Notes under the pieces: generated by a model | What the model was told of the DNA's origin: nothing | The model's database searches: none | The model's input: only the letters and a program-made list of their open reading frames with translations | Program-made: the position numbers and the translations under genes | Assembly (NCBI GenBank): GCA_965644295.1 | Contig: CBFFRP010000457.1 | Span: 124,001 to 188,000, forward strand | Direction: 5' to 3' | Length of the DNA stretch: 64,000 nucleotides | DNA from: Paraphysomonas bandaiensis | Lineage: Eukaryota > Protista > Chrysophyceae | Shown here: piece by piece, positions 1 through 64,000 of the stretch | Position numbering within the stretch: position 1 is the stretch's first letter | Layout: each line of letters begins with the position of its first letter

Positions 1-9518: not shown

Positions 9519-12005
9519 CTATTTCTGTCTATCATTCGAAGTCGCAATAAAGTAAAACGACACCATGAACACAACTGAAATAAACAGCAATCCTTTTTTA
9601 TACTCCGAAGAATTTCCTATATTTGGTGAATTCCCTTCCGCAGCATATGCACTCGATGTGCGCGACTTCAAATTTGGATTACGGTCATCACTTTTGTCAT
9701 CAACATTACCACTTCTCAAGGTAGAACTTCCAGTAGATCCGTTAATACTAGTACTCGCCTGGGATTTTCTCTCTCGTATTGTGTCACCGGACTGCGAACA
9801 GTGACCACTTGATGACGACCCCGATACAACATTCCCAGAAGCAGCAGACGAATTGGCAGAAGAATTGCCCATGCTGGATGCCATCTTGGTATCATTATTA
9901 GATTTTCCTGAAGAAGTATCAGCCGACCCACCAGGTCGCGACGTTCCTTTGACAGCAGACGCGTACGATGTAGTTGCCATTGCAGATGCATTATTGTCAT
10001 CAACATTACCACTTCTCAAGGTAGAACTTCCAGTAGATCCGTTAATACTAGTACTCGCCTGGGATTTTCTCTCTCGTATTGTGTCACCGGACTGCGACCA
10101 GTGACCACTATGACCACTCGATGACGACCCCGATGCAACATTCCCAGAAGCAGCAGACGAATTGGCAGAAGAATTGCCCATGCTGGATGCCATCTTGGTA
10201 TCATTATTAGATTTTCCTGAAGAAGTATCAGCCGACCCACCAGGTCGCGACGTTCCTTTGACAGCAGACGCGTACGATGTAGTTGCCATTGCAGATGCAT
10301 TATTGTCATCAACATTACCACTTCTCAAGGTAGAACTTCCAGTAGATCCGTTAATACTAGTACTCGCCTGGGATTTTCTCTCTCGTATTGTGTCACCGGA
10401 CTGCGACCAGTGACCACTATGACCACTCGATGACGACCCCGATGCAACATTCCCAGAAGCAGCAGACGAATTGGCAGAAGAATTGCCCATGCTGGATGCC
10501 ATCTTGGTATCATTATTAGATTTTCCTGAAGAAGTATCAGCCGACCCACCAGGTCGCGACGTTCCTTTGACAGCAGACGCGTACGATGTAGTTGCCATTG
10601 CAGATGCATTATTGTCATCAACATTACCACTTCTCAAGGTAGAACTTCCAGTAGATCCGTTAATACTAGTACTCGCCTGTGATTTTCTCTCTCGTATTGT
10701 GTCACCGGACTGCGAACAGTGACCACTTGATGACGACCCCGATGCAACATTCCCAGAAGCAGCAGACGAATTGGCAGAAGAATTGCCCATGCTGGATGCC
10801 ATCTTGGTATCATTATTAGATTTTCCTGAAGAGGTATCAGTCGACCCGGCAGTACCGGACACTGCATCGGTCGAACCGGAAGTACCGGACACCCCACTAG
10901 CAGCATGTGAGTGGGCTGTAGCTGTCCTGTTGACTTCATTACCATCTTCTGAGGAGATATCAGTCGACCCGGCAGTACCGGACACTGCATCGGTCGACCC
11001 GGCAGTACCGGACACTCCACTGGCAGCATGTGAGTGGGCTGTAGCTGTCCTGTTGACTTCATTACCATCTTCTGAGGAGATATCAGTCGACCCGGCAGTA
11101 CCGGACACTCCACCAGTCGACCCGGCAGTACCGGACACTGCATCGGTCGACCCGGCAGTACCGGACACTCCAACAGTCGACCCGGCAGTATCGGACACTC
11201 CACCAGTCGACCCGGCAGTACCGGATACTCCACCAGTCGACCCGGCAGTATCGGACACTCCACCAGTCGACCCGGCAGTACCGGATACTCCACTGGTAGT
11301 AGATACATCATTCATATCATCACTCAATCCATCTGTATACACAATACCACTTGATCTTTTTAACCATTCTCTAAATTCACGTGGTGAAACCACACCATCC
11401 CCATTCGCATCAAGTGACTGTGCCAACATATCAATCTCATAATCTGATAATTCACCTAAACTTGTATTGATAATTTTTTGAAATGCTTTTTTCATCATAC
11501 GTACTTCAATTAAATTTCCACGTAATAATTTTATATTCAATTTCTTTGTAAATGTATATATAAGTGAATTATCATCAGCATCATTCCATCGATGTATGTA
11601 TGTATATATATAATTTTTACCCATTATTTCAATTAATGAATTACGAAATATTTCAAATACTATACCAATTTCACGTTGATTCTCATTTTTTGTCCATATA
11701 AAATTATGTAATTCATAATATGTAATTTTACCATCATGATTAATATCAATTTGTTCAATTAATAAATGTAGAAATTGATTGTAATTTTGTATTTTTACAT
11801 TTGAATTTTTGTATATTGTATTAATAAAATATTGTAATTCTGTTGTAGTAATATGCCCATCACCATCCCTATCAATAGTATGAAATAATTTTTGTAATGA
11901 AGTTTTTGCATTTTCGTTGGTATGATATTTTGATAGTATGATACGACGAAATTCACGTGCGTATTCCGAATATGAAGTGGGATTAAGAGATGAAGAAGTT
12001 GACAT
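9519..12005 (-). CDS. EF-hand protein with a long Ser/Gly/Thr tandem-repeat stalk and a C-terminal transmembrane anchor
   Basis: 828-aa ORF. Loops DRDGDGHITTTE, DINHDGKITYYE and DANGDGVVSPRE. 30-bp, 123-bp and 300/309-bp coding repeats. GLLFISVVFMVSFYFIAT lies near the C-terminus. Confidence 0.85.
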   Translation of the reverse strand: MSTSSSLNPTSYSEYAREFRRIILSKYHTNENAKTSLQKLFHTIDRDGDGHITTTELQYFINTIYKNSNVKIQNYNQFLHLLIEQIDINHDGKITYYELHNFIWTKNENQREIGIVFEIFRNSLIEIMGKNYIYTYIHRWNDADDNSLIYTFTKKLNIKLLRGNLIEVRMMKKAFQKIINTSLGELSDYEIDMLAQSLDANGDGVVSPREFREWLKRSSGIVYTDGLSDDMNDVSTTSGVSGTAGSTGGVSDTAGSTGGVSGTAGSTGGVSDTAGSTVGVSGTAGSTDAVSGTAGSTGGVSGTAGSTDISSEDGNEVNRTATAHSHAASGVSGTAGSTDAVSGTAGSTDISSEDGNEVNRTATAHSHAASGVSGTSGSTDAVSGTAGSTDTSSGKSNNDTKMASSMGNSSANSSAASGNVASGSSSSGHCSQSGDTIRERKSQASTSINGSTGSSTLRSGNVDDNNASAMATTSYASAVKGTSRPGGSADTSSGKSNNDTKMASSMGNSSANSSAASGNVASGSSSSGHSGHWSQSGDTIRERKSQASTSINGSTGSSTLRSGNVDDNNASAMATTSYASAVKGTSRPGGSADTSSGKSNNDTKMASSMGNSSANSSAASGNVASGSSSSGHSGHWSQSGDTIRERKSQASTSINGSTGSSTLRSGNVDDNNASAMATTSYASAVKGTSRPGGSADTSSGKSNNDTKMASSMGNSSANSSAASGNVVSGSSSSGHCSQSGDTIRERKSQASTSINGSTGSSTLRSGNVDDKSDDRNPNLKSRTSSAYAAEGNSPNIGNSSEYKKGLLFISVVFMVSFYFIATSNDRQK

Positions 12006-12118
12006 AAGATGATTATGAAGTTGATGATATAGTATGTGAATTAGTATAGTGATATGTGAGTATGTTTAGATATGAAATGAGACGTACACGACAGTGTTGA
12101 TGCAATAGATACATACAG

Positions 12119-12120
<2 letters not shown>

Positions 12121-12150
<30 letters not shown>

Positions 12151-12324
12151 TGTATGTATGTATGTATGTATGTATGTATGTATGTATGTATGTATGTATG
12201 TATGTATGTATGTATGTATGTATGTATGTATGTATGTATGTATGTATGTATGTATGTATGTATGTATGTATGTATGTATGTATGTATGTATGTATGTATG
12301 TATGTATGTATGTATGTATGTATG

Positions 12325-12355
<31 letters not shown>

Positions 12356-12430
12356 GTATGTATGTATGTATGTATGTATGTATGTATGTATGTATGTATG
12401 TATGTATGTATGTATGTATGTATGTGTGTA
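12121..12430. repeat. (TATG)n microsatellite, about 75 units
   Basis: Direct reading. Confidence 0.98.
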
Positions 12431-12837
12431 TGTATGTTGTAGTGGTGTTGTATCAAGATACTCTCTATATAAAATTTTCAATGAAAAAAAGGAATAAATA
12501 TTTCATATACCACCAGCAGTGTAGTGGACTAAAAATACCAAATATCTAGATCCAGGATATCAAAATATCCGAATATATTACTTTCAAATCCTATAAATTG
12601 AGGTATTTTATATGACACTTGAAAACAATCAAACTGAAAAAACTACTCAAGATATTTGGACTTATAATGGTGAAACTCACACAACATACATACACATACA
12701 TACATACATACATATACACATACATATTCTGTCAGTGTGTCTATGTATGTATGTATATATAGATAGTAACTCCGCCTTCCTACGGCATTATTTTAATAGA
12801 TAGTCATATTAGTTATCATTTTAAACTTTTTTTTGCC

Positions 12838-15435
12838 ATGGAATTACGTGTGGCAAGAAAGTTTCGTGTTGGTCCAAGAATTGGAAGTGGATCATTTGGA
12901 GAGATCTACGGGGGGGTGAATGTTCATACGGGGGAGGAAGTGGCGATAAAACTAGAGCCTATCAAGACAAAACATCCACAGCTTATATATGAGTCGAAAA
13001 TATATCGTGTTTTACAAGGCGGATGTATGTATATGCCTGCATTGGAGTGTGTATATATATGAGTGTGTATATATGAGTGTATAGGAGTGGATGTATATAT
13101 ATGAGTGTGTATGTATATGCCTGCAAAGGAGTGTGTATATATGAGTGTATAGGAGTGGATGTATATATATGAGTGTGTATGTATATGAGTGTATAGGAGT
13201 GTGTATATAGGAGTGTGTATGTATATGCCTGCAAAGGAGTGTGTATATATGAGTGTATAGGAGTGGATGTATATATATGAGTGTGTATGTATGAGTGTAT
13301 AGGAGTGTGTATATAGGAGTGTGTATGTATATGCCTGCATTGGAGTGTGTATATAGGAGTGTGTGTATATATGAGTGTGTATATATATGAGTGTATAGGA
13401 GTGGATGTATATATAGGAGTGTGTATGTATGAGTGTGTATGTATATGCCTGCAAAGGAGTGTGTATATATGAGTGTATAGGAGTGGATGTATATATATGA
13501 GTGTGTATGTATATGAGTGTATAGGAGTGTGTATATAGGAGTGTGTATGTATATGCCTGCATTGGAGTGTGTATATATGAGTGTGTGTATATATGAGTGT
13601 GTATATATATGAGTGTATAGGAGTGGAAGTATATATAGGAGTGTGTATGTATGAGTGTGTGTATAAATAGGAGTGTGTGTATGAGTATATATATAAGCAT
13701 ATATATGAGTATATGTATGAGTGTATGAGTGTGTGTATGCATATGTGGATATGAGCATATGGATAGGAGTATATATCAGTATGAGTATGAGTGTATATAT
13801 ATGAATGTGTGTGTACGTATAAGTATGTATATATATAGGAGTGTGTGTATATATAGTTATATGTATATGTGTATAGTGTGCTTTTATGTGTAAATACAAC
13901 TATATGTATACATGTGTAATGTTGTTGTATAGATGGCATACCAGGAGTGAAGTGGTTTGGCTCAGAGGGAGACTATAACGTCCTAGTTATAGATCTACTT
14001 GGTCCTTCTTTGGAGGATTTGTTTAATTATTGTAACAAGAAATTCACATTGAAGACTGTGCTACTTCTGGCCGATCAGATGATCTCTCGGTTAGAGTTTA
14101 TGCACTCTCGTTCTTACATACACCGTGATGTCAAACCCGACAACTTTTTGATAGGCACAGGGTCTAGAAAGGTTAGTTATATCGCTTAGTAGATTGGCAT
14201 ATTTTTATGTCGTATTTTTGCAGCATATTGTTCATATAATCGATTTCGGACTCGCCAAGAAATATCAAGACCCTAGGAATGGTAGACACATTCCCTACAT
14301 TGAAGGCAAGAATCTGACTGGGACAGCTAGATATGCGTCCATAAACACACATATGGGTATTGAACAGGTCAGTTGTTAATGCATTGGAAGTGATGTTGAG
14401 TAATGTGACGGGCAGAGTCGAAGGGACGACATGGAGAGTTTGGGATTCGTGTTAATGTATTTCCTAAGGGGGTCCCTACCTTGGCAAGGACTGAAGGTGT
14501 GTTCTGTGTGTGTGTGTGTATAGCAACACATACGTTGTACGATACATGCGTGTTTCACTAAGATGCACAAAGTAATATATACTCTTGCTTTTGTAGGCCA
14601 ACACTAAGAAACAGAAATATCAGCGCATATTGGAGCGCAAACAACAAACACACACAGACCTACTCTGTCTGAACTACCCATCAGAGTTCAAGGAGTACTT
14701 CGCCCACTGTTCATCTTTAGGATTTGAAGATCGACCCGATTACAGGTTTTCTATATTTTGTAACGCATTCTAGATTTCGTCGGTTTAACAATAACTTCTT
14801 AATAGATATTTGAAGAGAATATTTAAAGATTTGTTTGAAAGAGCTGGTTATGAGGATGACGGTAAGAATTACATACGATTGAATGTGTTCCTTTTTACTC
14901 TGTTCACCTACAGGTCTGTACGACTGGGATCTGAGCCTTAAGGCTAAGACAGATGGATCTTTTGGTCTGGAGGGTCTAAAGTATGGATCTCCTAGAGAAT
15001 ATGCTGCCGGGCAGTCGGGAGAGGTTTCACCCAGTAATGAACGACCGAAGGAAGATACCCCAGACGCACAGGCACCTGGTGATAAAGGGGCAACAAGTAA
15101 TGGCATGGGAGCGGGAATGCAGAGTGAGGGGGCAGCACGCAAAGATGATGGTAGCCAGATGGTGAGTGGAGCTTCAAGTGAAAACCTCTCAGGAGCAGCA
15201 GGGAAGAAAAGCATTATATCTTCTATAAGGTACGGGCAGCATGTGCAACAATGGCATGGCAGCAACCTGGTAGAGTCTACTTCGTTAACACACCTATTCG
15301 TATGTTATCTGTCTGATAACCTTATTCAAATAGTATGTATCTATATGTAATATTTCTTTCAGGCATAGTTTGTTTGGTTCGCGAGGAGGTGCACGACCTG
15401 GAGAGAACGCCGGAGCGGGTCGAGGCGCCCGTTAG
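12838..15435 (+). CDS. CK1: Casein kinase 1, 9 exons
   Basis: Motifs [66 protein letters not shown] and LPWQGLK. First exon 12838-13024, long first intron to 13932, last exon 15363-15435. Confidence 0.95.
13025..13720. repeat. Complex minisatellite (GAGTGTGTATAT-based, with higher-order units) in CK1 intron 1
   Basis: Recurring atatgcctgca..ggagtgtgtatatatgagtg blocks. Confidence 0.9.
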
Positions 15436-16399
15436 TCCTCAGTCACCTCACATATACCTACCTCTTCGCTACAGCAGAGAGTAATAGTCCACTATCATGC
15501 AGTAGTAGAAGGTCCACATCCTGTTTATGAAGATAATCCCTATTGTTCATTTGATACTGCCCGAACGTGTACCTCATGAAGTTGCCTGTGTTGAGTTTTA
15601 TGATTATCACTACTTGCATCGGAAACTCTGTGATTCGTAAGATGAGGAGATTAATCGAGCCGCGTTGTCAATGCTCTCTCGTGCTGCCGGAGTGGTCTGT
15701 TGTTGTAGCTAGGTCAATGTGGTAGATTCAGAAATAATAATCAATGTTATTACTCTTTAAAATTGTAATAGCGGCAATATGTCATGTCAGGAGAAATGGT
15801 TTTCTGAATCACAGAGAAAAAATGCACAAAATACTAGGCGAAAAAGTGCTAACTGCCGGATGCGGTAAAGATGGACACACATAGAATAAGAGAGAGTATA
15901 TTAAAACACGTTGTGTGGAGTAAAAATTCAATAAGTGAGTAGGTGTTACAGTTTAATTCCATTCATCAGACTAGAGCGAAGGTGTAGTTTCTTACTTCCT
16001 ATTTTTATCTTCTTTGGCTGCTTCTAAATACTTACTAACCCTAATATTATCAGTATAAGTATGCTGGCGTCATGTTAGCCGTATAATATTATATATCTGG
16101 AGCTTTACTTCCAAGTTCCACCTATTCAAAAATAAATTCTGTACAAGCATAAGCATACACCAAAATATATACGTTAGAATAACCAGATAGCTAGTTATTA
16201 CAACTTGAATAATAATAATATCCATTAATACGTTGATAGCGATTTCGATACTACTGTCATTATAAAATAACTATAGGAAATGACCAACTAGCCCATATAC
16301 ATACTCCAGCCTCTCTCCACCGGAACAACGTAGAAATGCGTCATCTAAATATTATGTGTGCACGACTTAACTAACATCCATAGTAACACGTTGAGAGGT

Positions 16400-18579
16400 C
16401 TAGGCATCCGGTTTGTACTCCCCACCCAGAATTGGCTCTACATATCCACAGTCTCCTTTCGTTCCCACATTTCCTTTACCATCTGACGAACCGTAACCCT
16501 GGAAGCAGAGACACTCTCCAGTTGAACGGTCGCATAGACCACGCCCTGAGCACTCCCAGTTCTCTTTGTTTCCTTTTGTATACTCCTCTACCACGAAGCT
16601 GTCGATATCCTCAACAGCATACTGGAGCATTGGTAGGTCTCCATGCTCAGTGAGGAACTCGACCAGGAAAGTGTTCCCATCCACGGTACACAGGCTGTCT
16701 GTACCGTTGAGGCTGTCTATTGTCACTTTGACATCATCGATTTTAGAAATACCCTCAAGGGCGGCCTCCAACTGGGCGACGGTTGTAGAGGCTGTAAGAG
16801 ATACCAAATCGACTTGCTTATATGTCAGCACAATTGTACCGGAAACATCACTATCTGTGCACTTGATGCTTTGTACTTCATTGAACTGATAGTAGGAAGT
16901 TGGGTCATCTCCGTATGGGCAGGTACGAAGTGAGCAGTCGTAGCCCGTCCATTTCTCGTCACACAAGCAACCCTATTCGCACATTATGCTCAGCATATTA
17001 TCTTAACTACGCAAGACAAATACATACCTGCATTCTAAATGCGTCCCAAGTATGAGGGTTGTTGGGTGTGGCGCCATACGTAAAATCCGCAGCGTCACCA
17101 TTAACCTCCGCCAGCTCAGCAAGAGTGCTCATATCATGACACTGCCCGTGCCCACTGCAGACGTCATCGTTATTGACTTCTCCTGTTGAAACACTACCAG
17201 GACAAACTAGTCGGTTGCATGATGCTCCGGAGAATCCATCCATGCAAATACATGTGCCTGACTCACGGTCGCATATACCCATATCACTGCATTCCACATG
17301 TTCGAACACATGTGCAAGGTTGTCTTCCTCTGTGGGTCTTGTAAACCAGGAGGTCCCCTTGGGACAGACTCTGTTCGAGCAGTCAGAGCCAGTCCAGCCC
17401 TCAGAGCACTCACAGCGGAATTTTGGGCTGTTACTGCACTTGCCATGACCGGAACATGATATGATACCCGGACATTGTTGTATGGTCGTGAGAACGTAGC
17501 CACAGTCTCCCCGTTGCCCTCTCTGGTCATACCCATTGGACGTATCATAGCCTAAAATATAAGGCCATCAATTAGACGAATAAAAACTTGCATGCGTGAG
17601 AATTACCTGTCTCGCAACTGCAGTATCCATCAGACGGATCGCATATACCCCTGTTGGAGCACTCTTCGTCCTCCTTTGTTCCCTTGAGTTGCTCCTCAAC
17701 AACTAAGGAGACTGTGTAAATAGAGTTACCAAAAGAGAGACCCTCTGTCCTAGGTACTAGCATTGGTACATCTCCAAAGTTGTTCATGAATTCCACAGTC
17801 CACGATGTACCCGCATCAGTGCATGCCTGACCCGGCGAAGAGAACATTACGATTTTCACATCGCCAACAGTGACAAGATCTTCCAGATATGCCTCGATCT
17901 CCGCGGGCTTCGCATTGTACGGAATGCGCTCCGTGGTCTTATCGCGAAAGGAAAGGGTGAAGTACCCCGAGCCAGCCTTACAAGACACCTCCTGCACCTC
18001 GTTATGTTGTAAGGGGTTGCCGGAAGTGTCCGCAGAGCTGCCAGTGAGGGGGTCATCTCCCCGAGGGCAATACCGCAGTGAACAGTCAGGTCCATGATAT
18101 CCAGGATCACAATTACAACCATACATCATTTCAGCATCCCATATATCAGTGTACTCGTATACTGTGCCCTCACCGGGATCTTTCACTGCCGCATAATATT
18201 TCATTGACTGACATTTGCCGTTTCCAGAACACGCATTGGGACAAGTCTTACGTTCACATGCTTTCCCTTCAAACCCTTCTCGACACTGACATAATCCAGT
18301 TGTACGATCACATATTCCCATATTAGAACACTCTGCTTCATTATGAGCATCATCAGTCGCTATCGCCTGATCAGTCCATGCAGGCCCAAAAGGACATATG
18401 AGTTCACTACAATCACCCGCTTGATACCCTTCATAACACTGACACTGTCTCATCGCATCTAAACACAGTCCATGACCATTACACATACCAGAACATGGTG
18501 CTGAATGGATTTTATGAGTGTATAAAGCCACTAAACTGAATGTCATGAATAGATTATGAAACATCATATTCAGACTCAT
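16400..18579 (-). CDS. Secreted EGF/tenascin-like mastigoneme-type protein (Sig1/Ocm1-like), two tandem modules, 3 exons
   Basis: Exons 18579-17607, 17551-17028 and 16972-16400 join in frame. Repeated ECSNMGICDRxxG, CPxGDDP and NEVQ motifs. Hydrophobic N-terminus. Exact start Met uncertain. Confidence 0.8.
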
Positions 18580-19288
18580 GAAAATGATCAAAATGAATGT
18601 ATGTAATCACAAAATCTTTAAAATGAATACACAGATATATGATTTAGTTATATATCATTCATATAAGTCTGTCTATGTATGTATGTGACATGAGAGTGAA
18701 TTCAATTCCTTAACTATGAGATTTGCTGTACAAGTCAACATCCCTTAGAAAACTATAGTAAAGTTACGTTGTTCATTCGATTGTCGTTTCATAAGAAAAT
18801 ATCAAGGATTTATAGGAGTGAAAATGAAGGATATTATAGAAATCCTTAAGATTATGATATTCAATATATGAAAAATGAGAAATATAGCGAATATATATTA
18901 ATTTATGGGGTTTATAGTTTATAGAACACATTTAGAATATACTTACGAAGTAAAGAATACTCAAAACTCCGTGTTTTATGGTAGAAAAACTAAATATTCC
19001 CAATTATTGCTACTATAATACGTAAAAAGGTAGGGTTTTTAGAGGGTTTAGTTTTTTTTCAGTACAGCAGCGAACGTTTCATTGACGGTTGCTACATACA
19101 CATACATACATACACATACACACTGCTGTATACACACACACTCTCCACATACACACATATATACACATACATATCTACTCAACTGCACATATATATACTA
19201 ACACCCCCCTCCAAACTATTAGAAACACTTCATTTATAGCTCTCCAACTCCACCATATCCTCTTGCTTGCACTACATCAATCACAGTA

Positions 19289-19939
19289 ATGTCAATCGAA
19301 GTTGAGGAGACTATTAAGAGAATTCAGTCCCATAAAGGGGTCAAAGGAGTGCTCATCATGAACACAGAAGGCATTCCTATTCGTTCTAATTTCTCACCTG
19401 AAGAGACAGAAAATTATGCATCACTTGTATCACAGGTACCGTATTTCGTGTATTATGAGCTGTATATCAGTTATATATCAGTGTATGTTATATATGAGTA
19501 TGTTATATATCAGTGTATGTGTTATATATTATTATGTACTCTCTATCGTGTGTCCGGGACTGTATATATCATGTATCATATGATGTATATCAGTATATAG
19601 TATATGTTATATATGAGTAAGTCATGTTGTAGTATGTGTTATATGTCAGTATATGTGTTATATATTTGGATGTTATATAGTAGTGTATGTTATATATATT
19701 TGCATGTGAATATATATTAGTGTATATTAGAGTATATTATATTATTATATGTTATGTATTATACTGTCAGTTCTCATTTTCAAATGCAGCTATCCCTGAA
19801 GGCCGCTGGTGTGGTTCGCACGTTGGATGAGAGCGACGAATTAGCTTTTCTGAGGGTGAGATCAAAGAAACACGAGATTATGATCGCTCCTGACAAGGAT
19901 TATGTATTAGTAGTGGTACAAACACCGAACGAAGCTTAA
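19289..19939 (+). CDS. DYNLRB: Dynein light chain roadblock-type (LC7), 2 exons
   Basis: Exons 19289-19435 and 19790-19939. [17 protein letters not shown]...[19 protein letters not shown]. Confidence 0.95.
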
Positions 19940-20201
19940 TTGTCATGTTGATGTGTTACTGCCAGTTGTAGATTATTCATGTGCCAGTGATGATTATATA
20001 GAATACCATATTTGCCTATACTGCGTGGAATAAGTTAAACTGGTTAGATATGACCATTAGTTTAATTTGCCATTGTCAGTGGTTACTAGCAATACTATAG
20101 GAAAATCTCAGTGTTATCTTTTAATGGGTACAAGTACTGGTAATAATTCGTTAGTCTATCGCAATATTCTGCTTCTAGCTATTCGCACCAGCAGAATGAT
20201 T

Positions 20202-20363
20202 CTAAGGAAAACACAGTGGCTATATCTACTGTATATGATATTGTCTACCATTAGTTAGAAATCTTGAGATATATATCTCAGCAAAGTTGTATATAACATA
20301 CTATATTTTCACTATGAAATAACATGTAACAGCTTTTAAAATAACACAGAAGGCAAAGTCTTT
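20202..20363 (+). repeat. Direct repeat copy 1 (copy 2 at 23521-23695)
   Basis: cacagtggctatatctactgtatatgatattgtctaccattagttaga...ctcagcaaagttgtatataa is shared almost exactly. Confidence 0.9.
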
Positions 20364-20449
20364 GATATATGTGATGTCAATGTTGTTTGAAATAGTTTAT
20401 TGTTAATTGAGAGCTTTCTTAAATAATCCCGAAAGTGAGCTTTTATTAG

Positions 20450-20889
20450 TGCCCCATTCGCTCTGAGAGTGTACCAAAGTGAAGTGCTAGTGTTGACTAA
20501 GCTAAGTAACGTATAGATTACGGATATAGATTATTAATAAATATCTCAGCGTATTCTTTGTGTGACGGCACCAAGAAAACTCTAGCTAGATCTACACTAT
20601 ACTTGCATAGCCTATATGAGTTTACGAGAAACCCCGCGCATTCTAGGGAAGGGAGAGGGGGTGGCCAATGTCACACTAGACCTATACTGAGTCATGCAGG
20701 TCACGAGAAGTCCCGCGTAATCTCAGCAAATGTTAACACAGTTGGGTGGGCAACAGAATCTGCGCGTTATCTATGTGGGCAGCTACGTTGGTACACGGAT
20801 GGGTGGGTAGTAGAATCAGTGCTATATCTCGGTGTTAAAGGTGGTACACCAGCCAGTCTACAATATGGCCACGCCCTCGGAACGGGGCA
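20450..20889 (+). mobile_element. Solo-LTR-like (TG...CA) dispersed repeat with terminal inverted repeats
   Basis: TGCCCCATTC...CGGAACGGGGCA. Homologue at 61667-62173 and a related start at about 28697. No TSD seen. Confidence 0.6.
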
Positions 20890-21255
20890 CTTGTCACAGG
20901 CATTTATTGTAGCATAATGAATACGAAGTGCGTAATCTGGAGGTTAGTCAATAATTCTCCTGTATTTTATCCTCCATTGTAGAGGTTAAAAGCTGTCGAT
21001 CTGTGCCATCATATTCCTTCAAATTTCTTCAACACCATGCACAGTTACCGTCATCACTGGCATTATTCTCATGTGTTTTGAAGTTCCCTCATTTGAGCAT
21101 ACGTGCAAACTATTGATAGAACCATTCAGTGCCATCCAGTACTGTTACATTGCAATAAGATAACCATTTCTATAGAATATAGCCCACACATATCTATCTA
21201 ATACCATAACCACAATAATGAGGCAACAATCATCTTCTATAGCATATATATATGC

Positions 21256-21400
21256 AACTTGGTCATCATCTTTTTTCGGAAATAAATTGAAGCAAATATT
21301 GTCGATATTACTGCAATAAAACTACGGTTTTAATACAGATAATTGTTGTCTCAATATTACAGGCATCTTTGAACAAAAAAATACCAACGATGCTGATACG
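21256..21400 (+). mobile_element. 150-bp MITE family, degenerate copy
   Basis: Similar to 21610-21762, 24240-24390 and 63106-63254. Confidence 0.7.
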
Positions 21401-21609
21401 ATATGTGTACACATCCTGGGCATTCATTTACATATGCAGGGGGTGGTTTCATCATATTTGATTGAAAAATCATCGTTTTTTCATTGAAAAGTGAAAAAAA
21501 GTGACTTTTTAATGAGAAAACGATGACTTTTCTAACACAAGAAAAATATTTAAAAAATACGGGAGTTTGTTGCAGCCGTACCGGGGCATACAGATAAAGT
21601 ATCATACAA

Positions 21610-21762
21610 CGTATGGGTAGTCAGCATCTTATTTTTTCGGGAATATATTGAAGCAAAAATCATTCTATATTACTACAATACAACTACGGCTAGAATACAC
21701 ATAATTATTGTCTCAATATTAGAGGCATCTATGAACAAAAATACACAAAGGATGTCCATACG
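21610..21762 (+). mobile_element. 150-bp MITE family copy
   Basis: TIR CGTATGG...CCATACG. Five copies in the window. Confidence 0.75.
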
Positions 21763-21882
21763 ATGGTAGCTCTATGACATGACTATGCATAAATAGACGC
21801 ACAGTAAGATTTGAACTCATCTCACAATCGTCTGCTGTATTAACACTCTATCCGCCTCACAGAGTCTCATCATACTATCAGT

Positions 21883-23457
21883 ATGGATAAGTCGAGTGTA
21901 TCTGATCTTAACGATGATGTTCTTCGTATCATCGTCTCTATGATCCCACACGCAGCTCTCCTTCCTGTGGTCATGACTAGTAAGAGACTTCACGATATAG
22001 TCTACACTGATAAGAGCAGAGAGAGACTTGAGTCACATGCATCTCACTACTGTATGACCAACTCAATGGTCTCATGGGCTCTCTCTATGGGCTGCTCATA
22101 TATCAAACTAATGAATGCATGTGTACAATACGGCAAACTACAGCAGCTAGAGCATATCAAGCTTATCAGCACCCATCAAAATATAATTCTATTTGACCCT
22201 CATAACATATTGAGTTTTGATCTTTATTTCAATGCTGCAGATAATGCTGCTAGAGGTGGACACTTGGATGTTATTAAGTGGCTTCGTTCACAGGACCCTC
22301 CATGTCCATGGCACATGCATACTTGCGAGGCTGCTGCATTGGGAGGGCACTTGGATGTTCTGAAGTGGCTTCGTTCACAGGACCCTCCATGTCCATGGCA
22401 CATACATACTTGCGCAGAAGCTGCAGGGGGAGGGCACTTGGATGTTCTTAAGTGGCTTCGTTCACAGGACCCTCCATGTCCTTGGCAGGAATGGACATCT
22501 CAATTTGCTGCTTGTGGTGGCCACTTGGATGTTCTGAAGTGGATTCGTTCACAGGACCCTCCATGTCCATGGGATGAAGGAAGTTGCAAGGCTGCTGCAG
22601 AGAGTGGACACTTGGATGTTCTTAAGTGGCTTCGTTCACAGGACCCTCCATGTCTATGGGACGAAATGACTTGCAGGGCTGCTGCTAGAGGTGGACACTT
22701 GGATGTTCTGAAGTGGCTTCGTTCACAAGACCCTCCATGTCCATGGGATGAAAGAACTTGCAGGGCTGCTGCTAGAGGTGGACACTTGGATGTTCTGAAG
22801 TGGCTTCGTTCACAAGACCCTCCATGTCCATGGGATGAAAGAACTTTCACGACTGCTGCTGGTGGTGGCCACTTGGATGTTCTGAAGTGGCTTCGTTCAC
22901 AGGACCCTCCATGTCCATGGGATGAATGGACATCCCGATATGCTGCTGCTGGTGGCCACTTGGATGTTCTGAAGTGGCTTCGTTCACAGGACCCTCCATG
23001 TCCATGGGATGAAGAGACATCCCGATATGCTGCTGCTGGTGGCCACTTGGATGTTCTGAAGTGGCTTCGTTCACAGGACCCTCCATGTCCATGGGATGAA
23101 GGAAGTTGCAGTTCTGCTGCTGGTGGTGGCCACTTGGATGTTCTTAAGTGGCTTCGTTCACAGGACCCTCCATGTCCATGGGATGAAGGAAGTTGCATGG
23201 CTGCTGCTGGTGGTGGCCACTTGGATGTTCTGAAGTGGCTTCGTTCACAGGACCCTCCATGTCCATGGGATGAAGGATGTTGCAGTTCTGCTGCTGGTGG
23301 TGGCCACTTGGATGTTCTTAAGTGGCTTCGTTCACAGGACCCTCCATGTCCATGGGATGAAGGAAGTTGCATGGCTGCTGCTGGTGGTGGCCACTTGGAT
23401 GTTCTTAAGTGGCTTCGTTCACAGGACCCTCCATGTCCATGGGATGAAGGAAGTTGA
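21883..23457 (+). CDS. Intronless F-box-like protein with 14 CPWD-type ankyrin repeats (29 aa / 87 bp)
   Basis: N-terminal SDLNDDVLRIIVSMIP...VMTSKRLH is F-box-like. GGHLDVLKWLRSQDPPCPW occurs 14 times. Confidence 0.85.
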   Translation: MDKSSVSDLNDDVLRIIVSMIPHAALLPVVMTSKRLHDIVYTDKSRERLESHASHYCMTNSMVSWALSMGCSYIKLMNACVQYGKLQQLEHIKLISTHQNIILFDPHNILSFDLYFNAADNAARGGHLDVIKWLRSQDPPCPWHMHTCEAAALGGHLDVLKWLRSQDPPCPWHIHTCAEAAGGGHLDVLKWLRSQDPPCPWQEWTSQFAACGGHLDVLKWIRSQDPPCPWDEGSCKAAAESGHLDVLKWLRSQDPPCLWDEMTCRAAARGGHLDVLKWLRSQDPPCPWDERTCRAAARGGHLDVLKWLRSQDPPCPWDERTFTTAAGGGHLDVLKWLRSQDPPCPWDEWTSRYAAAGGHLDVLKWLRSQDPPCPWDEETSRYAAAGGHLDVLKWLRSQDPPCPWDEGSCSSAAGGGHLDVLKWLRSQDPPCPWDEGSCMAAAGGGHLDVLKWLRSQDPPCPWDEGCCSSAAGGGHLDVLKWLRSQDPPCPWDEGSCMAAAGGGHLDVLKWLRSQDPPCPWDEGS

Positions 23458-23520
23458 CTATTTTTACTGAAACCTACTTGATACAACTTCATATGATATT
23501 CTGTATTTCATCAGCTCCTA

Positions 23521-23695
23521 CTTAGGAAAGCACAGTGGCTATATCTACTGTATATGATATTGTCTACCATTAGTTAGATATTTTGAGATATATATCTCAG
23601 CAAAGTTGTATATAATATACTATATATCTATATATTCACTATATTTGCACTATGATACAAATATTTCCTTTGAAACAACAGAAGGCGAAGTCTTT
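23521..23695 (+). repeat. Direct repeat copy 2, just downstream of the ankyrin gene
   Basis: Matches 20202-20363. Confidence 0.9.
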
Positions 23696-23791
23696 TGTGG
23701 CAACATCGGGTGATTGAGTATCATCCCTGTGGGTCTCAATGAACATGTCATCTTTATCCATGCGTGCAACAGACGGTAGGTAGATAGACAG

Positions 23792-26233
23792 TGTTAAGTT
23801 TTGCTGTTTGAGCAATTAAAAGCTGTAATTCTAAGATATTGGAATTATGACGGTTACTGGGGGATACAGTAGTGGTTAACTGTATTATGAGAAGTGATAT
23901 CATGACGATGTAAGATCCTACTAGAAATGAGTGGTAGTAGAGATAGCGTGACATATAGTTTATTAACTTAACTTGATTCATGAGTGAATACTCGTCCAGT
24001 TATCTTACTAATCATCCAATTGTGTCATATCTTGACATGGTAGCGGATGGTAGTTGGAAGCAACTGCTGAAGTGTGACCATTGGAATGAAACTGGACAGA
24101 GAAGCAGGAGTACCGCTTTTTATAGTAGAAACATACAGTATATAGGATATAAAACCAGTATTATTTATGAAAATCGGGGGTTTTCATATGAACATGACAG
24201 AAAAAGTAGACTGCGAGTCGTCCGATACTGCTGTGCGTGGTATCGGCAGTCAGCATCTTATTTTTTCGGGAAGAAATTGAAGCAAATTTACTCTATATTA
24301 CTGATATACAACTACGTCTGGAATACAGATAATTATTGCCTCAATATTAGAGGCATTTTTGAACAAAAATATACAAAGAATGCCGATACGCGTGTGTGTG
24401 TATGTATGAGAACCCTCTGAAGAGACCCGCATGATTATCAGAATGATGTCTCCCCATGTGCATGTAATGTGAGCACAGTGATTCAGTTATGTGTCTGATT
24501 GTGTGGATGGGGGTGCAGTGTCCTCATGTGATGGAATGCTATCGATGATGAGCTTGAGGAGGTTGTGGTCAAGAGTGACTTACAAGCCCGAACTGTTGCA
24601 GAGTTCAGCCATCTTACAAGCTCGAATCATGTGGATGAGGGCTGAATCTTTAGAGCTACTTGAGAAGTGGTTCGGGATAATGGTGTAATAGTAGAGTAGC
24701 CTCGAGGGCACTTGATACTGCCATGTTAGCATGTTGTGAATGTGACTAACGATTATACACGATGGTGGTACGAAAAATCCTGCGACCCATGACGATGGGG
24801 CAGGTGACTCGCTATCGACGCCGGCTAGGGGTACACACCCAGCATACGGCGGATAGGATGTCAAGGACTGTGTCGTCCTTCAGTACCTGCCCGAGAGTAG
24901 TGTATGTACTGCGTCTAGAGAGACCAGTGAGAACAGTGTATGAGACATATGTGTATTTGTAACACATCGACTGCGTCTAGGGAGACCAGTAAGAGTTGTG
25001 TTGGTACTGTGCGTGTTGTATCTAGTGAGATGGCTGTACTAAAAACCTCATTTTGTGATGACAAAAGGGGTGGATCTTCATCTACACGCCGGCTTCTCGG
25101 GTGGTGCGCCCAATAAGTCTATACGGCGGATGAGATTCCAGGGAAGAGAATGTCCCTTCGTACTTTGCCTAGTGATACTGTGTATACTAAGTCTAGTGAG
25201 ATCAGTGCGAATCGTGACTGTGAGACTGTACCTTTTGTGTCTAGTGAGATCAGTGGTACTGTACCTGCTGAGTCTAGGGAGACTTGTGTGGTAAGCGTAC
25301 GGGTGTTGACTATAGTGTGTCCACCCTGGGTGAGGTAAACCTTCTCCATGATGAGGAGATTGTCAATCTGTGTAATGATAGTGACTGTGCACTAATAACT
25401 AACATAATAATATGTCTAATTGTAGAGAGACCAAGACACAATACACGAGAAGTTTGTTAATTGCCTTGATTACTTCAGTGTGTAAGTATCAGGCTATGTC
25501 TGCTGGCATGCAGGAACTGGTGTGGCTTCGGGGAGTGGTGTTGACCGAAGTGGGACTTCGATTGTACGAACCCACTCCATTCTTACTGACAGCCAGGGTG
25601 CTCGCGACTTAGCGTTGAAGTTGAATGATGTGGTGTGATCGATCTCAGTGACGAGGATAAGAAATCATACGTGCTGTTATCAGAGACAGAAGATCTTTCA
25701 ATGGGTTGTCTATGGTGAGGCTAGCTGAAACGTCGGAGCCATACGTCCACCTGTTTGTCCTATGAGGTTTTTGGTGGTTGCGTATCCGTCAGTTATGTCT
25801 TGTGATGTAAGGATTCAATCTACAGAGTATAAGTCAATTATGTCTTGCGATGTGAAGATTCAATGTACAGCTCATGAGGTCTTGGTGGTTGCGTATCCGT
25901 CAGTCATGACTCGTGGTTTGACAATTCAATGTACAGCTTTGAATTGAGAGGGAGTGTTGAGTTTTGCTGTTTAAGCAATTAAATTATGACGGTTACTGGA
26001 GAATACAGTAAAATGGTTAACTGTATTATGAGAAGTAATGAGAACTGTATATGTATTGACCATACAAGAAGATAGTGACGATATAAGTTCGTACTAGAAA
26101 TGAGTGGTAGTAGAGATAACGTGATATATTTTTTATTATATTTATTATAATCTTCTCTTATCTTAACTTGATAAATGAGTAAATACACGTCCAGTTAACT
26201 TAGTAAATCATCCAATTGTGTCATATCTTGACA
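23792..26233 (+). mobile_element. Internally deleted Copia LTR retrotransposon: 5' LTR 23792-24037, PBS 24038-24047, PPT 25946-25954, 3' LTR 25955-26233
   Basis: Both LTRs run TGTT...CTTGACA. PBS TGGTAGCGGA, PPT GAGAGGGAG. Remnants in order: gag start, protease-like VDGGA, RT-like NKS.YG, RNase H YQAMSAGMQELVWLRG. The LTRs are diverged and there is no TSD. Confidence 0.8.
24240..24390 (+). mobile_element. 150-bp MITE copy nested in the Copia derivative
   Basis: TIR GTATCGGCA...TGCCGATAC. Absent from the sister Copia copy at about 3500-3515. Confidence 0.8.
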
Positions 26234-26386
26234 GTACATACAAATAGTGATTACCAGAATAATGAAAGGCAATTATTACATCGTAAATATGGCAGCATTC
26301 AACAATTTTAATCTACCGCTGGTGCATTTCGTACAGACTACACTACAAATCATCAGCCATATCACATTCGCATTACCGGCTATATT

Positions 26387-27777
26387 CTACTGCTTTGGTG
26401 CTCCAAATGCCTCTGGCATCCTCTCAATGGAATATTTTCTACTATTGATATACATGATGGGTACACCTGGCACCTACGAATATGCCAGTTAGATCATTCG
26501 TTGTGAATTTAGAACAGCAGTATACTGCTCCTAAGGGTAACCATACCTTTCTGATCTTTCTCTTAAGGTCCTTATCACATGTCGCTACAATATAACATCT
26601 GTGTTGTTGGCAACGATGGAGGAGACAGTCATCTGCATAGGTACCTACATACGTTCGTTATAATAACAGAAGGAAAAAAAGGGCATAAAAGAGTTTTCAC
26701 TAAACACTTGGCGATCTAGGTTAAAAGGGACTTACCAGGGTGTGTGCAAGTTAGTCGTTTAAATCTGGGGTCCTTCGCTAATCTCAGGGCAAGTCGGTAT
26801 TTAGTCCCAAGCTTCTCGAGCTCAGCCATAACACAGTCCGTCACACAGGGCACACACTTCGCCAGTAAGCAATCCATCATAGATTTGTACACTTCAAGTT
26901 TATTCTTAATAGAGAAGTTGATAAAGTTGGTATCAACAAGCACATGATAAGGAGGACCCAGCTGTGTGTTATGAGTGAAGAACAGAGCAGTAGGAACCTG
27001 TGTAATGTGTCGACTGGCTTCTTTCTCAGCTTTCAGTTTAAGTTTTTGTTCATTACTTTGTTTCTCTTGATTTGATTTACTGAACACATATCGTATGAGG
27101 GTCATGTAAGGGTCATATGGGGTTATGTGTGTGTACCATAGGAGGTTATAGCAGGGTCATGTAAGGGTTATATAAGGGCTTTACGGGGTTACATGTATCA
27201 TAGGAGGGTCATATAGATATATGTATGTATGTGTGTCATAGCAGGGTCATGTGTGTCATAGCAGGGTCATGTGTATGTATAGGAGGGCCATGTGAGGGTC
27301 ATGTATATATGAGGGTCATGTGTGAGTGTCGTAGGAGGTTTATGTAAGGGATATATACGAGGGGCTATGAGTGTGTGTGTGTGTATAGGAGGGTCATGTG
27401 AGGGTCATGTGTATGTATGTGTGTGTGTGTCATAGCAGGGTCATGTGAGGGTCATGTGTATGTATAGGAGGGTCATGTGTGTGTATGTATATGTCTATAC
27501 GAGTGTGTGTGTGTGTATAGCAGGGTCATGTGAGGGTCATGTATGTGTGTGTATGTATGTCTATACGAGTGTGTGTGTGTGTATAGGAGGGTCATGTGAG
27601 GGTCATGTATGTGTGTGTATGTCTATACGAGTGTGTGTGTATGTATAGGAGGGTCATGTGTGTGTGTATGTATACACGAGTGTGTGTGTGTGTGTGCGGG
27701 GCTTACATTCGGTTATCTTTAGCACTGATGACTTTCTTCGCTACTGCAAACTTCCTCGTCTTCTTTTGTTTCCCCAT
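26387..27777 (-). CDS. FCF1: rRNA-processing PIN-domain protein FCF1/UTP24, 4 exons
   Basis: Exons 27777-27707, 27079-26736, 26644-26547 and 26473-26387. [57 protein letters not shown]. Confidence 0.95.
27095..27695. repeat. (AGGGTCATGTG)-based minisatellite in FCF1 intron 1
   Basis: Direct reading. Confidence 0.85.
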
Positions 27778-28369
27778 GATATGATGCAATGGAAGGAGTG
27801 ATGGGCTGATCGAGGCGGTGGAGTTATGTGGTTCGGAGTCGATCGAGTTATGGTGCTATACACACAACTAACACACTGTCCACTCCACATACATACATAT
27901 ACATACATACGTACATACTGTATATACATACACACGCATACATACACATACATATACACATACACGTATATATACCTACTCAAATATACGTACACAGACA
28001 CTTGTAGCCATTGAAACTCGATACAATGGAATACACTCATCTGACAGAACTACGTCGTACAAAGAGTCCATGAAAACCCCCTAAAAAACACACTGTAGGT
28101 CAGGAAAATGGAGATTTTATAGTAAGAAAATCGATTATTTCCAGAATATGGGGGATTATGTACTACTGTCCCTCTATAAAGTAGGGGTTTCCTCAAGTAA
28201 CTGGCTAACATTTAGAGGACATAATCCTCATGTCATGCACTCTTATATCGCTCTGCTGTAAGTATACATACATACATAAGTACAGTTTAAGGTCAATGAT
28301 AGTGTGAGTAGACCAGATTTATGTCCTCCCACACATCTCCAGTCTCTCATCAGAGGCTCACTCCCCCTA

Positions 28370-28578
28370 TAGACCACCTGCAGACGTGCCTACAGACCAC
28401 CTGCTGCTGCTGTGAGAGACATCCCCATGCAACTAACTACATCGTTTTATATAGTTGAGCACTTGCCGGAGCATGCAATAGTAACTGAGTCAGAGTCATG
28501 TTATTCTTAGTGTCGAGTGAGTTGTTGGGTTGGCTGTTGCAATGCACAAGCTTGCGCTTCTTACTTGTCAGATATTCA
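28370..28578 (+). mobile_element. 3' end of a LINE-like family
   Basis: Reverse-complement similarity to 49614-49770 and about 49910-49935. Ends CAGATATTCA, like the LINE tail. Confidence 0.55.
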
Positions 28579-29040
28579 GTTTCTACAGTACTGCTGCACG
28601 TGTACAGTATGAAGGCGGGAATTGGCATTCTAATCGGCTGACTTTATTATTTTTTAGATTATACACCCTCGAACAAACTAATTAAACAATACTTATTGCC
28701 CCATTCCGAGGGTGTTCCCTAGTAAAGTGCTGCTAATAATCAGACATTAACTAACTGTTGGAGTCTTAACGTGAACTTCAAAATGGTTTGTGTGAAATAT
28801 TGCTATTCATAATTATATATTATGCATGTGTACTTTATGATAATATATAATAACGTTAACCAGTTATCAACTTGTTGGTCTGAATCATACACAATCTCCG
28901 GGTAATTCTGGTGTTAAGTACCATTGCATGCATGTCAAGTTCTATGCGCGGCTACCTTTCGTTGTGTATTCCCATAACTCATAACTATATTCCCTTCAAT
29001 GAAATCCATTAGCCTACTGCGATGGCAGGTAACCTCACAT

Positions 29041-29802
29041 CAGGGATAGGGAACAATATATTGCAATACATTGTAAAATATATTGATTGGTGGACTGGTC
29101 AAATATTCCATCAATATTGTTTCTGTTAAAAGAGCTCACAATACTATTGCAATATATTGCAATCAATATTATGATAGGCATATAAGAGAAGATTCTCAAC
29201 TGTATGGTGCAAAATATACGCCTATGCATACAAATATCCGGAAAATACAGAGGATGGTGAAGCTGAAGTTGGATATGCGGAAAAAATTCTTCAATCAGCT
29301 CAAAATCTTAAGAAACGGAGAGTTGAAATATCTAAGTACAGGTGCACGAGACATGTAGTATGTACTTCCAATACATGTGAACGCCTGTTCAGCGCAGCAA
29401 AACTGATTATATCAGTGTTGCGCAAACGTATGCATCCTACTACACTTAATATGCTGTTGTTTCTGAAAGCTAACCGACAGTTGTGGCCGGATGCAAGCAT
29501 ATTTCAATCAATATTAAATGAATATGGTGATGATGATGTCACCGATGATGGCTCAGAGGATGAGTATGAGGAAACTTTTAATTAGTTAAGAGTAGTGGGT
29601 TTGATTATCAAGTGACCTTAGACCTTATAATGGCAAGTACTAAAAATGGAAACTACGGATGTGTTTACTTACTGATTAGCCATATACTAATATATTGCAA
29701 TATATTGAAATAGTATTGTAGGACCGGTTTAAAAAATCCATCAATACTATTGATGGAACGCTATCTGGCAATAGTATTGCAATATATTGTTCCCTATCCC
29801 TG
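29041..29802 (+). mobile_element. Non-autonomous hAT transposon, 762 bp
   Basis: TIR CAGGGATAGGGAACAATATATTGCAATAC. 8-bp TSD CCTCACAT (29033-29040 and 29803-29810). Internal SNTCERLFS...LLFLKAN dimerisation-domain remnant. Confidence 0.95.
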
Positions 29803-29942
29803 CCTCACATCACATTTTAATGAGTTAATTTTACAAGAAAAGCCTGTGAAGCAGGGAAAAGATAATGTTGAGAAGCTATGCCTACGTCCACCATGGTGCT
29901 CATATTACAAAACACATTTATGAAAACAAAACATAAAAACAA

Positions 29943-32900
29943 CTAAAGCAGATTGGCACTTCGACTGCTTCTGACACCAAGCCTTGATGAAAATGACCTT
30001 GTTTCTACAATATGCAACAGGCGAAACAACGCTATGCATGTATGAAAACTCTTAATTTCCATTTCGACGCCGCCGGATTCTTTCATTTCTACTAAAGAAG
30101 ACATGACAGGTATCAAGTCGTAGTGACCTAAGCTTTCCTTTTCATCAATTATTTCACCTCTAGAATTACCACTGTTCAAGAGCCCACGCAACATATACAT
30201 CTCACTGGAAGCGAAATTGCCCAGCGCTTGCAACACAAACGAATACGACCCTTCTGTTCCGGTGAGCCCTTCCTCAAGTCGTGGGGAAACAATGAGTACC
30301 AACCACACACTACCGGAGATATCAGAACTCGGGTAGTGCTGTACACATAGTCGTATGGCCCGCGCGGCAAAACTTAGACACATAAACTTAAATACAGTTT
30401 CAGCTGCGACTGGTGACTTGTAGCGGAAGGCACTCTCGTTTTGACATAGAGCGAATATCTCGACACATCGGTGCATAATAGCGTGAGCACTTTTTCTCAA
30501 TGAGTTAGGGCAGAGAGTAACAGCTACACAAACCGATGTGAGCCAGCACAGCAACACATCCCAATCGCTACTTTTGAACATAGTTCCCATATTTGCATCT
30601 GCAGTAATCACTCTCTCGATAACGTTGATGTCGCTTAAGGAACCGAAATAAGCACCACACGTGACTCGTACTCCGACTAGGAATGCACTTTTACCACACA
30701 TACCTTTCGCTTGTCTCAGTACACTGTCACATACATCGGCCCTGCCACACAAGCACACAGAGTAAATCAGCGTACATCGCATTACACTGAAACGCACCAT
30801 TGTCCAAACTGTAGTCGGTCGGGCATTGGCACGGAGTGAAAAGAACAATGAACAACACATACTCCAATCTGTTCGCATATTGTGGTAATGAGTTCCAGCG
30901 TAGCAATCTCTACTCGTTTCAAATGCTCCCAACAGAGACCACAGAGACCACACAGGCCGCGCAATATGACAGAGTAGTGACCCGACCTTAGAAAACTGCC
31001 AGATAAAAAATACGCTATTGTCACTGCGATATCATTCCAAGGGTACCGGACGAAGAGCCCACACGAATGCATGCACTGACATAATTCATTCAAAATATCA
31101 GTTTGTACGCAAGTGAGGAGGTTGCCACAGAGCGACGTCGCAACTCGAAGTGCTGCCCATACCAGACACTCAACAGTAAAAATATCTACCTCACTGGAGG
31201 GCACACTTTCAACACCAACATTATGTAAGGAAAGAAAAGACTGATTACTGTGATCCATTCTTGCCACACACTGTGATATGACGCACCAACATAATTCACT
31301 CGTAGAACTGCAAGTCTGTAAATATACCATGATTCTCTCTGTCTCATGCTCTATGGAACCACACATAACGCCAGTTGGAATGTAACCTAATAGAGTACAG
31401 GCAACAATAATATGAGAGGGAAGGAAACTCCGCAGCGGTATACATGGAGGAGGTGATCGAAACATAAGTGGTATCGAAACTATGGGGTTCGGTAGGCAAG
31501 ACACCAACATTGAAAACCCTGACTGAGAAAGTGACAGGCAGGTATCGATACCAATAACATCAGCATAGTCCGGGTCCATGCACATGGAAATAAAGACTGC
31601 TATGTCCAAAGCTGTGGTATCTGAGGGGAAGGCATCGATTATGTTGGCAATCTGAAACTCATCACTGTTAATGAAGTTCACAACTCTCAGTACAATTTGC
31701 TCCGCGCACTCCAGCGACACAATCGAAGGTATAGAATTGACATCTTGTGTCCACTGTCCGTGCCAGCGCAGCAATACCTGCACGTATCGTGCGCACAGTG
31801 CGACATTGATATCACCTCTGCTATTATCTATAGGACGACGGACCATCCACCGGGCAACTGCAGTATGAAACTCTCGACAGGTATATACCGAAAATACGTG
31901 CGATGAAGTCATTTCTTCTGCACTGACTTCACCATTTTGAAACTGACTCGAAAACTCCTGCGCACACAAAACTACCTCCAAAAGCAATGGTACAAGGATG
32001 TTCTGCACCGATGGCACAGATCTCAATGTATTTGAAGATAAAATACGATACACAATGCCGCACATGTACTTCAAGACATCACCATTGGTAAATTCAGTAG
32101 TGTTTCGCCCCCATGCCGCAAAGTACTGAATTGATGCTACGAGGGCATCCTCAACAGCATCTACAACATCACCGCAAGCACTATTAAAGCAAATATATAC
32201 ACGGCGCAGCAAATACACCACACAGGACCCAATCATGCTCACATGCCACAAAGATGATGTGTCTGATAGGCTAATGATCTTGTTAGAATATTTCACCATT
32301 AAACTTTTAGTCAGCTGTAGATATGCTTGTACAGACTTCCCGCAGAGACAACAGACACTATTAATGCAACAATCAGCATAATTGAGTACATCGTGCATGT
32401 GCTGAAGCATCTGAGTATTGAATTTTGAAGTGAATTGTAACAGAGCTTCAAGTATTGTGTGGGCACAACCAATATTTCCCTCCCATAAGCCGTCGGCGTC
32501 AGCGCTGTGACAAGGGCAAGACAGATCATCAATCACCCGCTTTAGAGTTGCAGGAGTAAACCTGGAGTAGTGAAAGACGTGTATGGGCGCTGTTGAGACA
32601 CAAAAGGATATGTACTTCAGTGCCGAACTCGACAGACTTTGCAGCAGAGGACTAACCGTGCGAGACGTGCGGGAATAAATGATCATCACTGAATCTAGGA
32701 GATGTAAAGCTGTACCAGAAGGGTATGCAGAGTCAGAGAGGACATATAAACCCACACAGAGGCAGCGTGTAGGCACGCTCAGTCTGCTTTCTATTGGGCT
32801 CTCTACCAGACACCGGGCGCAACACTGTAATGGCTCGATAAGAACAGAACAAAGCTCACCACGTGACAATTCTGAAGTATGAAGTAGCGCAACTTTCATT

Positions 32901-33666
32901 CCATCATACAGTGACACAGAATCCTTGTGTGACTGTTCAATCGTGGGAAGTTCATGAAGCAACTTGAAGAATTCATCCAGCGCCTTGGTGTGTAGCGTAT
33001 CCTCATGTTCGGTGGATTCCAGTACCCACACTAGCAGTCTCCATCGCACTTGAACACACACTTCAGATAATGCTCCCCTAACAAGCACAGCAGCCACTAC
33101 ACCTTTCTTCATGAGCTCTTGGGTATACCCACTATTCTCTGCACATCTCACAATGAAAATTATACTCACAGATGCTTGTTGTGGAGACATCTCTCGTCGC
33201 TCCCACAATGAACGCAGCGAATCCATCACATTCAAACACAGACTATCTACCAAATTCGCCGGGTCCAAAAAAGAAATAACTCTATCGGCGAGAGATAGAG
33301 CTATTCGAAATGACCGATCGAGTAACATGTTCATGTAATGTCCCCTTACTCTGTCCCTCATATCGCCAAAGGGACATACAGAGGACAAAATCGTTTCTAT
33401 ATGAGAGTGAATACATATCTGTTGAGTCTCATCTGCAGACTCATCGAAGAGCTTCATTAATGCACACTGTGAGGGTGTTTGAGTGTATCCAGAAGCAGCA
33501 GTTAGCAAGAGATTACCTCAAAGCAATACAGCATATCTCTTGCGTCTCTTATTTTGAGTTTGTGACCACAACAGCCGCTGAGATCGATCACGGATAACAA
33601 CCAGAGGTTCATTGTATCTTCAGATACAGCGGGGTGAAGATGTAATGGATCGTAAGCTTGTTTCAT
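29943..33666 (-). CDS. Large uncharacterised Leu/Cys-rich, probably all-helical protein (about 1200 aa), at least 3 exons
   Basis: ORFs 33502-33684, 30782-33508 and 29943-30953 join through short GT-AG introns near 33470-33516 and 30742-30797. No family recognised and the start is uncertain. Confidence 0.65.
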
Positions 33667-34267
33667 GACATGAATATGACTCACTATTCTTCATGTTATG
33701 AGACAGCTGCTACACACACTCACATATATATATGTATATATATGCGGACATGTTGATATGAAACACTTCTATAGATGACGTATCCTAGACAGCCAATAAC
33801 ATGAGCGCAATTATGAGAATGAACCAATCATATCTCCCTCTTGTGAAGATGAAGTGAAAGTGAAGTGAATTGAAGTGAAGGATAAGACGAGAGTCAAATC
33901 ACTGCTTAGACAGAGTGTGTACTTATATTGTTATGTACTACTATACATGTACAACAGTACATGAATTGTTATGTGCTTTGTACTTCGTACTATGTGGAGG
34001 CCGAAGCCGAGCTTTTTCAGGCCGGCCGGTTGATCAAGTCAGCAGGCCTAAGTTCGGCCTCATCGGCCGGTCCGGTTACAGATTATTGTATTGTTTCTGT
34101 ACTACTCATATACAGCAGTACACACCTTCGTAGTATATATAGAAGACCTCTAGAATATGTCACACCAGTCCATGTATAGCAGTACACATGTACTTCTCTA
34201 TCGTATCTATAGGTACAGCAAAAGTGTATCTATATACCATACACAGCTATAGGCACTGCCCCTGTGT

Positions 34268-34402
34268 GTATGTATGTATGTATGTATGTATGTATGTATG
34301 TATGTATGTACGTATGTATGTATGTACATGTATGTATGTATGTATGTATGTATGTATGTATGTATGTATGTATGTATGTATGTATGTATGTATGTATGTA
34401 TG
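34268..34402. repeat. (TATG)n microsatellite
   Basis: Direct reading. Confidence 0.97.
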
Positions 34403-34480
34403 TACATATCGTCCCTATGCACCATATATACACACTCATGCAGTCACTCTTACTATATCTACACATATAACCCTATAAGA

Positions 34481-35254
34481 ATGACTAACCCCACTCGTCA
34501 TCACCTCATATTCATATTCAAGCTATGCTCTACTGCAGTAGTGGCTTACACCATCTCAGAGTGCAGTGGTCTGTTCTCAGTCCATCTATGTGCTCTATTA
34601 AAGGCCCTGCCTGCCATACTATGCGCTATATGCACTTATAAACTCAAACAAACAGCTCAAATGAAAGAAAAGATACGACATAATGCTCCATCACGTTACT
34701 GTCTACCGATCATGGTAGGATTGTTGCTGTGTGCAGGAGGAGACTTCTTCTTACGATTAGATCAATCTGCTGCTGCTGCTGTCGATAATAACACACCGAG
34801 TCCATATTTTTTATGTGGATTAGTGTCATTTTTAATTGGACATCTTATGTTTATAGTTGCTTTTTGGCTTGATGGAGGAAATGGAATGCAGATCAAGTGG
34901 GGTGTGGGAATTGTTGTGTACATTGCAGTGTATTTGCGTTACCTGCTGACCAATATTGCTGATGATGACATGGTGTTGAAAGTTGGTGTATGTGTGTACT
35001 GTGTGGCTATTGGGACAATGCTTCATCGATCATTATCTCTTTCTTTTGATGCATATCCCAGAGTTGAATCGACATTGTATGCCACCCTAGGTTCTGCTTT
35101 TTTTGTTGTTAGTGATAGCATTCTTGCGTACGACAGGTTCATTAGTCCAATACCCTTTGCGTATATCTGGGTACTTGGAACGTACTTCCCTGCTATTGCA
35201 TTTATAGCGAGCTCTTGTGCAGGGACCAACCGTTGGTCTGCTGGATGGGAGTAA
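34481..35254 (+). CDS. YhhN/TMEM86 family membrane protein (lysoplasmalogenase-like)
   Basis: LLKALP, GLLLCAGGDFFL, GLVSFLIGH and FFVVSDSILAYDRF motifs. Multiple TM helices. Start at MTNPTRHH. Confidence 0.9.
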   Translation: MTNPTRHHLIFIFKLCSTAVVAYTISECSGLFSVHLCALLKALPAILCAICTYKLKQTAQMKEKIRHNAPSRYCLPIMVGLLLCAGGDFFLRLDQSAAAAVDNNTPSPYFLCGLVSFLIGHLMFIVAFWLDGGNGMQIKWGVGIVVYIAVYLRYLLTNIADDDMVLKVGVCVYCVAIGTMLHRSLSLSFDAYPRVESTLYATLGSAFFVVSDSILAYDRFISPIPFAYIWVLGTYFPAIAFIASSCAGTNRWSAGWE

Positions 35255-36088
35255 CGCTTGGTGAAATCGTAGAATCTGATTGCAGTTGTAGTATATAATT
35301 GCTGTGGCAGTTGCATTACATGCAATTAGAATTTGGATGGCTATTGCTTGGGCTGTAGTTATCTAGCGTATCTAGTTCTATGAGGTTAATTAATATTATG
35401 ATCCTCTTATGTGCATGACGTTTCATATCAATGTCTGGTACACTCCGCAGTGGGTCTGAAACAACCTCTACCAGCATACAAAGGGCTACATATTACATAT
35501 AACGCTCTAAGATCAAGCAAGACACAACCAGCGATTACGATTAAGTAGATATCAGTCGAACCATATATTGCTCTTCACCCTAGAAGGTGCATTAAGTGGG
35601 GTGCCTTGTACGACCGCATCAAAAAGACTATATAGTATATAATATATCAGTATATAGTATTATTAATAAAGTCCCATGTTGATAGAGATATATATTATTT
35701 ATCCTAGTCAAATTAGGTGACTTACCTATTCCCTATAAACTATTGCTTATTTCTGTTTAGTCAAACTAATAATTGAAGAAACCCAGTTAAGTTTAGTTAC
35801 AAACGTGGTCGCAGCACGCAGCAGGCTTGCATAACAATTAATTAATTGGTTGGCTTAATTATATGGCGTCTTAAGCTGTATAGCTACTGAACATAGGCAC
35901 AAACTCATATATATTTGTCAGCATTGAAAAACTAAGAGGTATGTACACAGTCAATGTATCATATTACTAATCACAATTGTGTGACAGTATAAGAGCAAGA
36001 ACATGATGTCAAATATCATTATTCGCGCTCCCAGAGAGCTACGCACACAGTACAATTAGGTCAAAGAAAAAATCTATTAAGACAGTAG

Positions 36089-36285
36089 TGAATGTCTTAT
36101 TATTAGCAACAGGCGTTTAAGAGCCAATGCTATTTTAGCATTGCAATTTAACGAACTAGCACTTAACTCTGATATCCTACTATACTTTTAGCGCTACGAA
36201 AGCTTCTTGTGCGTCTATCACTCAAATCAAACGGAGTGAGCAAGCAGAATGTTAATATTCTTGACATCTGCTGACTTCAAGAGGT
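36089..36285 (-). mobile_element. 3' fragment of the SINE-like family
   Basis: Minus strand ends TAATAATAAGACATTCA. 36240-36280 matches 50452-50492. Confidence 0.65.
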
Positions 36286-37200
36286 TTAAGATAATGACCA
36301 TTACTTGCTAGAGCCGTACATCACTTGAGATTTAAGTGTAGCTCTGTAAATATCTTAATTTTATACTCCGGGGATATCGATGTCTATTCAAGTTCAATCA
36401 TGCCTGCAATGAATCACTGAGTTCTTGCAATACAGCGAGGGCCCTCATCAACTGTCAACCCTTAGGTCAGAAAACGGAAAGAACGCCTACATGGGCTACC
36501 CCTATTGATATGCGCTTCTTGGATTACCACCTATTGTAATGACAACAATGAAAAATTACTTGATGACAGCGCAGGCTCTCTGACGACATGTCCTTTTCCC
36601 TCCAAATACTGTAGAATGCAATGGAGGACTTGGTCACTAGAGACTAGAGACTGCATAATTGCCATTGATTGCGAAGTAGAAGTGTAGTTTATTGATTATT
36701 GAGGGATTATGGAGTAAGCTTTCTCTACTACCATGTTTGAAAGAAAATTTTTATTTTTGACTAGAAGAAAACCATAAACACCTCTAGTCAACCTAATCAT
36801 TCTTAAACTTATATCTGCTATTAATTAGAAGCCCTGTCATCTACTCGAGTAGGTGAGTTACACACCAAAATTGGTCTGACTAGTAGGTAATTAAACCAAT
36901 TTGTCTAGGCCGAATAATTCACTATTCATAATGATGTTGTATCAGACAGCTGGAATACGCATGTTACCCTTTAATAGCTTCGCACATTCTTAAGTGTATT
37001 CGTGTCTCTAACTAACTTCTGCAGTTACTTTAAAAAGAATTGCTTTATTGTTATAACATATAATTCCACATATATATAGAACATAGAATTAAGATTCGCT
37101 GTATTAATGGCATACACAATACAAACCACAGTAAACGTCTTTAAAATTCAATTTTAGATCTTCAGTCATAGCAATATTTACACATTTTAACTAAATCAAA

Positions 37201-39543
37201 TCACGTTAACGAGCTCTGTTTTTTGGAGAGAGACTTCCGTGGGGGCTTCCTATCTCTAGGATCTTCTGTAACCCATGGACCGTAAAGGTCCTGATGCGCG
37301 CACACTCTAAATAGAGGTGAATCCCTGAGTTTGTGAATTGTAGATCCATCACCAGACTCCTTGCATGAGGATATTGCCTCCGTAATTAGTTCCATCCAAT
37401 CCATCTTGTGGCGTATAGAGGGGGCGTAGATGACCCTCGACCTCTGTTGGCCGATGGAAAGTAGGTTCGACAGCCTTTTCGGTACCACTACAGAGGCATT
37501 ATTGTCCACCAGTCGCAACGCAGCAGTTGTGTTTGGAGCTGTTACCGGTCGTTTAGCACATTCACTATCCCATTGGTAGTGTGAGCACTCCAGAGCAGAG
37601 AGCTCAATATGAAAGCCATAGGCTAACTCGTGAGTGTGCTCTTCAACGTGTGACGGAGAAACATACATTGCTAATAGAATAGTACTCAAAAGGAATACTT
37701 CCACAATCCTTGGCCTGCTAATGCCTTGGATTGCCTCCCCAGAGGAACGTTCGAAGAAGAATCCCACAGCGATTAAATGCGGACGATCACCTGCTTTGCC
37801 TGAGAGAGCAGTTGCCACCGCACCACGACACTTGTCCGTCGCACACTGGGCAAGAATATTCTCACACAGCTCTTCTGCGTGGAGCTCCATCACTTGTCGT
37901 AGATGAACTGCCCCTTGGGATCCCTTGCCTGTACTCGGAAGGTGTGAGTTACGCGCCATATCTTCCAGCACGTCGCACATTAACCACCATCTAGGCTGAA
38001 TCAACATCACATTCCGTCGCTTTATTGCAAGCCATCTGGAAGAGTCACTAACTTCTTTTCTTACGTCAACACCAGAAGATTCTTTTAAATTTTGCATCTC
38101 ACCCAGCATTGTATTGACCAGAGCAGCCCGAGTCGATATACAGTAAATATCATTATCGGCAGTGTTTTCTCTTAGAATCTGACATATATCGCTAACCCAT
38201 GCGTCTCTTTCTGCTATGCTTGAAGCACAGAGGTAAAGAACCTTCCGACGAGAGATAATAATAAACCAGGAGCTTTCTGTCGATGACAACATACTAGGAA
38301 GAGGAAGGCACAAAGTTCCGGTACCTTTCCCTAGCGATATGCAGCATTGCAACCTGAGACCCATATCGACAAATGTGGAGCATAGCAACAGATCCGAACA
38401 GACGTGAACAACACATTCGCCTACGCCACCTCCACTTCCAACACTGCTAGTACTGCTGCTGGCACCGCTCTCTATCCGACCACGACATTGGAAATGGCGC
38501 CTCAATCTGCCCTCTCTCACGACTGACCGCCCACGCCTGACTAAAGCCTCTATATCAGTCCTAGGCCTCGTTCCTGAGTTCAGAAACCTTTGGTAGAGGC
38601 TATGGAGTTTCTGCAAGTTACGGTGCTCCATGACTTCATTAAAGCAGTCCAGCAGACACGTTGTACAAGCTCCCAAAAGCTTTTCAGAGGAAACTTCCAT
38701 TGAGCAGAGAACTTCCTGATATTCAAAATCTGCTTCTTGTAAACCCAGAAGAACATACCTGTGGGCGTCCGCACAGGTGGCGACATAACTGGGCAAACCA
38801 CGTACTGCCAATTCAGAGAGATGTAGCAAGTTGCGCATATCCACATGTATAGAGAATTCCGGGAATTCGGTGGATAATCTGTTGCATAATTCGCGGAGAG
38901 GGTCATAAAATCGTATTATATGGCGATGCACGGACATGAGTGGGACAAGCTTGTGAAACAATGTGCAGATTGTGGTATGTATATGGACAATGCGCTGTAG
39001 TGCTCTGTCCTGATCACTCACAAATGAGCTGACATCAAGACTAATACTCTTAAGGCCCTGTACGATCTGTTTGCTCAATACAATTGCGCTGTCCACAGCA
39101 ACACTGAACCCGGCGAATGGTGCCGATGAAACAAAAGCACACACAGAGCTCGATGTGACCACAATACAATCTTGCAGATATCTATACAGCTCTTGGAGAC
39201 GAGTGCAATATTCTTCCTCCAACTCAATACAAGACTTGAAAACAGCGAGCATAGAAAGCAATGAAGAGATGGGGGCTCCGATGCTTCTGTTGGTAGAGTC
39301 AGTTGCAGCATGCATGTTTATGCACCGGGGATGCAACACAGCGCCTTTCTCTTGCAAAAACACACTGAGGAACTCCTCTGGAGACACCTCATTGAATGAT
39401 TCCCTCTGCACAGAGGCACTGGGGGCTCTATTGGGGTTAAGCGGAGGGATTATCTGCTGATGGTGTCCATCTTCATTGTCAGATATGGATTGCTGGTCGA
39501 TATCGCTCTCGTCCAGTAGGTCCTGTGCCATCTCCAGGTCCAT
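37201..39543 (-). CDS. Divergent DH(RhoGEF)-like helical region plus two PH-like domains
   Basis: 780-aa ORF. GRSVVREGRL...CSDLLL...LYLCASSIAERDAWVSDI and VFLLSTILL...IYAPSIRHKMDWMELI resemble FGD-type PH domains. ELEEEYCTRL resembles a DH start. Confidence 0.6.
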   Translation of the reverse strand: MDLEMAQDLLDESDIDQQSISDNEDGHHQQIIPPLNPNRAPSASVQRESFNEVSPEEFLSVFLQEKGAVLHPRCINMHAATDSTNRSIGAPISSLLSMLAVFKSCIELEEEYCTRLQELYRYLQDCIVVTSSSVCAFVSSAPFAGFSVAVDSAIVLSKQIVQGLKSISLDVSSFVSDQDRALQRIVHIHTTICTLFHKLVPLMSVHRHIIRFYDPLRELCNRLSTEFPEFSIHVDMRNLLHLSELAVRGLPSYVATCADAHRYVLLGLQEADFEYQEVLCSMEVSSEKLLGACTTCLLDCFNEVMEHRNLQKLHSLYQRFLNSGTRPRTDIEALVRRGRSVVREGRLRRHFQCRGRIESGASSSTSSVGSGGGVGECVVHVCSDLLLCSTFVDMGLRLQCCISLGKGTGTLCLPLPSMLSSTESSWFIIISRRKVLYLCASSIAERDAWVSDICQILRENTADNDIYCISTRAALVNTMLGEMQNLKESSGVDVRKEVSDSSRWLAIKRRNVMLIQPRWWLMCDVLEDMARNSHLPSTGKGSQGAVHLRQVMELHAEELCENILAQCATDKCRGAVATALSGKAGDRPHLIAVGFFFERSSGEAIQGISRPRIVEVFLLSTILLAMYVSPSHVEEHTHELAYGFHIELSALECSHYQWDSECAKRPVTAPNTTAALRLVDNNASVVVPKRLSNLLSIGQQRSRVIYAPSIRHKMDWMELITEAISSCKESGDGSTIHKLRDSPLFRVCAHQDLYGPWVTEDPRDRKPPRKSLSKKQSSLT

Positions 39544-39744
39544 GGCAGGGTAGGGTGAAGGGTTATGATGGATAGGATAGCATTGGTGTGGAGATAGTCA
39601 TGTATATATGCATGAGACAGCAGAGTTATGTATGTATGGTGAGGGATGTACTGCACATACAGATACTGCGTATAGAGGTACATAAGCATATGGTCCGGGA
39701 TATATACGTGTACTAGTGGGTGAAGTAGAGCAGTACATACCAAT

Positions 39745-40165
39745 GATAGGATACTTCTGTATGTATGATATACAGCAGTACGGGTATCCACAGGTACATG
39801 AGTGTATGGTGTGTATGTACCTCTAGGAACCCTCCTGTGCATACTCTACTCTACTCCATCCTATAGTATGTATATATATACAGCAGTACGGATCTGGTAT
39901 ACAGGTACAGGTATCCACAGGTACAGGAGTGTATGATGTGTATACAACATCAGCACTCTCACTCCTTTCATAGGAACCCCCCCCCATACCTACACTACAC
40001 AATACTATACTCTACACTATACTCTGTAGTATGTATACATATACAGCAGTACGGATCTGGTATACAGGTACAGGTATCCACAGGTACAGGAGTGTATGGT
40101 GTGTATGTACCTCTAGGAACCCTCCTGTACTCTACTCCATCATACACATACAGCAGTACGTGTCC
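39745..40165. repeat. Local direct repeats in the divergent promoter
   Basis: tatacagcagtacggatctggtatacaggtacaggtatccacaggtacaggagtgtatg recurs at about 39877 and 40040, with a shorter variant at about 39770. Confidence 0.8.
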
Positions 40166-40317
40166 ACCTCTATGTATGTATGTCTATGTATGTATATATA
40201 TACGTGTGCCATCTCTCATCTCTACACACATATATCCATATCAATCTCCTCATACACACACCTCACAACATCCTAACCATCACATAACTCTCTCCCTCCC
40301 CCCCCCTCTAATCAATC

Positions 40318-42102
40318 ATGATCGTTGCAGACCGTAACATGCTAAAAGCCTCATTAGCTAAAGGCGTATTAGAGATCCAACTCACACTCATTCAACTCTA
40401 TACAAGTAACCTCAACGCTATTGGTACACAAGCAGCTTTAGTAGCTGGATTTGCTTTTACAGGCATAGCAGAAACAACATATCCAAGTGGAGAATTTGTT
40501 GATAGTATTCTTGAATACTTTTATTATTTTTTTATTACTTTATGTTTAGTTTCGGGTCTGTTTGCTGTATCCCAATCAACTATCGTTACTTTATATGGAC
40601 CAGCTATGGCACTTAGTGGTGAAACACCTGAAGCTGTAACAAAATCTGTATCAAATATGAGAACACAACAAGATTTTGTATTTAAAGTTGGTGGAGTATC
40701 GATTACATCACTGTTTTTATCGGCTATAGTCCTGTCATGGGCTAGACGGCCGAGAGGAGTGGCGATTCTCAATACGATTGTATATATGGGGGTCTACTAT
40801 CTTATGGTGACGGAAGGACGAAAGGCGTATCTTTTGTTTGCATCTATCAAGGAAGAGGTGGGAGCGTATGAGGAAAAATCAGGTATATCTCTGTGGTGTC
40901 TGAGTGGTAGAGCTTGACTGGATTGGTGTATAGGTAAAGGAAATTCACCTGCACTGTCCCGCGCCAAGAGCGATGTCAACCCCATGGTGACTGCTGCACA
41001 TGATGGCGTCATGAGCGACAATATGTCTGCAGTAGGGAGTGGTGAGAACGATCAGACTGCAGAACAGGTATGTACTGCTAAGTGCGAATTATACTGACGT
41101 ATACGCACACACGATACTAATGGACACATATTGTCACATAATTCATTTGTGTTTAGGGCACTCAGACGAGGGCAAGAGGCGCTCTCTGGATGCGACAGAG
41201 TCTTTCTAAAGGCGGAGAGTTGCAACTATGCTATGCAGTACTGGAGAAGGGCAAGTTAGATATCTACCGCAAGGAGTCGGTAAGTATATATGACAAAATT
41301 ATTTCCAATTTTTTGAAGGCTGAATTTTGTGTAGGATTTCGTTAATCACGAGAATCCTATTAACCAGAGACCATTTCAACTGTGGAAGTACCGTCTTGAA
41401 CTCGATCCCAGGTAATGCATCTGTTGTGTACGTACGGTGTATACCGCGTGTACCTCACTGGAACATCAGTGCGCATGAACCAATATATAAATTTAACAAC
41501 CCATTTATAGAAAGTTCAACCGTGGACTTACATCTGCCTCAAAGTCTCTTCGAAAATTGGCCACTGGGCAGGGCGAGTTTTCAATCACCCAGCTGGCTAC
41601 CTCTGACTACGATTTGAAAGAAGCAGTCCACAAGTACAGGTTTATACTTTATCCTAAGGTAACTAAAATGCACCGTGCAGTGCACCCAAATATTACCACT
41701 CCACTGATTTAAGTATTTAATTTTATTATGGAAGTGTGACGGTGTTGTCTACTTGTAGGTGCTCTCTGAGCTTACCCCACTGGCTACTGGAGAGTTCATG
41801 GCCAACGATGAGCAGTCATATAAACTTTGGATCAAAGCCTTGTCTAGAGTCATCCGGTATATATGCATTATGTGTCATTTAAAGAGAGTATATGTGTGCT
41901 TTGTGTATAAATTTGTGGTGAGTCAACGTCTAGCCTAACATGGTATATAGGTCGTACGAACACATCGAGGCGAACCCTACTGTTGAGGCGACAATGAGGT
42001 AACTAAGTATACAATGTATTCTTCGTTTTACTCAAGTATGTGAACTTTAGGGCAAATGCTAATGTGGAGCTTGCTGTAAATGCCGCCAGTCGATCCAGCT
42101 GA
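40318..42102 (+). CDS. Orai-like 4-TM protein fused to a C-terminal PH domain, 8 exons
   Basis: Exons 40318-40882, 40934-41067, 41157-41279, 41335-41411, 41511-41658, 41759-41857, 41951-41998 and 42051-42102 join in frame. TM1 is QAALVAGFAFTGIAE. PH-like motifs RGALWMR, YAVLEKGKLDIY and FMANDEQSYKLWIKAL. Confidence 0.75.
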
Positions 42103-42301
42103 GTGTACATCTTGGAACCTACCCGAATTATATTCTTCCTGGTGTAACAAGGTCCAATAGCTGGATTTTTTGCTATTTATCTATAGCAGTATCTAAATAT
42201 CTGTGTTTCTGCGGTGTTCATTCCGATGCACTAGGAAAAGCTTGTATATTGACAATAATAAGGAGCTCATATTTTCACGTTCGTTTTTATTCTCTTTCTT
42301 C

Positions 42302-43668
42302 TCTGCAGTATGATGCAATATATATTGTGCAACTGAAGTGAGTTAATAGTGTGCAATAGTTGAAGCCAACTCATAGGTTACAGAGGAAGTAAATTCAGTT
42401 GCTGATATGTGACTATGTAAGGTATAGGAGTGACTGGCGAGCATATGATAAACAGATGTTCACCAGATGTTACAATGTCATGAGTATGATGTAGCGATGT
42501 GTTTAGATTAGTAATTATAATTTCTTACTTGAAAAAAGTGCATTGTGTGCAACAGAGAAAGGTAAAGGTTTACGTGTAGAGCAATGTTAACTTCAGTGAA
42601 AGGTTCAATTCTAGCATGGCAGCGAGTGATAGTTTAGATGAGAAGGCGACAGAGGACAGTCAGATTCTGAAGTTGGACAAGTAGAGTCGAAATAATCACC
42701 TGGGGCTGGAACCGAAAACTACTAGAGGGGGTAGAGCACGAGAGTTACGGCATGAGCGAAATGACACTGTGTTGCAACGATTTGGAAGGCTTGTGAACAT
42801 GACGCAGATGTGTTGGAGGTTTCGAACCAATACATGGAGGCAATGGCGCTACTACCAGATGATGATCTCAATAAGGACGGTTTGTCCTATCAGATGCCTC
42901 AAATGTTGGTAGATAGGTTCGGGGTGAGTTGGAAAATGCACTCTAGAAGACTACAGCGATAGTTGTATCCTCCTCTTTCACGTGTACAGATGATATGGGA
43001 TAGGAAGTAGTGCTAAAAAGCTTTCTCCTAAATCACCCATACTTGTCATGTCTAATTATAGCTACATCATATATGTCAAAATTAATAATCTATCTAGTCT
43101 AACGACAATGCTTTTTCTTTAACGATCTAAACAGGTGCAGTGTTTTTAACGATCTGAAGTGTGAAAAAGGTGCAGGGGTATGATGCCTGTTTACCCTCTC
43201 AACTATTCTCTACCATACCTACTACATTATGTACTTAATACATCTGTTTCAACAAAATCGCATCAAAACAGTTGCAAAAGAGTTTATAATATGCCCTAAG
43301 CAAAAAACTGTTCTTTTCTGAGGATGTTAGAATTGAACCTTTCACTGAAGTTAACATTGCTCTACACGTAAACCTTTACCTTTCTCTGTTGCACACAATG
43401 CACTTTTTTCAAGTAAGAAATTATAATTACTAATCTAAACACATCGCTACATCATACTCATGGCATTGTAACATCTGGTGAACATCTGTTCTCAGCAACA
43501 TATGTTCGCCAGTCACTCCTATACCTTACATAGTCACATATCAGTAAATGAATTTACTTCCTCTGTAACTATATTCTCCCGTTACACCTATGAGTTGGCT
43601 TCACCTATTTCACACTATTAACTCACTTCAATTGCACAATATATAATATATATTGCATCATACTTCAG
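42302..43668. repeat. Long inverted repeat / foldback-like element, arms 42302-42617 and 43324-43668
   Basis: The arms are reverse complements. The inner ~135 bp differ at about one position. Spacer about 700 bp. Confidence 0.92.
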
Positions 43669-43758
43669 AACTCGACATTAGTAATGTATTGTTGGTACCG
43701 ATCAGGCTTTCTTAACAAATAATTGTTAGTTATGTAGATCTTATATTTCCTATATTCC

Positions 43759-44638
43759 CGCAGACTGTGCACACCCCACAGACAACATGGCGCACATGCT
43801 TCTCACCTGCACTCACCCTGACATCATTCACATACGTGAAGATGTCCACCAAGCACACCACAATAAGCTTGACAAACTTCGCACACGCACGCTCCCCCAT
43901 CCCTGGTTTTACACCGCCATAACTAAACTAGCCAAAGCCGCATGGAACCCAGCCACCCCCCAGGTTGAGCGCTACTGGACCGGCCACATTACTGCCACAC
44001 AAATGGCCGACGCATTCGGACGCCACATATCCAGCTCACTGCTCGAACATCAATTCCACGCCCTAGAAAAATCCATCGCCTCTATCCTACTCCCCCTATA
44101 TGATGGAGGGCTCCGTATGCTTCGCAATAGGGGACACAGACACCTCAACGTAGACACGGCACCGGCGACACCGGTCCCGACACACGCAAAGCCCCACCAG
44201 CCCCGACACCCGACACCAAAAGTACTCCAGCTACTCCAGGCGACATCCACCCCACGAACTACACTCTCTGCAAGAGCCCAGACCCGACAGAGGCAAGCGC
44301 AACCACTCCGGAAACAACTTCTCCTTACTTGTAGCCGAAACCCCACCTCAACAACCAGCACCATCTCCACCACCGACTTGCACTCTCATATACAACTCGC
44401 CTCACCCACCCCCCACATAATCCATGGCACAGGCCCGCCAGACACATTGCCCAAAGGTAGACCCCCCGACTAACCTCACTACAAGGGACGGTTGCACCAT
44501 GGTGCTCGCAGCGATGCACAAGCAGTCCCGAGACGGTTGCCCGCCACTAGTAGTATATAGCAAATCTAGTTATTAGCTAGTCTATAGACATAAACTAGTT
44601 TCTGTACGCAACCGTACTCATGTAATAATCAGACTTTC
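43759..44638 (+). mobile_element. 5'-truncated non-LTR retrotransposon (LINE) with a 16-bp TSD
   Basis: ATATTTCCTATATTCC at 43743-43758 and 44639-44654. C-rich island. The ORF starts in a C..DNMAHMLLTC zinc-knuckle remnant and ends GRPPD. Tail TAATAATCAGACTTTC. Confidence 0.8.
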
Positions 44639-44762
44639 ATATTTCCTATATTCCAACGCAATGGATATTACTTCCCATTTACTTGAAGAAAATACTTAAC
44701 AAGAAAATTAATTTCAATTTTTATAGTCCTAAAGTGAAAATGAAAACACTATCTATATACAG

Positions 44763-46555
44763 TTATTCACATGTTTCTACACATTCATATCCTTTCTGAC
44801 CATTACAGCTACTAGCAGACAAAGCATCGCTAACAATAGGGTTTGCAGTTGTGACATGAACATCATTGAGCTCAAATTCATGGATAGCCCCCCCAGTATC
44901 GCTACCGCCAGTTTCTATCGTTGACACAAGAACTGTATCTTTCTTACTTTGTACCGAAATTAAAAGCGTCAAAAGGGAACCTGATATCAAAAATATCCCG
45001 GCTAATAATATTGAAACAGTGTAATTTCCTGTAGCATCGTAGACGATTCCGCCAATGGGGGCTGAAAATAAGTTTCCAATAGTGTTAGACGTATACATTA
45101 AGCCCATCACAGATGCCATATTATTAGAACTAAATAGCTCGCTGCAAACCACGGGTAGCAGACTTACAAGGCCACCTAGACATAAATCACACGTTACATA
45201 AAATTGACGAATAAGAATTACAGGGGTAAGAATACATCCGTGGATGCCACACATATAACGATTTGATGTAACTAAAAACCAGTAGTTTATGGATAAATAC
45301 TACTTTTTTGAACAGTTCAATCAATGTATCAAGTACATATAATACCATACACTCTTTGCGCTATCACTACACCAACCCTAATCGAATGTTTCATATAATT
45401 TCACTATCTTAGATACATATTTTTAATCCACAATTCAAAAAATACCTGAGAAAAAACCATATAGGATGCAAAACACAGAGAGTGAGATGAAGTCTGCACA
45501 AGAAGCCCAGTATAGCACGGCTAACCCCCCCACAAGAACACACACTCTGAAGCACCAGAGCTTGCTGTACTGGTCAGCTACATATCCTGAGAATATTCCA
45601 CGATTAGAGTGATCCTTGTAGACGATGAAGAACACACTACTCGAATTAACATTAAGCTACACGTAATCTACTCATGTTAGAACCAAGTAAAATACAACGC
45701 AAATACGTATAATAAAACAGGTTAAATTCTACCTATCCCAGCTCGCCCAAGAGCACTAGTGAGTCCTAGAATTGACAGCAAGTACACGCTCTGAGTAGAT
45801 CCCACACCATGCAATTGTGCATACTTTACCACATGAACAAAGGGCATCATATACCCAAGAGATGCCAACAGTAAAGATAGATAGAGAACAGTAAAATTGG
45901 GTTGCCTGAAGTATTGAAGGGATTGCGTGGAGTTACTTGCTGAGGAGCACAATGGCAGGCGACGCCTAGTAATAACACCGCAACATACTAATCCAATTGT
46001 GGTTATAAAAGCCATATACTGCAAAGCAACTCGCCATGAGAACGACTGTAGCAGTAGATTAATAACAGGAGCGAAGCCGAACTGTCCCAACCCTGACCCC
46101 GACACAGCGATACCAACTGCCAGTCCTCTTTTCTTGTCAAAGTACTGACCGATAGCACTAACTGCCCCTATGAACGATAAGCTGTACCCACAGCCACAGA
46201 TAACACCTTGAGTGAGATACAAATGCCATAACTCCGAGCTGATAGAGGCTAATAACAGTCCGACCCCCACAATAATGCCCCCTAAAGATATGCACATCCC
46301 ATTGCCGATCTTATCAGCCATAGATCCGGATACACCTGCAAGACCAGTAAGTCCACCAGCAGCAATTGATCCAATCCATGCCACTTGACCACCAGATGAG
46401 TGGAAGGCGTGTATGTATACGGGATACACCACCCCAAAGCTGTAGATGTTACCCAACACAAAGAAATGTACAAAGAAGGCACCTATCACTACAATCCAAC
46501 CGTATCCACCTTCAGGAGGGGGAGAGGTAGGATCTGTTGTCTTGATGAACTTCAT
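44763..46555 (-). CDS. MFS transporter, monocarboxylate (SLC16/MCT) family, 3 exons
   Basis: Exons 46555-45733, 45586-45446 and 45175-44763. PPEGGYGWIVV and YFDKKRGLAVGIAVSGSGLG motifs. Confidence 0.9.
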
Positions 46556-46761
46556 TTCATTGCATATGATCTCATATACATACACCCCTATAGTCCCATA
46601 TGCGCCATACCATACTACGATACACACACACTGAGATGGAACACACCCTGCTGCTGTACCATGTACACGTCCAGCCATATACAGCGAAGTATACATCCAG
46701 AAGACTACGAAGTGGACACCACCACCATATAGAGAACCTTTGATTGGCTGTGAAGTCTCGG

Positions 46762-46762
<1 letters not shown>

Positions 46763-46792
<30 letters not shown>

Positions 46793-46957
46793 TGTATGTA
46801 TGTATGTATGTATGTATGTATGTATGTATGTATGTATGTATGTATGTATGTATGTATGTATGTATGTATGTATGTATGTATGTATGTATGTATGTATGTA
46901 TGTATGTATGTATGTATGTATGTATGTATGTATGTATGTATGTATGTATGTATGTAT
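46763..46957. repeat. (TATG)n microsatellite
   Basis: Direct reading. Confidence 0.98.
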
Positions 46958-47026
46958 AGCTATGTGGTTCAGTGTATGTATGTGTGATGGGATTATAGTC
47001 ATATATATGTGTATCTATAGATCTGT

Positions 47027-49070
47027 ATGATGTCTGGAGACTCCGAACTCTACCAGTGCATAATCTGTCATGAACCTTACCGCCGAGAGGGTCGTTTATC
47101 TCCCGTAACTCTCATGTGCGGTCACTCTCTGTGTGTGGGGTGTTATGAGTCTCTTCCCTCATCATCAGCATCATCAGCAGCATCTTCCTCCTTATTATGT
47201 CCCATATGCTCTCTTCCATGTCCCCCTCCATCCAAAAACACAACTCTATTAAAAGAGATTGCTTCAAGAGAGCTCGCATCATGTTCATTGGCTATACATA
47301 CACTGTGCAGTGAGTGTATGAGGACAACGAGCTCTGTATGCTGTGAAGAGTGCGATCGGATGCTATGCAGAAGATGTGACGATCGTCTACACAGACAGGG
47401 AGATAGAACACAGCATCTGAGAGAGTGTACGCGAACGGAAGAGACGGATATGTGTGCCAGTCATATGCATCCGCTGACTCAGTACTGCAAGACGTGTGAG
47501 CGATCTGTATGTGATGATTGTGCCTCGACTGGTGAACATGCTGCTCACGAGACGGGTGATCTAAAAAGCGTTGCTGCTAAAATAGAGAAGCGCATGTCCA
47601 ACTATAGGAAAGTACTGGAGCAGATATGCGCCGAAACGAGCTCGATGTCCTCTAATATTGAGCAATGTTTAGGCAATGCAGGTGTTGGTGATGAGAAAAA
47701 TTCAGAATCATCATCTTTACGTAACGAGTGGAAGCAAACAGCAAGGAATTCTATCAACCAAACTTTTGAAAAGCTACATGCTGCTTTGCACAAACGACGC
47801 CAGGAACTGCTAACCATGGTGGATAACGTATACGAGGAGAAAAAGCTGCATTTGCTCGGACAAAATGCAAGCGCCAATAATCTCCATCGGAGTGCACACG
47901 AATTGTTAGAAAAAATCGAAGAGTTTCCGCCGGATCGGGAGGCTTCTTTGGTTAGTTTGTACGGGGAACTACAAGAACAACTTGATGATTTAAACGAGGT
48001 CGATATACATACTATGATAGGCCCCGTAAATGACCTACGAGTCCACACTTCTTTTGATACCAAAGACCTCGATGTGCTGTTTAGCATAGTTCATACCCTG
48101 GGCACTGTTGGTGAGAAAGGAGAAGCTGGAAGGGATGTATCACAAAATAAAACTACCAGATCACGGTCTCCCGCCCCCTCTTCTTCGATAGGATCGAAGG
48201 GTGACAATCGACCTGTCGGAAATATTGAGGAATCCGCTCCCCTGTCATTTGATGACTTATACGTAGGTATGGTTGTCGTGTACAGTTTATCTGGACTTAT
48301 ATGATATGTGTGGAGAATGTTGAGTCCGTATGATTTATGTTTGCTTTTTTAGGGATGAGGGTGGACGCTCTCGATACTGTGAATAGATGGGCAGAAGCGG
48401 AGGTAAACGCCAACGTTCACGTCATTTTTGGTATATAATATCCTCTGCTACTACTAGTGCGGTGCATGACAACTACTCGCATACGATTACGAGATCTGAC
48501 TGTGTACAATGTATTTCACTCTCCCTGTAACTGTGAACTGCCGTATTGTTCAGGTTTTAGAACTCGATGCGGGTGAGCGGGAAGTGCTTGTGTCGTACGT
48601 TTATTGGCCCTCTGAGTGGAATGAATGGTTGCCTGTAAGAAGCGATGTAATTGCTCCTTTGAAAACGCACACCCTCTGCGCTGGGCGTGAGATTTGCGTG
48701 GGCCAGAGGGTAGAAGTATGTAATGGTGGAAGCGAATGGAGGGAAGCTTTCGTAACTAATGTCAATGGCTATCAGGTTTGAAGCAACTTCGCGTTACAGT
48801 CTGCATTTGCGTTGTTTTCTTGAGTTATGAGTGCTGCACTGCATGTATTTTAATGCGTGCACCTTATCATGATTGTAGATAATTAGGTACATGTAGGTGG
48901 AAGTCCTGTATGAAGACGACAAGCAGAAGGAGCGGAGCTTAACTGTGGATACTCGTATGGATCGTATCCGACAGTATGGTATTGCGGCTCAACCAAAGAA
49001 AAAAAGAGCAAGTACGTCGTCGTCAAAGTCGAATAATAGTAAGCAAGGCAAAAAGAAAGCACGTGCGTGA
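47027..49070 (+). CDS. TRIM-like RING / B-box1 / B-box2 / coiled-coil protein with C-terminal tandem Tudor/Agenet/MBT-like domains, 4 exons
   Basis: Exons 47027-48266, 48353-48402, 48554-48775 and 48897-49070. RING CIIC..CGHSLCVGC..CPIC, two B-boxes, then VGMRVDALDTVNRWAEAEV..VSYVYWPSEWNEW and VGQRVEV..W. PKKKR NLS-like tail. Confidence 0.85.
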
Positions 49071-49091
49071 TACTTTTGTTGCCAACAGTGT

Positions 49092-49276
49092 TCTAGATAT
49101 TGAGTTCTTTGGAAATTGTTATCTTTGGATGTGTTTGAACTGATATTTTTCACTGGTTATATCATAAAATAGTTACTACTGCTTTTGTCATCTAGATATT
49201 GAGTTTATTTTTGGAACTTTTATTTTGGATGTGTGCGAACTGTTATTTTTCACTGATTATATCGTATAATAGTTAC
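49092..49276. repeat. Tandem duplication of about 99 bp in the 3' UTR region
   Basis: tctagatattgagtt...aatagttac occurs twice. Confidence 0.85.
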
Positions 49277-49324
49277 AAAATGTACGAATTTTCGATACCT
49301 TCCCTCGATACCCTTATGTGGTAG

Positions 49325-49456
49325 TGGATGTCCTATTATTAGCAATAGGCGTTTAAAAGTCAGAACTGGCTATATATGCGGCTCACGCTAGTTTCCCGGA
49401 GAACTATCTCCGGTACAGATTGTACATATCCCTAGACCCGACTTTGTTGAGGGCTA
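49325..49456 (-). mobile_element. 132-bp minimal copy of the SINE-like family with an 11-bp TSD
   Basis: TTATGTGGTAG at 49314-49324 and 49457-49467. Keeps the family 5' end CCCTCAACAAAGTCGG and the 3' tail. Confidence 0.75.
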
Positions 49457-49613
49457 TTATGTGGTAGGGGGTAGGGGTACATTGTTGTAGCGTTGTAAAA
49501 TTTGGGGATTTACTGTTTTGAGTTAATCTAGAATCTAGTACAACACCATTCCCTAAGCTTTTGTGTAGGATTGATTAGAAACAATACTTTGATTTGTAAT
49601 CGTTTTTATATAT

Positions 49614-50400
49614 TGAATGTCTGATTATTAAGAAGCGCAAGCTTGTGCGTTGCCGCGACCAACCTAACAACTCGCGCGACACTATGCATAACATGACTCT
49701 CATCTAGTTACTATTGCATGCACCGACAAGTGCTCAACTATACAACACGATTTAGTTAGCTACATGGGCATACGACGAGTTGCGTGTTTAAGCCGGATCA
49801 TACGCTCCTGCCCAATCTACTTGTCCTGACACAAACAACTTGCGGTCGGTGTCTTCGGCATATGTCTCCTGTATATGCGGCAGATCTTTAGGGCCCTCTT
49901 CAAGGTGGTGTTCACAGCAGCAGGTAGTCTGGAAGGGAGAATAAAGTAGCTCTAGCGCCGGGTCCTCCCACGGTCACGAAGCGGTCTCACTGGTGCAATT
50001 TTGCACACTGACGCATGAAACAGACATCTACCAAAATCTGTTACAAATTCAAGCTGACTCCGATGTCTTCCCTCCATTGTGTGCACTCGTCCAGCACATG
50101 CATCCACCTTGCACTCTTCTCCCGAGTGACTTACACTAGTAGGAAACCGTGCACCTTCCCCGCTCGGATGAAAACCTACTAAGCAAGAATAACATAAAAG
50201 CACCACAAATGTACCTGACACTGCTTGGAGAACAGTGCCAGAGCCTTGATATAATCTCAATGACCTGGGTCAGAGGAGAAACCAAGACTAGGCAGTAGAC
50301 GTGTGAGAAGACATAACAGGTCCAATCACATCATTGTCATTGCCATGCATCCATGAGGAAAGTTTGACGCATTACCTCGGTCATTGGCCACACAGATACC
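49614..50400 (-). mobile_element. Degenerate LINE-like 3' remnant
   Basis: Minus strand ends TAATAATCAGACATTCA. Homologous to 28370-28578. The 5' boundary is a guess. Confidence 0.5.
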
Positions 50401-50429
50401 GAATAATGTGAACTCATACTCAGCATCAA

Positions 50430-50817
50430 TCACTCAAAGCAAACGCAGGGAGCAAGCAGAATGTTGATATACCTGACATCTGCTGACTTCAGGTTTTTTG
50501 AGTTCTCAAGGTGAACATCCCGGATGCTTAACTTCAGCAGGCAGCCCAATACCCCGGTTACCCTTCTGGTGGGCCCTGTCCCGGATGCCCTTGAGGTGGG
50601 CCCATTCCCGGATGCCTGTTTATTCGTCAGGGCCCAAAGACGTCTACACAAGTGACACTTATTAGTGTCCCTTGTACCACACAAGCATTTGGCTATGAGT
50701 GGGCAGAACATATATCTGCTGACTATGTTTGCGGCTCACGTTAGTTTCCCGGAGAAATATCTCCGGTACTTATCCCCCAGAACACCACGAAAGGTGCGAG
50801 TCCGACTTTGTTGAGGG
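50430..50817 (-). mobile_element. SINE-like family copy (5' portion)
   Basis: Reverse complement of 8150-8442. Further fragments at 50965-51010, 51188-51330 and 51813-51922. Confidence 0.75.
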
Positions 50818-52004
50818 TAATCGTTTTTATAATTCTAATCAGGAGCATCTCTATTTCCTTTAATAGCGAGTAACAAGCTAAATTTCTATACATTCTAAAT
50901 ATTATAAACATTAGGCTTTTAGCATCATGAAGATATGATATGATACGTAAAAACTCTATTATCCTACGAGAACTGCTTGTGTGTTGCCGCAAACACCAAG
51001 GTACGAATTCTCTCTATATTATTCATAGGAGTGTGTGTAGGGGACGTTTTACACGTATAGCATGACAAGTGAAAGCAGTGATCTACAGCCACACTGAAAC
51101 TCTTGAGGCTACACATACATATTTACGGCAGGCACCAGAGGGGAAGCAGCAAATACCCTTTTGAGTACGTTCTTTACAGTCAAGTAATGAGTGTCTTATT
51201 ATTAGCAACAACAGCAACTGCTTAACTATTATGCTTAGCTATGATATTATCCTACTATTTAACGTCACCGCAAGCACCAAGAGGTGCAACCGCTTTCGCT
51301 TCATCACTCAGAGCGAACGCAGTGATCAAGCAGAATATATAGTAAATTTGATATACTACATGACATACATCTCTTGTAGCACCTATTGCTAAAATATAGC
51401 ATGCATGGAAATGAGAGTGTAATGACGGACATAGAAAAAATACTCACACACATACAGATGGATGTATATGAATGTACCACTTTGACATATTTAATTCTTT
51501 CTATCTGTTGCTCGAGAATAATTAGTACCAACTAACGCAGCTTATAATGTTCATATATGCGTATAGGATGTGGTGTGTATGCTATAATGATGATTGTAAG
51601 TGCATAATATATATATTTTATATAAGTAAAACATACATAATATAGCTAATATAGCAGTCAGTAATTATATGATGTGAGTAATGTTGTGATGAGCATGATG
51701 ATGATAATAGTATAACATCATAATAAATATATATATATATAAAGTAGTGATGATGTTGTGTAAAATACATGTACGAGTATGTAAGTAGTAAAATGATGAT
51801 ATATATTATTGCAGTGTCCCTTGTACCACACAAGCATTTGGCTACGGGTGGGCAGAACATTCTCGGGTTACTATATATAAGTAGCTCACTTTAATTTCCG
51901 GAGAAATACCTCAGGTACTTATAATTGCATTCCTTGGGATGTACTGGTGCTTAATATTATATTATATATTATGCTAGATATAGAACAAAGCTCTATATCG
52001 AAGC

Positions 52005-52358
52005 ACAATCTAATGTTGTTGAGAGGCACTTTAGTCGTACAAAGTTGATTATGACACCTGAGCGTAGAGACATGAACCATATTGTCTAGAATCATTGCTA
52101 TTCCTACGAGCCAAAATTACATGTTGTGTGTTGTGGGATGCTGATACTCTCCATGAAGCCCTGCAAGAAGACCTATGTGCCGGTGGAGAGCGAGTAGTAG
52201 TTACGCTTCGTAGTCTGTTATTTAACTAAATTAGTAATTAAGGGACCAGCACACTATCTATTAGGAGGGGTATTCTCTACTTAGTAGGTATTAATGGCCA
52301 TTATAATTGCCGGGAACTGGACTACCATTAACAGGCCATTTATGGTTACCAGGCCCTG
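52005..52358 (+). mobile_element. hAT transposon 3' remnant (second family)
   Basis: Translates SNVVERHFSRTKLIMTPERRDM..LESLLFLRA. Ends ..GGTTACCAGGCCCTG, a CAGGG-type TIR. Confidence 0.7.
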
Positions 52359-53117
52359 GTTTACAGATGGCACAACTATGAATTGAAGGGAAATAGAAGA
52401 ATTGAAAGAAGTAAGTTTTTTGTCATTGCCGTTTTTTTGTTTCAGCTTTTAAGTAAGCCTATACACTATATTGACTTTAGGTCATTTTTAAAATTAAGAT
52501 CATTGAGAGATGTTTATTATTGTAATCCAGCTAGATAGACTATTTTATTAAATTGCATCCACAATTGTGAGTTGTCATGAAAAACATGTCGACAACATGA
52601 TAATTTAGTTTTCGTTCATGTCTACCACTGCTCAACTTCCGTATCGTGAATCGTCATGATACAATATATAGTATCTTTGACTACGTATTACTGTTTTTCA
52701 CATACACAGCGATATTAAAGATTTTAGTGGTTCGACAGAGCTCGAGACTTTGTTGCCATACTTGCATGATATCTGTCAATCGAATATCAACCATGTTCGT
52801 ATAAAATACAGGAGTATATTACTTAGCAAAACATATGAAGTTGGAAACTTCGTAATCAAATATAATTATACAATAACAGCATTTCAGGTTCGTGGGACAA
52901 GAGTCACCACATCCTATAATAAAACAGCTTATAATATTGCTCAGTATACAGGGCTGACATCATTATAAGCCTACTGCATGGGGCAAGATTCTCGTAATAA
53001 ACTTCATATAAAATCTGACCAGCTGTATCTAATGATGTCGTAGCACAACACCGTGCTTACTCAGAAATAGTACTGTACATTCATAACCAATAAAACAATC
53101 CTAGAATTCCTACCCGT

Positions 53118-54518
53118 TTATATAATTCCACTATCAGCCACCTTACAGTTTCCAAATATTCTAGACAAGAAAGTCTGTGGCCGAGATTGCCGTGGCACCT
53201 CCATAAGATATTCACCATCCTTAGTGACAGCATGTCGCATTGATGGCCGTTTCTCGTCATTCGAAATGACAGTAACTGTGACCCCAGTTTCCACAACTTC
53301 TGCGCTTTCAATCGCCTGAGGAGCTTCTGAAATAGGAATACCTTCATCGACAGGAACAATACGACTACTTCGTTTCGATTTCTCAGTACTGGAAGACAGT
53401 GAATCAGCAGCAAGCGACACCGATGTGCATATCGTATGGTTTGTCGTCATAGATGAAGCATCGACGTCGTTCGCCTCCACTGTGTCTTTCTGTCCCTTAC
53501 ATACACTCTTTATTCGACTTTGCCGTCTTGCTTTTGGATTATTTAATGGCACTCGCCGCACAAGAGCTGTAGTCTCTTTGACGTTGTGGATGACCTCCTT
53601 GGTAATCAAGTCCTGGATTGTAAAATGGGCCTTGGCATAAATGCTGGGAGAAACCCACAACTCTGTGTTCAACGCTTCTAGCAATGCCCACTCAAGAGCA
53701 TTCACGCGATCAATATGCAGGCCAGGAAACACTTGACAATAGTCACCGTTGATCATTGCGAAATCATCCCAAACTTTACTAGCCATCATCATGCCAGATA
53801 GAACTACCCCTTTCCAATTTGTGTCGGTTAAAGTGAAAGTTCCATTGGAGAATTTAATCATTCGCTCAATGTAGACAAGAGTGACTACCATACATTCATA
53901 CTCCATCTGAGTCTCAAAACATATTTTGTGAATAAAATTCGTGATCGCATCAATAGACGGCGCATTCGTTCCCTATAAGATATATTGTTACGACATATTT
54001 GACGATGTAGACAGCGGGAATACAATGAATACAAAACTTACACTTGATAGAACATTCAACATTGAAAATCTTCTGATCGATCCTCCGGATGAAGCTCGCT
54101 TTCTTGATTGCTCAAAGGTTGAATATCGATCATCAGCAGCCCTCTCCGCATCAATTTTAGAACCAGAAAGAATTTTATTTCTTAGTAAGACACCCAAACA
54201 CTTCGAAACAGTATACGGCGACACGACAACAGAGTCTAAACTCTTTGTTGTATCAGATGATATGTTCTCCGACCCCTCATCCCACTTCATCCACTCGTGT
54301 CGACACAGTTTGCTGCTGCTCTCTTTCATTGAGTTAACAGCTGTTGCATGAACCACTGTGGTGTTACTGCGACCTCTCTCCACACTCACTGCAGTGGTTT
54401 CAACATGAGAGTCGTTCTCAGGAACATAATTCATGGAACTAGAGCGGAAACGAGGGTCCTTATAAGCGGACTCCTCATGTGTAAAGTATTCAAAGTCTTC
54501 ATTAGTATCTATAGCCAT
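53118..54518 (-). CDS. Cyclin Y-like protein, 2 exons
   Basis: Exons 54518-54042 and 53972-53118. ECMVVTLVYIERM, NWKGVVL..MASKVWDD, VNALE..LL and YAK motifs. Confidence 0.85.
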
Positions 54519-55210
54519 CCTTGACCTTTAATAGGAGTGATGACTAGAGTAGAAGTGATGTGATAGGTAGAACAGCTGTGTATATATAGAGAGAGAGGCA
54601 CGATATCATACATACATGTATATACACACCCCAGTGCACAGCAGCGTATCGTTCGAGAGGGAGGAAGCATCCATAGGGTTCATATGGGGGGATCTCCACC
54701 AACCATTCAATCGCTAACAGCACAGTCCGACAGATTCTATCCAATCATTTATCTATACTTAGTTTTCATTTGTTTATATCTTTTAGAGCAGTTATTGTAT
54801 ATACTTCATCTGTACTACATCAAGAATACACCGTATTACATTAAGAATATTCTGGAGGTCCCCGACACCCACACCACCCTCAGGCCCTTCGTACGTACGT
54901 TCCCATGTCTAAGGTACGTGATACGGTGCATTCAGTATCAGTCCATCCTCCCTCCTACCTCAAGTCGAATGTGAAGTATGACGTGTGTGTATCCTGCTGC
55001 CTGTAATCTCATACTATACATACACAGTACAGACCCGCCCCATACCATACTATGGTCTTCATACTGCCCTGAAGTCTTAACTTCCTCCTATATATGCTTC
55101 TGTCTCTATATATACACGTATAGATGAGTGGATCACATGAACAGCCTCATATCACACACATACACACATACACACATATAACACCACAACACTCTCTCTA
55201 ATCTCTCCCT

Positions 55211-56648
55211 ATGAACCAACAGCATCCCAATCAAGAGGACTCGACCTTCACAAGCATCGTCTCGTCTTTATTGTCCATTAAACGCAATAAGCCTCATGAA
55301 ACCCTGCATACATATGCGAGTGACTATCACTCGAGTATTCTAAAGGAGGCGGAGTCGCTACGAGCCCTCCCTCATCCTCAAGTGGTGATCTCCGCGTCTT
55401 CTCCTCCTCCGAACTATCGTTCCAATCATAAAGCAGTGCATGACGAGAACTCATCAAGAAGAAGGAGTGCCTCTCACTCGACAGAGAATGATGTGTCATC
55501 TACAGACAATGAAAGACATTTAAAGAGGAGTTCATGTTCGTATACACACACCAGCCCGGCCTCAGACATGATGAGGAGTGCGGAGGCTTTGGGCCCAACT
55601 GTGAATAACCCTAATCGAAAAAGACAAGCTATGTCTGACATGTATAAGACACACATGTGCTCTACAGATTTAACGAACAATATCCCACAACCGAACTGTC
55701 AGATCCCTCTAGTTTCCTCCTCGTCGTCCACGGATGCAGATTTGGTGTCCTCGTCGACAGATGCTCAAGCCAGCGAACCCCGGCCGTCATCACCAGTAGG
55801 ATCTGTAGGCATTGAAAGTCCCCGTGTCAGTAATCAACACACTCATTCTGGTTATTGGTGTGAAGTATATGGCTTCGATGCCTCAGATGTGAAAATTCAA
55901 TATTCTGATGGGACTGCTGACAATATTGGCCGAGGACTCAAATGCCCCGCTTCTGCAGCGGGTACTCAGTCGCGAAAGTGTTCGAAACTGGCTCGTAAAA
56001 CGAGAACGGGTTTCCGAAATATGGGATCCATTCCCGTCCCTCTAAAAGCCGAGGACATTAAAGAGGAGGTAGCAGCGTCGGAATCGTCTATCACGAATTC
56101 ATTTATTTCACAACTGCAACAGCAAGGAGTGGGACAAACTTTGTCCCGTGATAAGGTTGATATCTGTAAATTGTCAGAGGTAGCGCAGATGTCGGGAACT
56201 GACAACTCAGGGGGATACTGGCAGTGGATACCCGCGTCATCACCGACTTCTCAGAGCCTTCCGGATGGAAAACACGTCCCTGATACGGCCGGGGAGGTAG
56301 AGCGCACTCATCAGACGAAAGTTGCAATGGAACCGTGTCGAAACATGGGCTCTGGGAATTTTTGTAATGTTCCTCCCCCTATCTCTGTACTAGCGTTATA
56401 TTCCGCTTCCAGTGGTATAGATAGAGTCGCCCATGACCGAAACGGTGTTGTGGAGATAACAGATGGCTATAAACTTAGCCCACTTGCATGGAAAACTATT
56501 GACGCTGCAACCACTGTTTCAGGGACGCGATCATCCATTTGGAACGAGGTAATTGTTCATCTGAAAGCTATCATGATCTTGTATAAACCTATATCCACGT
56601 AAGTGTAAAATTGATAATATTAATGTGTAGAGCAAACAAATCGTGTGA
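55211..56648 (+). CDS. Uncharacterised Ser-rich, probably disordered protein
   Basis: 463-aa ORF 55211-56602. A possible intron at 56549-56630 gives a short last exon ending 56648. Confidence 0.6.
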
Positions 56649-57299
56649 GTGATGTACCAGATGTGGATAAGTCAGGATATAACGAAAGAATACGAAATGT
56701 GTTTGTTAAAAACACTCCCTGAAGAGCACGTGCTTCTCCCGCCCGGCTATGTCTATGCAGAATATACGTGTCACTGTTTCTGAAGTTTAATTTCGGTGGT
56801 ATCACCTCTATATTACCAAGCTAAAGATGTTTTTTTATAAATGATTACAGTATCCCTGGCCTCGTCCACCTGAAGCTGTGGTTTCGAACGAATTTATGTC
56901 ATGCTATGTGTACTAATCTATGCAGACTCTAGGTTGTGTCAGTCTCCATGGAATTGTACAACCCGACATGTTATGTGCAACTGAAATTGCAAAGAAAACA
57001 TTTAACGTGGCCAATATGCCACACATGGACTATAAGTATGAAATAGATTTGTATGTATTTTGAATAATTAATAAACTATGTTTTGTTATCATATTTTATC
57101 ACATGGCACACGTTGTTGTCGTAGCAATCGTTGTATTTCAATATATACTAGTACGATTATGTCAGTATTCAACAAAATGTCTTGTACATAGTCATGCGGA
57201 GAATAACTGTTGATTGATATCGTTATTGTTACTTTTGTTTTTTCCTAGGTAGGCTTAGGAAAGAGAGTAAAACTATGATGATAGGAGGAGGAAGTAGTC

Positions 57300-58652
57300 C
57301 TTGCAAAACAAATTCGTATCACTAGCTTTTGTATTTTCAGTTCCTTCGTATATGTGTTCATTTCCTTCTCCTATTTTTATAGTTGATTGTTTTTTGAACT
57401 CTGCATTCATGAGCTCGATGTCCAGATACGCCACACACAAAACATCCATCATCATCAGCGCCATTTTTTGACTTACTTCTTTTGGATTCTGCTTGTTCTC
57501 TTCGATGCTTGTTTTTACCATTGCGCTTCATTTGGGAGATCTTCAGATCCTTCTTCTTCATCCAGCAGTTCTTCTGAGTGTGACCTCGTTTTCCACATTT
57601 AGAGTATGAGCATGTTATCTCTTGATCAGAAGAATTCCAATGTACTTCCGGTGCTGAAGACTCCTGTGGTAGACCCTTTGCCTGGTCGAAGCGCCTACAA
57701 ATGGTGATCATCTCATTAAATGAAATATCACCTTTCAGGTAGATGTTTGTGTACAGCTGCTCCAGATCCTTCCTCGTTTCCAGCGCAGTCTGCAGCTTCG
57801 TTTTTTTGGATACGTCAGTTGGCGGCTCACCAAGTTCCGTCATTTTTTGGACAATTCCGTTCAGTCGATCAATGGCTGTACACACCAGCTCCCCCTGTAG
57901 AATTCAAACTGTTTATTCAGTTCCACCAATTCGTACTGGGTTTCCCCACGAAATCTAATAACCAATTTATTTACCAATTCACTTGCTAATATCTCCTTAT
58001 CAGGATCATCAGGTGGAAGCATGTCCTTCTCTCGGAAGTATTGATCAACAATCTCAAGCGCCTCCGCAACAGGTTGAACAGCTTCGAAGATGGAACTGAT
58101 GCAGGTGTCTTTCCTCTCCAACCACTTGTCGAGGTCTTCCTTATACTTGTTTTTTACAGCTGTGGACGCATTGTCAGCAGGTCGATGCGGTCGCTCTTCC
58201 AATCCAAGATGGTTCCGACTCTTTCTCATGAGCCAAACTCTCAATCGCTTCGTCCAGTTCACAACACCGAACTGATCGAACTTCGGAAGGTGTCTCCATT
58301 CCGAACTACTTGCGGAACTACCGTCCGTTACCATATCAAGGTTTGACATTATATGAGAAGTATTAACTTAACAACAGAAGGTAACTTATACTCAATGCTG
58401 AGAATTATAAATTATAATCAATATCTTTTATCATTCATCAATATCATGTTGTCTCTACTACCACTCATTTCTCGTACGACGATCTTACATCGTCACTACA
58501 ACTTGCATCGTCACTATATTCCGTTTTACCGCTATATGCTTATCGTCATTCATTCTCACAATACGATTAACAAGACTACAACTGTATACTACAGTAATTT
58601 AAATACCTTATAACTACAGCTTTCAATTGCTCTCATATAGCAGAACTCAACA
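57300..58652 (-). mobile_element. Truncated Copia element: LTR 58334-58652, PBS 58321-58333, frameshifted gag
   Basis: LTR related to 23792-24037. ORFs 57861-58349 and 57358-57885 give a gag with knuckles CSYSKCGKRGHTQKNC and CFVCGVSGHRAHEC. Confidence 0.85.
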
Positions 58653-59044
58653 CATGTGAATAGTGTTCGCTCCCAGTAGACCATAATACACAACGTCTGG
58701 GCCGAAATTTTATATGTCAACTCCTCCTTCCTTATGGCCACGAAAAATACCGTTGGAATATACGTATTTACCATATTTAGAGGCCGTTCATGATTTCTAT
58801 GTTAGATACACCGAGAGAAACAGTGCTTATGATCATACTGACTTTCTTTATATTCTCATTAGGGATGTAGAAGCTAAAATTTTAAATTACTATTGAAGAT
58901 AGTAATACCGACCCTGGTTGTTAGCTGTGAGTAATGCGAATGATGATTTTAAACAGCGGTGGTACATCGAAGATGATAGTCAAGCATCAAGCAGGCAATT
59001 TATTAGATCTATTCGATGCAGCGTTGCAAGTTACTGATTAGAGA

Positions 59045-60444
59045 TACTATATATTGTACAATACATTGCAATAGTATTGTTGGACCGCTTTTAAAACCCC
59101 ACCCATGCTATAGATGGGACTCTATGTAGCAGGGATAGGGAACAATATATTGCAATACTATTGTTAGGTAGCGTTCCATCAATAGTATTGATGGATTTTT
59201 TAAACCGGCCCTACAATACTATTGCAATATATTGCAATATATTGTACAATATATTGCAATATATTAGTATGACTAATCAGTAAGTAAACACATCCGTAGT
59301 TTTCATTTTTAGTACTTGCCATATTTTATAAGGTCTAAGGTCACTTGATAATCAAACCCACTACTCTTAACTAATTAAAAGTTTCCTCATACTCATCCTC
59401 TGAGCCATCATCGGTGACATCATCATCACCATATTCATTCAATATTGATTGAAATATGCTTGCATCCGGCCACAACTGTCGGTTAGCTTTCAGAAACAAC
59501 AGCATATTAAGTGTAGTAGGATGCATACGTTTGCGCAACACTGATATAATCAGTTTTGCTGCGCTGAACAGGCGTTCACACGTATTGGAAGTACATACTA
59601 CATGACTCGTGCACCTGTACTTAGATATTTCAACTTTTCGCTTCTTAAGTTTTTGAGCTGATTGAAGAATTTTTTCCGCATAGCCAACTTTAGCTTCATC
59701 ATCCTCTGTATTGTTGCAATAATCACTGTCTGAACGGAGATATATTCTAACAGCATCTTTCTCAGATCTTGTCAAGTCCAATTCTTCGCCTGCTTGGAGT
59801 TTTGCAATTCCATTCTCGAAATTCGGATCATTAACAATGGGACTGTTTTTCTGTAAAGCAGATAGTGGATACTTTGGCCTAAAGTCCCTCAATAAGCCAT
59901 CAAATATGTTCCGGCATTCATAAAGATTCACTTGACTTGATCCTCCAGTTTGAAGCAATTTCGAGACGCTTTCAAACTTCCTCAGGTCGTCTACAAGGGC
60001 GATTATTTCGGTATTCTGTCATCATTCAGTTGTCTCTTCTTGTCACTATAGGATATATATACTATATTAAGAGAAGTACTGTACATACATGTGGAGAGGT
60101 GTAGAGTGCTGTTTGAGCTGGCGATACATAAAAAATAGAAAATAACATCAAAAATAGGCTTTTTTTCTTATTTTCCGGATATTTGTATACAGAGGCGTAT
60201 ATTTTGCACCATACAGTTGAGGATCTTCTCTTATATGACTATCATAATATTGATTGCAATATATTGCAATAGTATTGTGAGCTCTATTAACAGAAACACT
60301 ATTGATGGAATATTTGACCAGTCCACCAATCAATATATTTTACAATATATTGCAATATATTGTACAATATATTGCAATACAATATATTGTTCCCTATCCC
60401 TGCTATGTAGCAGTAGTATTGCAGTACATTGTTCGCTAGCCCTG
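59045..60444 (+). mobile_element. Older diverged hAT terminus interrupted by the younger hAT copy
   Basis: 59045-59129 joined to 60411-60444 aligns with 29690-29802 and ends ACATTGTTCGCTAGCCCTG. Confidence 0.7.
59130..60402 (-). mobile_element. Non-autonomous hAT transposon, 1273 bp, with a transposase C-terminal fragment (59371-59958)
   Basis: Same TIR as 29041-29802. 8-bp TSD CTATGTAG (59122-59129 and 60403-60410). TSNTCERLFS motif. Confidence 0.95.
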
Positions 60445-60727
60445 GTCCCCACTAATTGAAAAATATGAAATATGGATATTTCAAATTTAGAAAGGGACTA
60501 AATTCGGCACGCCCTTAAACTTTATAAATTCTTTAGTTATGAAATGAAATACACAGTACAATCATACTGATTTGGCTGTCCATTATTCTACATGAATCCA
60601 TCTACTAACTGAACCGGTAGCTAATTATAGATATCACCACTCGTTCGCGGTATAACACCCAGAAAACAACAGGTGGCTATAGGTATGTGACAGCCGGAAG
60701 GTAAGCACCACAGGTAGTACATATATC

Positions 60728-61189
60728 TCATATTGTATACCTATGTACCACCCCATTTCCAATTAAAGCGAAGCATAGAGCAGCTATTACAACAACCAGG
60801 AGGAAGATAACACACCCGACTGCAATATATTTCAAGAAGTTATAATTACACTCCATTCTTTGTATATTTTCCAAAATATCATCTTGTCCTTGTTTTAGAT
60901 GAGGCAAATATTCATTTATCTGCTCAGACATGCGAGACTGAGAATCAAGCACTGTCGCTATATCTGATTCAGTTCTTTCAGTAATGACTTTTGTTGCATT
61001 GATCTCTGCTTTATTTTCTAACAGAAGTTTCTTTAATTCTTCATAATTAGCGTTAGATGTATTTTTCAGACCAATTATGAGTTCGGCCAGATAGTTTGTT
61101 TCAGAACTGTGACCCTTACGACCAACCACAGTGAAATCGGTATCACGTTTCGATGCACGAACATCATCAAGTGTTACGACACTGCTCAT
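60728..61189 (-). CDS. Small coiled-coil protein with a C-terminal transmembrane helix
   Basis: 153 aa from MSSVVTL. Heptad-like middle region and YIAVGCVIFLLVVVIAALCFALIG. Confidence 0.55.
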   Translation of the reverse strand: MSSVVTLDDVRASKRDTDFTVVGRKGHSSETNYLAELIIGLKNTSNANYEELKKLLLENKAEINATKVITERTESDIATVLDSQSRMSEQINEYLPHLKQGQDDILENIQRMECNYNFLKYIAVGCVIFLLVVVIAALCFALIGNGVVHRYTI

Positions 61190-61399
61190 TTCTCTTCGAC
61201 TGTATACCACTTCGACAATTGTTTCAACGCAACTAAGGGGGCGTAACTATGCAATCTTGACTGGTCTAAAGGTCGGGGCCTTTTATGGGGTGGGGTAAAA
61301 AAAACACCATATGCATTGCTCTTCTCGTCCACCATATACAGCAGTATACTGCGGACTACGCTTTTTCTCATCCCTCCCGAATTCCAAGAATAATATTTT

Positions 61400-61544
61400 C
61401 GTTTCAGCATTCTTTGTATATTTTTGTTCAAAGATGCCTCATATATTGAGACAACAATTATCTGAATTACAGCCGTAGTTGTATGTTAGTAATATAGATA
61501 AATTTTGCTTCAATATATTCCCGAAAAATAAGATGCATACATAC
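61400..61544 (-). mobile_element. 150-bp MITE copy
   Basis: Reverse complement of 63106-63254, diverged. Confidence 0.7.
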
Positions 61545-61666
61545 CTATAGCACATGTCAGCAGGACATATATTCACATACACATCCATTGATGGAACCCT
61601 ATCTATTAACCAATCCAACACACCAGCATCATGTTATCAGATTTATTTTGCGATGATGTTGAAGAT

Positions 61667-62173
61667 TGTCCCATTCCGAGAACGTACCCTAGTGAAGTGC
61701 TAGTGTTGACTAAGCTAAGTAATGTATAGATTATTAATAATAATCTCAGCGTATTCTTTGTATGTCGGCACCAAGAAAGCTCTAGCTAGATCTACACTAT
61801 ACTTGCATAGCCTATATGAGAATACGAGAAACCCCGCGCACTCTAGGGGAGGGAGGGGGGGTGGCCAATGTCACACTAGACCTATACTGAGTCATGCATG
61901 GTCAAGAGAATCCCCGCGTAATCATTGTTAGGTAATGATGGGAAGGTAGAAGGTACACATGGTCCTAATAGAATCTGCGCGAATTACATATATAAAAGTC
62001 ATGCATAGTTATGAGAAATCCTACGTATTCTCAGCAAAGGTTAACACAGGTGGGGGCGGCAACAGAATCTGTGCGTGATCTATGTGGTATGTGGTCAGCT
62101 ACGTTTGTACACGGGTTGATGGGTAGTGGTGTACAGCCAGCCTACACTGTGGCCACGCCTTCGGAATGGGGCA
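61667..62173 (+). mobile_element. Solo-LTR-like (TG...CA) dispersed repeat
   Basis: TGTCCCATTCCGA...TCGGAATGGGGCA. Homologous to 20450-20889. Confidence 0.6.
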
Positions 62174-63105
62174 ATGTCAGCTTTGGATAGTTGTCTCATC
62201 ATTGTGGTTTCTCTACAAATGTAACACAATGAAGTATGTAGAATATAATGAACAATGAACATACATATGGCTGTCAATATCAAAATAAAAACAGAAGTGA
62301 GTTTCTGCTGAACCGAATATTGAATTTGAATGTCTACATTTGCCCGGTGCTGATATTAGCACTCTGTTGAGCCCAATTCAGGTAAAACAGAAAGAATTTT
62401 ATTTAGACATAAATGGGGATAATAGGATAATATGATAACGTTAAATTGTCAACCCTTACATACAGCTGTATTTTAAGTTATAATTTAATATACACCTTTA
62501 TTTATTATCCCATATCGCTTCTTACAATTAAATACAGTAAATCGAATAATGTAATATGAATTTTATGGAGATAGTGAAGCCCATCAATGTAGCACATAAC
62601 GATGAAAGTTATCTCCATTTAATTAATTGAAGTGGTGTTTACAGTTACAGAGTTCAGCTATCGAATATGGAATGCATCATTATGTATAACGTACACTGAG
62701 TCAATTCATAGCACCATATGGGCATATCTGTACAACAATGAGGCTTATCATGCTCGATATGAACCACACTGTCCTGCACTGGGGCTACAGTGTATGGGCC
62801 CCTCTATGAGGGCGGTCCCTTCGTATGATCCCTCTTATACTGGGGAATGAGGGGCTTAGCTTAAGCCATGCATGACCAGCTGAGTCATGCAAGGGACGCC
62901 TGCCACTACTTGAAACTCCTGCACGTCATGCAGATGGGACAGTAGGGCGGCTCTCACAGATCCTGCGGGTGATCTATACAGTCATCCATGTTGATAAAAT
63001 GGTGAGTGAGTGCATAGAATCATGGAGTTATAGTGAATGTGAGCCCTCATGATGACCACACTGCTGCCTGTCGCTCTGTGGTGGGAATGATGCAGTGGAC
63101 TCGAC

Positions 63106-63254
63106 TATCGGCAGTCAGCATCTTATTTTTCGGAAATATATTGAAGCAAATATTCTCTATATAACTGCAACACAACTACGGCTGGAATACAGATAATTGT
63201 TGCCTCAATATTAGAGGCATCTTTGAACAAAAATACACAAAGGATGCCAATACG
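63106..63254 (+). mobile_element. 150-bp MITE copy
   Basis: TATCGGCA...TGCCAATACG. Confidence 0.75.
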
Positions 63255-63389
63255 CTATACTGGGCACACTCTGCACTGTTGGAGGGTTTATATACTGCAG
63301 TACAACCAAAACGAGTGTTCGCTTAAAATCACTGATTTATATATAAACCTACAGTTTTAAATGAAAATTCCCTATTTTATATATGTATA

Positions 63390-63575
63390 TACAGTATGTA
63401 TATATGTATGTAAGTACTGTAGGTAGGTACATGCATGTATATATGTACGTGTACCCTGGTATGGGTGTGTTAATCTCATATGTATGTATGTATGTAAGTA
63501 CTGTAGGTAGGTACATGCATGTATATATGTACGTGTACCCTGGTATGGGTGTGTTAATCCTCATATGTATGTATG
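63390..63575. repeat. Tandem duplication of about 84 bp
   Basis: tatgtaagtactgtaggtaggtacatg...ggtgtgttaatc occurs twice. Confidence 0.85.
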
Positions 63576-63759
63576 TATATGCAGGTGATCGGGGTACATG
63601 TGCATGTGTATTGCATGAGTATGAGGTGGATGTTGTTAGTCTTGTTATTGTTGGTGTTCTCAGTGGTGTTGTGTGATGATGTGCCGGAGTGGACGGGTGG
63701 GGTCGTTAACGGGCAGGTGAGCCACCAACATACACATGCATGTGATGGCTATGCATGCA

Positions 63760-63992
63760 TTCACTGCATCTATCTCACCGTATCTATCTCACTGCATCTA
63801 TCTCACCGTATCTATCTCACTGCATCTATCTCACCGTATCTATCTCACTGCATCTATCTCACCGTATCTATCTCACTGCATCTATCTCACCGTATCTATC
63901 TCACTGTATCTATCTCACTGCATCTATCTCACTGTATCTATCTCACTGCATCTATCTCACTGTATCTATCTCACTGCATCTATCTCACTGTA
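63760..63992. repeat. 14-bp minisatellite (CACTGCATCTATCT / CACCGTATCTATCT)n
   Basis: Direct reading. Confidence 0.95.
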
Positions 63993-64000
63993 TGTAGTTT

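Follow-up and report, generated by a model that had tools for sequence, protein, structure and literature searches.

Gene structure and expression

The window, by which we mean the whole stretch of 64,000 nucleotides of Paraphysomonas bandaiensis DNA that was analysed, carries at 40318-42102 on its forward strand a gene of eight exons with an open frame of 414 codons (Table 1). The seven introns all run from GT to AG and measure 51-100 nt each. A mechanical list of open reading frames holds exon 1 of this gene only, as the earlier note on this DNA, made from its letters alone, had remarked in proposing a spliced gene here; the eight-exon model and the transcripts bear that proposal out. The encoded protein consists of a four-helix membrane domain that resembles the calcium channel Orai, a linker, a PH domain with an insert, and a conserved tail.

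Table 1. Features of the Orai-PH gene and its surroundings, in window positions.
Feature	Position	Strand	Content	Basis
Divergent neighbour	37204..39543	-	Single-exon open reading frame of 780 codons	
Intergenic repeats	39734..40106		Direct repeat, about 83 nt, in three copies	
Exon 1	40318..40882	+	ATG, entire four-helix Orai-like domain (residues 1-188), start of linker	Open reading frame and splice donor
M1 helix	40321..40473	+	Residues 2-52, predicted to line the pore	Gapless HMMER alignment to Drosophila Orai L151-E178, DSSP of model
Glu52 codon	40471..40473	+	Counterpart of Orai1 E106 and dOrai E178 (selectivity filter)	HMMER alignment
M2 helix	40504..40617	+	Residues 63-100; G80 at the position of Orai1 H134 and dOrai H206	Alignment, model
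M3 helix	40627..40746	+	Residues 104-143; ends in conserved W141-A-R-R-P; S134 where Orai has its TM3 Glu	
M4 helix and cytosolic extension	40753..40875	+	Residues 146-186, predicted single unbroken helix without Pro kink	
Linker	40876..41049	+	Residues 187-227, about 40 amino acids, across the end of exon 1, intron 1 and exon 2; no conservation	Alignment
Exon 2	40934..41067	+		Joints 40880/40932 and 41065/41155, four runs
Exon 3	41157..41279	+	PH beta1-beta3, including the codon of the nearly invariant Arg246 (41193-41195)	Alignment, model, transcripts
Exon 4	41335..41411	+	Beta3-beta4 loop with conserved P-x-N..P motif, then beta4	Alignment, model, transcripts
Exon 5	41511..41658	+	Most of the conserved insert (297-342, about 45 residues, largely helical), then the following strand	Alignment, model, transcripts
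Exon 6	41759..41856	+	Final PH strands, onset of the PH C-terminal helix, conserved Trp373	Alignment, model, transcripts
Exon 7	41951..41998	+	PH C-terminal helix completed, conserved tail begins	Alignment, model, transcripts
Exon 8	42051..42102	+	Conserved C-terminal tail helix (motif ...V-E-x-x-V-x-A-A-N/S), stop codon	Alignment, model, transcripts

Public transcript contigs from four runs, belonging to four studies of which one is a polyA metatranscriptome, were aligned to positions 40150-42350. In all four runs the seven splice joints lie within single contigs and fall at the modelled exon borders, so the membrane part and the PH part are carried on one mRNA. The contigs start between 40263 and 40298, and one of 1447 nt extends from 40298, 20 nt 5' of the ATG, to 42277. 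This continuity across both halves in four runs excludes an artefactual gene fusion or two neighbours that were wrongly joined, and the joint-by-joint reading that the earlier note had suggested as a check shows transcripts that continue through the PH exons rather than ending before them.

Protein sequences from other sources agree with the model. A word-index protein search retrieved a Paraphysomonas transcriptome peptide of 318 residues (P0012, MMETSP1103) that corresponds to residues 97-414 and is identical at 317 of the 318 positions; its taxid, 36769, denotes the genus Paraphysomonas within the Chrysophyceae. A full-length transcript open reading frame from a related species (P0165, 412 amino acids) is 77% identical and shares both start and architecture. 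Taking the transcripts together with the homology discussed below, we are highly confident that the locus expresses an Orai-homologous membrane domain fused to a PH fold.

The divergently oriented neighbour has been considered as a functional partner. The earlier note described it as DH-PH-like and saw in the pair a hint of a signalling module. Its C-terminal half, scanned separately, does match Pfam PH at 25.6 bits; a search of the 780-residue protein against Pfam gave no DH match, and language-model features placed it with RhoGEF-PH clusters at 0.88-0.90 on the basis of few shared features, a weak lead. By tblastn, no homologue of the neighbour was found on four related contigs that carry Orai-PH genes (L001-L004). 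The neighbour is thus not conserved beside the relatives of the Orai-PH gene, and the idea of a two-gene module finds no support.

Two further observations concern the flanking DNA. On contigs L001 and L002, where the first 128 residues of the relative are 82% identical, the Orai-PH gene is preceded by a very large open reading frame of more than 3700 codons (1-5609, minus strand) that runs off the contig and is unrelated to the 780-codon neighbour in the window. Of the three repeat copies between the two divergent genes of the window, two agree at 96% and the third at 61%; their spacings are 127 and 163 nt, and the surroundings are rich in GTAT/TACA. They may represent a promoter-region repeat or the remnant of a mobile element.

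A remote homologue of Orai

The relationship of the membrane domain to Orai becomes visible at the level of sequence profiles. Searched singly, exon 1 reaches 17.8 bits against the Pfam Orai-1 family over residues 25-92, below the cut-off of 25. Neither phmmer with exon 1 alone, which gave no match among PDB sequences, nor a narrow profile of 13 sequences found Orai in the PDB. The one profile that links the family to Orai there is a broad one built from 108 relatives. In HMMER it retrieves the Drosophila Orai chains 6BBF, 6AKI, 6BBG, 6BBH, 4HKR and 4HKS at E = 4.7e-11 to 6.7e-10, followed by the next PDB match at E = 0.36, a likeness well outside what chance would give. The match comprises two ordered stretches, TM1-TM2 and TM3-TM4. 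Pfam Orai-1 is itself matched by 28 of the 108 relatives at E <= 0.01 (best 1.3e-9), and one family member, P0130, exceeds the curated threshold (28.2 bits, covering positions 8-168 of the 173 in the model), while matching the profile of the window gene's family at 6.1e-19.

The alignments also reproduce what the earlier note had read from the letters. HMMER aligns TM1 without gaps, from I25 to E52 against L151 to E178 of the fly protein, which puts Glu at the filter position E106, and it pairs ITLCLVSGLFAVSQST in TM2 with TTLLVAVHMLALMIST of Orai. The proposed order of four transmembrane helices followed by a PH-like domain with a large insert is likewise recovered by AlphaFold2 and fold searches. 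For exon 1 the predicted model has a mean pLDDT of 93.6, with helices at residues 2-52, 63-100, 104-143 and 146-186. In Foldseek its top PDB matches belong without exception to Orai, at probability 1.00 and E from 5e-3, with TM-scores of 0.59-0.73 by target and 17-20% identity. In an exhaustive structure search with VIA-align, Orai 4hkr_A ranked third, with Z 10.5 over residues 18-180 and all four helices; its identity of 20% is by far the highest, and it is among the few matches that reach the fourth helix. Unrelated long-helix bundles score up to Z 12.6 in the same search, and for this reason the homology is not rested on shape.

The same middling structural matches of helical bundles, together with single-sequence Pfam scores that remain sub-threshold, are what would speak for a likeness that is convergent or spurious, the domain then being a generic four-helix bundle such as PGG or the product of two genes wrongly joined. 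Against this stand an Orai-specific profile match that preserves helix order and has no gaps in the motifs, the passage of P0130 over the Pfam cut-off, and transcripts that span both halves in four runs. The comparison of Orai-1 with PGG, which the earlier note had asked for, favours Orai: no PGG match appears in Pfam at E <= 10 for the window protein or at E <= 0.01 for the 108 relatives, and with the profile E-value of 4.7e-11 this speaks against PGG or another fold. We reject a spurious likeness on these grounds and would give it hardly any weight. At the profile level, the evidence places the domain in the Orai superfamily.

Pore residues and gating features

Compared with animal Orai (human Orai1 and Drosophila Orai; PF07856; 4HKR, 6BBF, 7KR5), the domain shares the helix order and a long M1 that reaches into the cytosol. 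Common to both are the gapless TM1 motif A-L-x-x-G-F-A ... E with the filter Glu and the Leu and Phe of the pore stretch, the S-T motif of TM2, the conserved Trp of TM3 and a cytosolic C-terminus. L41 and F45 correspond in the HMMER alignment to the fly pore residues L167 and F171, and the Glu52 codon is without variants among the transcript contigs. Overall identity is about 20%, and the window protein has no N-terminal cytosolic region before M1.

The differences are concentrated in residues that control the animal channel. The hydrophobic gate of human Orai1 is formed by V102 and F99; in the window protein F45 is kept and T48 replaces the gate Val (V174 in fly, V102 in human). The basic ring, R155/K159/K163 in fly and R83/K87/R91 in human, becomes T29/N33/T37. 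Further substitutions turn H134 into Gly and the TM3 Glu into Ser, and the Pro of the TM4 kink is missing, this helix being straight in the model. Four features tied to STIM-dependent gating in animal Orai are absent, namely the basic ring, the gate Val, the TM2 His and the TM4 Pro kink. Two of them, the basic ring and the Val gate, are functional hallmarks of Orai. The C-terminus is also of a different kind: where animal Orai has a short M4 extension that binds STIM, the window protein continues into the linker, the PH domain and the tail.

Mutational work on human Orai1 offers a frame for reading this set of residues. Each of the substitutions V102A, H134A and P245L makes the channel constitutively active (PMC7948504). 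Gating is lost when the basic ring is neutralised and returns with V102A, the rescued 3S+V102A channel being non-selective and still requiring an activating signal (PMC7034092). The natural residue set of the window gene resembles that rescued mutant with its neutral ring and altered gate. From this resemblance we infer a pore that could open without STIM-type latches, for which some activating input would still be needed. On the same alignment, selectivity for Ca2+ should not be assumed from the Glu alone.

Family spread and variation at the filter position

To what extent the filter Glu is a constant of this family can be judged from its relatives. A profile of 13 close relatives was searched against 1.84 billion representatives and found 1359 clusters (50% identity) at E <= 0.001, of which 454 lie at E <= 1e-10. 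Nearly all family clusters start at residue 1 with M-I-x-A/G-D-K/R. The column of the gate Val holds T 33 times, S 17, A 12, G 8 and V 7 across the family, and T37 and N33 are the commonest residues at their positions. The pair G44-F45 and the pore-facing L41 and F45 are conserved in the family alignment.

A quick maximum-likelihood tree of 95 membrane domains separates into two well-supported halves. The window gene belongs to a small clade with P0001, P0019 and P0003, and P0020 and others lie nearby. Within this clade, whose rows share 47-90% identity, E52, T48 and, for the most part, G80 stay constant, which indicates selection on the Glu. A neighbouring clade of 20 rows, largely PH-fused, has S, Q, D, N, T, G, A, L or F instead. 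Counted over about 98 of the 108 aligned rows, the Glu column holds E in 41, Q in 14, T in 9, S in 7, G in 6 and N in 4, the rest being other residues or gaps. With such wide variation at this position, the Orai fold is no guarantee of a Ca2+ filter.

This variation bears directly on whether the window protein is a Ca2+ channel, as the earlier note had proposed. What stands of that proposal is an Orai-family module with the filter Glu in place; its functional part depends on a single residue, found in 41 of the roughly 98 rows, and the basic ring and the gate Val that accompany this residue in animal Orai have been replaced. An Orai fold that forms no Ca2+-selective channel would account for the same facts. 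The protein could then be a non-selective pore, a pore for another ion, or a non-conducting anchor that presents the PH domain, with the Glu as a remnant or in another role. The composition of the column, the sister clade that is largely PH-fused and lacks the Glu, the missing basic ring and the Thr at the gate all speak for this, as do the non-selectivity of the comparable 3S+V102A mutant of Orai1 (PMC7034092) and the existence of relatives with other C-terminal domains. It accords less well with the clade of the window gene, where E52, T48 and mostly G80 do not vary, or with the conservation of L41, F45 and the G44-F45 pair facing the pore. We regard a fold without Ca2+-selective conduction as rather improbable, and favour a cation channel for the window gene.

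The fusion to a PH domain recurs in at least 20 representative clusters (50% identity). Some apparently short relatives are incomplete gene calls that continue into PH exons when followed by tblastn, for example P0003 on L004, so the fusion is commoner than protein lengths suggest. The nearest clusters in the ESM Atlas are eukaryotic and mostly from haptophytes, with Pfam Orai-1 recognised in 11-14% of their members. Other C-terminal additions occur in the same Orai-like family: P0074 carries a double zinc ribbon and P0151 a kinesin motor fragment, the latter possibly a merged gene call. These examples suggest that the membrane module has been combined with various cytosolic domains. A separate case is P0001, a protein of 302 residues that is 90% identical to exon 1 and is recorded at NCBI under Symbiodinium microadriaticum, from a contig of 3.1 kb, as an 'unnamed protein product'. 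Being near identical to the Paraphysomonas gene, it looks like chrysophyte contamination of a dinoflagellate assembly.

The PH domain, its insert and the tail

The C-terminal region is recognised as a PH domain chiefly through its fold. Against Pfam PH the window protein and P0012 score 16.8 bits and the orthologue P0018 scores 18.6 (model positions 9-104), with a cut-off of 25.1; the family member P0097 reaches 41.3 bits. A profile of 19 C-terminal regions finds only PH domains in the PDB, all of them weakly. The structure was modelled for residues 227-414 with the sequence taken from P0012 (131-318), and AlphaFold2 returned strands and a helix at 141-163 in model numbering, at a pLDDT of 83.5. 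Among the best 50 PDB matches of this model, all 50 are PH domains (probability 1.00, TM-score by target up to 0.79). They include AKT3, anillin, DAPP1, SKAP55, PLEKHA7 and several 'split' PH domains, and the matches in the ESM Atlas are PH proteins too.

Several elements distinguish the domain. The Trp of the C-terminal helix, Trp373, is nearly invariant. After the fourth strand the fold is interrupted by the conserved, partly helical insert, and beyond the fold an unusually long C-terminal helix is followed by a further helix (393-412). In the long relatives, few parts are as well conserved as the motif of this tail helix, ...T-V-E-x-T-x-R-x-G/N-x-x-V-E-x-x-V-x-A-A-N/S. The split PH domains of PLC-gamma, PIKE and ROCK II and the PH domain of Niban, which are among the best structural matches, share the beta-sandwich, the C-terminal helix with its Trp and a long insert. 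No sequence relation to them is detectable past the generic PH profile; the insert of the window protein is a conserved, family-specific element rather than another domain, and its additional conserved helix after the fold is a further difference.

A PH domain at the inner leaflet invites the thought of phosphoinositides, and the earlier note had proposed gating or targeting by these lipids. Phosphoinositide binding is weak or absent in most PH domains, and the canonical motif K-Xn-(K/R)-X-R in beta1-beta2 marks the lipid-binding subset only. In the window protein this motif is incomplete: the Arg that closes beta1 (R246) is present, as in 18 of 19 aligned PH domains, and the basic pair of beta2 is replaced by Gln and Cys. 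Several paralogues, among them P0033, P0081, P0059 and P0056, keep the beta2 basics as K/R-x-R, K-R or R-K-R. A channel whose PH domain truly senses phosphoinositides, for gating or for targeting, would draw on the tethering of the fold at the membrane, the retention of R246, the basic residues of these paralogues and the presence of the lipid-binding PH domains of AKT, DAPP1 and PLEKHA7 among the top structural matches. The Gln and Cys in beta2 and the generally poor lipid binding of PH domains weigh against such a sensor, as does a pattern of conservation that is highest in the insert and the terminal helix and not in the beta1-beta2 loop. A phosphoinositide sensor of this kind is possible, though we doubt it, and control of the channel by phosphoinositides appears to us equally doubtful. 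Of the earlier proposal, the PH fold remains; phosphoinositide binding is not indicated for the window copy.

Weak lipid contact could still matter, because a short linker tethers the domain to the membrane. For the window copy, such proximity-aided contact or a protein partner is more likely than high-affinity binding of phosphoinositides, and a protein partner or an intramolecular role of the insert and the tail is at least as likely as weak lipid contact.

Orai without STIM

Orai homologues outside the animals are known. STIM is confined to animals and choanoflagellates, and homologues that keep the Glu without STIM occur in brown algae, oomycetes and diatoms; non-animal Orai is also found in green algae and early land plants (PMC11085791). 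The diatom homologues include a divergent class (PMC11085791; Collins and Meyer 2011, as cited there). STIM is not expected in the chrysophyte lineage, and the STIM independence proposed in the earlier note is plausible. The homologues of the other stramenopiles are similar to the window gene in keeping the filter Glu in lineages without STIM, and their organisms are stramenopiles like Paraphysomonas. No PH or other fused domain is mentioned for them in PMC11085791. In the searchable literature we found no description of a natural Orai-PH fusion. What is already known is thus the divergent, STIM-less Orai of stramenopiles, while the fusion to a PH domain was not found described.

In the reading that we favour, the gene product would be a subunit of a chrysophyte Orai-family channel. 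From N-terminus to C-terminus, the protein consists of the four-helix domain starting at residue 1, the loose linker of about 40 residues, a cytosolic PH domain with its insert of about 45 residues, and the terminal helix. Subunits may assemble as in Orai around a pore lined by TM1 and conduct cations, probably including Ca2+, not necessarily with CRAC-like selectivity. Opening or placement of the channel would be controlled in cis by the PH domain and the tail, which would replace the STIM-binding C-terminus of animal Orai. We judge it probable that the protein functions as a cation channel and that its own PH and tail module controls it. The PH domain could serve gating, trafficking or scaffolding.

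A wider and more speculative version extends this arrangement to a large family of protist Orai channels that are self-contained, with a built-in activator. There the PH domain, its insert and the terminal helix would respond to a membrane lipid or a GTPase by opening the pore in cis, much as the activating fragment of STIM does in trans in animals, and paralogues of one genome with and without the Glu would co-assemble and so set selectivity. We consider this extension unlikely as a whole.

Because STIM is missing from the non-animal lineages, the activator of their Orai homologues is unknown, a gap that is acknowledged in the field (PMC11085791). An expressed and widely conserved Orai-PH fusion is a concrete candidate for the missing control element in lineages without STIM, and the gene is a construct open to ordinary electrophysiology and lipid-binding assays. 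Models of Orai gating could profit from the pore as a natural experiment, since changes that are made in Orai to uncouple gating from STIM are its native state: the gate residue is polar, the TM2 His has given way to a small residue, TM4 is unkinked and the inner ring is neutral. This design may show how Orai is controlled in organisms that have no STIM.
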